IMG/VR virus record: IMGVR_UViG_3300005825_000057 | Span: 37,534 to 101,533 of that record | From: a virus | Length of the DNA stretch: 64,000 bases | Strand: one strand, 5' to 3' | In this document: one piece after another, positions 1 to 64,000 of the stretch | Numbering within the stretch: the stretch's first letter is position 1 | How the letters are laid out: the number at the start of each line of letters is the position of its first letter | Notes under the pieces: generated by a model | The model's input: the letters and a program-made list of their open reading frames with translations, nothing else | Database searches by the model: none | What the model was told of the DNA's origin: nothing | Translations under genes and position numbers: made by a program

Positions 1-485
1 AATCCCCAAGTCTTATCATCTTCGGGAGCTTCATTCATCTTCTCTAAGCAATTGTGGAAAGCCACTTTGATTGCTTGGACCTTGGCAAAATAAGTAATTT
101 TATCAAGAAGATATTCTCTAGTTTCTAATCCGGGGACGTAATACTCGTAAAGAGTGTGAAGCTCGCCCGTAAAATAAATTTGAATTGCCTTTTCTCTTTC
201 CTTGAGCTTATTTTGCAATTCATTGTGTAAAATCCATTTGTCGGGAATTACTCTGTGTTTGTCGAAATATTCAAACAAAAGAGAACAAATTGTGACATGA
301 GATTCTGTCGAAAAATACATTGGCTTGATCTTATCCACACTCTGAACGAGCATGAAATGATCGGTAAGCAACATTCCCAGCAATTTTTTCTGGAATGTTT
401 CGTCCCAAGCAAACTTGGTTTGAGTAACATCAGGGTCAGTCAAACTTTCCAGCTTTGCTTGTTCTTCAGGAGATAATTCACGCAT
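1..485 (-). CDS. Replicative DNA helicase (DnaB/T4 gp41-like), N-terminal part, runs off the window edge
   Basis: Manual translation from ATG at 485: MRELSPEEQAKLESLTDPDVTQTKFAWDETFQKKLLGMLLTDHFMLVQSVDKIKPMYFSTESHVTICSLLFEYFDKHRVIP, open to base 1; resembles DnaB-type N-terminal domains; near polA. Confidence 0.6.
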   Translation of the reverse strand, partial: MRELSPEEQAKLESLTDPDVTQTKFAWDETFQKKLLGMLLTDHFMLVQSVDKIKPMYFSTESHVTICSLLFEYFDKHRVIPDKWILHNELQNKLKEREKAIQIYFTGELHTLYEYYVPGLETREYLLDKITYFAKVQAIKVAFHNCLEKMNEAPEDDKTWG

Positions 486-490
486 AAGTT

Positions 491-976
491 TTACCCATTT
501 ATAAAGGGCGTCTCAATTGGCAATTCAATAGAAATCTTGTGATGATCTACACCAACACTCGACTCCTGATCTGTAATTCGCCAGCCCTTAACTTCCATCT
601 TTAGTAATGGAATTATTATACGCAAATTAGGCATCAAACGGTAGTCATCTTTTATATCTTCCCAAGCATACCAAGCAACTTTTTCAATTTCTTCTGCTCT
701 AGGCTTTGGTTGCTTGTAATAATTCATTTCTGCGAGGAAGCAATGCACCACGCAATCGTTGCCAATAATCTCTCCCATCAATGTCATTTTGTCGGCAGGC
801 CATCCTGCCTCTTCTTGTAATTCACGCTCGGCAGCTTCTTGGGGAGATTCACCTTCTTCGACTTTTCCGCCTACAAGATTAAGTCTTCCTTTTTGCCATG
901 CGGGTTTTTCTTTGAGAACCAATAGGGTTATGTTGGTTTTCCAAGGACGCACATGAATCAAAACGTATTCTTTCAT
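491..976 (-). CDS. NUDIX hydrolase
   Basis: Nudix box GGKVEEGESPQEAAERELQEEAG. Confidence 0.92.
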   Translation of the reverse strand: MKEYVLIHVRPWKTNITLLVLKEKPAWQKGRLNLVGGKVEEGESPQEAAERELQEEAGWPADKMTLMGEIIGNDCVVHCFLAEMNYYKQPKPRAEEIEKVAWYAWEDIKDDYRLMPNLRIIIPLLKMEVKGWRITDQESSVGVDHHKISIELPIETPFING

Positions 977-1830
977 TTTTTCCTCAAAAGCAATTTTTTA
1001 GGCAAGAATGTCTTTCGTTCTTGTTGTACCGGAGTTGGCAACTCCATAGTTTTTGGCACATCTATCTTGGGATATTCTTTGTGAAAAAAATTCAACCAGT
1101 TATGAGAGAGAGTATGGAATATCTTGGTCGGCCCTCGATAAAATTCTTTCTCGACATGCGCAGAATCAAAATACACATAATCAAGCTCGTGATCCAGAGC
1201 AAATAATGTAAAAGCCAATTCTTCTCGTCCAGTTGCGTTTTGACTTACTTGATGTATCCATTCACCCATAGGGTGAATTTTCTTTTTAAGACTCAAGCAG
1301 TAATCATAAACCTCTTCGCCATATTTTCGCAAAAGATGGTTGTTAAACAAAACTACCCCAGAATTGAAAGAACGAATTGATTTGTTCTTCCAATTGGTGG
1401 GGTAGTGATCGCCAAAAGTATTTGTGGTGGCGGCAAAATCAACGTCTTTGTAAATATCAAAAAGACAAGTTATGTCGCCAAAAATAAAAGTATCCGAGTC
1501 AATAAGAATAACTCGTTCGTGCGGACATTCTGCAAAAACAATCCGCTGAGCAGAAAAATAACCCTTCTCTTCTTTTAAATCCAAATCATGATAAATTTTC
1601 AATTCGATATTGAGACTTTTACAAAGTTCAAAAAATTCCTGCTTCTCAACAAGTCGAATGTGACGATCAAGAGTGTCTTTATTTGTAATGCCACGACTAT
1701 CTCGGCAATTATCTTCAACAAAATAAATCGTGACCGGCAGGGTTGGATTGTGCTGACGTAAGGTTCGTAAGCTGTAGGATGCCATTGTCAAATAAAATGG
1801 CTCTTCATTTAAAACATAAACTGCTTGCAT
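973..1830 (-). CDS. GT-A fold glycosyltransferase (GT8-like)
   Basis: ILIDSDTF DxD motif and FNSGVVLFN motif. Confidence 0.75.
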   Translation of the reverse strand: MQAVYVLNEEPFYLTMASYSLRTLRQHNPTLPVTIYFVEDNCRDSRGITNKDTLDRHIRLVEKQEFFELCKSLNIELKIYHDLDLKEEKGYFSAQRIVFAECPHERVILIDSDTFIFGDITCLFDIYKDVDFAATTNTFGDHYPTNWKNKSIRSFNSGVVLFNNHLLRKYGEEVYDYCLSLKKKIHPMGEWIHQVSQNATGREELAFTLFALDHELDYVYFDSAHVEKEFYRGPTKIFHTLSHNWLNFFHKEYPKIDVPKTMELPTPVQQERKTFLPKKLLLRKK

Positions 1831-1991
1831 ATTTTAATCCCAAAGTACAAGAGAATGTGAGACTGCAACACTAGGGAGTTCTATAAAACAATAAATTCTA
1901 ATTTTTAACTTTTTAAACTAACATCAACATATAAAATAAAGTATCCCTCGGCAATCCACTACCCCATTCTCAAACAATTATAGGGGAAAAA

Positions 1992-2582
1992 TCACAAAGC
2001 ACAAATTGCATTGTTATTTGTTTGACCCAAATAGTCGTACTCAGACAAAGAAACCTGACCGGCTCGAATTACTTTTTCTTTAGTAATCTTTTTACCCATG
2101 TTTTTCTGTCCGTTCCAAACAATAGCTTTGCAATATGTAGCAAACTTAGAATCAATTCTAAGGGGTGCATCCCTCATCGGTCTTTGAGCCTTGGGAACAA
2201 TTTTTTTGACAATTCGATCCAACATCAATTCTTGATGCGGACCAAACTTCTGTCGGTTTGCTCCATGTCGAGTTCTGTTGGCCCACAAGTCCATCAAATT
2301 AGCCACAATTCTTGAAAGGAATTTATCTTTGGCAGAATACTTCTTAGCCAAAGTCAAACAACTCTCAATATAAGTTTGACGCTTATAGTAAGAGCCTGCT
2401 CGAATTATGGAAAGTTGTAGTTCTTGGTTTATGTCATCAAAGTCATCAGTGTAGTTGTTTCTGGAATTCTTTTTTTGAAGTTGGTGGGCAGCGTAAAAAC
2501 AAAGTTTACCAAAGCTGTCATTAAGGTCTGCAAATTCATTATTGGTTATCGGGAAATTAACGCATATATCCTTCATATTCAT
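1992..2582 (-). CDS. Sigma-70 region-2-like protein
   Basis: DFDDINQELQLSIIRA and SKFATYCKAIVWN resemble sigma region 2.2 and 2.3 motifs, separated by an insertion; no region 4. Confidence 0.45.
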   Translation of the reverse strand: MNMKDICVNFPITNNEFADLNDSFGKLCFYAAHQLQKKNSRNNYTDDFDDINQELQLSIIRAGSYYKRQTYIESCLTLAKKYSAKDKFLSRIVANLMDLWANRTRHGANRQKFGPHQELMLDRIVKKIVPKAQRPMRDAPLRIDSKFATYCKAIVWNGQKNMGKKITKEKVIRAGQVSLSEYDYLGQTNNNAICAL

Positions 2583-3898
2583 TCCTTTTTGATTACATTT
2601 TTTAATTCATTGAGATTTCTGCCTGCTTTGCATGAAACTTTCAACTTTAAGCCGGGACATAACTCGCTTTCAGAAGAAAGTGCAAAGATCGCCTTTTGGT
2701 AAATTTCCTTCCAATTCTCCTTTGACGCATACACCATGTATCCATCGTGAACGTGGTAGGCCAATTTAGTCATAGGGACCAAGGCATAATAAAGTTGGAT
2801 TAGTTTTTCTAAGCAAATAATTGAGGCGGGAGATTGAACGCAAAAATTGCGAACTCTGTATTCTTTACCCTCGAAATAACGGCGTTTGCCAAATATGTCA
2901 TCAGCATAGCCTCTTTCTTTGACCTGATCTTGATAAGCCTGTATCCAAGCTAGAGCAGTCGGGAAAAGTTCATGGATTCGATTAACAATCGCTTCGGCTG
3001 TCGCTTCGGCAATTTTAAGTCTATCAGCCAGTGTATGGGCTGACATCCCATATATAATCGGCAAGAAGAATTTTTTGCATTTATCTCTTGCTTCTTTTAA
3101 ATTAGTCTGTTCACCAATTATTTTTTCATATAAAGCAAAATATACATCATTTGCTTTACAAAGTTCATTTAATAGCGGGTCTTTAGTCAACCACGCCAAC
3201 ATAAAAACTTCCATGCTGTTAAAATCAAAATACATGAAAAAATTCTCATGCAAAGGTTTTAACGCATTTTTCTTTTCCACGGTAAGGTTGTGGGGCACAT
3301 ACCCGTGGCTATAAGCCTTGTGACATAACAACCGCCCATTCTCTTGCCCATCAATTTCATAATAAGCATAAGCCTTATTTTCAATATCCGAATCGAGAAT
3401 GCCTACGGTTTCAAGATGTGGTAAAACCTGAGTCATCAAGGGCAGGTGAATATTTTTATATATCTTTGAAGATTCTTTGTAATTTGGCTCAGCAATAACT
3501 TTTTTCATTCGAGCTAGAGCTTCGCCCAAACTTTTTGGTGCTTGATTTTTAATTCCCAGATATGATTCGATTATTTTCAAATCAATAATTGCAGCATCAC
3601 AAAAAATTGGCTTTCCGGTTTTCGCCAAAATATAACTTGCGAAATTTTTCCAATTCCAAGTTACAATCCTAGCGCCCTTGGCCAAAAGGTTGAATCTCGT
3701 GATCTGACAGAAACGATTCAAATCCTCTTCCTCGTTAATTGCAAGCGAATAAGACTTTCCACCAGTTGCGTGAATATGCAAAAAATTCTCAGACTTTACA
3801 CTAAAGTCCAAGATTTCTGGATCAAATATAAAAAGACAATTTTGTGTTTCCAAATCTCCAAGAAACTCGGAAAACTTCAAGTAGTCCATTTGGCGCAA
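2579..3898 (-). CDS. polA: Family A DNA polymerase, shortened (thumb apparently missing)
   Basis: Motif A YFDFNSMEVFMLAW, motif B RDKCKKFFLPIIYG, NFCVQSPAS, motif C HVHDG. Confidence 0.85.
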   Translation of the reverse strand: MRQMDYLKFSEFLGDLETQNCLFIFDPEILDFSVKSENFLHIHATGGKSYSLAINEEEDLNRFCQITRFNLLAKGARIVTWNWKNFASYILAKTGKPIFCDAAIIDLKIIESYLGIKNQAPKSLGEALARMKKVIAEPNYKESSKIYKNIHLPLMTQVLPHLETVGILDSDIENKAYAYYEIDGQENGRLLCHKAYSHGYVPHNLTVEKKNALKPLHENFFMYFDFNSMEVFMLAWLTKDPLLNELCKANDVYFALYEKIIGEQTNLKEARDKCKKFFLPIIYGMSAHTLADRLKIAEATAEAIVNRIHELFPTALAWIQAYQDQVKERGYADDIFGKRRYFEGKEYRVRNFCVQSPASIICLEKLIQLYYALVPMTKLAYHVHDGYMVYASKENWKEIYQKAIFALSSESELCPGLKLKVSCKAGRNLNELKNVIKKE

Positions 3899-4169
3899 CC
3901 ATTTTAATCTTCGTGATCTTAGAAAAACCTAAAGTTAAGTATATCTTCGAGAATGTATTTAAGCAAGTACAATTTGCCAATTTATTCTCTTCTCTACTAT
4001 ACTCTATTCTTCTCTATTATTTATCCATAGGTACTTCTCTATGATATGCGCACACCGAGTCGCCGGTTAAGTTATACTTATTTAAAAGAATAAATACTAT
4101 AGAATAGATTTATTTCTTTTTGTTTTAGTAGAGGGAGAAAAACTTTCTACTAAAACACAAGCATAACAT

Positions 4170-4490
4170 AACCCTAGTCCATAGATTTCTCTATGGAGAG
4201 TCAGTGTACCCAATAAAAAATGCAGCAACCAAACCCAAGACTAGATCGCTTTCTCGTCAAAAAGCGAATGGCTTTTTTGTCTAATCTAGGCACACCTACA
4301 CTGCTGAGCCGGATGATTCTCGTGGATCAATCCTGATACCTGTCAAGGCGCTCGGTTTTTTCACCCAAATTTCTTCAAAGGGGTACTCGTGAATACTTTT
4401 TGAATGGGAAGAAACGGTAACTAGCCGTTTATACCTTTCGGTAATTTAGAGCTTCCATCTCAGTTTATTTTTAAGTAGAGTGACGAGGCT
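4170..4490 (-). ncRNA. Candidate structured RNA upstream of polA
   Basis: Non-coding stretch with serial hairpins on the minus strand (TACC-GAAA-GGTA, AAACGG..CCGTTT, TTCAAA..TTTGAA, CCATAGA-GAAA-TCTATGG) downstream of TTGAAC-N16-TATATT. Confidence 0.4.
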
Positions 4491-4573
4491 AGAGTCAATA
4501 TAGCAAAATATTTGCGTTGTTCAACCCCTGAATCATAAATATTTGGATTGATCTTTTCTGCGCATGAGGTACA

Positions 4574-5302
4574 ATGGCCAAAAATAAGAATCCCAATTTT
4601 TCTGAGGACGAAGATATGCCCCTTCTTGATGCAATTGCGTATTATGGCATGGATTCTATGGAATCTGCTGCCTATAAATTGAGCATTATCTGGGTAGAAA
4701 AGAGCAGAAAGTTTTTTCCTGATTACGAGCATGGCCGAATCAAAAAAGGTGATCCTCGAAAATCTTTGATGTTTAAAGTATGTTACAAATTAGTCCGAGA
4801 AACACAAGGGATTTTAAAAGAAGAAGATTATCCCTTGTACGTCCGGGCACAATTGGATATATTGAGAAATATAAACATGGGCAGTGAGCATCCCCTTATT
4901 GACCCAAACTGTCTTGTTGGCGAAAAAGCGTGGAAACGCTGGAAATTGTGGAAGAAAAAATATGATTGCGTTGTTGAACAAAAAGGCTTCAATATCAAAA
5001 TTACGATTTCATCCCAAAAAATCGTGGAAGCGCTTGAAAAAACAAAAGAGTTTATTTTCAAAACTCTCGGTGCCGAACCATCCATCGAACGCTACAAAGA
5101 AGCAATCATCAACAAAAATTTGTTCCGATGGATTAACTTTGGGAAAATCTCGCCGTATTATCTCGTTATGTCGCCGTACATTAAACAACTTGTGTCTGAA
5201 GAAGATTTGAAAAAAATCAATTTCGACCTTGAAGTTTATAAACCCTGTGCTACCAATGAAATATTGGCCCTTTTCAAAGAAAAGTTCAAATATGAGTTCT
5301 GA
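4574..5302 (+). CDS. Hypothetical phage protein
   Basis: 242-aa ORF, GAGG SD upstream. Confidence 0.7.
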   Translation: MAKNKNPNFSEDEDMPLLDAIAYYGMDSMESAAYKLSIIWVEKSRKFFPDYEHGRIKKGDPRKSLMFKVCYKLVRETQGILKEEDYPLYVRAQLDILRNINMGSEHPLIDPNCLVGEKAWKRWKLWKKKYDCVVEQKGFNIKITISSQKIVEALEKTKEFIFKTLGAEPSIERYKEAIINKNLFRWINFGKISPYYLVMSPYIKQLVSEEDLKKINFDLEVYKPCATNEILALFKEKFKYEF

Positions 5303-5314
5303 AAGAGTGTCAAA

Positions 5315-5662
5315 ATGGCAGTCAAAAACCGATCTGTCGAATGTGATTGTGGAGAATTATTCCACGAAAACAATAAAGGCGAATTAACTGGCAATTTGAT
5401 CTACTCGCCTTGGCGACTTAAACACAATAAAGTTCGTCAGACAAAATCTGCAAATCAATGCGATATTATGCTTTGTATATTTGAGCGTGCTGTAGGATGC
5501 GCCAAATGCAAGCAAGAAATATTTCGTGACAAGAAACAGTATGAGATTACCCCGCCAATAGGCAAAGAAGATTTGCCCATCACTTCGTATTCATCTAAAG
5601 AATACGTTTACTCGGATAAAACAGAATTCGTAGAGCCAACAGAAGATTCTACAAAAGCATAA
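5315..5662 (+). CDS. Hypothetical Cys-containing protein
   Basis: 115-aa ORF, CxC and CxxC. Confidence 0.6.
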   Translation: MAVKNRSVECDCGELFHENNKGELTGNLIYSPWRLKHNKVRQTKSANQCDIMLCIFERAVGCAKCKQEIFRDKKQYEITPPIGKEDLPITSYSSKEYVYSDKTEFVEPTEDSTKA

Positions 5663-5669
5663 ATATTTT

Positions 5670-6449
5670 ATGCTAAAGCTCCCACAAACAAAAATATGGG
5701 TCAGAAGAACAGAAGATTGGTCAATTATGACCAATGATAAACTTATCAATCAAATTGAAAGCAAATCTCTGAATCGTCCATATGCTAATCCAAATAAATA
5801 TATTCAAAATGTTGTATTGTGGAATAATACAATGAATATTAGTTATTTTGCATATAGACAAGAAATTAAAGACATAGCATTTAAGAGTTTTTCAGCCACT
5901 AAATTAAAAACAATAGTTGGAAATTTTACCTTCATTGATGCAATTAAAAATTCTATAACCCTTCCTACTGACGACGATGATTGGTATCATCCAAATATAG
6001 CAGATTACACAGAAGAATGTTTTCAAAATCCAAAAATCAAAATGGTATTCTGGCAGGCATGGATTTATCATTTGAGTAAAAATTCAACTTATGATAAGAA
6101 GAATTTTTTTACATTCACAGAAAGACATGGTAAGTGGATGGCAAGTAATGGATATGCTATAAGAACAAATGAATTTAGCAAATTACATTGCCACATAAGA
6201 AATAGATTAGACGATTATGCTCCCAATGAGGTTATTTATATTGATAAGCCGCTTAGTATTTGGGTGCAAAATCCAGCATCTATTTGGGAATTGCAAAGTT
6301 TCGATCTTGATATTAAATTGACTGAATGGGAGCCTATACCAAAAGAATTGATGTGGGCCGAAGAATATATTGAAAAATCTTACCAAAGCACACAACAAAT
6401 AAAAAAGGCACCTTTCGGTGCCCTTAATCAGCTTATGCAGCCAATTTGA
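5670..6449 (+). CDS. Glycosyltransferase-like protein
   Basis: PTDDDDWY acidic motif typical of GT-A folds; TAAATA upstream. Confidence 0.45.
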   Translation: MLKLPQTKIWVRRTEDWSIMTNDKLINQIESKSLNRPYANPNKYIQNVVLWNNTMNISYFAYRQEIKDIAFKSFSATKLKTIVGNFTFIDAIKNSITLPTDDDDWYHPNIADYTEECFQNPKIKMVFWQAWIYHLSKNSTYDKKNFFTFTERHGKWMASNGYAIRTNEFSKLHCHIRNRLDDYAPNEVIYIDKPLSIWVQNPASIWELQSFDLDIKLTEWEPIPKELMWAEEYIEKSYQSTQQIKKAPFGALNQLMQPI

Positions 6450-6675
6450 TTCCAAAGAGTTGACCACTCTCAATTAGCTTCTTGAGATAGGCCGCTTCCG
6501 AACCCATGCGGGTAAATTGATCGCCGTGTTTGCCGGTTACAAATGGTGTTCCACCATGTTTGCCGACTGGCAAATAAATTGTTTTTTGTTCGTTGGTGAC
6601 TTCCAGCTTTTCCGAAGCTGTTTGGAACGCATTACCTGCGTGCAATAGGTCGATTTCAAAAGTTACTGTGTACAT
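6433..6675 (-). CDS. Hypothetical protein
   Basis: 80 aa, strong SD AAGGAGG. Confidence 0.65.
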   Translation of the reverse strand: MYTVTFEIDLLHAGNAFQTASEKLEVTNEQKTIYLPVGKHGGTPFVTGKHGDQFTRMGSEAAYLKKLIESGQLFGIKLAA

Positions 6676-6709
6676 ATTCCCTCCTTAATGGCTTACATTA
6701 TATATGCAT

Positions 6710-7201
6710 TTAAGATTCAAGTTGTTTTAGGCAAACCAAGACTTCGGTTAAATATTCCTTAACTGCCTTGTAAGTGCCCGGAGCCGTCTGTTCTGAATTC
6801 CCTGCTATATTAAGTGTTTCTATATTGTTTTCTATTACCCATTTTGCCACTTCTTTTGGTGTAATGGGTGTAGCTAAATTTACATCAATATGTGGTTTGT
6901 CATACTTGACAATTGCTTTTAAAGTGCATTTTTCACCAGCCGACCCAAAATTAAATGCTAAACGAATTGTGCCGTCAGCATCTTGCACATTTTTGTGGGT
7001 TCGGGGGACATAGCTTTCAGACGCATGTTCTTCGATTCCAAAAAGTTTGGCATAATCTGGTTTTGGTCCTTCAAGGGTTTTGAATCCTTTTGGCATACTT
7101 CCACCTGTAGCCAAACCAGATTTCTTTGCTACGACCAACCCAGCTATATCGGCACCAGTTTGACCGCCAGAAATCATTTTTTTGAGCATGTTATCTTCCA
7201 A
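6710..7201 (-). CDS. SLOG-superfamily / putative molybdenum-carrier family protein
   Basis: MISGGQTGADIAGL, RTHKNVQDADGT, TLNIAGN. Confidence 0.8.
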   Translation of the reverse strand: MEDNMLKKMISGGQTGADIAGLVVAKKSGLATGGSMPKGFKTLEGPKPDYAKLFGIEEHASESYVPRTHKNVQDADGTIRLAFNFGSAGEKCTLKAIVKYDKPHIDVNLATPITPKEVAKWVIENNIETLNIAGNSEQTAPGTYKAVKEYLTEVLVCLKQLES

Positions 7202-7745
7202 AAAGCCATGACAAGAATCCTTGGCTCTTACCCCAACGACCCATCACCCAATTGATAAAATCTTCTGGGTCTTTATATCCTGACCCATCACGCAATGTGT
7301 TTTCGTCTTTGTCAATCAAAACATAAGCTGGAATGCCACGAACAGAATACTTGCGAGCAATGTCTTTTCTGTTGTCTGTATCCACATAAATTTCAATGAT
7401 ACCTGCTTCGGCAACAGTTTTGATTACTTTATCGTTGCTCAAGGTCTGGCTTTTTAGTTTTGTACACCAGCCACACCACTTGGCACCAAACACAACAAGA
7501 ACCTTTTTATCAGTTCTTTTGGCTTCTGCCAAGGCTTGTTCATAACTTGTGATTTGAATGGGTATATTCTCAATCGGCGGCTGTACAATTGGAGGTTGAA
7601 CAGGATTGGGATTGTTGTTTTGTACATTTTCCCAAATGTTATTCTGTGGCCCAGAATGATTGAAACTTTCTTTGCTAAAGTAAATTGCGGCGACCAGTAA
7701 CAATAAACCGGCAATGACAAAATTTAGGATATTCTTCTTAAACAT
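7191..7745 (-). CDS. Membrane-anchored thioredoxin-family protein
   Basis: N-terminal hydrophobic helix, WCGWC, VRGIP cis-Pro motif. Confidence 0.85.
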   Translation of the reverse strand: MFKKNILNFVIAGLLLLVAAIYFSKESFNHSGPQNNIWENVQNNNPNPVQPPIVQPPIENIPIQITSYEQALAEAKRTDKKVLVVFGAKWCGWCTKLKSQTLSNDKVIKTVAEAGIIEIYVDTDNRKDIARKYSVRGIPAYVLIDKDENTLRDGSGYKDPEDFINWVMGRWGKSQGFLSWLFGR

Positions 7746-8628
7746 GGTTTAGTAACTCCATTAGTATCGCTATTCGTATATATAGACCGTTTCTAATTTG
7801 TTTGTCCTTAAAGACAGCACGGCTATCCTCATCCACATCCGTATCTATTTCACTTCGCCTCGGAAGAGGATGCAAAATTCTTGCGTTATTACTCAATTTT
7901 TTAACCAAGTTTTTTGTTAAAATGGGGTATTTGATTTCTCCGACATCCCCAAATCTTTCATCTTGAATTCTGGTCATGTAAATAACGTCTACATCTAATC
8001 TATCTTCAATATTTTCTATATAATTTCCAAATTCTTCTTGATATTTGAAGTCATAATTTTCACATTTGGCAGGGCAGAAAACAATTTCGTTGTTTTCGTA
8101 AAGTTCAAGAAGTTGAACAAGGGAACGAATAGTGCGGCTATTTTTTAGGTCGCCACAAAAAAGAACTTTGAGATTATCTGTTCTGCCAAATTCTTTGTGA
8201 ATAGTTAACATATCCAACATCGCTTGGGTTGGATGTTCATCGCTGCCATTCCCAGCATTTATGATTGGAACGGTAGCGGCATTTACTTCGTGAATCCAAT
8301 TTTGATCTGGATGTCTAAAGACTATCACATCTGAATATTGAGATAGAGTATAAAAAGTGTCACGGATAGTTTCGCCTTTTCTTAAAGAAGAAGAGGCTGA
8401 TGCGTCAGCAGCAGTGATGACTTTGCCGCCGAGCCATAACATGGCTGATTCAAAAGAAAGCCTCGTTCTTGTAGATGCTTCTCCAAAGAACGAGGCCATA
8501 GTTTTATTTGAAAAGAATTTAGGGTATCTCCAAGGATGGTAAAATATCTTTTCTACTTCCTTGGCCGTCTCGATCAGATTATCAATCTTCTCACGGTCCA
8601 GTTGCTTCACCGACAAGAAGTTTTTCAT
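7738..8628 (-). CDS. pyrB: Aspartate carbamoyltransferase catalytic subunit
   Basis: STRTRLSFE, KGET, HPTQ, GDLKNSRT, YMTRIQDERF, HPLPR. Confidence 0.95.
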   Translation of the reverse strand: MKNFLSVKQLDREKIDNLIETAKEVEKIFYHPWRYPKFFSNKTMASFFGEASTRTRLSFESAMLWLGGKVITAADASASSSLRKGETIRDTFYTLSQYSDVIVFRHPDQNWIHEVNAATVPIINAGNGSDEHPTQAMLDMLTIHKEFGRTDNLKVLFCGDLKNSRTIRSLVQLLELYENNEIVFCPAKCENYDFKYQEEFGNYIENIEDRLDVDVIYMTRIQDERFGDVGEIKYPILTKNLVKKLSNNARILHPLPRRSEIDTDVDEDSRAVFKDKQIRNGLYIRIAILMELLNHV

Positions 8629-8678
8629 TTCATGGGTTCTCCAAGATGAGTCCAAAACTGTTTATTTATAACATTTTT

Positions 8679-9497
8679 TTAGTACGTCATCAAGATAATT
8701 TTTATGCACTCAACAATTTTTTTGATGTCTTGAGTTGGTGCGAACCATTCTTCAAAATCAGATGGTTGAATTGTCCATGTGTGTTGTCTCATTTTGGAGT
8801 CGATGTTATAACCCCAACATTTCATAAGTCCCTTATTTTTATCCCAAAATAAATCAATGTTAAATTGTTCAGCACGACTTGCGGTAGGAGCTTCAACTCC
8901 ATGTCCTCGAAATTCATAAATGATTTTAAAATATCCTTCATCCATTTTCTTCATGCCAATAGGAAACATGCAATAGGCCGGATAATGTCTTTTGACTTCG
9001 TTGAAAAGTTTATAAGCCAAAGTGTCAAACTCTGGATATTCCATTTTGGGTGAATCATATTCATTTTTGTTTATTTCTATCAAACAATCATAAATTTCAT
9101 GAGCCAAAGGGATTTCGTTTTTATTGTGTTCATTTTCACTAAAATCAACAACATCTTTGCAAATCCATGTGGCTTCGCCTTGCAAATCTCTCGTCTTTCT
9201 ACGAATGATCGTTTTATACGAACCAAGTGGACTGATATAAACTTGCAAAGCCCCAACATCATACCCCCATTCAAGTATGTTTGACATTTTGGCACGAGGC
9301 GAGAAATAACCCAATGCTGGCAATCTAATCAATTCATTCATAATCATTTCGGAATCCACTGGATCAATTGGGTTTGCTCCTTCTGCTGGTACAGTACCAC
9401 CCAAGCTGTCCGACTTCATATCGGCCAGTTTTTTCTCAAATCCAAAATCAGCCCACTCCTTGAGAGTTTGCCATCGTTTAAAACTTAATTTATTCAT
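8679..9497 (-). CDS. Hypothetical protein with capsid-targeting-like N-terminus
   Basis: 272 aa; starts MNKLSFKRWQTLKE. Confidence 0.7.
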   Translation of the reverse strand: MNKLSFKRWQTLKEWADFGFEKKLADMKSDSLGGTVPAEGANPIDPVDSEMIMNELIRLPALGYFSPRAKMSNILEWGYDVGALQVYISPLGSYKTIIRRKTRDLQGEATWICKDVVDFSENEHNKNEIPLAHEIYDCLIEINKNEYDSPKMEYPEFDTLAYKLFNEVKRHYPAYCMFPIGMKKMDEGYFKIIYEFRGHGVEAPTASRAEQFNIDLFWDKNKGLMKCWGYNIDSKMRQHTWTIQPSDFEEWFAPTQDIKKIVECIKIILMTY

Positions 9498-9671
9498 GTT
9501 AACCTATATATCAGCAGAACCTACTTGTTTATGAGGACATATGAAAAACGAAGGAATTATAGCAATGATTATTGGCATAATTATTGGGTTTGCAGCCGGT
9601 TATTACGTTGGTCATGAGCGAGCAATTCAAGATAATAATACTTTTAGATTTGAACTAAGGTCTGACAGATA

Positions 9672-9953
9672 ATGCAATTCCGCACATGGTTATTTGAGAA
9701 CGAACAAAAAAACTTTGACTTTTACAAAGATGTCATGTTAAATTATCTAGGCTTGGACCCGACTAAAGGTCTATCTCAAAGCCTTGATACTTTTAATAAA
9801 GACAATTTGAAACAAAAGTTACAAGGTTTGGGGGAGTTTTCTGCATTGCCTGACCATGTGCAGGCCGATATTCTGTCGAGGCTTGATAGCTCTCAGAGTG
9901 GTACAATGGGCGACATTATTAGATTGATGGCATCCAGAAGAGGAAATGTATGA
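9672..9953 (+). CDS. Hypothetical protein with capsid-targeting-like N-terminus
   Basis: Starts MQFRTWLFENE. Confidence 0.65.
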   Translation: MQFRTWLFENEQKNFDFYKDVMLNYLGLDPTKGLSQSLDTFNKDNLKQKLQGLGEFSALPDHVQADILSRLDSSQSGTMGDIIRLMASRRGNV

Positions 9954-10753
9954 AGTTCTTGATGTGCGATCCTAAGTTTTATGACATCCAATATGAAATC
10001 AATCCTTGGATGAAAATAGAAAATAAGCCATCAAATCATTTAGCCGTCGAACAATGGACAAAATTAGTAGAATTACTTAGAAAATTAGGTGCGACTGTAG
10101 AAATTATGGTCGGCAAAGCCAGCGTCCCAGATATTGTTTTTACTGCTAATGCGGCATTGATGGTTGGCGAAACAGCATATTTATCTAATTTTTCACATCC
10201 AGAAAGACGTGCTGAAACTCAACTTTATAAAGTTTGGTTTGAACAAAATTACTACCAAATAGTCGAAGTAAAAGATTTTTTTGAAGGGGCGGGAGACGCC
10301 CTTTTTGATTATAATAGACGATTATTTTGTGGTCACGGATTCAGATCGTCAGATGGAGCATTACTTAGAGATAACAACTTTCTTTCCCAAATTGGCGGTG
10401 TTCCTGTTCATTATTTGAAACTTGTTAATTCTTACTTCTATCATCTCGATACTTGTTTTTGCCCTCTGAAAGATGGATTTGCTTTGGCTTTTCCTCCTGC
10501 TTTTGATACAGAATCATATGAAATAATTCAATACCACATGGATGTCATTGAAGTTTGCGAAGAAGACGCCAAGAAATTCGCTTGCAATGCTGTCTGTATG
10601 GGAAATCAAGTGGTCATTCCGAGTGGTTGTGATTCAACTTATAGACAGCTTGAAAGTGCAGGCTTTGAAGTGTATCATACGGATGTATCAGAATTTATCA
10701 AAGCAGGCGGTGCCTGTAAATGTCTTACTTTACGATTGGATGATTTTGCATGA
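9950..10753 (+). CDS. Amidinotransferase / DDAH-arginine deiminase family enzyme
   Basis: YEINPWM, DIVFTAN, FEGAGD, YHLDTCF, GGACKCLTL. Confidence 0.92.
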   Translation: MKFLMCDPKFYDIQYEINPWMKIENKPSNHLAVEQWTKLVELLRKLGATVEIMVGKASVPDIVFTANAALMVGETAYLSNFSHPERRAETQLYKVWFEQNYYQIVEVKDFFEGAGDALFDYNRRLFCGHGFRSSDGALLRDNNFLSQIGGVPVHYLKLVNSYFYHLDTCFCPLKDGFALAFPPAFDTESYEIIQYHMDVIEVCEEDAKKFACNAVCMGNQVVIPSGCDSTYRQLESAGFEVYHTDVSEFIKAGGACKCLTLRLDDFA

Positions 10754-11325
10754 CAGAGCGTATTCTTGTTCGACATGGACAAAGTGAACACAATATTGGA
10801 CTCACCAGAAATTTGGATAGTAATCTTACGCCATTCGGTATCGAGCAAGCTACAAAAACTGGACTTTATCTGCGAGACAACTTTTCAGATATAAAGGAAT
10901 TTGTCGGTATAACTTCTCCATATCATCGTTGCTTGCAAACTTCAAATATTATCCACTCTTTGACTGGCATTTCTTTTCAAGTTAAGCCCGGCCCTAGAGA
11001 AATAATGATGAGTTACGACGAATGTAAAGTTGTTAATCGAAAAGATAAATTCAATCATTTTCATTGGCACCATGAAGAAGATTTTCATTTTATTCAGGAA
11101 GATGAAGGCGAATTTGTTTTCCGAATGCGTGAATATATTCACAGTGAAGATCATCCAAAATTATTGATTGTTTCGCATGGATCGCCCATTAAAGCGATGT
11201 TTGATGCTCTGTTGGGTTCAGAAGTTTTGCCAAATTTACATGACTATCCAGATAATTGCAGCGTTAATTATGTTAGAAATAAAGAGCCTGTTTGCTTCAA
11301 TCTCAAGCCTTGGGATGCATCGTAA
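10750..11325 (+). CDS. Histidine phosphatase family protein
   Basis: LVRHGQSEHN, SPYHRCLQT, IVSHG. Confidence 0.92.
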   Translation: MTERILVRHGQSEHNIGLTRNLDSNLTPFGIEQATKTGLYLRDNFSDIKEFVGITSPYHRCLQTSNIIHSLTGISFQVKPGPREIMMSYDECKVVNRKDKFNHFHWHHEEDFHFIQEDEGEFVFRMREYIHSEDHPKLLIVSHGSPIKAMFDALLGSEVLPNLHDYPDNCSVNYVRNKEPVCFNLKPWDAS

Positions 11326-11331
11326 TCTTGC

Positions 11332-11360
11332 TTTACAACCATTCTTTTCTGTGGTAAGAT
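11332..11360 (+). promoter_or_regulatory. Phage early-type sigma70 promoter
   Basis: TTTACA-N17-TAAGAT with TGTGG before the -10; member of a recurring family. Confidence 0.7.
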
Positions 11361-11367
11361 ATACCAC

Positions 11368-12081
11368 ATGAAACCTTTTACGTCCCAAAAACGAATTATT
11401 CCTGAATTTCCGAGGACTCGCCATCTTCCGTGGAAGCCGAATACGGTACGGGGTGATTTAGTCGTTTCCGAGGATGACGCCAAGGTAATTTTTGAAAATC
11501 CTTTTACCTACGTTCAAGAAAAGGTTGACGGGGCGAATTCTGGCATGGCCCTTGTGAATGATGAACCGATTGTCCGCAATCGGGAACACATTCTCCGCAA
11601 AGGCTTTATGAAGGATACCCCGGCCAAGAAACAATTCGCTTCAATCTGGGGCTGGTTTTACGACCACAAAGAGAATTTTCAAAAACTCAATGATCTTCTC
11701 GGCCCGGTTTCCGTTTATGGCGAGTGGATGGTGCAAATTCATGGTATGGTTTATGAAAATTTGCCCGATTGGTTCCTCGCCTACGACGTTTATGATTATG
11801 AAGTTGAGAAATTCCATGATCCCAAAGTTTCTATGGAAGCCTTGGTAGAATGTGGCTTTTCTGTCGTGCCTACTCTTAAATCCGGGCCTACTTCCTACGA
11901 AGAATTAGAGAAGTTTGCTAACGAACCTTCGGCTTTTGCTCCCACTCCAAGAGAAGGGGTTTATGTAAAAACCTCAGACGGACAATGGCAGACTGATCGC
12001 TTCAAGATGGTTCGCCAAGGCTTTGTTCAAGGTGGACTTTTTGATAATAAGGTACTTCGCAAAAATCGTTTGGCGAAGTGA
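11368..12081 (+). CDS. RNA ligase (ATP-dependent nucleotidyltransferase family)
   Basis: Motif I EKVDGAN, VYGEW, FLAYDVYD, REGVYVK, FKMV. Confidence 0.85.
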   Translation: MKPFTSQKRIIPEFPRTRHLPWKPNTVRGDLVVSEDDAKVIFENPFTYVQEKVDGANSGMALVNDEPIVRNREHILRKGFMKDTPAKKQFASIWGWFYDHKENFQKLNDLLGPVSVYGEWMVQIHGMVYENLPDWFLAYDVYDYEVEKFHDPKVSMEALVECGFSVVPTLKSGPTSYEELEKFANEPSAFAPTPREGVYVKTSDGQWQTDRFKMVRQGFVQGGLFDNKVLRKNRLAK

Positions 12082-12324
12082 TACTTGAATTCGACGTACC
12101 GTATTGTCATTGGAGGAAAATATGCTGTCGAAACTAATTGAAGCACTTCAAATTTTTCTGAAATATGGTGACGTGAGTTATCCAACTCATTGTGAGCATG
12201 ACGTGCTTACAGTCTGTGTTGACCCAAGTGTAGTTTCAGAGGAAGATAAATCTGCTTTGAATTCACTTGGATTCATTGTTGATGAATCCGAGGATTGTTT
12301 TAAATCTTACCGATATGGTTCAGC

Positions 12325-12678
12325 TTGAGGGAAAATTCCATGCTTCGCAGCGGTCTTACTGTAATTGAATTGTTGATTATCTTAGTCATCATTCTGATTG
12401 TTGGTTCTCTTATTTTTGCAGGCGTCGGCGGCGGCGGTTTTCTGTCAGAGACTTTTGATGGCAAGGTTGTCGAAAAGTGGACTGATGTAGATTGGGAAGG
12501 TGGAAAGATTTATCGGGTTCAAGTAATGAAGCCCGATGGCGAAGTTGATACATGGGACTCATGGTGGGTTCACAATAAAGTACAAAAAGGCACTTGGTAT
12601 AAATTCAAGACCCTTAGTGGTCAAATCAGTGGAGTTGAGAATACACCACAACGAGTCGAGGTTGAAAATGGACATTAG
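12325..12678 (+). CDS. Prepilin-type N-terminal cleavage domain protein
   Basis: RSG-LTVIELLIILVIILIV type IV pilin-like leader. Confidence 0.7.
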   Translation: MRENSMLRSGLTVIELLIILVIILIVGSLIFAGVGGGGFLSETFDGKVVEKWTDVDWEGGKIYRVQVMKPDGEVDTWDSWWVHNKVQKGTWYKFKTLSGQISGVENTPQRVEVENGH

Positions 12679-13219
12679 TTGGCTGAAAAGCCCGGAAAAC
12701 AACAAAGTTTTGATTTTGATGCGGGGAGTTCCCGCAGCAGGAAAGAGCTATCGTGCCAAGGAATTGGCTGGCGATACTCCTGAAATCATCTTCTCGGCAG
12801 ACCATTTCTTTGGTGCTACTTCTGAAGAGTATGTCAAGAATTGGTGTATCGAGCAACTTGGCAATGCTCATAAGCAGTGTCAAAAGAATACTCGTATGGT
12901 TATGCAGCGGCAGGGGCCGTTGGTAATCGTGGACAACACGAATACGCAAATTCGTGAAATGATGCCATATTTCGATATGGCGGTTCAGTATGGGTATCGT
13001 TTGGATATTCATGAGCCGACTTCTCCGTGGTGGGTCGAGCAGATTGCTCCGTATCTAACCGACAAGGAAGGTAATCGTAAGCACTTGGAGAAGATGGCTG
13101 AACTTCTCTGGAAGAAGAATCAGGAAACTCACTGTGTTCCTTTGGAAAGCATTAAGAAAATGCTTTTCCGATTCCAGCCGAACGTCACGGTTGACGATCT
13201 TGCAAGGTGTTCAAAATGA
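12668..13219 (+). CDS. P-loop polynucleotide-kinase-like protein (AAA_33 / N4BP2-like)
   Basis: MRGVPAAGKS, FSADHFF, IVDNTN, HCVPLESIKKM. Confidence 0.8.
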   Translation: MDISWLKSPENNKVLILMRGVPAAGKSYRAKELAGDTPEIIFSADHFFGATSEEYVKNWCIEQLGNAHKQCQKNTRMVMQRQGPLVIVDNTNTQIREMMPYFDMAVQYGYRLDIHEPTSPWWVEQIAPYLTDKEGNRKHLEKMAELLWKKNQETHCVPLESIKKMLFRFQPNVTVDDLARCSK

Positions 13220-13392
13220 TTCGCCAAGCATTGATTTTTGGAGCCGTGACTGGCACTCTATTTTGGGTACTTGGTTTTCCAAGCACTTCTTGGGGACACA
13301 CCATGTTCGATTGGGCATGGTGTGTCGGTGCCATGTTCACTGGATGTGTGCTTGTGGATATTTTAAAAAATGGGAAAAAGGTGGGATGGTAA

Positions 13393-13776
13393 ATGCTCGC
13401 CATGCTCAAGCACTTAGACAAGGAATATCCCTTTAAGGATGCTCTTAAAAGGGAAGGGGTTTGTCGTATTCAAATATTTCAAAAAGCATCAGTGTCATTT
13501 TACATGGTGTTTTTTACCGAATTGAAAAAAAACACAGGACCAAGTGTTACCAATTCAATTGAATATTTGATTAAATCTATTTTTGATGGAAGAAATGGCC
13601 CTCTTGGTTTTATAGACCCGGATGATGCCATTTTTTTGTTTGCTGAGCGATACGAAGAGCATCCCGAATACTTTGATTGGGTACAATTAGGAAGTAATGG
13701 CTCGCCTGTGTGGACACGGGCAACTTCCGAAGAAATCAAAACTATTTTGCCACATTTGGATTTTCCACATGCTTAG
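13393..13776 (+). CDS. Hypothetical protein
   Basis: 127 aa, in operon context. Confidence 0.6.
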   Translation: MLAMLKHLDKEYPFKDALKREGVCRIQIFQKASVSFYMVFFTELKKNTGPSVTNSIEYLIKSIFDGRNGPLGFIDPDDAIFLFAERYEEHPEYFDWVQLGSNGSPVWTRATSEEIKTILPHLDFPHA

Positions 13777-14833
13777 AACATTTACTTTGTTTACATTTAA
13801 GGGTATCGACCTCAAGATTAGTTGGTCGTTTCAAGTATTTTTAACCCTTATTTTTGTTATGGGTTTCATTGCTGGCTTGAGCAAAGGCGTCCCGGTTGCT
13901 TTGGCATCTGGATGCACTATTCTTTTTATGCTTGTTTTTGCTTATGGATTTGTGACGATCCATGAATATGGACACGCATTAGCTGCGAAACATTTAGGAT
14001 ATAAAACTAGAGACATTGCTTTGTATCCTATGGCGGGCTTGGCTTCTATTTCTGGGGATTGGCACAAAAATCCTTGGCATGAATTTATCATTACTGTTTT
14101 CGGGCCGCTAACAAATGTTGTTATGGGCGGTGTTGCATTTATTGTTTTACAATTTTGTCCTCCTGAAACTTTGCAACATGCTCTCGTTAATTTTGCATTT
14201 AAAGTTAATTTTACTTTACTTATTTTCAATTTGATTCCTGTATACCCAATGGATGGCGGTAGAATCTTTCGCTCTATTGTAGGTGGGATCACTAATGATT
14301 GGTGGCTTGGCACAATTTGGGCAACACGAGTTTCTTTCATTTGTGGGCTAATAGCTGTTCCTCTTGGGTTTTATTTTGATTACGCAATTGCAGGCTTAAT
14401 GATTGGTTTTATGGGCTTATTGGCTTCCCAAGCTGAATTGAGCCATTTAAAAAACATTCGAGAAATTGAACAGATTGAAGAAGAGCGACTTTTGTTATTT
14501 GAAATGCTTTTGCGGGGCGAATCAGAGAAGTTGTGGTCGAATGATAAAGAAAAACAAAATGAATTTATTTCAACAATGTTGGGATTTCATAAGTTTTTAA
14601 TGAGATTTGTGAATTGGGCCGTTAAAGAAAAAATTCCTGTTGAGAAGTTTGAACGAGCCATAGCTCATCTTTTTTCTACCATTTATAATGATGAAGAACA
14701 AAGGTTGGCGTTGAACAAAAAGGCAACTTATGATGAGGTTGCCGTATTTGAAGAAATTTGTGAGGCGTCCGATGAAGATCAGTCAGTTGATGGTGACCCA
14801 CAACCACTTGAGGCACAAAGAGAATCTGCATGA
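13769..14833 (+). CDS. Site-2 protease (peptidase M50)
   Basis: HEYGH, GPLTN, FNLIPVYPMDGGR, several TM helices. Confidence 0.93.
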   Translation: MLRTFTLFTFKGIDLKISWSFQVFLTLIFVMGFIAGLSKGVPVALASGCTILFMLVFAYGFVTIHEYGHALAAKHLGYKTRDIALYPMAGLASISGDWHKNPWHEFIITVFGPLTNVVMGGVAFIVLQFCPPETLQHALVNFAFKVNFTLLIFNLIPVYPMDGGRIFRSIVGGITNDWWLGTIWATRVSFICGLIAVPLGFYFDYAIAGLMIGFMGLLASQAELSHLKNIREIEQIEEERLLLFEMLLRGESEKLWSNDKEKQNEFISTMLGFHKFLMRFVNWAVKEKIPVEKFERAIAHLFSTIYNDEEQRLALNKKATYDEVAVFEEICEASDEDQSVDGDPQPLEAQRESA

Positions 14834-15365
14834 AATGATTCGCTTTGTGTCTGAGGGTGGTATTTGGACTAAAGGTCATCTTGAACAATATAGCCGAGAA
14901 AAAGGCTTAGACCGTGTTTCGCCTTTAATTCAGCTTTCTCAATTTGATGATGGCAAGTTATTTTTACATGACGGCCATCATCGAGTTGTTTCAACTTTCT
15001 TGGCCGGGCGTGATGTTCTTGAGTCAACTGAATATGAAATTTCTAACTGGAAATATCCAGATTATTTAGAAATCAATCATGGCAATGGTTGGTACACTCC
15101 ATTTGATCCGAGGATTCATACTCGCACACCAGACTTTGGAAAATTTAAAAAGATTGCTAGAGAGCGATTTGCCGATGATCCAATTGGGGCCGAGAAGTGG
15201 ATTCTTGAAAATCAAAATCTTTATCGAGAGGATCGTCGGTTTTGGTTTGCCCCGGAGTTAGCTGAAGAAGTTCTTTGGTTAATTCAGAAAGGTGTAGACC
15301 CCGTTACTGGCAAAATGTGGCTTACTACTCGAATGAAGCGTGAAGCCAATGAGGTCAATTTATGA
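14772..15365 (+). CDS. ParB/Srx-like protein
   Basis: LFLHDGHHRV. Confidence 0.6.
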   Translation: MKISQLMVTHNHLRHKENLHEMIRFVSEGGIWTKGHLEQYSREKGLDRVSPLIQLSQFDDGKLFLHDGHHRVVSTFLAGRDVLESTEYEISNWKYPDYLEINHGNGWYTPFDPRIHTRTPDFGKFKKIARERFADDPIGAEKWILENQNLYREDRRFWFAPELAEEVLWLIQKGVDPVTGKMWLTTRMKREANEVNL

Positions 15366-15621
15366 TTCTTGGGAAGTCACAAAGGTAAAGCCAACGCCTT
15401 TTGAACCTATTCGATTTGTTCAAGAGAATTTAGCTCCTTGTTTTACTTCCGAAGAATATGTTGAATATATCAACAAATACAAGGTTCAAGCAATTCACGA
15501 ATACGATGAAGATCATCGTATGCCGGGGCATTACATTCACGCAGAAATTGTAGATGGGGAAGTTTGGGTGATCTTTCAACCAGAAAAAGTTGGAAAATAT
15601 TGGATTAGTTTAGCAAAATAA
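15349..15621 (+). CDS. Hypothetical protein
   Basis: Starts MRSIYDSWEVT. Confidence 0.6.
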   Translation: MRSIYDSWEVTKVKPTPFEPIRFVQENLAPCFTSEEYVEYINKYKVQAIHEYDEDHRMPGHYIHAEIVDGEVWVIFQPEKVGKYWISLAK

Positions 15622-15651
15622 AAAGCCCCTGATTTCTCAGGGGCTTTTTTT
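15621..15651. terminator. Bidirectional intrinsic terminator
   Basis: AAAAGCCCCTGA-TTTC-TCAGGGGCTTTTTT between convergent genes. Confidence 0.85.
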
Positions 15652-15879
15652 ATAAACGTCCACCCAGCATCCAAACTCTAATTGATTCTAACAATTCTAA
15701 TTGAACACCAAATATACGTTCCGCTGACCACGCACACATATGTCTGTAGCCGATTCCGTCGCCCGGCAAAACATATAGGTCTTCTTCGTTGGTCCGCCCG
15801 ACATTCTTTTTAATTGGTTTATGTTGCGTAAGCATGTATAAACCATTGCGTTGTCTGGATAGCCAACAGGGAATTCTTC

Positions 15880-16137
15880 TCATTTCTTTAGGCACTCGAC
15901 CTTTTCGGTCAAGCCCAACGCCGAGAGTTTTTCCCCCAAGCCATTCTCCACGGCTTGCATGACCCCTACATCGTTTAAATGGCCGAGCCATTCGATTAAA
16001 GAGGCTTCAATGGCTACGACTCCATCCAATCCAATGTCATGATAAGTCAAGACATTATCAAAAAAGTTAGTCGCAACGCCGTCTTTGACTTCTTTTACGT
16101 TAAAGTCAATTCGGATTTCAAATCTTTTATCTTTCAC
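15880..16137 (-). CDS. Hypothetical protein
   Basis: 85 aa, AAGGAG SD upstream. Confidence 0.6.
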   Translation of the reverse strand: MKDKRFEIRIDFNVKEVKDGVATNFFDNVLTYHDIGLDGVVAIEASLIEWLGHLNDVGVMQAVENGLGEKLSALGLTEKVECLKK

Positions 16138-16472
16138 CGCTCATTTCTCCTTAGAGAGACATAGAAAGTTTTACGACGTTTACACCAACGTCGTTTCAAT
16201 GATGTTAGAAAGATAATCGAAATCCACAAGAACTAGATTGATGCATTAAAGAACTAGAAAATATAGACCTACCCTCCCATTCGTGGTAGTTCCTCATGCC
16301 AAAAACATTGAGAAATCATCTAGTTCCCCCTACCATTCGTGGTAGTTCTTTATTTTTTTCAAATTCTGCAAAAATATTATTGCAAGGGTAGACTTGACAA
16401 CTCAATCTAATTTGGTAAGTTGTTGCAACCATCAATGGTGATGGGATTTTTTGTTTCAAGGAGGCTTGTGGA

Positions 16473-16694
16473 ATGAAGACTTTTGCCGCTATCGCTTGTT
16501 TGTTTGTAGTATTGGCTTTTTCTGGCACGGCTGAGGCCGGTGTTAGAGGGCATCGTTGTTGCAGACAAAAAGTGGTTGTTTGCAACTCTTGTTGTTGCAA
16601 AACGCACACTCCTGTTAGAACTGCAATTAAGGCGGTCGGGAAGACGGTTCGTGCCGCACTTCCGCCTTATCGTTGTGGGAAGTGTTGCAAATAG
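16473..16694 (+). CDS. Secreted Cys-rich small protein
   Basis: Signal peptide ending AEA, CC/CCC clusters, AGGAGG SD. Confidence 0.7.
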   Translation: MKTFAAIACLFVVLAFSGTAEAGVRGHRCCRQKVVVCNSCCCKTHTPVRTAIKAVGKTVRAALPPYRCGKCCK

Positions 16695-16973
16695 TTAATC
16701 CCACTTTTCTACATCATCAATCCAATAATGTAGAATCCATCGACCGGAAGTTGAAAAATACTTCCGGTCGATTTTTATTTGCCCACTATGAATTTTGCGA
16801 TGGCAATTAGAGCAAGCCACGACAGTATTATGGTCGGTATATTTTCCGCCATCTTCGCCGGGTATTATGCGGTGACAATCGAGAACTGAATAATCATTTT
16901 CACCACAGAAGTAACATTTCTTTTCAGATTTTTTCTTTGTTACTTTGTTTATCAGTGTTTTGCGGCGTCCCAT
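16695..16973 (-). CDS. HNH endonuclease
   Basis: CYFC..HRI..N..CSNCHRKIH. Confidence 0.85.
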   Translation of the reverse strand: MGRRKTLINKVTKKKSEKKCYFCGENDYSVLDCHRIIPGEDGGKYTDHNTVVACSNCHRKIHSGQIKIDRKYFSTSGRWILHYWIDDVEKWD

Positions 16974-17460
16974 TATTCTCGCAGCTATTTAATTCAGATA
17001 TTCTAACATTATAACAACTGGCCTTTACCCTCCAAGGCGTGCCGGGTTCGATCTGCCCCTTTTTGAGATAGAAGGCTTTGTTATAGAAATCTTCTTTGGG
17101 CAACCAACCTAAGACAAATGCTTTAGTTGGATTTTCAAGAGGATATAAACTTACAAAAATATAATTGTCACATTTTTGTTTTGTATTATATTCAGCTACA
17201 GAGCAGTTGTATTTTTCGAGCGGCACAACATTGCGTGCTTTTGTTTTTACTTCCCAACTTTTTTCTTCTTTTAAGATGTCGTAGTCATAAGATTTGCCAC
17301 TTACGATTTTTCCTTTTATAACTTTATTTGCAGCCATTTCTCCAAGAAAGCCGGTGATATTGCCTTCACCTTTGCGAATTGAATTTTTCAGCTTGCCAAG
17401 TTCTTCGGCCTTTCTCTTTGCTACTTTCAACATTGCTGGTGTAATTGGTATTTCTATCAT
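16924..17460 (-). CDS. PD-(D/E)xK-like nuclease-fold protein
   Basis: GFLGE..YDYD..WEVKTK. Confidence 0.55.
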   Translation of the reverse strand: MIEIPITPAMLKVAKRKAEELGKLKNSIRKGEGNITGFLGEMAANKVIKGKIVSGKSYDYDILKEEKSWEVKTKARNVVPLEKYNCSVAEYNTKQKCDNYIFVSLYPLENPTKAFVLGWLPKEDFYNKAFYLKKGQIEPGTPWRVKASCYNVRISELNSCENNGTPQNTDKQSNKEKI

Positions 17461-17774
17461 AAATTCCTCAAAAGATTTTGTAGATCGTCGTCTTTACCTC
17501 GAATCTTGAATGCTCTCTTTTTAGATTGCTTTTCAATATATTCTTTGACGAGCTTTTTATCATAGATGCCCCACTCTACAGCTTCTTTGAGGGTTTCTTC
17601 CAACCCAGCTAAAAATGCCCAAATTTTATATTCGTCATCTTTAAAGAAGTCTTTGGTTCGTTGATAGAACTTATCCCAATTCAAACGACACTTCATTTTA
17701 GCGAATGTCTTTGAATATCGCAGAGCCATCATTTCATTTTGCTTATCGTAGAATTCTTTTGGTAAGTCTTTCAT
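17457..17774 (-). CDS. Hypothetical protein
   Basis: 105-aa ORF in operon. Confidence 0.6.
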   Translation of the reverse strand: MKDLPKEFYDKQNEMMALRYSKTFAKMKCRLNWDKFYQRTKDFFKDDEYKIWAFLAGLEETLKEAVEWGIYDKKLVKEYIEKQSKKRAFKIRGKDDDLQNLLRNL

Positions 17775-17782
17775 AAGTTACC

Positions 17783-19222
17783 TTAAAAGTCGAAGTTGTC
17801 TTTAATTATAACTTTGTGGCCTTGTGCTTTCAAGATTTTGATGCGCTTTTGGCTATGCTCTAAAAGGTAGGGATTTATATTGAATAAGAAATCATAGTAG
17901 TTAAGTTCTTCTTTATCATCGGCGGTTCTTAGACCACGACCCATTCTCTGAATGATTTGGTGATCTGCCTGACCACCAGCCGCATTGATAAGATTATGAA
18001 TAAATACGTTAATGCCTGTGTTGAAAATCTGTTGCGTGGCAATTGCAATTATATTTTCTTTTGATTTCTGTAATGTTTGAATAACGCTTTTTCTTGTCTT
18101 TGAATCATCTTTACCTTGTACCCACAAAGACCCCGGCAATAAATTGTGTAAAGCATCACCGTGAGCAATACGGTCCACTAAAATAAGGGTTCTACCGGAT
18201 TGTTTTTTGGCTAGTTTTTTAACTATCTTGTGAAAGTGAAAACTTTCTGCGATGCCACGGGTGACCGCATCAATATAAATATCGTGTGGAATTGAAGGTT
18301 CATCAATTGGAAAGAAGGTACAATTAGATGAAGACAAGATTCCACGATCTTGAAGTTCTTTTGTTGTAAGAACGCCAGCTTCCGCAGATTTAATTTTCAA
18401 TACTGGTCCAAAGAATCCTTTTACATAATGTTTTTGTACTTTATCTTTCTCTCCAAATTTGAATGGCGTTGCACTAAGGGCTACTCGTATATCGCAACCT
18501 TTGAGTCTTCGATATACAGCTTTAGGCAAAGCACTCATCATATCGTGAATTTCGTCCACGATTAACACTTTGATTTTTGGCAATACTTTTTCCATTTTGG
18601 AAATAGATTGTACACTGGCAACTGTAATCATATTTGGTTTAACATTGCCGCCCCATAAGGTTCCTACATTTGGAATGCCCCATTTTGTAATTTCAGAATA
18701 ATTTTGTTCAGCTAAACCAACTCTATTTTGCAGAACCAATGTGGGTGTATTGGGAGGCAGAGCTTTAAGAACGCCAAGCATCATAAAGGTTTTGCCAGCA
18801 CTTGTCGGAGCGAATATAACCCCTCTACGATATTTAAGAACTTGATTTACCAAGTCTACTTGATAATCGTGTAGCTTGATTGGATCAAAACCTTCGGGAA
18901 GGCATGTGTTAAAAAAGTCATCTTGTATTTCAGAAAGCAAGAGAGGGGTTTTGTTTCTTTCATCTAAGACTTCATATGGAATATTGAAGTGCTTTAATGC
19001 ATGGACAACTTCTGGAAGCAGGCCAGTTAGAAACTTTCCATTTTCTTGTTTGAAAAATTCTGTATAGCCATCCCACATGCCCATTTTATATCGCCGGTTA
19101 TGAAAGTAGTTTCTTTCACGGAAGCGAAGGCAATCCCAAATTTTATGTTTAATCGTAGTCTGATCCGTCATCAAATACGAATAATCATTGTTGATTTTGA
19201 GTATTGCTTTGTTGTTGGTCAT
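17783..19222 (-). CDS. uvsW: SF2 DNA helicase, UvsW-like
   Basis: LHDYQ, APTSAGKT, VDEIH, LSATP, QRMGRGLR; N-terminal WDG motif. Confidence 0.85.
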   Translation of the reverse strand: MTNNKAILKINNDYSYLMTDQTTIKHKIWDCLRFRERNYFHNRRYKMGMWDGYTEFFKQENGKFLTGLLPEVVHALKHFNIPYEVLDERNKTPLLLSEIQDDFFNTCLPEGFDPIKLHDYQVDLVNQVLKYRRGVIFAPTSAGKTFMMLGVLKALPPNTPTLVLQNRVGLAEQNYSEITKWGIPNVGTLWGGNVKPNMITVASVQSISKMEKVLPKIKVLIVDEIHDMMSALPKAVYRRLKGCDIRVALSATPFKFGEKDKVQKHYVKGFFGPVLKIKSAEAGVLTTKELQDRGILSSSNCTFFPIDEPSIPHDIYIDAVTRGIAESFHFHKIVKKLAKKQSGRTLILVDRIAHGDALHNLLPGSLWVQGKDDSKTRKSVIQTLQKSKENIIAIATQQIFNTGINVFIHNLINAAGGQADHQIIQRMGRGLRTADDKEELNYYDFLFNINPYLLEHSQKRIKILKAQGHKVIIKDNFDF

Positions 19223-19354
19223 TTGTTATCCTTTTCTGTCGCTTGTTTTTTTCAAGCGAATTACGAACTATCTTACCAGATACCGAGGGCTTCCGTCTAG
19301 GCTTTTTTCTTTTTCCACAACTAGAACATGCCATAATTCCTCCTATATTTATGT

Positions 19355-19669
19355 ATGGAACCAGAGTTACAGATAGATAGTCAAGTTATTGTGCCAAAAG
19401 CACGAAAATTAAAGGCGATTTGGTCATATGAAGCTCAGCAAGATTTGCGCCAATTTCACAATATTGATGCGGAGAAAGAGTTATCAAAAATATTAGCAGA
19501 AGAAATAAGTAAGGAAATTGACCAAGAAATTCTCAATGATCTACGAAGTGCATCTGAAAAAGGCCAAGAAACAGAAAGAAAGATAATAAGCGGTAAAATT
19601 AAGAAGAAGAAAATTAAAGTAAGTTGGAGTTCTGTATTTGACGATTTTGAACCAACTAAAAAGGATTAA
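19355..19669 (+). CDS. Mini-gene: T4 gp23-like major capsid internal fragment plus basic/Trp tail
   Basis: KARKLKAIWSYEAQQDLRQFHNIDAEKELSKILAEEISKEIDQEIL matches a conserved gp23 block. Confidence 0.75.
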   Translation: MEPELQIDSQVIVPKARKLKAIWSYEAQQDLRQFHNIDAEKELSKILAEEISKEIDQEILNDLRSASEKGQETERKIISGKIKKKKIKVSWSSVFDDFEPTKKD

Positions 19670-19671
19670 AT

Positions 19672-26515: not shown

Positions 26516-26597
26516 GGCCTCGTGGTGAAATTGGCATACACGCAAGTCTTAGGAACTTGTGCCGCAAGGCGTGTGGGTTCGAGTCCCACCGAGGCCA
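26516..26597 (+). tRNA. tRNA-Leu(UAG)
   Basis: Canonical class II, CAAGT-CTTAGGA-ACTTG. Confidence 0.95.
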
Positions 26598-26616
26598 CTT
26601 TAATTTGGAGAATATT

Positions 26617-26997
26617 TTGAAAGAGCCATCTCAACAGTCTGTTGCCAAAATCGAAAAATATGTTGAGAAGTATTGGGAAAAGTCAGGAACGTCTCCGCAT
26701 CCTGATAAAGAAGTTACAGAAGCTGTTGTAACTGGATTGGCACATCATTTAGAAGTTCTAGGGCGTCCACTTTGTCCTTGCAACTTTTATCCTGACAAGC
26801 AAGCAGAAGTTGAGCGAAGTCGTGAATGGTTTTGTGCCTGCGATGAAATGAAAAAATATAAATATTGCCACTGCTTGCTTTTTGTAACCCCCGAAGGGTT
26901 GCCCATCACCGAATACTTGCCAGAAGATCATGAAGGCAAGCAAATTTATGGTGAAGTCAAAGACCCCACTCCAAACAAGGGGCGTGAAGGCAAATAA
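26617..26997 (+). CDS. Ferredoxin-thioredoxin reductase catalytic subunit-like
   Basis: RPLCPC, WFCAC, YCHCLLF; GGAG SD before TTG. Confidence 0.88.
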   Translation: MKEPSQQSVAKIEKYVEKYWEKSGTSPHPDKEVTEAVVTGLAHHLEVLGRPLCPCNFYPDKQAEVERSREWFCACDEMKKYKYCHCLLFVTPEGLPITEYLPEDHEGKQIYGEVKDPTPNKGREGK

Positions 26998-27002
26998 TCG
27001 CC

Positions 27003-27031
27003 TTTACAATCAAATTTTTCTGTGGTAGAAT
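27003..27031 (+). promoter_or_regulatory. Phage early-type promoter
   Basis: TTTACA-N17-TAGAAT with TGTGG. Confidence 0.75.
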
Positions 27032-27037
27032 CCGGGC

Positions 27038-27352
27038 ATGAGGTTCGCATTCTTACCTTTAAAACATTTGCAAGAAGTTCTCGCTCTTACGGAAGAGCGA
27101 CGGAGCAAGATGTTTATACAGGTAATCATGCATCACCACGAACTAATTGGTGTGACGGGGAACTTTGAAGTTATCAAAGTTCCTGTTTCTTTTTTTACAC
27201 CGTCCGGGGATGGAACAACCCCGGATTTTAACGATGTTCGTATTGATGATTATGGCCATACGGTTTGTTTTGGTATTTATGAGGCCGCTACCGATGCCAT
27301 AATTGAGTTTTCCCACACTTCCCTTAATGGAGATTGCGACAATGGCAACTAA
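27038..27352 (+). CDS. DUF2442-like protein
   Basis: TPDFNDVRIDDYGHTVCFG. Confidence 0.5.
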   Translation: MRFAFLPLKHLQEVLALTEERRSKMFIQVIMHHHELIGVTGNFEVIKVPVSFFTPSGDGTTPDFNDVRIDDYGHTVCFGIYEAATDAIIEFSHTSLNGDCDNGN

Positions 27353-28073
27353 ACTTGCGAAACCTGTTACACGAGTCATTAACGTAAAAGATTTGAACGG
27401 CACTGAGGGGGAAATCTCCGTTACAATCAGTGCAAAAGGTGTTCAATTCATTAAGGGACGCCGAAAACTCGATGTGGTTCCTTGGGAAGAAGTTGGTAAA
27501 TTGACTCATCTTCCTTTGAATGCTCCCGCCCGATTTTCTGGAAACAATTTAGGATGGCTCGTTGAGTTGTCCAAAGATAAAGATGAAGACGGTTCGTCGC
27601 CTGTTGTGGCTACATCGCCGGAACCGCCTGTTTTGCCGCCATCCACTGCTCCTGATCCTCTTGAACAAGTGGCTACAAATGAATGAAGTTGCACCCGAAG
27701 GTCAAGTGTGGGTTTGTTTAGCCTGCGGGAAAATGTCCAAAGATAAATATGGGGATCAAAAAATAAGTTGGGGCTGGGACGCATCTTGTATGCTTAATTC
27801 TGCGTTATTCAAAGAATCTAATTTGGTTATTGACAACAATCAAGTTGTCAAAATATTAGCAGAAGAGAAAGATAATGCTGAACAAGGTGAGAATCGCAGT
27901 AGCGATGAATGAATACGGTCAATGGGCCGCTTATGGAGAGTATCAAACACAAGATGCTCAAGCTAAAGAAGAAGCCTTGGGAAATGTCCCACAGGGCGAT
28001 TGTGCCGTGGGAGTTTATTTTGTAGAAGCTGATATTGTTCCGCCCAAACCACCAACCGTGAAAGGTAATGTAA

Positions 28074-28637
28074 ATGGCGAAGAAGAAGCAGCCAGTTAGT
28101 GGCGTGGACCTGACTAATTTGAGCCTTGAACAACTTAAATTGCTTCAAGGCGAAATCTTCCAAAAAACTGAAAAGTTATTGGAAGATCAACATGAGAATT
28201 CTTTGGCCGAAGCCAAGCAATCTGGCCGCTTTCAAGAATTGAAAGATCAGGCCAAGGCATTGCGAAAAGAACTTCGTCTTTTGGCAAAGGGTGGGCAATT
28301 TGAACTTGTTTTGCCAATTCGTTTTTCTTTTAAAGGCGAAATCAACGATTCCAATCCTTTTGATCCGACGCAATATGATGACGCCTATGGAACATTGGAC
28401 ATTGGAGATTTTGTCAATTTTGAATTTAAGGCCAAACTTGATACTTCAAAATTGAACAAAAGTCAATCTGCTTTACTTAACGATGTTGTGAATGATTATG
28501 CACAAGATGCTTGTGAGGATATTTGGCATCTTGTTCCTGAAAACATGCTTGTATTGATGAACGACTGGCAAAAGCGATTTGATACTTTCATCAAGGAATT
28601 TAAAGCCGAAGGCTTTAAACCAGAAGATTTTCAATGA
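28074..28637 (+). CDS. Hypothetical coiled-coil protein
   Basis: 187 aa within a run of small overlapping + strand ORFs. Confidence 0.65.
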   Translation: MAKKKQPVSGVDLTNLSLEQLKLLQGEIFQKTEKLLEDQHENSLAEAKQSGRFQELKDQAKALRKELRLLAKGGQFELVLPIRFSFKGEINDSNPFDPTQYDDAYGTLDIGDFVNFEFKAKLDTSKLNKSQSALLNDVVNDYAQDACEDIWHLVPENMLVLMNDWQKRFDTFIKEFKAEGFKPEDFQ

Positions 28638-28875
28638 GCGAAGAACAACCAGTATTGAATTTCGACAAGCCAGTAATCTATCGGGATTTAATGGAATATT
28701 ATCCCGATAGTGATGGTCCTCGTGGGCGATACCACGCTTGTGAAGTCTGCGAGAAGGGCATTATTCCGGGCTTTCGCAATACGGAATCCCCGTTTAATGT
28801 CTTGCACGATCAAAATTGTATTGGGTGTGGTCAACGCTATCATTTCAAAAATTTGGGTATATTTGAAAGGCCCGG

Positions 28876-29118
28876 TTGGTAATGATAGAAATCCCTTATG
28901 GCGATTGGATTACCGCCATTTTGACCGTGACTTACATTCAATGTTTAGCGATGAAAAAGTGGTGGGGATGGCCTATCGCTTTGGTCGCTCAAACATTTTG
29001 GATTTACATTACGTTACAAAAAGAACTATATGGACTCACCATTCTATCCGTTGTTTTAACATTCCAATTTATCTACGGATGGTACAATTCGGGAGCTAAA
29101 AATGAGGTTGAGCGGTGA
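28876..29118 (+). CDS. Small PnuC-like membrane protein
   Basis: Three hydrophobic segments, KKWWGWP..YGWYN. Confidence 0.5.
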   Translation: MVMIEIPYGDWITAILTVTYIQCLAMKKWWGWPIALVAQTFWIYITLQKELYGLTILSVVLTFQFIYGWYNSGAKNEVER

Positions 29119-29974
29119 AGAAAAATATTTTGTATGCGGTGTTTTGAAAAATAATGGTTTGCTTACCGGCTATACAAATGCGACTTGTCCTCTACATGCA
29201 GTAAGAATGCTTTGTGCCGCAAGAGGAATTACCGTAACTGAACTTGAAAGCTGGTCTTCTCACAATATTCGTATGTTTAACGATGCCAATGTTGAAGTTC
29301 CCACTTTTCACATGGTAGAAGCATGACTACTGACGAAGATTATTTGCGAAGAATGGCTGAGCGTGATTTACTCATGATTGAGGAAGGTCACGATATTGAA
29401 ACGTGTGGTATGTGTTATCATGCTTTTCTGTGGTCCGAAGTCGCCCGTGAAATGGTAGAAAAAGGCGATTTTGAAAATGGCATTTCTCGCTGGTCAGATG
29501 AAACCAGACGACGCTGGGAACAAACTAAATTCTTTAAATTATGGCAAGAAGAATCTGCGGCTGGTCGTGACCCACACAAAGCATTCGAGAATAAGGGATG
29601 GGAACCATGATGATTCCTCAAATCTATTGTATGATGAATAGTGGCAAGCCTTTGACGGATGAAGTTCGTCAAGTTCTTCTCATTAACGCCTGTGATATGG
29701 CCGAAATGGGAAATGAACAACAAAAGGTTAAGGGCCGAAGATACGAAGGTATTATCAAATCTAACTTGGAATCACTGTCTTACGCTGGGCTTAGCATAGT
29801 CATGTTTGAGGCCGACGTTATTTGTCCAGATATTGGGCCAACCAAAGTTCGATATGGTGTTCGTACTCAAGACCTAGATGAAGGTTTGCTTGCCCTTGGG
29901 AAGTGGGGTTCGCTTGCTGAATATATGGCCGCATGTGGTTATGAATCGCAGCGATTTAATCCTGAGTTGAACTA

Positions 29975-30256
29975 ATGACCAGATTGATGTATATTGAGAA
30001 TAAAGTAACAGGGGAAGCCCATATTGGGTTTGTTACTTTTTCAAAAACATACAAGACTGTTTATTACAAAGATAAAGAGCTTGCTAGAATTCCTAAAGGT
30101 GGAATCACCGGCAATCATTATGATGTAAAAACAGGCGAAGAGTATTGGATTTCTGGCCCCAAAAAACGGGGCGGTGATCGCTCCTACGAGCCAATTAACC
30201 TAATCATTGATGAAGATGCACGGGAAGAATATGAGCAACTTAAAAATAAAGCGTAA
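29975..30256 (+). CDS. Hypothetical protein
   Basis: MYIENK..TGEEYWISGPKKRGGDR. Confidence 0.65.
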   Translation: MTRLMYIENKVTGEAHIGFVTFSKTYKTVYYKDKELARIPKGGITGNHYDVKTGEEYWISGPKKRGGDRSYEPINLIIDEDAREEYEQLKNKA

Positions 30257-30521
30257 TTGTTTTTGTTGCGAAAAATCTATTGGACATGCTGGCCCTACGG
30301 ACGGCAAAGATAGTATCAGCAATCCACCAGATGATGCGACTTATTGGCAGACTCTCGGCAATTACGGCAGTACCGTATTTGATGGGGGAGAATTTACGGG
30401 CGAGCGTTTAGAAATGTTCGTTTGTGATTCTTGTTTAAAAGAAAAGGCTCATCTTGTTTATCATTATCGAGTTGTGCAACCTGTCGTTGTTGTTGAAGAT
30501 TTGAAAATATTTGATCCTCAT

Positions 30522-30798
30522 GGGTAGTTGGCTTAGAAGCAGCCATCTTTAATGAGTAACCGCCGTGTGGGAGTCTGCCTGCCTTCGGGCTAGTCCTTTG
30601 AGAACCATTAACTCCGTATAGGGCACCATTTAATTTATTTTGGTTGAGTAGTTCACTACGGGATAATTTGGCCACCGAAAGGGATCAATTTATCACTGAA
30701 ATATTTTAATTGAACCCTGCTCAAAGGAAGATGGGGAGTAACGGCTTAAAAAATCTCCTGTTAATGGCATGTGTAGTTTTTGGCGTAACAGCACGCCC
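30522..30798 (+). ncRNA. 23S rRNA H43/H44 (L11-binding domain) mimic RNA with structured insert
   Basis: GTTGGCTTAGAAGCAGCCATC at 30527-30547 and GCGTAACAGC at 30783-30792; closing GGGT/GCCC. Confidence 0.75.
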
Positions 30799-30810
30799 AG
30801 AGGTTTAAAT

Positions 30811-31560
30811 ATGTTTTTTTGGCCAAAATCAGCAGAACAATATCTAAACCCAATTCTAATTGCGCCAATAGAATGGCTAAGAGATGAATCGTTTGTTGAA
30901 ACTTTAATTTCAAACTGTGGGATCAATGCGGAGTATCAACTTCTTGAGTCTATTGGTATAAGTGATCGGGCTATGCCACAATATTTTGATGTCGATAAAG
31001 GAATGAGATTGTGGCAGTATCCAAAACAGTTTGCAAAATATCTTGTTTGGCTAAGTGATAAAAAGATTGAATCCTATCTTGAAATAGGCACGAGATATGG
31101 GGGTACATTTTTGGTAACGGTTGCTTATTTATCTCGTTTCAATCCGATAAAAGCTATAGCAGGAGTTGACCTTCTTGTAAGCGAAGAATTGTCTCTTTTT
31201 TCTCAAGAAAATATTGAATTTAGATATTTGGTTACCTCTACAGAAAGTGTAGAGTTTGCAGAATTGATTTATTCTCGGCAATGGGATTTAGTTTTTGTAG
31301 ATGGCGATCATTCAAATCCAATACTTCAAAATGATTTGGAGCTTGCTAAGAAAAATTCTCGTTTTGTTGCTTTACACGACATCGTGGATATGGGTTGTCC
31401 GCATGTAATGGAACTATGGCAATCTTTGAAAAAACAATATCAAAATGTAGAATTTATTGAACAATATACGGAGGTTTTTAACCGAACAGGTAAAAATCAT
31501 TTAGGAATTGGAATAGTCGATCTAAACAGAGGTTTAAAATGGATGAATCCTGTGGTATAA
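30811..31560 (+). CDS. Class I SAM-dependent methyltransferase
   Basis: YLEIGTRYGGT, DLVFVDGDHS, LHDI. Confidence 0.85.
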   Translation: MFFWPKSAEQYLNPILIAPIEWLRDESFVETLISNCGINAEYQLLESIGISDRAMPQYFDVDKGMRLWQYPKQFAKYLVWLSDKKIESYLEIGTRYGGTFLVTVAYLSRFNPIKAIAGVDLLVSEELSLFSQENIEFRYLVTSTESVEFAELIYSRQWDLVFVDGDHSNPILQNDLELAKKNSRFVALHDIVDMGCPHVMELWQSLKKQYQNVEFIEQYTEVFNRTGKNHLGIGIVDLNRGLKWMNPVV

Positions 31561-31704
31561 TCGAAGTGTGTGAAGGCTGTAAAAAGCACCCGGTCGAATA
31601 TGACGCTCCGGGCAATTGGTGTCGTTTCTGTTGGGTTGATTGGTGGCACGAAGACGACGATGCCGAAGGCAAACAAGAAACATTGAAAGAAATTGAGGAA
31701 AAAT

Positions 31705-32250
31705 ATGGACCCGTTCAAACCTCTTGATCTTCTCAATCAATATCTTGAAGACGATACCATCTTCAATCTTTTGCAAGATCGAAGTAATTGGGACAGCTTG
31801 ATTGTCAATCGTCGTAAACCCCATACATATCGAGTTTTCACTTATGTTGGGGAAAACAGAATTTGTTTGCATCGGTTTGATGTGTGTGATTTACACGAAT
31901 CGTTTGACCACCCGCATCCTTGGCCGGGAGCCTTTTTGCTTTTGAAAGGTTCTTACCGAATGAGATTAGGACGATCCCCAGACCGAGAATCACCGCCTGT
32001 AGCGGTTGCCGATCTTGTTTTAACTGAGGGGTCCGCTTACGAAATTTCTGATCCTTTGACGTGGCATTCGGTTACGCCGCTAGAAACAACATATACGATT
32101 ATGTTGAATGGTCCTACATGGGCAAAAGACGTTGCTCACAAAGATGTACGGACTACAAAAGGCAAAGATTTGGACAAAATGCCAGAAGATGAATTACTTG
32201 CTCATTTAAAAGTTTTCTCAGACTTGGAAATGGGATTTGGGCGAGACTAA
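31705..32250 (+). CDS. Cupin-like protein
   Basis: LHRF..DHPHPW..WHSV. Confidence 0.6.
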   Translation: MDPFKPLDLLNQYLEDDTIFNLLQDRSNWDSLIVNRRKPHTYRVFTYVGENRICLHRFDVCDLHESFDHPHPWPGAFLLLKGSYRMRLGRSPDRESPPVAVADLVLTEGSAYEISDPLTWHSVTPLETTYTIMLNGPTWAKDVAHKDVRTTKGKDLDKMPEDELLAHLKVFSDLEMGFGRD

Positions 32251-32335
32251 GGAGATTATAGGCATACGAGAGGGGTTTATAGTTACCCGTTGTCGTTCCT
32301 GCTTATATGTGTTGGTTCGATTCCAGCCTTGCCCA
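32239..32335 (+). ncRNA. tRNA-like RNA carrying a sarcin-ricin-loop-like hairpin
   Basis: GGGCGAG/CTTGCCC-A acceptor, GTTGG-TTCGATT-CCAGC T arm, TATAGGC-ATACGAGAGGG-GTTTATA. Confidence 0.55.
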
Positions 32336-32500
32336 CTGAAAAAGCTATTCACAAAATCGACAAAAGTGCATTGAATATAGGGGTTTTTGTCGATTTTAGC
32401 TATTCAAAAAGCTATTCGGAAATCTATTTATCAATCTGTTCTTGATTGACTCAATATATCTTCCTAGAATAAACGAGGTTTATTATTCTAGGAGATTCTA

Positions 32501-33748
32501 ATGCTTAATTACCGAGTTTCTGATTCAGGGTATCCTGTATATCATATTCAAATGAAAGATGCCTCTGTTTGTGAGGCACACATTGTAGCAAACTGTGGTT
32601 CTTCTCACGAAGAAGATGATTCTTGGGGTGTTGCCCACTTTTTAGAACATATGTGCTTTCAAGGCACTCCCACAAAAAACAAACATCAAGTGAGTCGAGA
32701 GCAGTCTAAAGTTGGCTCGTATAATGCTTATACAAATCAATTTAATACTGTATATCATTTTGATGCATTAAACGAAGATTTTGAACGAGGGTTTTCGCTT
32801 TTAAAAGAAGCGGTTTTTGACTCTTGTTATCCAGAAAAAGAATTTGAAAAAGAAAAAAGTGTAATTATCGAAGAATGGCGAATGTACGATAATTACCCAA
32901 CGGAACATTTTTTTGATTATTTAACAGATAAATGTTACGGGCCAACAGAAGGTCATCCTATTATCGGAACAGAGGATTCAATCAAGGGAATGAATCCTGA
33001 AAAATTACATCGTTTCCGAAATAAGTGGTATGGAAAAAACAATGTATTTGTTGTTGTTGTTGGCAATCTTGAATTTGACAAAGTAATGGATGTTGTCAAT
33101 CGAACATTGCCGCCTGCTCCTGATGTAGAAACCAGTCCGGTTTGTTTGACTAATTACTATGCAGATCAATCCAAGTATGTTTTTGAAACAAGTCGTTTTG
33201 AACAAGCTGCTTTTGGATTGGTTGGTAAATGGCCGTCTGCAAAAAATGCCTTCGAGGATTGGGCGGTAGCGAACTTTTTCTCGTCTGCGTTGTCCAAGTA
33301 TATGTATGAGTACATCCGAGATGATCTTGGACTTTGTTATGGCGTGTGGAGCTATCGTCATCGGCATTTTGACAATGTGAACAACATTGCTTTCATGTTG
33401 ACCAACAATGGTTACTTGGAAAAGGCCGAAACAGAGTTGCACAATTTGTTTGAGAAGGTAAAATCAGAAGGATTCCCAGACGAACTTTTTGAAATTTCCA
33501 AGAAACAACAGACTTACAACCAAGTTAAAGTTTTGGATAATGTGCATGGCGTTGCAAGTTCTATTGTGCATGGCGTTTTGAGTTGCGGCGACAAGAGTTG
33601 GTTTTTAAATGAGGGTCACAAGGCTATGGACCCAGCGTGGCTAAAACAAGCTGCCGCCAAATTGACTCAGGATAATCTCAAAGAATTTGCCAACAACTGG
33701 CTGAATGATTTTACTAAGTTTGCGATGGTGTCAACCAAGGTGAAGTAA
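32501..33748 (+). CDS. M16 (pitrilysin-family) zinc peptidase
   Basis: GVAHFLEHM, NAYT, EKSVIIEE, IRDDLGLCY. Confidence 0.93.
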   Translation: MLNYRVSDSGYPVYHIQMKDASVCEAHIVANCGSSHEEDDSWGVAHFLEHMCFQGTPTKNKHQVSREQSKVGSYNAYTNQFNTVYHFDALNEDFERGFSLLKEAVFDSCYPEKEFEKEKSVIIEEWRMYDNYPTEHFFDYLTDKCYGPTEGHPIIGTEDSIKGMNPEKLHRFRNKWYGKNNVFVVVVGNLEFDKVMDVVNRTLPPAPDVETSPVCLTNYYADQSKYVFETSRFEQAAFGLVGKWPSAKNAFEDWAVANFFSSALSKYMYEYIRDDLGLCYGVWSYRHRHFDNVNNIAFMLTNNGYLEKAETELHNLFEKVKSEGFPDELFEISKKQQTYNQVKVLDNVHGVASSIVHGVLSCGDKSWFLNEGHKAMDPAWLKQAAAKLTQDNLKEFANNWLNDFTKFAMVSTKVK

Positions 33749-34371
33749 TGTGGTGTCAAGAGGAAGATGTTTGTATCGACTGGCTAGGATGGGCTGGTCG
33801 AACAAAAACATATCCTAAACGAATGCGATGCGAGAAATGTGGTAAAAGATTTCTCACATTTGTTCGTGAATGCCACGATCCCGGTTGTCTTCATCTTTAT
33901 TTTCCAAAACATAAAGTGAAGAAGAAAATACCAAAGCAAAAAACTAGACATGAGAAATCAGTACGAGGCCGACCATGTTAAAAATGGGAGGGTTGATTTG
34001 CGATGGGTGTCGTGTTATAATCGACGCCAATCAACACATCCAAGTGCGGGGGAAAAGAAGGATGCTTGATTTTTGTGATGTTTGCGCTAAAAAAAGGAAT
34101 GACCCCCATGCCCGAATATCTAGCAACCGTTTTTATATCGGAAGCCAAAGGCAAAAAGATTGTAAAGATTAACGCTCCGTCTTATTCTGATGCGGAAAAA
34201 GAAGCCCTTTCTATGATAACTAAGAAGGGGAAGATTTTGAAACTCGAAAGAATTGGCGACTTCCTCAACACTGTTTCCTCAAGTCGAAAGTAAAAAGGTG
34301 ATTTATGTGCAATTTTAATTCCTTCCGTAAAAGTATCGAGCTTCGCTGGTACTTTCATTACGGAGGGATTT

Positions 34372-34659
34372 ATGAAGAGATGGCATCAAGAGATGCACAT
34401 CACGTTGCGTGAGTGGAAAAAACACCGCAAATCGCACGTTGATAGCAACAAGTCTCGCAATAGAGTGGGTGTTTCCGCTTATGTTGTAGACTGTGAGTGT
34501 GACGAACAAAAAGGACGCTTTCGCAAGAAAGACGCTTGGGATTGCGGAAATCCTAGATGCTTTGTCTGTCATTCGGATAAGTTTCCAAAACGGGATAAAA
34601 CCTATCAGGAAATCAAAGCCGAAATGAAGATGAGGGAACAGATTGAGGATTTGGGTTAA
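34372..34659 (+). CDS. Basic Cys-containing small protein
   Basis: GRFRKKDAWDCGNPRCFVCH; GGAGG SD. Confidence 0.65.
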   Translation: MKRWHQEMHITLREWKKHRKSHVDSNKSRNRVGVSAYVVDCECDEQKGRFRKKDAWDCGNPRCFVCHSDKFPKRDKTYQEIKAEMKMREQIEDLG

Positions 34660-34664
34660 GACCA

Positions 34665-34693
34665 AGCCCCGGAGAAATCCGGGGCTATTTTTT
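34665..34693 (+). terminator. Intrinsic terminator
   Basis: AGCCCCGGA-GAAA-TCCGGGGCT then T-rich run. Confidence 0.85.
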
Positions 34694-35350
34694 TGGTGGG
34701 TCCGCAAATCCCATTCTTTGATTGAATTTTCTTAAATACAAAGGACATTCAATTAAGTTGTGTCGTAGTCTAATGTCCATTACATCTAATACTTCTTTCA
34801 ATTTGATTTCATCATATTTATCTGGATCAAATATTTTGATTATATTTTCCAAGTGATGTGCTGGTCTGTTCAAGAAATCATAATATTCCAAGAAATAGGC
34901 TTGAGGATTGTTGTTATAAATTAACCATTTTTGAATAAATCCATGATAATAATCACGTTTTTCATTGCAAAAACTTTTGAATTCTTCGACTTCTTTTTCA
35001 AGAAATTTTTTCAACTCATCTTCTGGAACTCGCTCGTTTCTGCCAAATATTCCTTTCATACGCAAGTTTCTATACATTGCATTTAATGTTGATTGTGCGT
35101 CTTTTCTGTATTGAATAATATAAGGCATATCCATATCAGTAGGCAAATATGGCATCACTTCTGTTTCATGAATATTGCCGTGCATAGCAATATCATGATT
35201 TTTTTGAAAATCTGCATTCAATGGGCAATTTAGTTCTTTGCAGCAACCATAAAAATTGCAATATTTAAAATCGTCAAAATAACGAGTTAAACAATTAACC
35301 AAAAGGTGATGGCCGGTTCTTGGAATTGATACTGATTGAACTTTTTTCAT
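34685..35350 (-). CDS. Sulfotransferase-like protein
   Basis: SIPRTGHHLL PAPS-loop-like motif, IIQYR, LEYYDF. Confidence 0.6.
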   Translation of the reverse strand: MKKVQSVSIPRTGHHLLVNCLTRYFDDFKYCNFYGCCKELNCPLNADFQKNHDIAMHGNIHETEVMPYLPTDMDMPYIIQYRKDAQSTLNAMYRNLRMKGIFGRNERVPEDELKKFLEKEVEEFKSFCNEKRDYYHGFIQKWLIYNNNPQAYFLEYYDFLNRPAHHLENIIKIFDPDKYDEIKLKEVLDVMDIRLRHNLIECPLYLRKFNQRMGFADPPKK

Positions 35351-35403
35351 ACATTATTTAGCTTCGGCCAAATTAAAAGCCCCGGATTTCTCCGGGGCTT
35401 TCT

Positions 35404-35736
35404 TTATCTCAAAGTGCCTTTGTTTAGATAAGACTCTTTAATTGGTTTATGCATAGGCTTAAATACCTTTTTGTAAACAACAATAAAGTCTTGATCTTTG
35501 TCAACGGCTCGTTTGATAATCTCGGTTAAAGCAGACCAACTTTTTTCTGTAAAAATGGTTTGTCCGCTATTCAAGTGAATAATACTGCCGCCTGTAGAAC
35601 TTGTTTCTACATATTCAATAGCATCAACAGATACCATTACGCCGACTGTTTTTTCAGGAAGATTGAAATCAACAGCTTTTGCTGGCGAGGCCATCATTGC
35701 CAACCCTAAAACACAACTTACCAAAATTTCTTTCAT
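35404..35736 (-). CDS. Secreted hypothetical protein
   Basis: Signal peptide ending AKA. Confidence 0.6.
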   Translation of the reverse strand: MKEILVSCVLGLAMMASPAKAVDFNLPEKTVGVMVSVDAIEYVETSSTGGSIIHLNSGQTIFTEKSWSALTEIIKRAVDKDQDFIVVYKKVFKPMHKPIKESYLNKGTLR

Positions 35737-35865
35737 TTTGCTTGTCCCTGTTGGGCAGTCCTTATTGACTGCGGAAGTAATAGTAGATGTCCAAATGTCA
35801 AGATCAAGTAAAAAGTATCGAAAATCTTAAAATAAAACCTAGAGCTTATCTGAATAGATAAATCC

Positions 35866-36465
35866 ATGAAAGGTTTTAAAGATTGGCTACAGGAAAACAT
35901 GGGATCAGGCCCATACATTGGTAATTGTCGTCCAACCGACGATTATCAGGTATTTGGTGCCTGTAGCGATCAAAATACGGAAAAAAAGAACTCTTTGATC
36001 CGAAAAGGCGAAGAACCGCCTCGTAAAAAGAAGAAAATAAACACTAAATTCAAAGAATTTGTCGAACAAGAGGATCAAGCCTTTCAACAACAGCAACCAT
36101 CAGCATATCCGTCGCCAGAGTTGCCAACTGCTCAAAAAAAGAAGTGGAAAGCAACAAAAGACCAAATTATATCCTATTGGCATTCTTTGAGAGATGACTC
36201 TCCAATAGCGATTAAACCTATTCCTTACGAACATACGGGTTCTACATATGGAGAAGATGGCGTTAGATTAACAGGATCGCCTGAATTTATTGCTTCAATG
36301 CTTCCTAGATTGCGAGAATTATTGGCTTACGAAACACCTTCTACCAAATTGGCTTTAGTTTATAGAGAAACTGAATCACCAAGTAAAATTGCTCTAGGAA
36401 CTAGCAAAACATCTTATGTGTTTTATTTACAAGTAAAAGAAAGGGGTCAAAAAGGTGCAAAATAA
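35866..36465 (+). CDS. Hypothetical protein with capsid-targeting-like N-terminus
   Basis: MKGFKDWLQEN; internal KFKEFVEQE. Confidence 0.7.
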   Translation: MKGFKDWLQENMGSGPYIGNCRPTDDYQVFGACSDQNTEKKNSLIRKGEEPPRKKKKINTKFKEFVEQEDQAFQQQQPSAYPSPELPTAQKKKWKATKDQIISYWHSLRDDSPIAIKPIPYEHTGSTYGEDGVRLTGSPEFIASMLPRLRELLAYETPSTKLALVYRETESPSKIALGTSKTSYVFYLQVKERGQKGAK

Positions 36466-36666
36466 AAAAGGCGTAGATACAAATCGACAGAAAGCTATAA
36501 TAGACATGGCTTCCAGTTTGGCTAGAGTTTTCAGAAAATATTCACGCAGTAATCGTGAAAAGGCGTGGGGAGAACTCATGAAACCAGACGGCCAAAGAGA
36601 AATGAAGAAAATCTTACAAGACCCAGATAGGTCTTTAAATGGTTTTCCTAAATTGGCATTTAAGGA

Positions 36667-37320
36667 ATGGTTATGTTTGCAATCGGAATCATCACGGCCC
36701 GTCGAGAAAAAAGAATAAACTATCTTCCACACTCCCTTCGTGAATTAAGAAATGGAGGGTTTTCTGAAACAATAAATATTTTTGCAGAACCCTATTCTCC
36801 TGTCCAAAACTTTGTAAATTGTAAATTACTCTCTCATCATAAAAAATTAGGCAATGCCAATAATTGGTTATTTGCTCTTAACTTTTTGTTGAAAAATACA
36901 CAAGATGATTGGATTGTTATTTCAGAAGATGATATTTCTTGTAAATCAAATGCTTATCAAAAAATAAAAGACTTTGCAAGTTCTTTAGATCATCAAATAG
37001 GATACATTTCTGGATTTACTTCTGAATACTATTTTCTAAAAGATGTATTTACTGGTAAGAAAAAAGACTGGATTGAATTCAACCCCGGCTTAAATGCATA
37101 CGGCAATCAATTTTATGTTATGCCAAGAGTCTCTGCTCAATTGCTTTTGGATCAATCAAAAGATTATTTTAATCAATTTGAAGAATACAAAAAAGAAACA
37201 AGGGGAGTTGATTTTATAGTTTCTACTTTCTTTGAAAAAAATAAACTACCTTGCTATTATCCTATTCCAAGTCTCTTTGACCATGTTGCTGACGCCGTTT
37301 TTCATGGCTACCTTTATTGA
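36667..37320 (+). CDS. Glycosyltransferase-like protein
   Basis: WIVISEDD, PSLFDH. Confidence 0.55.
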   Translation: MVMFAIGIITARREKRINYLPHSLRELRNGGFSETINIFAEPYSPVQNFVNCKLLSHHKKLGNANNWLFALNFLLKNTQDDWIVISEDDISCKSNAYQKIKDFASSLDHQIGYISGFTSEYYFLKDVFTGKKKDWIEFNPGLNAYGNQFYVMPRVSAQLLLDQSKDYFNQFEEYKKETRGVDFIVSTFFEKNKLPCYYPIPSLFDHVADAVFHGYLY

Positions 37321-37349
37321 TTTACAGGTTGACTTTTCTGTGGTACAAT
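37321..37349 (+). promoter_or_regulatory. Phage early-type promoter
   Basis: TTTACA-N17-TACAAT with TGTGG. Confidence 0.75.
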
Positions 37350-37653
37350 CTGCTCATGATGTATTCCATTGATTCCTTCACTGAGGACAAATTCTACCTT
37401 TCGACTGGAAAGGGTGAAAATTGGTCTGATTACGACGGGCCGTTTGACAACATTCAAGAAGTGTGTGACCACATGGCAGTTCTATGTGGAGAATACACTA
37501 CTCCCGAAATGTTGCATTCTGCTGTTGTAACGCATTTCAAGAATAATGTTCTTGACTTGGTGAAAGATGATAATGGCTCGCCGGTCAATGGTAACCAAAT
37601 TTATTGGAAAAACACCATTTACTATAAAGGCGAAGTTGCTTGGGAGCCTCAAC

Positions 37654-38259
37654 GTGTCGAGCGATCTGGATAAATTTCGAGACAAATATTCTCTTGGAGA
37701 TAGGGAAATTCTCTTGTTCCCCTATGGATCAAGAGTTTATGGAACATCGTCTGTAAATTCAGATTATGATTACAACTGTGTTGTGCCAGACCGTAAAGGC
37801 ATTCAAACAGGCGAAGCCTTCCATCACAACAAAACTAACGTCCAAATTTACACTCGCAGTGATTGGCAAGATCAATTAAATCTGCATAAGATTCACTGTC
37901 TTGAGGCGTATTATTTAGACGATGGCGTGTGTCGTTCTGAGTTTTCTTTTAAGTTGAATTTACAACAGCTTCGGGCTTCTCTTTCAGAGAAGTCTTCGCA
38001 TTCTTTTGTAAAGGCAAAGAAAAAGATCGACAAAGAGAAAGATTACTACATTGGATGGAAAAGTCTTTTTCACAGTTTGAGGATTTTGGTTTACGGAATC
38101 AGAATTGCCAGTTTGGGCAAGATTGATTACGCCGAAGCGAATCATTACTGGAAAGAAATCATTGAAAATCCCCAATACAATTGGGATTTTTACAAGCAAA
38201 AGTATCAACCTGTTTACAACAATCTGGCCACTGTTTTCAAAAAGGCCGCACCAAAATGA
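37654..38259 (+). CDS. Pol-beta superfamily nucleotidyltransferase
   Basis: YGSRVYGT..SDYD; KSLFHSLRIL. Confidence 0.8.
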   Translation: MSSDLDKFRDKYSLGDREILLFPYGSRVYGTSSVNSDYDYNCVVPDRKGIQTGEAFHHNKTNVQIYTRSDWQDQLNLHKIHCLEAYYLDDGVCRSEFSFKLNLQQLRASLSEKSSHSFVKAKKKIDKEKDYYIGWKSLFHSLRILVYGIRIASLGKIDYAEANHYWKEIIENPQYNWDFYKQKYQPVYNNLATVFKKAAPK

Positions 38260-39260
38260 ATTTTTATAGAGTCAATAATGCCGCCGAAATGTTGTGGCTC
38301 GCCAATGAAATGAAAATGGATGCTGTTCTTGAAAAACAAGACCAGCCAACAGAATATAGTAAAACAGAAGCGGAGGCTTTTGAAAGAACAGAGCGAGAAT
38401 TTCCTGACGGAAATGTTCCTCATTCTGTTGCTATTCTTTACAACGATATTGTTTACTCTGTTGTTTTGACTTGTGAAACTTATGAGGGAGAGATGTGGCA
38501 TCTTTCTCTTGGCAAAGCAAACACGTTGGGTGGTCCGCCTGAGAGGGTCGATGATGAAACGGCGAAATTTATCCAAGAAGCCTTCTTTGGGAAAACTTCT
38601 CAAGAATGTCCACCCGAAGGTGCTTTCCAAAACGTCCGACACTATAGAGCCACAAAAGTTCTCTGATCTGAATATTTGTGGCAAAAGAGTTAAGACGACA
38701 ACCAATTTTATTTTGAAGTTTGGTATGGCCAAACTCAAAGAATTGGTCACAGAGTTTTCCGCTGAAAATCATGAAGTTTATGATTTTGGGCGAAATGTTT
38801 TTGTTACTGACCATTTTGATAAAACGGTCAATGGCGAAAAAATTTACATGATTAACATGCGAAGTCCGCAAGGTGTTAATCATATCATTTGTGACACTTT
38901 TGAACATTTGATGGCAGCGGGCGTCATTAAAGAATCTTGCCTGCTAGATGGGCAAAACAAACATGAGCGATGATCGAGTAGTTACTGGTTATATGTGCAA
39001 GGTTGATTGGGATCACGAATTGGGTGAAGCCCTCGGTGGAAACACCGTATATCCTTCACAAGCCGATTTGATTTCCAACAAAAAATGTACTGATGAATGC
39101 GGGATTGTAGAAGTTGAAATCCGACTTAAACGAGTGATTCAAGAATCGGATTTCAGTATAAAACCAAATAAAACGTATCGAATTAGTTCCCGTGATGAAA
39201 ATGGCAAAAGGGTTTGTGAAACCGTAACTGGCGCAGAACTCTTGGCCAAAAGAAAGAAAA

Positions 39261-40142
39261 ATGATGTATAATACTCGCATTGCTCCAAGTCCGACTGGCG
39301 ACATGCATATTGGCACCGCCCGGACTGCTTATTTTAATTGGCTTGCCGCCAGAGCTTCCGGTGGCAAGTTTTATCTTCGTATTGATGACACCGATCAGAA
39401 GCGAAATGATCCAGCGTTTGTTAAAGTCATTCTGGAAACAATGGATTGGCTTGGGTTGAATTCTGATGATACTTTCTATCAGAGCAACCGATTTGATCGT
39501 TATTCTTCTTTGGCCAAAGAATTCCTTGATAAAGGAATGGCGTCCATTAAAGATGGAGCAACTATTTTGTTGCTTCCTAATGGTAATTTGCCCGATAAAT
39601 GGACTGATATGGTCAAGGGTGATATTGCCATTACAACAAATGATATTGAGAACACAGATGGAATTGTTCTCATTAAGAGTGATGGTTCGCCTTCTTATAA
39701 CTGGTCTAGCGTGATTGATGACATTGATTATGACATCAATTTGGTTATTCGTGGAACCGATCACATTACTAACACCAGCCGTCAGGCTTTGCTTTATCAT
39801 TGTCTTGGGAAAACTCCACCTAAGTATGCTCACGTTAGTTTAATTGGCTATAAAGGAAAGCCAATGAGCAAGCGTGATGGTGCAGCGAGCATGTTGCATT
39901 ATCGAAATGCTGGATATGATCCTGATGCCATGTTGAATTTTTTAGCTCGGCTTGGTTGGGGTCCGACTGTTGATGATAAATCCACGGTTATGTTGGATAA
40001 AACTCGCATGATCGAATTGTTTTTAACAGGCGGCAAAATGAGAAATGCCTTTTCTGGATTCGACTTGTCGAAGTTGGAATCTTTTGATAGAAAGTACAAG
40101 GCAAAAAAGGGTATTTGGAGAAACGGCGATAATCTTTTGTAA
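39261..40142 (+). CDS. Glutamyl-tRNA synthetase-like protein, catalytic domain only
   Basis: TRIAPSPTGDMHIGT, LRIDDTD, VIRGTDH, PMSKRDG; 293 aa. Confidence 0.9.
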   Translation: MMYNTRIAPSPTGDMHIGTARTAYFNWLAARASGGKFYLRIDDTDQKRNDPAFVKVILETMDWLGLNSDDTFYQSNRFDRYSSLAKEFLDKGMASIKDGATILLLPNGNLPDKWTDMVKGDIAITTNDIENTDGIVLIKSDGSPSYNWSSVIDDIDYDINLVIRGTDHITNTSRQALLYHCLGKTPPKYAHVSLIGYKGKPMSKRDGAASMLHYRNAGYDPDAMLNFLARLGWGPTVDDKSTVMLDKTRMIELFLTGGKMRNAFSGFDLSKLESFDRKYKAKKGIWRNGDNLL

Positions 40143-40846
40143 TGAAAGGATAAAATGACTACTGCTCAAGTTGAAGTTTATCGTTTGTGGCCTGATGGTC
40201 ATTGGGATCGGACTACTGTTGAAGTTTTAGCTGAGCCGTGGTCTATGGAAATTATCGAGTCACGGGCTGCTTCCGCTGCTTGGAAGCAGCTAATTGCGGA
40301 AGAGGCGAAGCCTCTTCAAATAGGTTTGTTTATGCATTCAATCAAGGAACCTTTGGTATGAGCGGTGAATATGGGCCTGAATTCGACAAATTTGTTGAGC
40401 GTGCCCGCAAAGAATTAGTCCCGAAGATTGAGGGAAGTTCAATATTTGTCTCCATTACTCCTTCAAATCCCGAAAAGGTTGATATTAAGTTTGCCTTGGA
40501 ATTGGGTTTGGCAATTATGTATGACAAGCCCATTATTGCTTGCATTCAACCGGGCACTAAAATTCCAGAGAAACTTTCACGAGTTGTCGAGAAATTTGTT
40601 GAATTGGATTTAAACGACCCAACTCAGCGTGATCGACTGACCGATGCAATCAATGAAATGATGGGGGAACAAAGTGACTTGGATATATCTTGAATTTTGG
40701 TGGGCAATACACAATTTAATTGCACATCCATTATCTCAAATTGTGTGGTGGATTAGTTTATTTGGCACAATTAAGCCAATAGCATCTTTTGGAGATTGGA
40801 TACACGACTGGACAGTGCCAATACATGAAGTGGGAAAAGGTCGAGG

Positions 40847-41227
40847 ATGAATCTGAAATTTGAAACAAATTTTACAGTGATGCCAAAACACTGTAATTAT
40901 ATGTATCCAATGATTTTTGGCGGACATTTCTTTAGTGAAATGGACCTTTGTGCTGCTTGTTGTGTAAATCGTTTACTTCATGATTCAGAGTGTGATTCGG
41001 CAGTTACGCATAAGTTTGAAGGTACATTTCACGCCCCGACAGAGAATGGTGATTTAATTTTTCTCGAAGCCGAAGTGGTTGAGTTGAGAACTAAAGCAGT
41101 TGTTGTTGTTGTAAAGGCTTTTAGAGAAAAGCGTGCTGTGGCGGGAAGAGACTTTGTTGCAGAGGCTAAGTTTGTTTTTGTAACAAAAAAAGATGGTCTT
41201 TATACAAAACATGGTTTGAGCTTATGA
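40847..41227 (+). CDS. Acyl-CoA thioesterase (hotdog fold)
   Basis: VMPKHCN..IFGG..MD..A; AKFVFV. Confidence 0.85.
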   Translation: MNLKFETNFTVMPKHCNYMYPMIFGGHFFSEMDLCAACCVNRLLHDSECDSAVTHKFEGTFHAPTENGDLIFLEAEVVELRTKAVVVVVKAFREKRAVAGRDFVAEAKFVFVTKKDGLYTKHGLSL

Positions 41228-42044
41228 TTTGTATTTTATTTACTGATGGAGTTTTGAAACTCCGTGAGATTGCCGATGAATGTAAAGCACAAAAGTGGGT
41301 TCCCATTTGTGTGTATCGAGAAAAAGGCGTTGATGATGGCGTCCCCACTGTCATTGGCTTCAACGATCAAGAAACAGCCAAGAAATTCGCTAAAAGAAAT
41401 TTGCCAAAAGAATGGCTTCGGGGTGGCGTAGAACTTACCGAAGAAGACATAACATGGATTAAAAATAAAGGTTGGAAGATTGAAATTTTTAGTTTTCCCC
41501 GACTTATGAATAGTCACCCACTATATGAGATTTCTTTTGAAGTCCTAGAACTTAGCGATCAACCCGAATTGCGTTATCAAAGAGGCTAAAACACATCCTT
41601 TTGGAGTCATAACATGGGCTGGTGGAGAAGCGAAAACGGGTCGATTGGTGATTGGCCCGCTGACATTATGGATAAAGCCCTCAAAGATATTGAGGATGTT
41701 TATCTTCATCAATGCGGTCGATTGCCCACACAGGGCGAAATTGCTAACCTGATTGAGTTCTGTTCCTGCGGAACACTCAAGCCCGCTTGTGGCGATTCAA
41801 AATATCCCTTTACGAAGGCTTCTCTGGCTGATGAAGAAACGCCACGAGCATCACCGAGAGGCAATCAAGGGATCAGCGGCCCCGCTTCAACTAATGCTGT
41901 TAAAACGGGTCAAATGGTTAATGTTGATCCAGCCACCGGGGAATGTTTCTCTACAAAGGATGCTGAGAAAGTGCTTGAGCAGCAATTCAAAGAAATGAAA
42001 GACCGGGGCATGGAAGAAGGCGGGCCATATACGGCAGGTCAGTA

Positions 42045-42473
42045 ATGCAAACTTTTTTGCCTTATCCTTCTTTTGAAAAGACCGTTGCTTGTTTGGATTG
42101 GCGACGACTTGGAAAACAACGAGTCGAAGCCTATCAAATATTAAATGTTTTGCGTGGACAATCAACGGGTTGGGCCAATCATCCGGCCATTAAAATGTGG
42201 AGGGGTTACGAAGACGCTTTGGCCGTCTATATGAATTGTTGTATTTCCGAATGGATCAGAAGGGGCTACAACAATAACATGAAACTAGAATTGGTTGAAA
42301 ATTATGATCTTCCCGAATGGGTTGGCTGGGAAGATTTCCATTCTAGTCACCGATCAAATTTACTTAGGAAAGACTTTATCTATTATTCCCAATTTGGTTG
42401 GGATGAACCAAATGATTTGCCTTATGTATGGCCAAAAAACAACCCGCAGAAAAATCTGCGGGTTGCAACTTAA
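42045..42473 (+). CDS. Pyrimidine-dimer DNA glycosylase-like protein
   Basis: MQTFLPY..RLGKQRVEAYQIL..HPAIKMWRGY..SHRSNLLRK. Confidence 0.85.
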   Translation: MQTFLPYPSFEKTVACLDWRRLGKQRVEAYQILNVLRGQSTGWANHPAIKMWRGYEDALAVYMNCCISEWIRRGYNNNMKLELVENYDLPEWVGWEDFHSSHRSNLLRKDFIYYSQFGWDEPNDLPYVWPKNNPQKNLRVAT

Positions 42474-42750
42474 CCATTGGCCACAATGTCACCATGAACA
42501 TTAGCATCCTTGCGACAGTAATGGTGGCCATGATTTTTTGCCCATTCATCGAATGGACAAGAATCATTCTCGGTCTTGCGATCTGGATTGTGGCAATCCT
42601 CGTTGTCTCGATATGGACAGGGCGGTTCTTCAACCAAAATCTGCCAGTCTGCGACAAGGGGAATGACGTGTTTGCATTTGTTGTTGCTCATAAATCACCC
42701 CTTTCATGGGTTTGCTCATCCATATTATTATAGTATCTTGAGAGTTAAAA

Positions 42751-43383
42751 ATGCAATCTGAGGCCGCTCTTAAATTGTTTTCTAAATTAAAACGTAAGGA
42801 AAGAAGAATTCATCTTTCCCCACAGGATAATATTGTTTTTTTTGCTCAAGAGCAACCAATCAATGATGAAATGCGTTTGTTTCGTAAACCCAAAGGACTT
42901 TGGTATGGAATAAATGATTCTTGGATTGATTGGTGCCATTCTGAATCAATGGGATGGGTTCACAATTATATTCATGAAGTGATTTTAGATACTTCAAAAA
43001 TTCTTAGGATTTCAAATATTAAAGAATTTGAAGCCTTTGAGGATGAATATAGCGATATTGATCCTATACTTGCCGAACTTTCAAAGACTTATCCCAACTT
43101 TAACGCCACATTTGATGGTTGGCAAGACAGAAATCATCGTCGTCGTGGCATGAATTGCATTCGCTTTGATAAGGTAGCTGAAAAATATTCAGGCATTGAA
43201 ATTACTCCGTATCTTTGGGAAAAAAGATTAGAGTCAATGTGGTATTACGGGTGGGATTGTGCCTCTGGTTGTGTTTGGAATCCTGATGCCGTATTGGATG
43301 TAAATCTTTTTGCTTCATTTGATGAAGTAAAGCAGACTTTCATTCGTTCTGCTTTACAACGAAAAAGACCTGTGGTAGAATAG
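42751..43383 (+). CDS. Hypothetical phage protein
   Basis: KPKGLWY..W..WC; YGWDCASGCVWN. Confidence 0.7.
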   Translation: MQSEAALKLFSKLKRKERRIHLSPQDNIVFFAQEQPINDEMRLFRKPKGLWYGINDSWIDWCHSESMGWVHNYIHEVILDTSKILRISNIKEFEAFEDEYSDIDPILAELSKTYPNFNATFDGWQDRNHRRRGMNCIRFDKVAEKYSGIEITPYLWEKRLESMWYYGWDCASGCVWNPDAVLDVNLFASFDEVKQTFIRSALQRKRPVVE

Positions 43384-43436
43384 GGTTGTTGCTGACTCAC
43401 CCCCTTAGTTGTTTAATTGAAACCCGGAGAAAAAAC

Positions 43437-43679
43437 ATGCACTCAATGACTCTGTTCGCCTTTGCTTTGCCGGAAAACTTTTGGATCGGGGCCGTTGGTT
43501 CTTTGATCTTTGGAGTAATCGGCATCGTTCTTCTGTTGCTGGGCTACTTCGCCTTCGACATTGTGACGCCCAAGCTGGACGTTCCTGCTGAACTCACCAA
43601 GGGCAATATTTCTGTGGGTATTGTGGTTGCCGCCCTTCTTCTGGCAATTGCTTATATTGCTGCAAACGTCGTTCAATAA
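43437..43679 (+). CDS. DUF350-like membrane protein
   Basis: Two TM helices, FDIVTP..ELTKGNISVGIV; GGAG SD. Confidence 0.8.
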   Translation: MHSMTLFAFALPENFWIGAVGSLIFGVIGIVLLLLGYFAFDIVTPKLDVPAELTKGNISVGIVVAALLLAIAYIAANVVQ

Positions 43680-44057
43680 ATATTAAACCCAGCTAGTTCC
43701 TAAAAAATACTATTTCGCTTCGTCGTTACATATCAAATATAAATATTTGATAATGGATTTTGGCCACCGACTTCCACAATGGCCACCGGCCCCCGCCGAG
43801 TTCAAGTGGTTGTCGAGTTCAACTTTCATGACGACGACATAATTCTTATAAAATTATGTCAGAAATAGTATTTGGTCTAGCTGGGTTTATTTTTTTCATG
43901 AGGCCACCCATGTCCCAATCTAAGCCAGAAGAGCTATTGCAAAAAAGCGACAATATTCATACATTGTTAGCTCACATAGAGAACACTCAGAAGCAGCGTC
44001 GGTTCAAGATGTGGCTAAAAAAACTCTGGGCAAAGCTATGCTTTTGGCGGAAATAAT

Positions 44058-45167
44058 ATGCTATTAACACAAGAACAAAAACACGCCATTTTATCTTTGG
44101 TAAAAGGCGTAAAACAAGACGTTCAAGTTCAAACTTTGGGCGGCTATGCGGGAACGGGCAAGACAACAACAATCAAGAATGTCAGAGAATCTTTAAAATC
44201 CAAAAAAATGAATTTTGCAGTTGCGGCCTACACAGGCAAAGCCGCAAATGTTTTGAGAGGCAAAGGAATAGATGCCTCCACAATTCATAGACTCATTTAT
44301 GCGCCATTCAAAAACGAAAACGAAGAAACTATCTGGTATGTAAAAGATAAGTTTCATCCTGATATTATTGACATTCAAGGTTTTATCATTGATGAAGCCT
44401 CAATGGTCAATAAGGAAATTTATCATGATCTAGTTTCATTTCAAAAACCCATTATCTTTGTAGGCGATCACGGCCAACTAGAGCCGATTGGTGGACATAA
44501 ATTTAATCTTATGTCCGAACCGATGTACAGATTAGAAGAAGTGCATCGAAATGCTGGTGAAATTGCTATCTTTGCCGAACATCTTCGCAAAGGCAACACA
44601 GCATCGAGTTTTACTGCCGCTGAAAAAGTACAGCTTGTTAAAGCTACTGCCATTCACAACGATCACCTTGCTGGGGTCGATCAGGTCATTGTTGCGTTTA
44701 ATGGACAAAGAGTTGAAATCAACAACCGGGTCAGGTCATATAATCGCCTTGATTATGTTTACTTGTCTGTTGGCGAAAAAGTAATTTGCTTACGCAACAA
44801 CCACAAAGAAGGATTGTTCAACGGTCAACAAGGAACTGTGACCGCTATTTCTGATGATGGGGATCACTTTGATTTCCGCACAGAAGATAATTATTTCTTT
44901 TACAATATTCTTTTCGATCCAGAAATTTTTGGTCAAGAAAAACCAGAACTTGATTTCAGAAAGAAAGAGAATCCTTTTGATTATGCTTATGCAATTACTT
45001 GTCATAAAGCACAAGGGGATGAATTTGGTTCTGTAATTGTTTATGAAAAAGAATGTGATCTTTGGGAACATAAAAGGTGGGCTTATACTGCGGCAAGTCG
45101 AGCTTCCAAATCTTTGATTTGGGTTCTTGAAAATGCACCCGCCCGATTCATCCCTAAGTATTTGTAA
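44058..45167 (+). CDS. SF1B helicase (Dda / RecD-like)
   Basis: GYAGTGKTT, DEASMV, GDHGQLEP, YAITCHKAQG, YTAASRA. Confidence 0.92.
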   Translation: MLLTQEQKHAILSLVKGVKQDVQVQTLGGYAGTGKTTTIKNVRESLKSKKMNFAVAAYTGKAANVLRGKGIDASTIHRLIYAPFKNENEETIWYVKDKFHPDIIDIQGFIIDEASMVNKEIYHDLVSFQKPIIFVGDHGQLEPIGGHKFNLMSEPMYRLEEVHRNAGEIAIFAEHLRKGNTASSFTAAEKVQLVKATAIHNDHLAGVDQVIVAFNGQRVEINNRVRSYNRLDYVYLSVGEKVICLRNNHKEGLFNGQQGTVTAISDDGDHFDFRTEDNYFFYNILFDPEIFGQEKPELDFRKKENPFDYAYAITCHKAQGDEFGSVIVYEKECDLWEHKRWAYTAASRASKSLIWVLENAPARFIPKYL

Positions 45168-45176
45168 ACAACCTGC

Positions 45177-45205
45177 TTTACAAAAATAAATACTCGTGGT
45201 ATAAT
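45177..45205 (+). promoter_or_regulatory. Promoter of the RNase P RNA gene
   Basis: TTTACA-N17-TATAAT, 7 nt before helix P1. Confidence 0.8.
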
Positions 45206-45212
45206 CCTCCAT

Positions 45213-45453
45213 GATTGGCGTGTTCCGAGTCTGCGCTGGCGGCGTAAGTCGTTAGAGGAAAGTCGGGCCACATCTGCTCCTTGTGGGAGAGTTCGCTCGT
45301 TAGCACCACAATGCGTGCAAGCCGTACAGACCTAGCCGGTGAGCAGGGCTATGATGGTCGGGTAGGTGCAGTTATCCATAACCGGGTAGCATGGTGAGAA
45401 CCATAGAAAAATGCAGACATAGAACAGAAGTCCGCTTACGGGAACCGCCAGTC
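45213..45453 (+). ncRNA. rnpB: RNase P RNA, minimal
   Basis: GAGGAAAGTC (CR-I) and AACAGAA..GCTTA (CR-V); P1, P2 (GTCTGC/GCAGAC), P3, P4 with bulged U, P18-like GAGA hairpin. Confidence 0.9.
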
Positions 45454-45481
45454 TCTTTTTGTTCAAAAGGAGACTATTCAT

Positions 45482-45949
45482 GTGAGGGCGTCCATGATCC
45501 ATGTCACCGATCACGCAAGAGAAAGGTGGCACAAAAGAGCATCCATTGGAGGAAATGAGAATGTACATGATATTATCGACGCAGTTAAGAAATCGAAATT
45601 CATCAAGAAAAATCAACCATTACCTTTTGGATTACCCCGTTTACCGGGCACAGTGTATTCCTTAAACAATGGTGTTGTGTTCGTCATGGAAGCCATGACG
45701 ATTGATGAGTTTAGATTGGTCACAGTGATTACCGAAGACGAAAAGGCTGTCATAAAGAAAGCCACAGGACCACCAAAGAGAAGACTAGCTTTACGACAGA
45801 AGCGACTGATTCGTAAATCACTAGATAAGAAAAGAGAGATATTCAAAGATGAGTCAGGTACTAATCACAAAAACCGCACTTCTCGTAAAGAAAGACGGAA
45901 AAAAGCCCCGTCGTGCGAAGAAATTGACGGTTTTGACTCATCTCCGTGA
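45482..45949 (+). CDS. Basic protein with RelE/DUF4258-like N-terminus
   Basis: VTDHARERW..LVTVIT, Lys/Arg-rich tail. Confidence 0.5.
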   Translation: MRASMIHVTDHARERWHKRASIGGNENVHDIIDAVKKSKFIKKNQPLPFGLPRLPGTVYSLNNGVVFVMEAMTIDEFRLVTVITEDEKAVIKKATGPPKRRLALRQKRLIRKSLDKKREIFKDESGTNHKNRTSRKERRKKAPSCEEIDGFDSSP

Positions 45950-46688
45950 TGCTGTTGAAATTGCGGAAGGGGTCACTTTGCGTGACCTCTTCCGTATTGT
46001 TTCTAAATACAAATTGCTCAAGTTGTTTGTCTCTCAATATTCATGGTGTCGGCAACTTGAAGAATTTCATGCACAAGCCGAAGAGCCTATGCGTGAAGAG
46101 GAAACAGACAAACTCGAACATCTTGAAATTTATTGGCACGCATCTACACACAAATACAAAGGTGAATCTTCCATTGATATGGAAGCGGGATTCCACGGAA
46201 TTGGAGTTTCTAAAGAAATAGAAAACAATGGGCCTGATGGAAAATGTCATTTTTCCGTTTCGTACAGTCCTATGTATGAATTGGCCGACCTTCCACTCAA
46301 ACTGAACACAAACATTAAGATTTGGGGTCCGTGGGAAGGGAAACCCCCTCAAAAAGTTCTCTTTGAAGGCAAAAAATACTTTTCTTTATTGGAAGTATTG
46401 GATGCTATTTATTGGGACATTAGCTTTATGGGTGGTCCCGCTGAAAATAAAGAATTCATTGAAGATATGAATTCTCGTGTGGACGATATTAAATCGGGAA
46501 TTACTAAGGGCATTCCTGCCGAAGAAGTTTTCAAAGAATTGGGGATGGAAATGCCAGAAGCCAATGAAGGTGGCTTTAAGATGATTCTTTCTCCCGATGT
46601 TGTTGCTCAATTCGGCCTCAATCCCGATGATTTTGAAGGGATTGATATGAACGAGGATGATGATGAATCCGCCGTGGGACACACTTAA
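45849..46688 (+). CDS. Hypothetical protein
   Basis: 279-aa ORF. Confidence 0.7.
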   Translation: MSQVLITKTALLVKKDGKKPRRAKKLTVLTHLRDAVEIAEGVTLRDLFRIVSKYKLLKLFVSQYSWCRQLEEFHAQAEEPMREEETDKLEHLEIYWHASTHKYKGESSIDMEAGFHGIGVSKEIENNGPDGKCHFSVSYSPMYELADLPLKLNTNIKIWGPWEGKPPQKVLFEGKKYFSLLEVLDAIYWDISFMGGPAENKEFIEDMNSRVDDIKSGITKGIPAEEVFKELGMEMPEANEGGFKMILSPDVVAQFGLNPDDFEGIDMNEDDDESAVGHT

Positions 46689-47226
46689 AGTATTTTTTTC
46701 ACAAATTTTTTCTAGGAGAAAAACCGTGGGTGGCATCAACGAATCTGTTCTTGAAGCTGACGAGAAAAAGAAAAAGAAAAAAGATGGTGCGGTGCTTGCC
46801 CCCGATCCACCTGTGAGCGGAGTGGTGCTTGCTCCCGATCTTCCCCCTGCGTCCGCTGCTCCGATTGTCAAATCGGAAAAGCCAGTTGAACCGCCAAAGC
46901 CGGTTGCCACGCCTACGCCCCTTCCAGAGTCGCCAGAAGGCATTCCTCGGCAATATCAATCAATTCGTCAGCACATTTCTGCTGGCCAAGTTCATCTGCA
47001 CGATGATGACAACAAATTGAAGGTTTCCATTCCTGTTGCGGAATGGTATGTTATCGTGAGACAGATGAAAACTCTCAAGCCATACAGCTATGTCGATACC
47101 GACTTCAATTGCTTGGCTAATTTTCATCCTTATGCCAAAGATGGCTATTTTGAAGTAGCCATTGAAATGGTTCCGATTACCGTGGGTGACCGATTCAAAC
47201 AATTGGCCGATCTGATTAAGAGATAA
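46657..47226 (+). CDS. Hypothetical Pro-rich protein
   Basis: 189-aa ORF. Confidence 0.6.
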   Translation: MMMNPPWDTLKVFFSQIFSRRKTVGGINESVLEADEKKKKKKDGAVLAPDPPVSGVVLAPDLPPASAAPIVKSEKPVEPPKPVATPTPLPESPEGIPRQYQSIRQHISAGQVHLHDDDNKLKVSIPVAEWYVIVRQMKTLKPYSYVDTDFNCLANFHPYAKDGYFEVAIEMVPITVGDRFKQLADLIKR

Positions 47227-47228
47227 TT

Positions 47229-47591
47229 ATGGACGAAAAAATCTGGCAGGAGTTTTACTGTGGGGAATGTCAAGGATATTTCCGAGTAAAACTCAATATC
47301 GCCCTCAATCATGAAGTTGAAATGGTTTGCCCAAAATGCAAACATAAACACCGTCGATGCATTAAAGACGGTGTGATTTATGAAGGCGGACGTTATGCAA
47401 CTTCCTGTAAAGAGGAAATTTGTCCGCCACTTTCTGCGTATAGCAAGGAACCGCTTACAAGGAAAATGGAAAAAACAAAATACGCCAGAGACGGCGTAGT
47501 AATTGATAAGGAAGATGACCTTTCTAAAAGGCATCCGTCAACTGACAGTATGCTTCGTGAACGCTGGTTTGAACTCTATGGAGGTAAATAA
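47229..47591 (+). CDS. Zn-ribbon protein
   Basis: CGEC..CPKC. Confidence 0.65.
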   Translation: MDEKIWQEFYCGECQGYFRVKLNIALNHEVEMVCPKCKHKHRRCIKDGVIYEGGRYATSCKEEICPPLSAYSKEPLTRKMEKTKYARDGVVIDKEDDLSKRHPSTDSMLRERWFELYGGK

Positions 47592-47968
47592 TGACTGCCG
47601 TAGCTACAGAACGAGAAATCGACGTAGCTTTGCTGCGATCAGGCAACAAGCCGAGTAACTTGTCGGCTAAGATTAAAATTCCTGACGGCTTGCAAATTCT
47701 GGACGATCCAGATGCACGACCACCTTTAGGGTTCGGTGCTTTCCGCATCATGACTCCAAAGGATGGTGATAAGCGAGTTGTCTGGGATAAAAGAGATTTT
47801 GCCCAGATCGTAGAAGCTAAATCTATGTTCGATGAATGCGTTGCTCAAGGGTTAGTTCCCTATCGAGTGGGCGTAAACGGACAAGCCAGTGCCGAAGTTA
47901 TGGCCGAATTCGATCCTCATGCGGAGGAAATTATTTTCCTTCCAATCGCTATGGTAGCGGGAGGCTAA
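47591..47968 (+). CDS. Hypothetical protein
   Basis: GGAGG SD; ends PIAMVAGG. Confidence 0.7.
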   Translation: MTAVATEREIDVALLRSGNKPSNLSAKIKIPDGLQILDDPDARPPLGFGAFRIMTPKDGDKRVVWDKRDFAQIVEAKSMFDECVAQGLVPYRVGVNGQASAEVMAEFDPHAEEIIFLPIAMVAGG

Positions 47969-47969
47969 T

Positions 47970-48809
47970 ATGGTCATTTATGATGCTGGCACCAGTGCTA
48001 TTTCTTATGGCACAACCGCTTCTTCCTGTGCAACCGATACATGGGTTGATTATGGTTATGAAGATTGCACTACCACTGGAAGTATGGGTCGCATTTGGTG
48101 CCCAACTCCTGCGACTGTAAAAATTCGTCAAAAGTGGAAGTGTTCAAATACTTCTGCTACAACTGGTTGGATTAAATATTCAGACAATTCTATAACTGGT
48201 TGTGAGTGGGAAGTTGTTGAAGATGATTATGGCGTATGTTGGGAAGGCACAGGTGCCTCTAATTACGTCTTGAATGCTGTAAGATGGCATTCCAAGCCAC
48301 TCTCACCAGAAGAATTGGCTGCTCAAAAAGAGCGACAGTTTAAGTCTAATTTCAAAAAGATTATCGACAGTCGTTGTGCCCCAAATATCATCATCAAACA
48401 AAATGATCGACGCAAGGCGTTACCTATGCCTGCTGATGTTAGGGAACAACGAGCCAGAGAAACCTTGAAGCGTGTTGTGGGTGAAAGAAAGTTCCAGAAC
48501 TTCTTGAAAGCTGGTTTTCTTTCGGTGAAGGCAAAATCGGGATTGGTTTACCAAATCTTCCCCGGACATGGTATAACATGCGTATTCAATCAAGGGCAAT
48601 TGGTTGATAGATTGTGTGTTGTTTTGCAGGGCGGCTTCCCACCAACTGATTCGCTCATTATGCGGTATCTCATGATACTAAATAACGAAAATCAGTTCCG
48701 CAGCTACGCCATTAAGCACACCCCGACCGTTCAGGTCTATCAAGAGGGCGCAGTCGATACGAGGTCGCTGGCGGAAATTTTCAAGGAATTGAAATCCAAG
48801 GTCGCCTAA
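47970..48809 (+). CDS. Hypothetical protein
   Basis: 279 aa, GGAGG SD. Confidence 0.7.
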   Translation: MVIYDAGTSAISYGTTASSCATDTWVDYGYEDCTTTGSMGRIWCPTPATVKIRQKWKCSNTSATTGWIKYSDNSITGCEWEVVEDDYGVCWEGTGASNYVLNAVRWHSKPLSPEELAAQKERQFKSNFKKIIDSRCAPNIIIKQNDRRKALPMPADVREQRARETLKRVVGERKFQNFLKAGFLSVKAKSGLVYQIFPGHGITCVFNQGQLVDRLCVVLQGGFPPTDSLIMRYLMILNNENQFRSYAIKHTPTVQVYQEGAVDTRSLAEIFKELKSKVA

Positions 48810-48822
48810 GAGACAACCACAC

Positions 48823-48862
48823 TAGAGAACAGCTAGGAGAAATCTTAGCTGTTCTTTTTTTC
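48823..48862. terminator. Intrinsic terminator between convergent units
   Basis: AGAACAGCTAGGA-GAAA-TCTTAGCTGTTCT then T run. Confidence 0.8.
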
Positions 48863-49017
48863 TTTAAGCCATTCTTCAAAGGCTTTGTCTGTGTGTTTTG
48901 TTAGATATGCGTCTATTGCCCCGGCATTGAATACCTTGACTCGCTCAATTAAGTCCTGTACTTCTTCTACAGTAAACTTTATTTCTTTCTTCCAAAACCA
49001 ATCAAATAGTTTTTTGT

Positions 49018-49302
49018 TCATTGTTCCCCTCTATGATATTTATGTGGAGTATTTCTTTCTTCGCCTGACATAACATTGCCAATCATATTAGCAGCATCAT
49101 CTAACAACTTTGTTGCTTGCAATATTTGTGTATGATGTTCTTTCCATCGTTCATCTAAATTGAATGTAGTTCTTATATTAGATGCCAACTGTCGGATTTG
49201 CACTTCGGCACCACTAATTGTGTGTGGCTGTAAGGCTGGGCCATCTATCGAAGGAGTGTAACTATACCCTTCTTCAATTCGCCACTGTTTGAATTTTTTC
49301 AT
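49018..49302 (-). CDS. Hypothetical protein with capsid-targeting-like N-terminus
   Basis: MKKFKQWRIEE. Confidence 0.65.
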   Translation of the reverse strand: MKKFKQWRIEEGYSYTPSIDGPALQPHTISGAEVQIRQLASNIRTTFNLDERWKEHHTQILQATKLLDDAANMIGNVMSGEERNTPHKYHRGEQ

Positions 49303-52235
49303 AAGGATACTCCGTATAGCCAGAGTTCTCGCAACTCTTCTAGGTTATTTATGTAACTTCTAAATGATTCGCCCAAAGCCCCGCCCGCACCGGGTAATTC
49401 GTCATTTACAATATCAACCATTTCATGGTCAATTTGTTTCATCTGTCTTTGAGCCATCACCAACTTCTCCAACGCATCGGCGTTGTGTTCCGAATCATGA
49501 TATTCTTTTCTGTATTCTTGAATAATCGCCGCTAGTTTTCTCTTTTTCTGAACTAGCATAAATAGCTTTTTATCAATACCTTCACCGACCATATATTCAA
49601 TATTTACTGGATGGTTTGTGTTAATTCTGTAAATACGACCTTCACTTTGCTCAGCCGCTTCTGGTGTCCAATCAAAATCGTTGATGACCATGTTCTGAGC
49701 GGCATTGGGGAAGTCAATGCCCGTGCCACCCATACGCATCGACATAACTAAAACTTTTGCGTTCGGATCAGTAGTGAACCTAGATTTTACGGCTGCTCGA
49801 TCTGACTTCTTTGTTTCGGCAAGATATGTCAACGTATAAAAGCTGGGGTTTATTTGCTTTAAGCCTTGGTTGATTTTTTCAACCAATTGCTTTCCAGCTT
49901 CTACAAAGTTTGTGAAAACTACAACTTTACTTGCCGCAGGGTCTTTGTCTAAATTATTTGATACAATTCCCAATACTTTGGCTGTTGTTTGACCCGTCTT
50001 TAAATGAGCAACTGTCTCTCTCGCAGCAATTAACTTAGAGATAGGAAGGCTAGGGTCTTTATATTGATTTACCTTAGCAGTATAATGTTGTTGAAAACTT
50101 GATTGATCTATAGGAGTAGTCTTATCTCCTACTGTGATGTTTGGCATTTCTCGAACATCTTTTTTCGCCCTACGAACATAAACACCCGAAAGATTAAGCC
50201 ATCTGTTTAATCTTTCAGCCGATTTAATTTGCTCATCGTCATTGTCGTCTTGTTCGTAAGCTCCCTTATATCCAGTAGCTTTATAACCAGCGAAATCCTT
50301 TTTAAATTTACCTTCACTTACTTTGCCTAAATGATGGCCTGTCATTACAAGTTGATTTCTAACGTCCATTGGCTTGTTTGCAGAAACTGTAGCTGACGCT
50401 CCCCAGCGAGTTGGAATATTTTCAACAACTTTTGCTAGATTTTGAGATCGTTTTGATTTGCTGTGTTTTACTTTATGTAATTCGTCAAGTATTACGACTC
50501 CAAAATTTGCTCCCGCAAGAGCGGCTACATATTCATCAACTTTTTTGCCGCTTGAAAAATTATCGTAATAAACAACTGTCCATTTTTTAGGTGTTAATGG
50601 ATTTGTCGTGATATTGTCTTTCTCGGCATCGCCCATTACATTGATGATTTCATTAACCCATTGATTTTGAGTTGCCTTTAAAGTAACAATCAATGTTGGC
50701 TGTGGTTTACTCTGCATTCTTAAAGCCGCTGCACTAATTAACTGCACGGTTTTGCCAAGACCAGTCTCATCACCCAAAATGGCGTGGTCACGTCCATAAA
50801 GAAAAGCTACACCCTTCTTTTGTTCGTCATATAAATCAAATTTGCTCTCTGGTAGTTTCTCTTCGATCTTGTCTAAAAACTCTCGGTTGTCGTCATGCTG
50901 ACCTTCCCAATCTGTTTTTTCAAGTCTTCCGCTGTCTACTTTGGCTTTTACAATAGCTCGCAAGCCATCTACGTTGTATCCAAACTTTTTGAGTAATCGA
51001 CCAAATGTAATATATTGTTTGTAATTTCCGCCAACTGAATAAGCATATTCGTCGCCTATCCATCTATATTCTGGAAAGGTGTATTGAATGCTTTCTTTAA
51101 GAAATTCCTTCTTTCCAGCATCTAAGGCACGATAATTTACTTTGACCTTCATTTTTTCTGCTGGCTGATCTTCAAAACTTACTAAATCAGAATTGTTTGT
51201 TTGTTGTTGGGGTTGTTGCGGTTCTGCCGGGCCATCACCAAAGTGTTTTTTAGAAAACTCATCAAGTGGTGCAGTGTCTATTCCTGATTTGGCTATTTCG
51301 TCTTTGACATTATCGAACATGCTTCGATCTGCAATGTTAATCAAAAACCTAGATGGGGCAGAAGCGTAAGCAATGCCTCTAGGAGATAACCCGGCTCGTT
51401 TAAGAGCGTCAAATGTAGCCCTGCTGCGATCAAATGGAACAGCAAAACGAATGGCGAGCTTTTTGCCATAAGATGTGTTTTCAATTCCAATGATCTCAAT
51501 TTCTTCGTTTTTCTGTTCTGGTTGTGGCTGTGGTTGTTGACCGGCTGCTGTAGGAGCATTCCCTGTAGGAGCGGCCTGATCGGGTGCCTGACCACCAGAT
51601 TCATAAGTGATTTCAAATCCTTTAGATTTTAAGAATTCAATTATTTGAGGAAGAATTCCTCGATGTACTCGGTATGAATGCAAACTGCTTTTATCGGCTG
51701 AAAACTTTTTAAATCTAGGAAAACCTAATTTGTTATAGTTGTCATATTCTTTTTCAGCACCTTCTGCTTCAAATGTGGCATCAATGATTCTGTTAATCAT
51801 GATTGTCATTGAACGATCTAAACCATGAGGAATATAAACCTTGGTTTTTCCATATTCAGGAGGCGTCCTGTCGAAAATAACAACTTTGTCTTGGTCGTGA
51901 CTTGCTTTTGCTATCTTTGAAAAATCTTGTCTTACAAGTTGGCTAATTTGTTCGTAATTGTTTATTTGAGTATTTTTATAATGAGACAAAATTCTCAACA
52001 TACTCATGGCAACTTGAGCGGGCACAGATTCCCCACTGAGATGTCCTGATGCGGACATTCTTTGATAGGCTTCCCAATCTTGCTTGTTAAAACCGTAATC
52101 GTTATATTCTCTGGGTGCGCCTCTTGAAGCCATATCCTGAAAAGCTCTCTGAAGTGCCTGAATACCCGGTCCAGATACTTCAGCTTCTGTAGCTTCCCAT
52201 AGGTTTATTAGCTTCCATGTTTGAAAATCTATCAT
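49299..52235 (-). CDS. SNF2-family helicase/ATPase with long N-terminal extension
   Basis: ILGDETGLGKT, ILDELH, ASAT, GGTGIDF, QSEGRIYR. Confidence 0.9.
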   Translation of the reverse strand: MIDFQTWKLINLWEATEAEVSGPGIQALQRAFQDMASRGAPREYNDYGFNKQDWEAYQRMSASGHLSGESVPAQVAMSMLRILSHYKNTQINNYEQISQLVRQDFSKIAKASHDQDKVVIFDRTPPEYGKTKVYIPHGLDRSMTIMINRIIDATFEAEGAEKEYDNYNKLGFPRFKKFSADKSSLHSYRVHRGILPQIIEFLKSKGFEITYESGGQAPDQAAPTGNAPTAAGQQPQPQPEQKNEEIEIIGIENTSYGKKLAIRFAVPFDRSRATFDALKRAGLSPRGIAYASAPSRFLINIADRSMFDNVKDEIAKSGIDTAPLDEFSKKHFGDGPAEPQQPQQQTNNSDLVSFEDQPAEKMKVKVNYRALDAGKKEFLKESIQYTFPEYRWIGDEYAYSVGGNYKQYITFGRLLKKFGYNVDGLRAIVKAKVDSGRLEKTDWEGQHDDNREFLDKIEEKLPESKFDLYDEQKKGVAFLYGRDHAILGDETGLGKTVQLISAAALRMQSKPQPTLIVTLKATQNQWVNEIINVMGDAEKDNITTNPLTPKKWTVVYYDNFSSGKKVDEYVAALAGANFGVVILDELHKVKHSKSKRSQNLAKVVENIPTRWGASATVSANKPMDVRNQLVMTGHHLGKVSEGKFKKDFAGYKATGYKGAYEQDDNDDEQIKSAERLNRWLNLSGVYVRRAKKDVREMPNITVGDKTTPIDQSSFQQHYTAKVNQYKDPSLPISKLIAARETVAHLKTGQTTAKVLGIVSNNLDKDPAASKVVVFTNFVEAGKQLVEKINQGLKQINPSFYTLTYLAETKKSDRAAVKSRFTTDPNAKVLVMSMRMGGTGIDFPNAAQNMVINDFDWTPEAAEQSEGRIYRINTNHPVNIEYMVGEGIDKKLFMLVQKKRKLAAIIQEYRKEYHDSEHNADALEKLVMAQRQMKQIDHEMVDIVNDELPGAGGALGESFRSYINNLEELRELWLYGVSL

Positions 52236-52639
52236 TTTGACCTTTTTGCCCTTGATATTAACTGCCTAATGTTTTTGATATTTTCTTTTTTGATTAAATC
52301 CCCATTATTTAGCCATTCAACCGAATATCCGTTATCAGGTAGTTTTTTTGCCCAAATGATTACTTGTTGGTTGTATCTCTCTCCCAATTTAATCATGTCT
52401 AATTTCGATATATTAGGTATTAAGAAAGACTTCTCTTTTCTATCTTCAAATTGCCCAATAAAAGGCCACGGGTCATAATTTTGCGACCTTAAATCTCCGA
52501 AAAGTTTGTTGCTTCGCTCTTCGTTTGTTTCATCTTCTTTACATGAATCAATTTGGGTGTGGGCCGTAATAATTCCCACTGACTCCCCCTCAAAGCGGAA
52601 AACTTTATTTTCGATCAACCAATTCAGAAAACTTTCCAT
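52232..52639 (-). CDS. DUF3293-like protein
   Basis: GIITAH..N..L..DL..G..EKSFLI..YNQQ; starts MESFLNWLIEN. Confidence 0.55.
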   Translation of the reverse strand: MESFLNWLIENKVFRFEGESVGIITAHTQIDSCKEDETNEERSNKLFGDLRSQNYDPWPFIGQFEDRKEKSFLIPNISKLDMIKLGERYNQQVIIWAKKLPDNGYSVEWLNNGDLIKKENIKNIRQLISRAKRSK

Positions 52640-52686
52640 GCTTTATTTAGGCTGGACAGGCTGAAAGAATTTGTTACTATTAAGGC

Positions 52687-53064
52687 ATGAGCGACATTTT
52701 AATGGGTTACAAAGGTACTTCTTACATGGACACAGGGTATTTCTTCGCACCCTATGTGCCGTTGACGCAAACACCAGTAGTCCTTGACCCTAGCGTATTT
52801 CAAAATAAAAAAGGCATTCTGACCCGATATGGAAAGAAATTGCTCTCGCAAGGAAAGCAACATTATGGGACAATGAGTGTTGGCCACGATGACTCTGGTT
52901 GGGGCATCAAGAAGAAAAAGAAAGTTCAATGGAACAACATTGATGAGCCAATGCAATCTACACGCAATTCGGGAATTGAAGAAATCAAAATCCAATGGAA
53001 CGACATTGATGAGCAATCTACACGCAATTCGGGAATTGATGAAATCTCTGACGAATCCGTGTAA
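52687..53064 (+). CDS. Mini-gene: T4 gp23-like major capsid C-terminal fragment plus duplicated tail
   Basis: MGYKGTSYMDTGYFFAPYVPL..DPSVFQNKKGILTRYGKK. Confidence 0.8.
   Translation: MSDILMGYKGTSYMDTGYFFAPYVPLTQTPVVLDPSVFQNKKGILTRYGKKLLSQGKQHYGTMSVGHDDSGWGIKKKKKVQWNNIDEPMQSTRNSGIEEIKIQWNDIDEQSTRNSGIDEISDESV
52927..53046 (+). repeat. Imperfect direct repeat, two units of about 55-60 bp
   Basis: CAATGGAAC(A/G)ACATTGATGAGC..AATCTACACGCAATTCGGGAATTGA(A/T)GAAATC twice. Confidence 0.9.
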
Positions 53065-53215
53065 TGAAATTGTGATCGACTATGGCAATGTTAATATATG
53101 CCAATTGGGAGATTTGAAATTTCGTGTTGACAATTGGCGTAAAAAGTATAAAAAGAAAAAGGTTTGGCGTTCTATTGAAGAAGAATGGCACCCTACTGCC
53201 GAAGTGGTGGAATAG
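53039..53215 (+). CDS. Mini-gene: ribonucleotide reductase active-site-like fragment plus tail
   Basis: TNPCNEI..NICQLG then KKKKVWRSIEEEW. Confidence 0.5.
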   Translation: MKSLTNPCNEIVIDYGNVNICQLGDLKFRVDNWRKKYKKKKVWRSIEEEWHPTAEVVE

Positions 53216-53283
53216 GCAGACACAACGGACTTAAAATCCGTTGCTCCGTAAGGGGCGTGCGGGTTCAAGTCCCGCCTTCGGCA
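53198..53283 (+). tRNA. tRNA-Leu(UAA), isolated
   Basis: Canonical, ACGGA-CTTAAAA-TCCGT. Confidence 0.95.
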
Positions 53284-53299
53284 CTATCCAGAGAGTAAT

Positions 53300-53815
53300 A
53301 TGAGACAACCAACTAGAATGGAATGGGCTTCTCCGCTGCTTCATGCAGCGATGAATCTACACCTATCAGAAGATAAAGAAGATAAGGAAGATAGTGAGTT
53401 TTGGTCTAAAGAAGGCTTGCTCACCGAAGATCAAATAGATGAATTATGGGAAAATGGAAATGCCACATATTGGAAATGGATAGATTCTGAAGCTCCACAA
53501 ATTTGTAGAGATTTTTATGCTCAGGTGGGAAGTTTACATGACGCAATTTATGATGTTCTCGTAAAAGGCGAAACATCTTTTGAAGTTACTTTACAAGTTA
53601 AAAAAGAAGACCACTCTACATTTGAAATAAATTTCAATTGTGATAAATTGTGGAGTGGACAAACAGCCCCTGATTTTTTCTGTTCGGATGGTCATATTCT
53701 GCTATATGATGAATTTCATATAACAGAAAACAAATTGTCTTACCACTTTACTAGCAATAATGGTAAAGAATGGGCTTTTTACGGTGTTCAAAACATGAAA
53801 TGGAGTCAAAAATGA
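53300..53815 (+). CDS. Hypothetical protein
   Basis: 171 aa, acidic. Confidence 0.6.
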   Translation: MRQPTRMEWASPLLHAAMNLHLSEDKEDKEDSEFWSKEGLLTEDQIDELWENGNATYWKWIDSEAPQICRDFYAQVGSLHDAIYDVLVKGETSFEVTLQVKKEDHSTFEINFNCDKLWSGQTAPDFFCSDGHILLYDEFHITENKLSYHFTSNNGKEWAFYGVQNMKWSQK

Positions 53816-54331
53816 GTAGCGAAAGAATTACAAAAGAAGTTCGAGTCAATCGAGATGATGACCCCGGCATCGTAGCCGAGAAATTTGCAGAAATCCTTAA
53901 TGAATTTGGCATTCAATGTGTGAATACCAACCCAGATTCTGAGGATACTTGCGTCTATAAAATTGAAGTAGACGTGGAGGTTATGGAATTCGATCCTGAT
54001 GAACATCATCACCATGAGGGTTGCACTCACGAACACCATGAGGGTTGCACTCATGGAGAGAGTGGCGGCGGCTCATAACGATATGAAAAACACCGAAGTC
54101 CCAGCCAAAGGCATCCGAGGATTTTTCCTTTATTCTCCTGTCACGAAAGAACATTTTTTTCGTGTATATGATTTGCTCGATAAAAGCAAGTTCACGGACT
54201 TTAAGGTGACTGCTGAAGAGATTGAAGTCGAACTAATAAGCGACTTCAATTCTTTTTATATTGATCCTGAAAATCCCGAAAAGAATAAGTTGGATTTTTC
54301 CAGTAGAGTGCTTGGCAAATAAGGTAATACA

Positions 54332-54907
54332 ATGATTTACGTCTCGATTGACATTGAAACTACTGGCCTCAATTCACAAATCCATGATATTGTTGAATTT
54401 GGAGCCGTAATTGACAATTTGGCTGATCCTCAACCAATTGATAAATTGCCTACTTTCCATGCTTTCTTTAAGAAAGACAACTATTTTGGCAATGCTTATT
54501 GTATGAGTTTGCATAAGCGAGTTTGGGATGCCATTCTTGCTAAAGAAGGAAATATCATTGAAATTGAAGACCTGATGTATGGGTTTTCTAATTTCTTGTC
54601 TAAAAATGGTGTTCCTTATAACGAAGAAAAGCAAAGATATGATGTCAATGTGGCCGGAAAGAACTTTGCTGCTTTTGACTGGCAATTTCTAAAAGCCAAA
54701 ATACCAGCCGAAAAATGGGGCGAAGTTTATTTTCGTCATCGGTGCATTGATCCGGCTATTTTGTATTTTGATCCAAAAGTCGATACAGCACTTCCGGGTC
54801 AAGAACTTTGTCTGGAACGGGCCGGAATGAAGGAAGAAGTAACTCATGACGCTGTAGGGGATGCCTTACAAGTCGTCAAATTGATTAGAAAACACTTTCA
54901 AAAATAA
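54332..54907 (+). CDS. DEDDh 3'-5' exonuclease
   Basis: IDIETTG, GKNFAAFD, THDAVGD. Confidence 0.9.
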   Translation: MIYVSIDIETTGLNSQIHDIVEFGAVIDNLADPQPIDKLPTFHAFFKKDNYFGNAYCMSLHKRVWDAILAKEGNIIEIEDLMYGFSNFLSKNGVPYNEEKQRYDVNVAGKNFAAFDWQFLKAKIPAEKWGEVYFRHRCIDPAILYFDPKVDTALPGQELCLERAGMKEEVTHDAVGDALQVVKLIRKHFQK

Positions 54908-54955
54908 CAACATCACCCTCTAAATAACATATCAGTTTATTTAGAGGGTGATTTT

Positions 54956-55381
54956 ATGGCCGGATTTAGCGATTATGTCGAAGGACAACTAATAACTCAT
55001 ATTTTCAGAACAGGGTCTTTTACCAAGCCAACCACTTTGGCAATTGCTTTGGTAACTAGCGCTGCGACTGATAGTGACGATGGTTCAACTATTTCTGAAG
55101 TAGCTAATTCAAATAATTACGCACGTCAAACTTTAAATCCATTAGATGCCAATTGGTCTGCACCCTCAGTTGGTGATGGCAATACTCACAATCTTAGTGC
55201 CATTACTTTTCCCCAAGCCAGCGGCAGTTGGGGAACTATTGTTGGAGTAGTTATTTTAGATAATGCCACATATGGTGCGGGCAACATTTTGTTTCATGGC
55301 ACTTTAACCGACAATAAAACCATTAACAATGGCGATACATTTACATTTGCTATATCTGATTTAAATATTGTTCTTGCTTAA
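54956..55381 (+). CDS. Virion/tail structural protein
   Basis: FSDYVE..NYARQ..ITFPQASGSWGTI..KTINNGDTFTF, typical of small tail-associated proteins. Confidence 0.7.
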   Translation: MAGFSDYVEGQLITHIFRTGSFTKPTTLAIALVTSAATDSDDGSTISEVANSNNYARQTLNPLDANWSAPSVGDGNTHNLSAITFPQASGSWGTIVGVVILDNATYGAGNILFHGTLTDNKTINNGDTFTFAISDLNIVLA

Positions 55382-55555
55382 AGTTGATGTAATGTTGTGA
55401 AGTTCCCATTCTCCATGTCTAAGCTCAAAAGAAAGCATTAACATTGGGATATTTGTTGGTGAATTATACACCAATACCAGATACTCATCATATCTTTTAA
55501 TTTCGGCTACCATGCCGAGATGAGAATTCCATTTCTCAATAAGTTTTTCCATAGT

Positions 55556-57490
55556 TTAATCTACGATACTATCCTTGATGAATCGCACACCAACGTCTAA
55601 CCCAGCCGTGGTTATTGTGCCTGTTGTATCGAATGGTATATATCCTTTAAGTCTCACTCTTACCAAAACTGCTTCGGGTGCTGTATAAGCATAAGAAGTA
55701 GTGAAGATGCCAGAAGCATTGGTTGTTCCATCAATAATGTAAACTGCCCCCGGATCAGTTTGAATTCTTACTCTCGCTCCTTGAACCGCATTACCAGATT
55801 CGTTCTTGACTGTAACTGTTAGAGTTACGGAGTTCACAACAGTAGTGCTAGAGCCTGAGCCATTTCTAATTGTTGGAGTATCACCACCATTTACCACGTT
55901 GATCGTTACTGCTCCACCACTGTTGTTATAAACAGCGGCATCCATAGAACTGATATAATGTGTTTCTGTGCCAGTTGCCGTTAAATTTATACGGCTTGTA
56001 TCTGAGTTGGCATTGGCAACGCTAGTATAGAATGCCAATAAGTTTGCCGACACAGCACGAACATAATATGTCGTGGAATCTGTGAGGCCCATATTGACGC
56101 TACCGCCCTGTTTGTTGTAGCGAATGGCATTGCCAGTTGTATAACCATGAGCGGTTTTGGTAACTGTTTCTGCTGAACCATCTACATCAGTGGTTGTATT
56201 AAATCCAAATACTGTTGGTCCATATCCGCTAAATTTCAAAGCATCAAAAGTAATAGACCCTGTATTGCCTATCTTTATTCCGTGACCTTTGATGTCGTTG
56301 GTAGTTGATGCCGCACAAGTAAAAGAACACCTTTTAAGGTCGGTGTTAGCTCCCCATAAAATGGCGGCTTCTGAACCATCTGATGCTCCCACGAAACCGC
56401 TAAAAATGCAATTACGAACGACAATTCTACCGGGGTTCATTTGACCACAGCCGGAAACAGTGTTTCCACCAAATTCATGATTTGGTCCATTTGTAGCATC
56501 CGAAGAAAAAGTTAAAGCTCCCCGAAAATTGGTTATTGTAGAGCCATAAATTAAAACAAATTGGAGCGCAGAGTTTGAAGCCGTAAAGGGAGCAGATGTA
56601 TCCGCAGGAGCGGATACTGTAACTCCCGCAACTCCACTCATTGTATCTCCGGTTCCTGTTTTTGTGCCCCATCGAAAAGTAGTTGAACCAGTGGCGTTTC
56701 CTTGGATTGTTATGCTATATCTTCCACCACGAATACTACGATCTTCAAAAATCAAAGCTGAGTTATTTTCTACAAAATAAGATGCTGTTGTGCCAGTTGA
56801 ACCAAAAACAAGTGGTCCTTGGCAACCATAAACACCAGCAACTAATCTTCTGAAAATTCCATAACCCTTCAAATTGGTTGTTGTTCTATCGTCAGCAGCA
56901 ATGTCATCCCAAGTTCCGGGGACACCAGATGTACCTGCGGTAAGTTGCAAACCTCCTGTGCCATATCGAATGGCATCCACGAAACAGTTGGCAACACCAC
57001 CCTTAGACTTGGCAAGAGTTTTGAATCCAACGCCAATTTGCGTAATAGCAGCAAGATTTAAACTTCCCGCCGATCCAGCATAAGCCGTTAAAGATGCTGG
57101 CAAGTTAGCTGTATCTACAAGGAGGCTTTGCCATGTTACAGGACCGTCAGGATGTCTAAATGTTGCTCTATCAGAACCGGCCAGATGATAACCAATGCGA
57201 TTCGTACCATCTCCCAAAATGAGAGTTACACCACCGTTAGTCAGTGTGTCCATCTGACCGAAGGGAGCGGCCCATGCATAAACTAAATTGTTTTGTAGAT
57301 TGGTTGATCCAACTGTATAATACAATTGGGCTGTGGCGGTAGAAACTACTATACCCAAACAACCCGTTGCTTCTACTGGATCGGGGTCCGAAGTAAAAAC
57401 GGCAAGACCCGTACCTGTAACGGCAGTCCAGCTACCTGTAGCATCTGCTTCTGATGGTGTTGTTCTTAAATCTGTTACCGTTAATGCCAT
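55556..57490 (-). CDS. Virion structural protein (tail fibre/appendage-like)
   Basis: 644 aa, Gly/Thr/Ser-rich, beta-strand-like. Confidence 0.65.
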   Translation of the reverse strand: MALTVTDLRTTPSEADATGSWTAVTGTGLAVFTSDPDPVEATGCLGIVVSTATAQLYYTVGSTNLQNNLVYAWAAPFGQMDTLTNGGVTLILGDGTNRIGYHLAGSDRATFRHPDGPVTWQSLLVDTANLPASLTAYAGSAGSLNLAAITQIGVGFKTLAKSKGGVANCFVDAIRYGTGGLQLTAGTSGVPGTWDDIAADDRTTTNLKGYGIFRRLVAGVYGCQGPLVFGSTGTTASYFVENNSALIFEDRSIRGGRYSITIQGNATGSTTFRWGTKTGTGDTMSGVAGVTVSAPADTSAPFTASNSALQFVLIYGSTITNFRGALTFSSDATNGPNHEFGGNTVSGCGQMNPGRIVVRNCIFSGFVGASDGSEAAILWGANTDLKRCSFTCAASTTNDIKGHGIKIGNTGSITFDALKFSGYGPTVFGFNTTTDVDGSAETVTKTAHGYTTGNAIRYNKQGGSVNMGLTDSTTYYVRAVSANLLAFYTSVANANSDTSRINLTATGTETHYISSMDAAVYNNSGGAVTINVVNGGDTPTIRNGSGSSTTVVNSVTLTVTVKNESGNAVQGARVRIQTDPGAVYIIDGTTNASGIFTTSYAYTAPEAVLVRVRLKGYIPFDTTGTITTAGLDVGVRFIKDSIVD

Positions 57491-57491
57491 A

Positions 57492-57914
57492 TTACCTCAT
57501 TTTCAACATTCTATCGTATAAAACTAAAATTGCTGCTTGATGAGGCCATAGAAGACCTTGGTTTTGCACAGTTTCTATTTTTAAAGATAAATCACCTTCT
57601 CTAAAATATGTTGCAAAGGCAGATTGAGATGCTTTGCCAAATATATAAAGAGCTTTCGGTGGATGTACAAAATCATTAAGAGTATTTTGTCCATTTTCGT
57701 CTACGAAAATTACGGTTAAATCTGGATTGGCAGCAATGACATCAGATAATTCTGGATATTCTGTTACTGCTGGTTCGTTAATGCCAGTAATTGGACACAT
57801 ATCCCATTCGTCAATTCCAAAGTCTTGAAGAGGGAATTTCCAAAATGAACATTCTGTCAATGGGGCGGACCAACCAAATTCCCACAGACCGGCCACTTTC
57901 ACGATATTATCCAC
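57492..57914 (-). CDS. SPOUT (TrmH/TrmL-like) methyltransferase-like protein
   Basis: LNDFVHPPKALYIFG..LKIET..LWPHQAAILVLYDR resembles the trefoil-knot region. Confidence 0.5.
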   Translation of the reverse strand: MDNIVKVAGLWEFGWSAPLTECSFWKFPLQDFGIDEWDMCPITGINEPAVTEYPELSDVIAANPDLTVIFVDENGQNTLNDFVHPPKALYIFGKASQSAFATYFREGDLSLKIETVQNQGLLWPHQAAILVLYDRMLKMR

Positions 57915-57989
57915 AAGGAACTCCTAAAAAACAAAAATTGAATCTATATAACAGTACGACAATATTTATGTTCTGGGGAGAAATTAAAT

Positions 57990-60932
57990 ATGGCAATTAG
58001 TAGCGATTGGAATATTGATTATACAAACAAAATCATCAGCCACATTGATGGTGATTTAGATTATGATACGGGTGCAGGCACACAACCTCCTGTATCTGCT
58101 GTTATTTATGGCGGCACAACGAGTGCTTTGGGCAAAATTCTTGCTAGATCAGGCACCGCCGCAACAGGTACATTTACCTTGACCGATGTTGAAGGTCAGT
58201 TTAATAACAATGAAACTTTAACCTATTTAGATTCCGTTGGCTTTGACAACGTGACCAATAGTGGTTTTGTTGTTGGAGATACCATTACTGGCGCTTCTTC
58301 GGGTAGAACTGGCATAGTAAGAAAAATTGAATATTATGGCGGTGTAGGCACAGCTTGGGGCGATTTTGGCACAGGTTCTTGGACTGACAATGAAAATATT
58401 CAAGTTGGTGGTCAAACACGAGCTTTAGCCGCTGGTGTTGGTGCTGATAATACAGGCACATGGACTGCTGCTTTGGTAAATGAGCCAACCAATCAAACAA
58501 TCACTCAACCAACACTTTCTACAATTTTGAACTTTAATGCAGATTTGACAACTAATATTGAACTCCCCCGTTTTGCATATGTTCAAAATGCAGCTTCCGC
58601 ACCTACCGCTACAGGTTATATTCAGAAAGTATATGGTACAACCAACTTAGGTTCTGTACGTTTAATTGACGTAACTGGAACTTGGGCAGATAATGATATT
58701 ATTTATGTTGGCAATAAAGTAACATACAACAACGTACAAAGTGGTCAATCTTTCAAGGTTGGCGATACTGTGGTTGGAGCCACTTCTTCGGCCACAGGTA
58801 AAGTTTTGGTTGATACGGGTACAAAACTTACATTATTAAATCAATCTGGAACATTTACAGATACAGAAAATCTAACAGTTGGTGGTGTTTGGATTGCAAG
58901 TGTAAACGGTGTAGCCGCTGCTCAGATTACTGATCCTCATGCTACTCAAAACGGTGCTGCAATTGTAGAACAATTAGCTCAAGACGGTGGTATTTATAAC
59001 GCAACTGGTTTGAATGTAGTTCGAGACTGCAACGCTCTTTATACCTTCTTACAGGATACATTTGATGAACTAGGTGCTTTGGATGATACGATTCCAATGA
59101 CTGCTCAGGTTAAATTGCAGCAGTACACCTTGGTTAATGGTTGGAGAATTCCTGATCTTAGCTTTAGATTCTTGGAATCTGGTTCTATTCAGGACAGTTC
59201 TTTGGATAACATTTGGACGTGTTATCAAACGATTGGTACGGTTGACTTAATTTCTGACTTGTCTTATGGGGCAACCAGTCCTCAGCCTCGCATGTATGTT
59301 GAACAAGATGGTTCGGTTTTGAGTCCTTGGTGGTTGCCGGGTCATATTGATATTTTGGGTAAAGTAAAAACAAGTACGGCTCCACAATATGCTGCAACTT
59401 CTACAGGTCAGTTTGTAAATGGTGGCACGACGACAATTTTCTGTCGTAACTTTGGATCAACTTACGATCACTTTGAAACGTCCACCATCGCCGGTGTTGC
59501 TCCGATTCCGTTGGCTACTCAGAATGACTTGAACAATCGTTCGGGTACTCACTTTATCAACTTTACATCTGCCGCTGGCTTTGTTGTGGGCGAAGAATTT
59601 TATGTTGCTACCAACAAAAATAAGCGTGGAATTATTCGATCTATTGATACAAATACAGTTTATTATGTGTTAACCGGATCGACACAGTTTGCTAATGCAG
59701 ATTCTGTAACAGGTTCTTTTTCTGCCTCTGCCACGACAACCTCTAGCGCTCCAACAGCCGTTGTAGCCGGATATGGCACAGACATTATTATTGCAACTGT
59801 TGATTTTACAGTTGCTGGAACTTTAACTTCTGGCGTGTTTATTCCCGGTGAAACAGTTACTAGCTCTGACGCTGGAACTGCTATTTTCATGGGATATGAT
59901 GATGAAAATACGCCAACTTTAATTTACATTGGCAATACCACAAGTGATTTTAATATTGCTAATACAGACACCTTAACAGGTGGTGCATCTGGTGCAATCT
60001 GGACTGCTTCTGCGGGTCAAGTTGATTCTTCAATTATTCCTAAGAATATTCAAGATGGTAATGGAGTTCAAAACTACAATGCTACGATTTTCTTGGATCG
60101 TACTGGCGCATCTTCTCAAACTCTTTTGAAAATGTACGAGTGGATCAAATATCGTACTCGTCGTGAAGAACTTCAAGGTGAGTTGGAATACAATTTGTTG
60201 GGTGGAGCGGGCACATTTGCTGGCGTTCAAGGTAGAATTTATACAACTTTGAGTTCAAGCTATCCGTTGGTTAAAGCGTCTCCTTTCGGAACCTTTGCCG
60301 GTGGTACGTTCTTCGGTGCCCAAGGTGTATTTATTCAGGATATGGCTGCGGCTGATATTCGTTCTTATCAGTTGATTGATTCGGCTGGTACATTGCGTTT
60401 CCCACCAAACCAACAGTCACTTGTTGTAAACGGTTTGGTTGCTGGCGACCGTGTGGCTGTATTCCGTCGTCCAAGCTCGACTCCGGGTTCTGGTATCGAC
60501 TTCAGCGAATACACAGTCCTTTCTCCATCTGGAAACTATAACGGTACTGGTGACAGTATCATTAAGGTTTCTGGTACGATTAGCACGGATATTCCTAATT
60601 CCGGTAAGGTTCGTCTCTATAACACTGGAACTGGTCTTTATGATTCTTACACTTATACTTCAGTAGATAGAACTGCTGGTGGTGGTGGAGAATTCTTAAT
60701 TTCAACCACTCTTCCGGGTGATTTGGCTGGAACAGAAGATGTTTACGTTCCATTGATTGAAACTCAAGCTGCTGGAACAAGCGTAACGGCAACAATTGTT
60801 TATCTTTCCGATATTCCATTGTTGGCTCGTGTTCGTCGAAAGGGAATTCTTCCATTCGAGGTTGAAGGTACATTCGGTTCTGGTGGTTCTACGATTACGG
60901 CTATCCGAACGACGGATACTATCGTAGACTAA
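57990..60932 (+). CDS. Large virion structural protein
   Basis: 980 aa, Gly/Thr-rich, repeated F.VG[DE]T[IV].G..S.ATG modules. Confidence 0.7.
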   Translation: MAISSDWNIDYTNKIISHIDGDLDYDTGAGTQPPVSAVIYGGTTSALGKILARSGTAATGTFTLTDVEGQFNNNETLTYLDSVGFDNVTNSGFVVGDTITGASSGRTGIVRKIEYYGGVGTAWGDFGTGSWTDNENIQVGGQTRALAAGVGADNTGTWTAALVNEPTNQTITQPTLSTILNFNADLTTNIELPRFAYVQNAASAPTATGYIQKVYGTTNLGSVRLIDVTGTWADNDIIYVGNKVTYNNVQSGQSFKVGDTVVGATSSATGKVLVDTGTKLTLLNQSGTFTDTENLTVGGVWIASVNGVAAAQITDPHATQNGAAIVEQLAQDGGIYNATGLNVVRDCNALYTFLQDTFDELGALDDTIPMTAQVKLQQYTLVNGWRIPDLSFRFLESGSIQDSSLDNIWTCYQTIGTVDLISDLSYGATSPQPRMYVEQDGSVLSPWWLPGHIDILGKVKTSTAPQYAATSTGQFVNGGTTTIFCRNFGSTYDHFETSTIAGVAPIPLATQNDLNNRSGTHFINFTSAAGFVVGEEFYVATNKNKRGIIRSIDTNTVYYVLTGSTQFANADSVTGSFSASATTTSSAPTAVVAGYGTDIIIATVDFTVAGTLTSGVFIPGETVTSSDAGTAIFMGYDDENTPTLIYIGNTTSDFNIANTDTLTGGASGAIWTASAGQVDSSIIPKNIQDGNGVQNYNATIFLDRTGASSQTLLKMYEWIKYRTRREELQGELEYNLLGGAGTFAGVQGRIYTTLSSSYPLVKASPFGTFAGGTFFGAQGVFIQDMAAADIRSYQLIDSAGTLRFPPNQQSLVVNGLVAGDRVAVFRRPSSTPGSGIDFSEYTVLSPSGNYNGTGDSIIKVSGTISTDIPNSGKVRLYNTGTGLYDSYTYTSVDRTAGGGGEFLISTTLPGDLAGTEDVYVPLIETQAAGTSVTATIVYLSDIPLLARVRRKGILPFEVEGTFGSGGSTITAIRTTDTIVD

Positions 60933-60945
60933 TTAGTATAATACT

Positions 60946-60976
60946 AAGGGGGAAGTTTACTTCCCCCTTTTTTTTA
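60946..60976 (+). terminator. Intrinsic terminator
   Basis: AAGGGGGAAGT-TT-ACTTCCCCCTT then T run. Confidence 0.85.
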
Positions 60977-61176
60977 GGGAGAAAATTATGGCTAATTGGG
61001 TTACTGTTTTAACCATTGAGCAAATTGAAGAAAGAGTTCAAAGGTGTGAACAACACATTTCTATCTTGCAAGAAAAAATTAAAGAACAAGAAGAAGTTAA
61101 ACAAGAATTACTCTTGATGAAATTAGATGCTCAAAGAAATGGCAAAAACATTTCCAAAAAGTCTAAATAATCAAGT

Positions 61177-61806
61177 ATGGCAATAGTATTCGATCCAGTA
61201 AACAAATTGATTCAACTAACATCGCCCACAACTAGCGTTACGGCTCAAGACCTTTACACCAACGCTATGGATTGGGCCGATGAGTTGGATAATTTGCAAT
61301 ATGACGTACCAATGGACGCCAATGGTAAATTCCAATTGGGTGGCGGCGTATATTCGGATATTATCTATCGTCTTTTGTCTAGTTGGAAATTAAAGTGGTT
61401 TGATGGCGACAAATCTGTTTTCGTTTCTGGCACTTTAATCACTGATGATAACACGCCTCGTACTGTTGCTGCCGATTCTGGCAATGTCGAAACAGTATTC
61501 CAAGTAAATACTTATGGCACCATTGAACAAACGGATGTTTCTGTCAATGGTTTTGTCAATGATTCGTCTATAGATGGTACAGAATTCGATGGCAACTCTT
61601 CTCTATCGTCCATTGATGATTTTTACAATGGTTCTGTTTTGGTATTTACGACAGGCGAATTAAAAGGCATTGCCCGAAAAGTAAGTGATTATATTGGTTT
61701 AAACAGAACATTTAGATTCTTAGGTGGGGCCGGTGCCGCCGACTCTGCTTTTCCTGTAGCACCTTCAGATCAAGACAAATTCAGAATCATTGGCAGAATG
61801 GTTTAA
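61177..61806 (+). CDS. Virion structural protein
   Basis: 209 aa in structural cluster, DDFYNGSVLVFTTG motif. Confidence 0.6.
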   Translation: MAIVFDPVNKLIQLTSPTTSVTAQDLYTNAMDWADELDNLQYDVPMDANGKFQLGGGVYSDIIYRLLSSWKLKWFDGDKSVFVSGTLITDDNTPRTVAADSGNVETVFQVNTYGTIEQTDVSVNGFVNDSSIDGTEFDGNSSLSSIDDFYNGSVLVFTTGELKGIARKVSDYIGLNRTFRFLGGAGAADSAFPVAPSDQDKFRIIGRMV

Positions 61807-61864
61807 CGTCCACGCTTATTAACCATATATACTCTGTGTTCTAACCACGGGGCGGTTAAAAAGC

Positions 61865-63898
61865 ATGGAATTTTTCTTTTTTACATCATCAGGCGTAGCT
61901 GGCGTTAATGTTTATGCCAGTGCAACTATCAATTGCACTGCTACCGTTACAGCTTCAGCCAGTAAAACTTCCAATGCTTCCGCCACAGTTCTTTGCTCTG
62001 GAACTGTAATTGCTTCTGGTCAGGTTGTTCATAAAGCAGCAAGCACGATCACATGCACAGGTGATATATCTGCCGCCTCTTCTGTTATATTTGCTGGTTC
62101 TTCGCAAATCACATGCACAGGTGATGTATCCGCTGCTGGAAATGTTGTTCAAAATGCTGCTGCTACAATTACATGCACGGGCGATATATCAGCTTCGTCT
62201 CATGTTACGCATAGTGCCGCAAGTACAATTACATGCACGGGCGATGTTGTTGCCGTTGGCAAGGTTTCTCAACGAAACGCCGCCACAATTACATGCACAG
62301 GCGATATTGTTGCCGCCTCTTCTGTTATATTTGCTGGTTCCTCACAAATCACATGCACGGGCGACGTTGTTGCCGCCTCTTCTGTTGTGTTTGCTGGTTC
62401 CTCACAAATCACATGCATGGGCGACGTATCCGCTTCGTCTCATGTTACGCATCGTGCTACAAGTACGATTACATGCACGGGTGATATATCTGCGGTTGGT
62501 TCAATTACTCAACGTGCTGCCGCTACAATTACATGCACGGGTGATGTATCTGCTTCGTCTCATGTTACGCATCGTGCTACAAGTACAATTACATGCACGG
62601 GTGATATATCTGCTTCGTCTCATGTTACGCATCGTGCTACAAGTACGATTACATGCACGGGTGATATATCTGCTGCTGGCAATGTTGCTCAAAATGCTGC
62701 CGCTACGATTACATGCACGGGTGATATATCTGCTTCGTCTCATGTTACGCATCGTGCTACAAGTACGATTACATGCACGGGTGATGTATCTGCTAATTCC
62801 TCTGTTGTATTTGTTGGTTCTTCACAAATTACATGCACGGGTGACGTATCTGCTTCGTCTCATGTTACGCATCGTGCTACAAGTACGATTACATGCACGG
62901 GTGATGTATCCGCTGTTGGCACAAAAGCATTGTTTGCTCAAGCCACTATTACATGCACGGGTGACGTATCCGCTGTTGGTACAAAATATGTTGGTGGTCA
63001 AGCCACGATTACATGCACGGGCGATGTATCTGCCGATCCTAGAGCAGATTTTGCTGGCAAAACCACAATTACATGCACGGCCACGCTTACAGGCGTACCA
63101 TCTATTTCCAGACAAACCTATGTGGTTATATCTGGAACAGCGACAGTTGTTGCCCGTGGTGGAATTTACAAACTTGGCAAATCCACAATTATTTGTACCA
63201 GCGATATGTCTGCCAAGGGCAAGAGAATTGTTGGCAATCAATATAGCATTAGATTTGCATTCCAAGACATCGTATTGGATGGAGCAGCCAAACAATACAG
63301 TGTTGTTTACGCACAATATGAACATAATCGTCCAGTAATTATTCTTGCCGAAAGAAATGGTAAGACATATCAAATGTCTGAAATATATCAATTTTCAGAA
63401 GCCGGATGGTTACACACTCAAATTGAGAATGAACAACTTGGCAATTCGTTAGATCATTTGTTAAAGTTGGGCAAAATCAATTCATATATTGAGCCAAGTC
63501 CCGGCTTTAAGATCACCTATGTCGGAGACATTCAGACAAATGGTGGTGAAGCCATACTTGGTTTGAGTGAAGAACATCTCAAGAAATTGGGCAAGATTAC
63601 TTCGTTCTACGAACCAACTGCCGGAAATTACAGTGTAACTTATACTTACAATGATTCATTAAGTGGTGAATTAGCCGCTGGAAAGGCCAATTTCCAATTA
63701 GAAAAATTGAAAAATATTTCTACTTTCTTCCAACCATTAGTTGGAAAAGTTTTGAAAAATATTTCTACAACCGAGATAAATTCTGCATCTTCTCTTTATG
63801 CTGATGCAGATACTCGTCTAAAGAAGCTAAATAATATAAATGGTTTTACGGTTCCTGTTCCGGGTCGTCAAAAAATCCTTCAAAAAACGAGTAAATAA
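61865..63898 (+). CDS. Repeat-containing virion protein (20-aa ITCTGD repeats)
   Basis: 677 aa with tandem 20-aa units. Confidence 0.75.
   Translation: MEFFFFTSSGVAGVNVYASATINCTATVTASASKTSNASATVLCSGTVIASGQVVHKAASTITCTGDISAASSVIFAGSSQITCTGDVSAAGNVVQNAAATITCTGDISASSHVTHSAASTITCTGDVVAVGKVSQRNAATITCTGDIVAASSVIFAGSSQITCTGDVVAASSVVFAGSSQITCMGDVSASSHVTHRATSTITCTGDISAVGSITQRAAATITCTGDVSASSHVTHRATSTITCTGDISASSHVTHRATSTITCTGDISAAGNVAQNAAATITCTGDISASSHVTHRATSTITCTGDVSANSSVVFVGSSQITCTGDVSASSHVTHRATSTITCTGDVSAVGTKALFAQATITCTGDVSAVGTKYVGGQATITCTGDVSADPRADFAGKTTITCTATLTGVPSISRQTYVVISGTATVVARGGIYKLGKSTIICTSDMSAKGKRIVGNQYSIRFAFQDIVLDGAAKQYSVVYAQYEHNRPVIILAERNGKTYQMSEIYQFSEAGWLHTQIENEQLGNSLDHLLKLGKINSYIEPSPGFKITYVGDIQTNGGEAILGLSEEHLKKLGKITSFYEPTAGNYSVTYTYNDSLSGELAAGKANFQLEKLKNISTFFQPLVGKVLKNISTTEINSASSLYADADTRLKKLNNINGFTVPVPGRQKILQKTSK
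62041..63080 (+). repeat. Coding tandem repeat, 18 units of 60 bp
   Basis: AT(C/T)ACATGCA recurs at an exact 60-bp period from 62048 to 63068. Confidence 0.95.
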
Positions 63899-63901
63899 GA
63901 T

Positions 63902-64000
63902 ATGGATAAATTCAGCGAATATTTGAAAAACAAAAGAATTCTGACAGAAGATATGGCTCCACCGCCGCCTGCTGGTGGTGCAGCACCACTACCGCCTCCC
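63902..64000 (+). CDS. Partial CDS running off the window
   Basis: MDKFSEYLKNKRILTEDMAPPPPAGG.. Confidence 0.6.
   Translation, partial: MDKFSEYLKNKRILTEDMAPPPPAGGAAPLPPP

Follow-up and report, generated by a model that had tools for sequence, protein, structure and literature searches.

Phage Elements That Resemble the GTPase-Associated Centre of 23S rRNA and Carry an Inserted Arm

Results

The Element and Its Neighbouring Genes

The window analyzed here is a stretch of 64,000 nucleotides from a 101.5-kb IMG/VR virus contig, and all coordinates follow the numbering of this window, which is not to be confused with the element that it contains. The 101.5-kb contig was estimated by CheckV to be about 21% complete, and the source phage should therefore be very large; the genome that hosts the element is that of a giant uncultured phage. 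The element occupies the entire gap between an ORF for a Cys-rich protein and a gene for a class I methyltransferase (Table 1), and the 5' strand of its closing helix overlaps the final codons of the upstream ORF. A structural model of the methyltransferase (pLDDT 90) had catechol and other small-molecule O-methyltransferases as its best PDB folds, with TM scores of about 0.5, which suggests a COMT-like class I fold with no sign of an RNA substrate. No relatives of the protein were identified in viral contigs, and there were no matches in NCBIfam and PHROGs.

The element begins with GGGTA (30522-30526), followed by the 21-mer GTTGGCTTAGAAGCAGCCATC (30527-30547) and then by TTTAATGAGT. The 21-mer was identical at all 21 positions to nucleotides 1059 to 1079 of the E. 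coli 23S rRNA, as seen both with BLAST and at an E. coli locus, and the 5' part of the element matched inside the annotated 23S rRNA in all 5,426 E. coli genomes searched with BLAST. The segment GCGTAACAGC (30783-30792) has the same nucleotide as GCGTAATAGC of the E. coli H44 hairpin at 9 of the 10 positions, and the ACGCCC motif on the 3' side ends at position 30798. The equivalent of A1067 is A30535, and A30526 pairs with U30548. The inner 4 bp of the closing helix have UGGG (30521-30524) as their 5' strand; after H44, the order is GCGUAACAGC-ACG-CCCAGAGG, and the helix, in which one A is bulged out, is 17 pairs long at its full extent.

Table 1. Features of the element and of the adjacent genes (window coordinates)
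Feature	Coordinates	Strand	Basis or remark
Cys-rich ORF upstream (106 aa), no match to a family	30207..30527	+	Stop codon TAG 30525-30527 inside the element
Closing helix, 5' strand (equivalent of the top of H42)	30507..30524	+	Predicted duplex with 30796-30812, -20.9 kcal/mol; 8 closing-helix pairs covary in the family
287-nt RNA delimited by the head-to-tail junction	30513..30799	+	One 213-nt contig from run X2; both ends possibly up to 2 nt further right
H43 mimic: U, A, 21-mer 30527-30547 (23S 1059-1079), U30548	30525..30548	+	21/21 versus E. coli 23S
UUAAU turn (1082-1086) and GAGU (1087-1090)	30549..30557	+	Comparison of family junctions
Arm inserted between U1090 and G1091	30558..30778	+	Base stem AAC 30558-30560 : GUU 30776-30778
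UUUG linker, arm to H44	30779..30782	+	UUUG in 51/60 unique family arms
H44 mimic GCGUAACAGC (1091-1100) and ACG (1101-1103)	30783..30795	+	9/10 versus E. coli; A1095 equivalent is A30787
Closing helix, 3' strand	30796..30812	+	Holds Shine-Dalgarno GAGG 30800-30803 and reaches downstream AUG 30811-30813
Class I SAM methyltransferase (Methyltransf_24, COMT-like fold)	30811..31560	+	Pfam E 7e-06

The original prediction of a free-standing H43/H44 copy in a phage was borne out by these identities and by the Rfam search, in which neither an LSU match at the element, even at E ≤ 10, nor flanking rRNA was found. The two halves had been placed about 230 nt apart in sequence without rRNA likeness; no similarity to 23S rRNA was indeed detected in the insert (30558-30782), which is 225 nt long. 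Rfam had also been expected to recognize no known ncRNA or intron family, which was correct also at relaxed E-values, and to give local LSU matches at the two ends, which it did not do at this element. Across the window and 20 family loci, searches at gathering and relaxed thresholds returned just tRNAs and weak local LSU matches on the mimic itself, and Rfam 15 contains no model for the element.

A Family of Elements in Phage Genomes

The exact 21-mer was present in 94 IMG/VR contigs, 2 of which carry further rRNA. In the other 92 contigs the similarity to rRNA was limited to 21 to 40 nt and did not extend past H42-H44; the element is neither a piece of genuine 23S rRNA nor an assembly chimera with the rRNA of the host. 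Of these 92 contigs, 79 could be parsed fully into the same split architecture, and the remaining ones were mostly cut by the contig end or contained an H44 variant. A second scan with a pattern for the 3' half yielded at least 82 further loci, so that both halves are present in at least 166 viral loci in IMG/VR. When the 3'-half pattern was searched for in genome assemblies, the H43 core was also located upstream in 11 among the first 120 matches. Those of the 11 that had titles were mostly MAG contigs, and such contigs filed under bacteria may be phage DNA.

The family plan consists of a closing helix of free sequence, GGR, 1 to 2 pairs flanking the H43 core, a turn of five bases and GAGU, followed by an insert of 45 to 338 nt, the H44 hairpin and ACR, with the 3' strand of the closing helix as the last part. 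The arm is always located between U1090 and G1091; its base is paired, and UUUG links it to H44. The copy in the window has the H43 core, defined as GUUGGCUUAGAAGCAGCCAUC or a near variant with covarying flanking pairs, in its exact form (30527-30547). The NUAAN turn followed by GAGU is present as UUAAU-GAGU (30549-30557), and the TTTAATGAGT junction was also found in 2 other loci of the first set, L032 and L074. The arm at 1090/1091 is likewise present, with a 3-bp AAC:GUU base and UUUG (30779-30782), and downstream of it come the H44 hairpin GCGUANNAGC, ACR, and the 3' half of the closing helix.

The whole element, used as a query against GenBank phages, gave no match at the default E-value, and the copies in these genomes were retrieved with a 45-nt query at E ≤ 10. 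Cultured carriers, in which the copies are unannotated, include Pseudomonas phage pf16, with a copy between the genes for tRNA-Asn and tRNA-Pro, Cronobacter phage GAP32 (JN882285.1, at about 289.5 kb), with a copy between two CDSs, and Aeromonas phage 4_4572 (MK813943.1), with a copy before the gene for tRNA-Met. The same query matched unannotated DNA in XacN1, Serratia phage BF and others. In pf16 (KU873925.1; L329:692-886), an unannotated gap of 253 nt holds a full member with a CC-N6-GGUAAGG arm module. No description of a phage RNA family that mimics the GTPase-associated centre was found in the literature; the family is thus undescribed in the literature found, and is defined here from its loci.

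Genes for tRNAs were located within 2 kb of the element in 65 of 93 loci, on the same strand every time. The spacers between the element and the adjacent tRNA gene were mostly 0 to 9 nt on either side, and tRNA processing would therefore release a discrete RNA; in the arrays, the element fills a tRNA slot. The copy in the window is atypical. It lacks the same-strand place in or beside a tRNA array, a trait that is common in the family without being universal (the GAP32 copy, too, is flanked by CDSs), and is located between two ORFs, 3.9 kb from the nearest tRNA gene; its closing helix is also extended, to 17 pairs, over the Shine-Dalgarno sequence and part of the AUG of the methyltransferase gene. 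The tRNA genes of the window (22707-26597 and 53198-53283) numbered 12 with Rfam at the gathering threshold and 17 with ARAGORN; all are on the plus strand and many have long variable arms. There was no consistent family of neighbor proteins across the loci; the proteins encoded nearby were homing endonucleases, a CCA-adding enzyme and small proteins of unknown function.

It was also noted that the H43 core occurs without the subsequent GAGU junction in L079:4409-4429 (minus strand), L261, L271, L298, L299, L305, and L328, which may be relics or a different arrangement. Furthermore, one annotated 23S rRNA gene in E. coli NIPH17_0020 (L097; NZ_AP024560.1 2230180-2233038) reads ATTTAAAGCGTAATAGC; this copy is 2,859 nt long and has four H44 bases missing (GAAA or AAAG, at about 1087-1090), which may reflect a variant operon or an assembly error.

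Covariation and Conservation of the Predicted Fold

Covariation was examined in 57 distinct cores. In the closing helix, the eight innermost base pairs were formed in 46 to 55 of 56 to 57 cores, with several Watson-Crick types each, and the 1058:1080 pair was of Watson-Crick type in all 57, with 4 pair types. The turn occurred in the variants UUAAA, CUAAG, and AUAAU, in which 1082:1086 is altered on both sides, while GAGU was near-constant across the family. The 1090:1101 pair is U-A in the family versus A-U in E. coli, and in locus L050 an A1091-U1100 pair replaces G-C. The H44 loop had the variants GUAAUA, GUAGCA, GUAACA, and GUAGUA, which vary at 1096 and 1097, and rare forms with A1095C and U1094A were also present. 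Covariation among phage homologs had been proposed as a check of the predicted structure, and it was found in the closing helix (8 pairs), 1058:1080, 1082:1086, and the base stem of the arm.

Since the first set of loci had been gathered through the H43 sequence, the conservation of H43 was judged from 118 distinct sequences gathered via the 3' half only. In these sequences U1060, G1063, C1072, and C1075 were invariant, and G1059, C1064, U1066, A1069, G1071, A1073, G1074, and A1077 were nearly invariant. Changes were seen at A1067 (kept in 90%), G1068 (85%), and A1070 (84%). U1061 was frequently an A, the change that stabilizes the isolated 58-nt domain of E. coli. In established crystal structures of the 58-nt domain, the conserved set includes positions of the compact fold recognized by uL11, namely the U1060-A1088-A1077 contact and the base triples of G1071 and C1072; A1067 and A1095 are exposed, and it is with these bases that factors and thiostrepton make contact. 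As judged from the sequences, the conservation pattern favors a fold that would bind uL11 over the bases that would contact factors.

The folding energy was no better than that of shuffled sequences for the whole element (z 0.04) or for the arm (z -0.42), and the unconstrained minimum-energy fold is uninformative because it disrupts the rRNA-like fold. The sequence and the comparison of the loci show that the two end regions jointly form one self-closed domain, a copy of the GTPase-associated centre of 23S rRNA with H43, H44, and the top of H42. With the centre itself (E. coli 1051-1108, the 58-nt uL11/thiostrepton domain) the element shares H43, identical at 21/21 positions, and the H44 hairpin, identical at 9/10; 1057-1058:1080-1081, the 1082-1086 turn, A1088, and 1090:1101 are kept or altered on both sides, and the positions that form the tertiary fold are invariant across the family. 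Unlike the centre, the element is a separate phage gene in which a closing helix of free sequence replaces H42, a large arm with UUUG is inserted at 1090/1091, A1101 takes the place of U1101, and A1067, G1068, and A1070 are variable.

Presence in RNA Libraries and Mapped Ends

Part of the window was contained in four estuary metatranscriptome runs from four studies, here called X1 to X4, with X3 and X4 containing small shares of its sequence words. The evidence consists of assembled contigs of depth 2 to 4, which indicate the presence of an RNA rather than its level, strand or absence; neither the small shares in X3 and X4 nor the uncovered flanks are taken here to speak for absence or for a habitat. 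Within 29900-31900, the RNA contigs covered just 30402-30799, and the flanking genes had no contig cover there. The sole other RNA signal in these 2 kb was an unrelated contig from run X3, with a depth of 16.8, at the start of ORF 31693-32250 (31709-31877). The element had been proposed to be a transcribed RNA, and it is indeed present in RNA libraries, in all four runs. Contigs from X1 to X4 extended from the 5' core into the arm, reaching 30574-30662, and a contig from X2 extended from the arm (30699) into the 3' core; none of the contigs skips the arm.

One contig of 213 nt and depth 3.9 from run X2 reads 30699-30799 and then 30513-30624, with no letters between and with 2 ambiguous positions. 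This head-to-tail junction was seen in a single contig from a single run. The corresponding pattern in DNA, with the 3' half, a short gap, and the 5' half, had 0 matches in 2.9 million viral DNA contigs, which makes a tandem DNA copy unlikely. The junction therefore points to either a circular RNA of 287 nt or an end-to-end template switch by the reverse transcriptase, and under either reading the RNA ends at 30513-30515 and 30799-30801. Both ends fall inside the predicted closing helix, which would be a striking coincidence if the junction were an artefact. Cuts by RNase III and bulge-helix-bulge cuts at the mapped ends were considered and rejected, since the 5' overhang of about 8 nt fits neither.

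That the RNA is covalently circular, with 30799 joined to 30513, is a tentative proposal that we consider possible but doubtful: the ring would be exonuclease-proof and would serve as a uL11-bound decoy of the GTPase-associated centre. An ORF of the RNA-ligase family PF09414 (11368-12081, 237 aa, E 8e-24) encodes a candidate enzyme, as judged from its family assignment, and no gene for RtcB was found in the 101.5-kb contig. If true, a circular RNA that mimics rRNA would be a kind of phage counter-measure so far undescribed, and this may be the first case.

The Inserted Arm

The arm in the window is 221 nt long. Among 60 unique arms in the family, the positions of the base stem were paired in 60, 59, 55, and 44 arms, with many pair types, and UUUG preceded H44 in 51. 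Such pairing corresponds to a three-way junction within H44. A hairpin module, CC-N6-GGUAAGG with a GNRA or UAAN cap, was found in one third of the arms, and there was no similarity between the family arms and the rest of the 23S rRNA.

The original prediction placed a pseudoknot in the insert, and its parts are present: helix A (30594-30602 with 30720-30728) is an exact match of 9 bp, helix B (30605-30612 with 30760-30767) is an exact match of 8 bp that crosses helix A, and UUCG occurs at 30584 and GAAA at 30677 and 30698. However, the pair probability in the nested ensemble was 0.9 for helix A and 0.08 for helix B. The two helices belong to rival nested folds that differ by 1.3 kcal/mol, and they are therefore compatible only as a pseudoknot. 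When the insert was shuffled with its dinucleotide composition preserved, 8% of the shuffles had a 9-mer complement and 34% an 8-mer complement, and all three of the observed 8-mer matches were jointly reached in 4.6%, so the crossing helices are weakly above chance. No relatives of the window arm were found among all loci, and the pseudoknot is therefore without comparative support.

The boundaries of the insert resemble those of an intron, and we therefore examined whether it could be a self-splicing or otherwise excised intron, the product of which would be a contiguous rRNA-like domain of 60 nt. A U precedes the insert, G is its last base, and excision would leave H43 and H44 contiguous. 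Yet no match to group I or group II introns was found with Rfam in the window or in 20 family loci at E ≤ 1 to 10. Inserts can also be as short as 45 nt, and their ends pair in 60 of 60 arms and are followed by the conserved UUUG, which is the plan of an expansion arm. The RNA contigs span both boundaries between core and arm with no joint that skips the arm, although rare forms could be missed by contigs. These contigs show that the arm stays in the RNA. Hence, the suggestion of self-splicing is contradicted by the data, and we consider an intron to be largely refuted and very improbable. The group I class was rejected specifically, with no match to RF00028 (P3-P9 core) in the window or the 20 loci at relaxed E-values. 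Group I introns resemble the element in the U before the insert, the G at its end and the rRNA-like context; circles are possible for them, and one head-to-tail junction was seen here. Unlike them, the element has no core and no P1, the ends of its insert pair, the inserts go down to 45 nt, and the two termini met in the junction are those of the entire RNA rather than those of the insert.

Possible Functions of the Element

Our preferred explanation, held with moderate confidence, is that the element produces a stable ncRNA of about 287 nt (30513-30799), in which a copy of the uL11 domain would act off the ribosome as a sponge or decoy. The RNA would fold alone and bind host uL11 off the ribosome, as does the 58-nt rRNA domain in isolation, and the resulting uL11-RNA particle would imitate the stalk base. 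The particle could thereby withdraw uL11, or divert an agent that recognizes the site, for instance RelA or a Tre23-like defence toxin. In the copy studied here, the predicted closing helix also covers the ribosome-binding site of the next gene, and the ends may be ligated into a circle. The conserved architecture with its covariation, the tRNA-slot niche and the RNA contigs that retain the arm are all consistent with a decoy; on the other hand, withdrawal of uL11 would slow the phage's own translation too.

The toxin Tre23 ADP-ribosylates H44 at 1095-1098 (PMC8661411), and the diversion of a Tre23-like enzyme is for this reason a concrete alternative to uL11 withdrawal or a RelA block. In a separate scenario, which we regard as unlikely, the element would be primarily a decoy or pseudo-substrate for a toxin that attacks the GTPase-associated centre (a Tre23-like ADP-ribosyltransferase or a nuclease), so that the ribosomes are spared and the binding of uL11 is secondary. 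The variable positions 1096 and 1097 of the H44 loop lie inside the segment modified by Tre23, rare A1095C and U1094A forms occur, and the tRNA-array niche is common to the family. A parallel can be drawn to phage tRNA arrays, which replace cleaved host tRNAs. However, a substrate decoy would stop a catalytic toxin poorly unless the binding is tight, no such toxin or immunity gene was found near the family loci, and we know of no anti-phage system that targets the GTPase-associated centre. As a point against our preferred explanation, genes for uL11, RelA/SpoT, or toxin-related proteins were not found in the contig, which covers about a fifth of the genome.

Off-ribosome RNAs that imitate an rRNA site are also found in the leaders of ribosomal protein operons, such as L10(L12)4 (rplJL), L1, and S15, and the helix of the window copy covers a ribosome-binding site. 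Such leaders are partial and degenerate mimics in the mRNA of the protein's own operon, whereas the element is a near-exact copy of a full domain that usually stands alone in tRNA gene surroundings that lack genes for ribosomal proteins; here, the downstream gene is for the methyltransferase and there is no gene for uL11 in the contig. With regard to the niche, T4 species 1 and 2 are stable RNAs in a phage tRNA cluster. These and other phage tRNA-cluster RNAs (tRNA and Y-RNA mimics) share the tRNA slot and the would-be release by tRNA processing, but the fold of the element differs; T4 was not recorded among the matches to the element query in the phage collection.

The GTPase-associated centre is the site of uL11, thiopeptide antibiotics, RelA activation, and every translational GTPase, and few parts of the ribosome are as conserved or as well studied. 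A private copy of the centre, predicted to fold by itself and located mostly in tRNA arrays, is present in at least 166 phage contigs, with culturable phages included, which points to an unrecognized manipulation or protection of host translation by phages. The family also offers natural variants of a classic RNA-protein model with swappable arms. Phage pf16 is a ready experimental system, and pf16 and GAP32 allow testing at once.

The Methyltransferase Gene and a Relic of the Element

A homolog of the methyltransferase with 78% sequence identity was identified in two metagenome contigs, Ga0194121_10002164 (L098) and Ga0194128_10002911 (L099), in another neighborhood. The homolog ends with THG and a stop codon and is followed by a 30-nt relic of the element (3204-3233 in L098), which consists of CAYGGGTAG and the H43 hairpin only; CAYGGGTAG includes bases of the element that are not derived from rRNA. 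The homolog in L098 and L099 adjoins a homolog of window region 2868-5310. It seems that the methyltransferase gene was transferred jointly with part of the element. Since a phage with such a similar methyltransferase keeps only this relic, the copy in the window may be dispensable.

The copy could have no function in this phage, as a fragment captured from rRNA or as a relic in decay, and its orphan arm, its short and bulged closing helix and its location outside of the tRNA array would fit such a history, as would the 30-nt relic in the close relative of the neighboring gene. However, all features that define the family are intact in the window copy, it has the family signature of GAGU, UUUG, and ACR that is absent from 23S rRNA of the E. 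coli type, and the element is enriched over its flanks in the RNA libraries. We consider such a functionless relic or fragment to be very improbable.

The window copy could also be mainly a cis-regulator, in which folding, the binding of uL11 or cleavage at 30799/30800 would set the translation of the methyltransferase in the manner of ribosomal-protein leaders. The predicted helix of -20.9 kcal/mol (30507-30524 with 30796-30812) overlaps part of the AUG as well as the Shine-Dalgarno sequence GAGG, the 3' end mapped to 30799-30801 is located just before or within GAGG (30800-30803), and the methyltransferase homolog in L098/L099 is again found beside a piece of the element. Against this, most family members are located between tRNA genes with no downstream ORF, the relic in L098 is located after the gene rather than before it, and the small-molecule O-methyltransferase fold has no link to RNA. 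Such a role is in our view quite unlikely as the main function, and a decoy or sponge remains our preferred reading.

It was also noted that the motif CAGAGGTTTAAA occurs twice, at 30799-30810 before the start of the methyltransferase gene and at 31527-31538 before the ATG of the next ORF at 31539. The repeated motif may mark the borders of a gene cassette, or it may be a ribosome-binding site common to both genes.

Follow-up and report, generated by a model that had tools for sequence, protein, structure and literature searches.

Introduction

RNase P RNA, the ribozyme that trims new tRNAs, is seen as a housekeeping molecule that is universal in cells and essential to them, and the locus described here raises the question of whether a virus may carry such an RNA of its own. 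If viruses do so, the autonomy of phage translation reaches as far as catalytic RNA, beyond the tRNAs, tmRNA and synthetases. The DNA under study, referred to below as the window, is a stretch of 64,000 nt corresponding to bases 37534-101533 of the 101.5 kb IMG/VR virus record IMGVR_UViG_3300005825_000057. CheckV gives this record a completeness of ~21%, so that the record is one part of a very large phage genome; the window contains replication genes of phage type, with a DNA polymerase and several helicases. An original prediction, made from the letters of the window, proposed that an intergenic segment encodes a minimal RNase P RNA of ~241 nt, transcribed from its own promoter, with an intact catalytic domain (C-domain) and a strongly reduced specificity domain (S-domain).

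Anatomy of the 241-nt RNA

The candidate gene sits in an ORF-free gap. Its motifs were mapped directly onto E. coli rnpB; pairwise and MAFFT alignments misplaced the middle of the molecule, partly because the heptamer CGGGUAG occurs twice in it. The features of the locus are as follows (positions are those of the window; + indicates the strand).

44058-45167: RecD/Pif1-like helicase gene, upstream neighbour of the mini RNase P RNA gene
45177-45205, +: sigma-70-type promoter, near-consensus (11/12 matches); -35 TTTACA at 45177-45182, 17-nt spacer, -10 hexamer TATAAT at 45200-45205; extended -10 TGgTATAAT with TG at 45197-45198
45213-45453, +: mini RNase P RNA gene, 241 nt, bounded by both P1 strands
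45213-45226, +: P1 5' strand, pairs with 45441-45453; 13 bp, U45221 bulged
45229-45234, +: P2 5' strand GUCUGC, pairs with GCAGAC at 45413-45418
45237-45254, +: P3 hairpin, strands 45237-45243/45248-45254, 7 bp including three G-U; GNRA loop GUAA at 45244-45247
45255-45264, +: CR-I GAGGAAAGUC, identical to E. coli 61-70 (10/10, A-run and bulged U included)
45260-45268, +: P4 5' strand, pairs with 45430-45437; bulged U45263 is the equivalent of E. coli U69
45269-45272, +: P5 5' strand CACA, pairs with 45314-45317; A-C mismatch at the innermost position
45274-45279, +: P6 pseudoknot 5' strand CUGCUC, pairs with GAGCAG at 45341-45346 in the P17 loop
45282-45310, +: S-domain remnant, a P7-like stem of 5 bp (45282-45286/45306-45310) enclosing a 3-bp hairpin GAG-UUCG-CUC (45289-45298) and a 7-nt joiner
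45317-45321, +: J5/15 GCAAG, identical to E. coli 246-250; A45319 is the equivalent of A248
45321-45367, +: P15-P16-P17 arm; P15 45321-45323/45365-45367, P16 45329-45332/45356-45359, P17 45333-45337/45347-45351
45360-45364, +: L15 3' side GGGUA, identical to E. coli 291-295 (equivalents of G292, G293 and U294)
45371-45390, +: extra hairpin between P15 and P18, 7 bp, GUUAUCC/GGGUAGC; absent from E. coli
45391-45404, +: P18-position hairpin AUGGU-GAGA-ACCAU, 5 bp, GNRA loop
45405-45413, +: J18/2 (CR-IV region) AGAAAAAUG, 7/9 positions matching E. coli 328-336
45419-45438, +: J2/4 and P4 3' strand (CR-V); ACAGAA at 45424-45429 identical to E. coli 347-352
45430-45437, +: P4 3' strand GUCCGCUU, followed by A45438, where GCUUA ends
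45441-45453, +: P1 3' strand
45482: GTG start of the next ORF, downstream neighbour of the mini RNase P RNA gene

All the elements named in the original prediction, which were P1, P2, P3 with its GUAA loop, CR-I, P4 with the bulged U, the AUGGU-GAGA-ACCAU hairpin, the AACAGAA..GCUUA segment and the promoter, were recovered exactly where it had placed them. To these the present analysis adds the P6 pseudoknot, P5, P15-P17, the GGGUA of L15, J5/15 and the extra hairpin.

The catalytic domain is indeed intact, as had been proposed, with CR-I, J5/15, L15 and the ACAGAA segment identical to those of E. coli and with helices that covary among the relatives described below. A45319 takes the place of A248, the residue in contact with position -1 of the substrate, and the GGU of L15 corresponds to the site that binds the 3'-CCA of the tRNA. 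Both of these vary little or not at all among family members, and the same is true of the bulged U and the A-run in P4. The claimed loss of the specificity domain was likewise borne out: the stub including its flanking joiners measures ~33 nt, compared with the ~155 nt of E. coli (P7-P14, CR-II and CR-III), and the deletion boundaries are common to the family. A kink-turn or T-loop was sought by eye within the stub and nothing convincing was found.

The two copies of CGGGUAG are located at 45359-45365, in the L15 loop, and at 45383-45389, in the 3' strand of the extra hairpin, whose enlargement is specific to the window; the second copy may be a local duplication.

Homology, covariance models and covariation

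When the whole window was searched with Rfam at gathering thresholds, only tRNAs were matched and no RNase P was obtained. Under permissive filters the best match to the RNase P clan, in an output that collapses overlapping matches and gives this one, was to RF00373 (archaeal RNase P), running end-to-end with 18.1 bits and an E value of 0.0038, the gathering score being 84. No match to the bacterial model RF00010 (E <= 0.001) was present in the phage's own record, and the copy in the window does not reach the RF00010 gathering score of 100 bits. The single-sequence fold of the RNA is modestly better than those of shuffled sequences (z = -2.14). On the scores of the public models and this z value alone, the case would be open.

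The relatives decided the matter. Viral contigs were scanned for GAGGAAAGTC followed by AACAGAA...GCTTA at reduced spacing, and this pattern gave 25 loci falling into three size classes. Two of them, L004 and L013, were rejected as chance pattern matches in coding sequence; the remaining loci also have in common GUGCAA, CGGGUAG, GAGAUAAAUGA and the complementary pair CUGCU/GAGCAG. A core covariance model (R1) covering CR-I to CR-V was built, 21 strong members were then aligned, and a second model (R2) was built from 19 family members with the window left out. With this leave-one-out model the RNA of the window is matched from end to end at 143.5 bits (E about 2e-33); genuine E. coli rnpB is recognized as well, between CR-I and CR-V, at 25.8 bits (E about 2e-4). 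A covariance-model match, the check proposed with the original prediction, was thus obtained weakly with the public models (RF00373 at 18.1 bits against 84, RF00010 giving none), and the strong support is that of the family-specific model.

Covariation across the 21 aligned members points in the same direction. Standard pairs occupy 97.0% of the 756 cells, as against 36-44% when the partners are slid by 1-3 columns; both-sided changes are seen in 27 of the 36 pairs, P4 and P6 pseudoknots included; and the covariation score is 0.52, compared with 0.06-0.10 in the slid controls. None of 500 shuffles reached the observed pairing and covariation values. P4 and P6 had no part in the model. In the same 21 sequences, pairing reaches 99.4% in P4, where 4 pairs covary, and 96% in P6, where both-sided changes occur in 5 of the 6 pairs. 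The helices of the P15-P16-P17 arm are paired in 100%, 97.6% and 100% of cases, respectively, all of them covarying. RNAalifold applied to the seven closest sequences predicted P1, P3, P4, P5, the P7-like stem with its inner hairpin, P15-P17 and the two 3' hairpins, and 37 of the 54 predicted pairs were compensated. By constrained folding P1, P2 and P3 could be formed in the window and, with hardly an exception, in its 20 relatives; P1 measures 10-25 bp in all 21 members, and P2 has 5-6 bp throughout the family with differing sequences.

Because of the leave-one-out score and the covariation across relatives, we consider it confirmed that 45213-45453 is a true RNase P RNA homologue; the claim of a phage-encoded minimal RNase P RNA of ~241 nt is upheld by the covariance modelling, the covariation counts and the comparison with E. 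coli rnpB alike.

The members of the family differ in their 3' half. The P18-position hairpin is present in 7/21 aligned members, namely the window and six relatives, which also keep the extra hairpin, while in most of the other 14 members P15 runs straight to J18/2; P6 is kept in 21/21. Within the subgroup of the window, the relatives have a shorter extra hairpin, in some of them with GNRA-type loops (GCAA, GAAA).

Relatives in viral and cellular genomes

The contigs with viral family members are 39-343 kb long, and the gene is found within a dense tRNA array or next to one. In one relative (L007, 236 nt) the RF00010 score, 105.5 bits, exceeds the gathering score of 100. Three of the contigs, those of L005, L009 and L011, also have tmRNA genes no more than a few kb from large tRNA arrays, and the L005 phage contig has in addition a GOLLD RNA (199.7 bits) near its large tRNA array.

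Nine strong matches were found in cellular metagenome-assembled genomes (MAGs), mostly from Gemmataceae and other Planctomycetes, adjoining tRNA arrays and scoring 55-83 bits with RF00010. In one Gemmataceae MAG that has a mini copy, a canonical RNase P RNA of ~447 nt (179 bits) is located on another contig, which makes the mini form in that genome an accessory copy and not its sole RNase P. The same genome contains two sub-threshold RF00010 matches lying ~250 nt apart on one contig, L109 (G002:C117:60008-60371; 364 nt, 90.2 bits) and L111 (60619-61042; 424 nt, 65.8 bits). Matches in CPR bacteria and in archaea, which scored ~20-30 bits with the family model, were rejected as family members and are taken to be the short RNase P RNAs of those organisms.

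Searches by other routes were negative. With blastn, which is insensitive for RNAs as divergent as these, the element, the 10 kb around it, L007 and L008 gave no match among 50,697 deposited phage genomes, and no related viral loci were recovered with the flanking helicase as query. A full-text literature search, of incomplete journal coverage, yielded no description of a phage-encoded RNase P RNA. Standard annotation misses the mini RNase P RNAs because the Rfam thresholds fail on them.

Promoter and gene boundaries

The proposal that the RNA has its own promoter agrees with our analysis, the TTTACA-17-TATAAT element matching the consensus at 11 of 12 positions and having an extended -10 TG besides. 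The -10 hexamer ends (45205) 7 nt ahead of G45213, the first base of P1, and the promoter would set the start of transcription at that very base. Sigma-70-type promoters in the same register precede relatives L006 and L010 (TTTACA-17-TACAAT), L003 and L025; those family members that abut tRNAs are probably co-transcribed with them.

At the 3' side, a U-rich run, UCUUUUUGUU, directly follows the P1 3' strand, and a search for an intrinsic terminator at the locus found none. Positions 45450-45475 can form an 11-bp hairpin, AGUCUCUUUUU-GUUC-AAAAGGAGACU (fold z = -2.46 for 45440-45495), which takes in the final 4 nt of P1 and sequesters AAGGAG, the ribosome-binding site of the ORF starting with GTG at 45482. 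Owing to this double overlap, P1 formation and translation of the downstream ORF could be mutually exclusive in read-through transcripts.

Short contigs from metatranscriptome libraries of three studies span 45234-45472 at >=95% identity, and one of them crosses the 3' end of the mini RNase P RNA into the next ORF. Such contigs are a weak hint of expression, for which contaminating DNA could also account; they cannot show transcript ends, and the absence of cover upstream of 45234 is no evidence of a start. A riverine metatranscriptome contig represents a close variant with two differences, A45302T and C45304G, both of which fall in the stub of the S-domain, within its unpaired joiner.

tRNA genes, CCA-adding enzyme and RnpA

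The window has 17 tRNA genes, of which 16 form an island (22384-26598) and one stands at 53198-53284; the other 37.5 kb of the record have no tRNA genes. Unlike many of its relatives, the mini RNase P RNA gene stands alone, ~19 kb from the island. By our own count, position -1 is a T in 14 of the 17 tRNA genes, and CCA is encoded in just one of the 17, so that the conserved GGU of L15 could act only after CCA addition.

A 425-aa ORF of the PolyA_pol/CCA-adding enzyme family (PF01743, 84.7 bits; G000:C1:22354-22737, locus L115) is encoded in the same record, ~15 kb upstream of the window. This gene fits with tRNA genes that lack an encoded CCA, and its presence together with the RNase P RNA suggests a phage kit for tRNA maturation. 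The absence of rnpA noted earlier for the window holds across the 101.5 kb record, in which (~21% of the genome) PF00825 found no match; there was also none in the records of five relatives, two of which are 96-98% complete.

As regards its composition, the phage tRNA set is almost wholly made up of Leu (CAA, CAG, TAA, GAG, TAG), Ser (GCT, TGA, GGA, CGA) and Tyr (GTA), that is, of class II tRNAs with a long variable arm; two Phe tRNAs and a 91-nt 'Thr' that is doubtful complete it. Paralogues have common acceptor stems and differing anticodons. Such a set may serve to replace tRNAs lost to a nuclease that attacks those with a long arm.

Proposed function and alternative explanations

Judged by its sequence and by the covariation of its helices, the mini RNase P RNA is a miniaturised form derived from bacterial type A RNase P RNA. 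We propose that, once transcribed, it works with host RnpA to cleave the 5' leaders of phage pre-tRNAs and would thus provide a capacity that does not depend on rnpB, a reading to which we assign a probability of about 0.7. A transcript beginning at the first base of P1, as the sigma-70 promoter would produce, is predicted to fold into a complete catalytic domain comprising P1-P6, P15-P17 with L15, the P18-position hairpin and the extra hairpin. In the solved bacterial holoenzyme the known contacts of RnpA with the RNA all lie in the catalytic domain and, since this domain is retained, the mini RNase P RNA would be expected to bind host RnpA in the infected cell. The specificity domain of cellular RNase P stacks on the tRNA elbow; with the mini RNA, the substrate would be positioned through its acceptor stem, position -1, leader and 3' end, and not by the distance to the elbow. 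Removal of the 5' leaders from its own pre-tRNAs would give the phage an RNase P capacity independent of continued expression of host rnpB during the burst of its own tRNAs. The suggestion in the original prediction that the RNA matures the phage tRNAs with relaxed recognition of the elbow is plausible and in keeping with this context.

What leads us to this proposal is the retention of contact and active-site nucleotides, the association with tRNA genes and the published activity of the isolated C-domain. Cleavage by the isolated C-domain of the E. coli RNA takes place whether or not the protein is present; a P6-type interaction governs how efficient it is, and in an RNA lacking the S-domain P18 can be left out (PMC5839562). 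The pattern in our family, in which P6 is always kept and P18 often lost, matches those in vitro results. Against an enzyme stand the A-C mismatch in P5, the position of the gene apart from the tRNA island, the lack of an encoded CCA in most of the phage tRNA genes and the missed Rfam thresholds.

A modest fold z value (just -2.14) and a best Rfam score of just 18.1 bits are what one would see if short RNase P-like motifs had come together by chance in an intergenic region, and a large S-domain deletion along with sub-threshold Rfam scores for the window's copy might equally be expected from a decaying, functionless relic of a captured host rnpB. The leave-one-out E value of about 2e-33 and a covariation above all controls leave practically no room for the former, and two real chance pattern matches (L004 and L013) were recognized as such and discarded. 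A relic is very improbable as well, though slightly less so: every helix, two pseudoknots included, is maintained by compensatory changes across 21 diverged copies, which are not recent identical ones; the family has its deletion boundaries in common; the core nucleotides are intact; and a dedicated near-consensus promoter is in place. Both chance and decay are effectively excluded by the covariation and the leave-one-out score.

Two further explanations accept a functional RNA, and we regard each of them as unlikely, to a similar degree. The RNA might be a decoy or competitor that soaks up host RnpA, or forms a crippled holoenzyme with it, and so throttles maturation of the host tRNAs. In favour of a decoy, the domain that reads the elbow has been lost, RNAs consisting of the C-domain alone are poorer enzymes (PMC5839562), a strong promoter would permit a high copy number, and any activity would draw on the host protein, given that rnpA was not found in the phage record or in those of five relatives. 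A decoy, however, would not need substrate-contact nucleotides, yet these are invariant or nearly so in the family; a block of RNase P would also stop the maturation of the phage's own 17 tRNAs; and the relatives are embedded in tRNA operons. Alternatively, an active ribozyme could have been retargeted to non-tRNA or tRNA-like phage substrates, for which recognition of the elbow is unnecessary or harmful, candidates being hairpin-CCA-like structures, operon mRNAs, tmRNA and tRNA mimics in the tRNA island. The separation of the gene from the island in the window and the co-occurrence of relatives with tmRNA and GOLLD RNA are in line with this idea, but no specific alternative substrate was identified, the consistent association of the family is with ordinary tRNA arrays, and the T at -1 in 14/17 phage tRNA genes fits canonical processing.

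The proposal that the RNA processes phage pre-tRNAs can be extended to the family as a whole. The members would then make up a widespread, undescribed class of phage RNase P that lacks the S-domain, acts through host RnpA or possibly with no protein, and allows large phages to mature their own tRNA sets independently of host rnpB; we judge the chances of this wider reading to be evenly balanced. In it, the RNA would be part of a tRNA kit together with the CCA-less tRNA genes and the CCA-adding enzyme.

Significance and comparison with known systems

If the proposal is true, the locus provides a catalytic RNA of the translation machinery that a virus encodes, and with it a naturally occurring 'C-domain-only' RNase P of bacterial type. 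It would also offer a natural, evolved answer to the question of what a minimal bacterial RNase P requires and what the S-domain contributes, a subject so far studied with deletion constructs. As small molecules rich in covariation, the mini RNase P RNAs are targets for structure determination and for ribozyme engineering.

By descent, the closest relative is bacterial type A RNase P RNA (E. coli M1 RNA, rnpB, 377 nt; RF00010), with which the mini RNA has in common P1-P5, the P6 pseudoknot, the P15-P16-P17 arm with its internal L15 loop, and P18; it is P6, P16 and P17 that mark its C-domain as bacterial type A. The differences lie in the S-domain, of which P8-P14 (CR-II and CR-III) are replaced by a stub, in the total length of 241 nt, in the extra hairpin between P15 and P18, and in the setting, as the mini gene is located on a phage record without rnpA and the window's copy stays below the RF00010 threshold.

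Essentially the same domain content is found in the engineered Eco CP RPR, a C-domain-only E. coli RNA (PMC5839562). That molecule is a laboratory deletion construct of reduced efficiency (PMC5839562), whereas the mini RNA is a natural, covarying gene having its own promoter and a P7 stub.

The closest analogue by architecture is the archaeal type T RNase P RNA of Thermoproteaceae (Pyrobaculum and relatives), which, by comparison with its published description, has likewise lost most of the S-domain and retained the C-domain, and which was also missed by the existing Rfam models at the time of its discovery (PMC3579882). Type T is the cell's own enzyme; its P2 has 3 bp, its P15 is shortened, a linker of 2 nt joins P5 and P15, and its C-domain resembles that of archaeal type A (PMC3579882). 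Neither the 3-bp P2 nor the archaeal type A-like C-domain is found in the mini RNA, whose P2 has 5-6 bp, whose C-domain is bacterial (P6, P16-P17 and the GGU of L15) and which is an accessory phage copy.

The only virus-related precedent found in our literature search is the 'RNase P-like' RNA of camelpox virus and other orthopoxviruses, which is similar to the present case in being virus-encoded and in its proposed resemblance to RNase P RNA (PMC3001073). The camelpox candidate has some similarity in secondary structure and no pre-tRNA processing activity (PMC3001073); the phage RNA differs from it in having the full conserved core sequence and helices supported by covariation.
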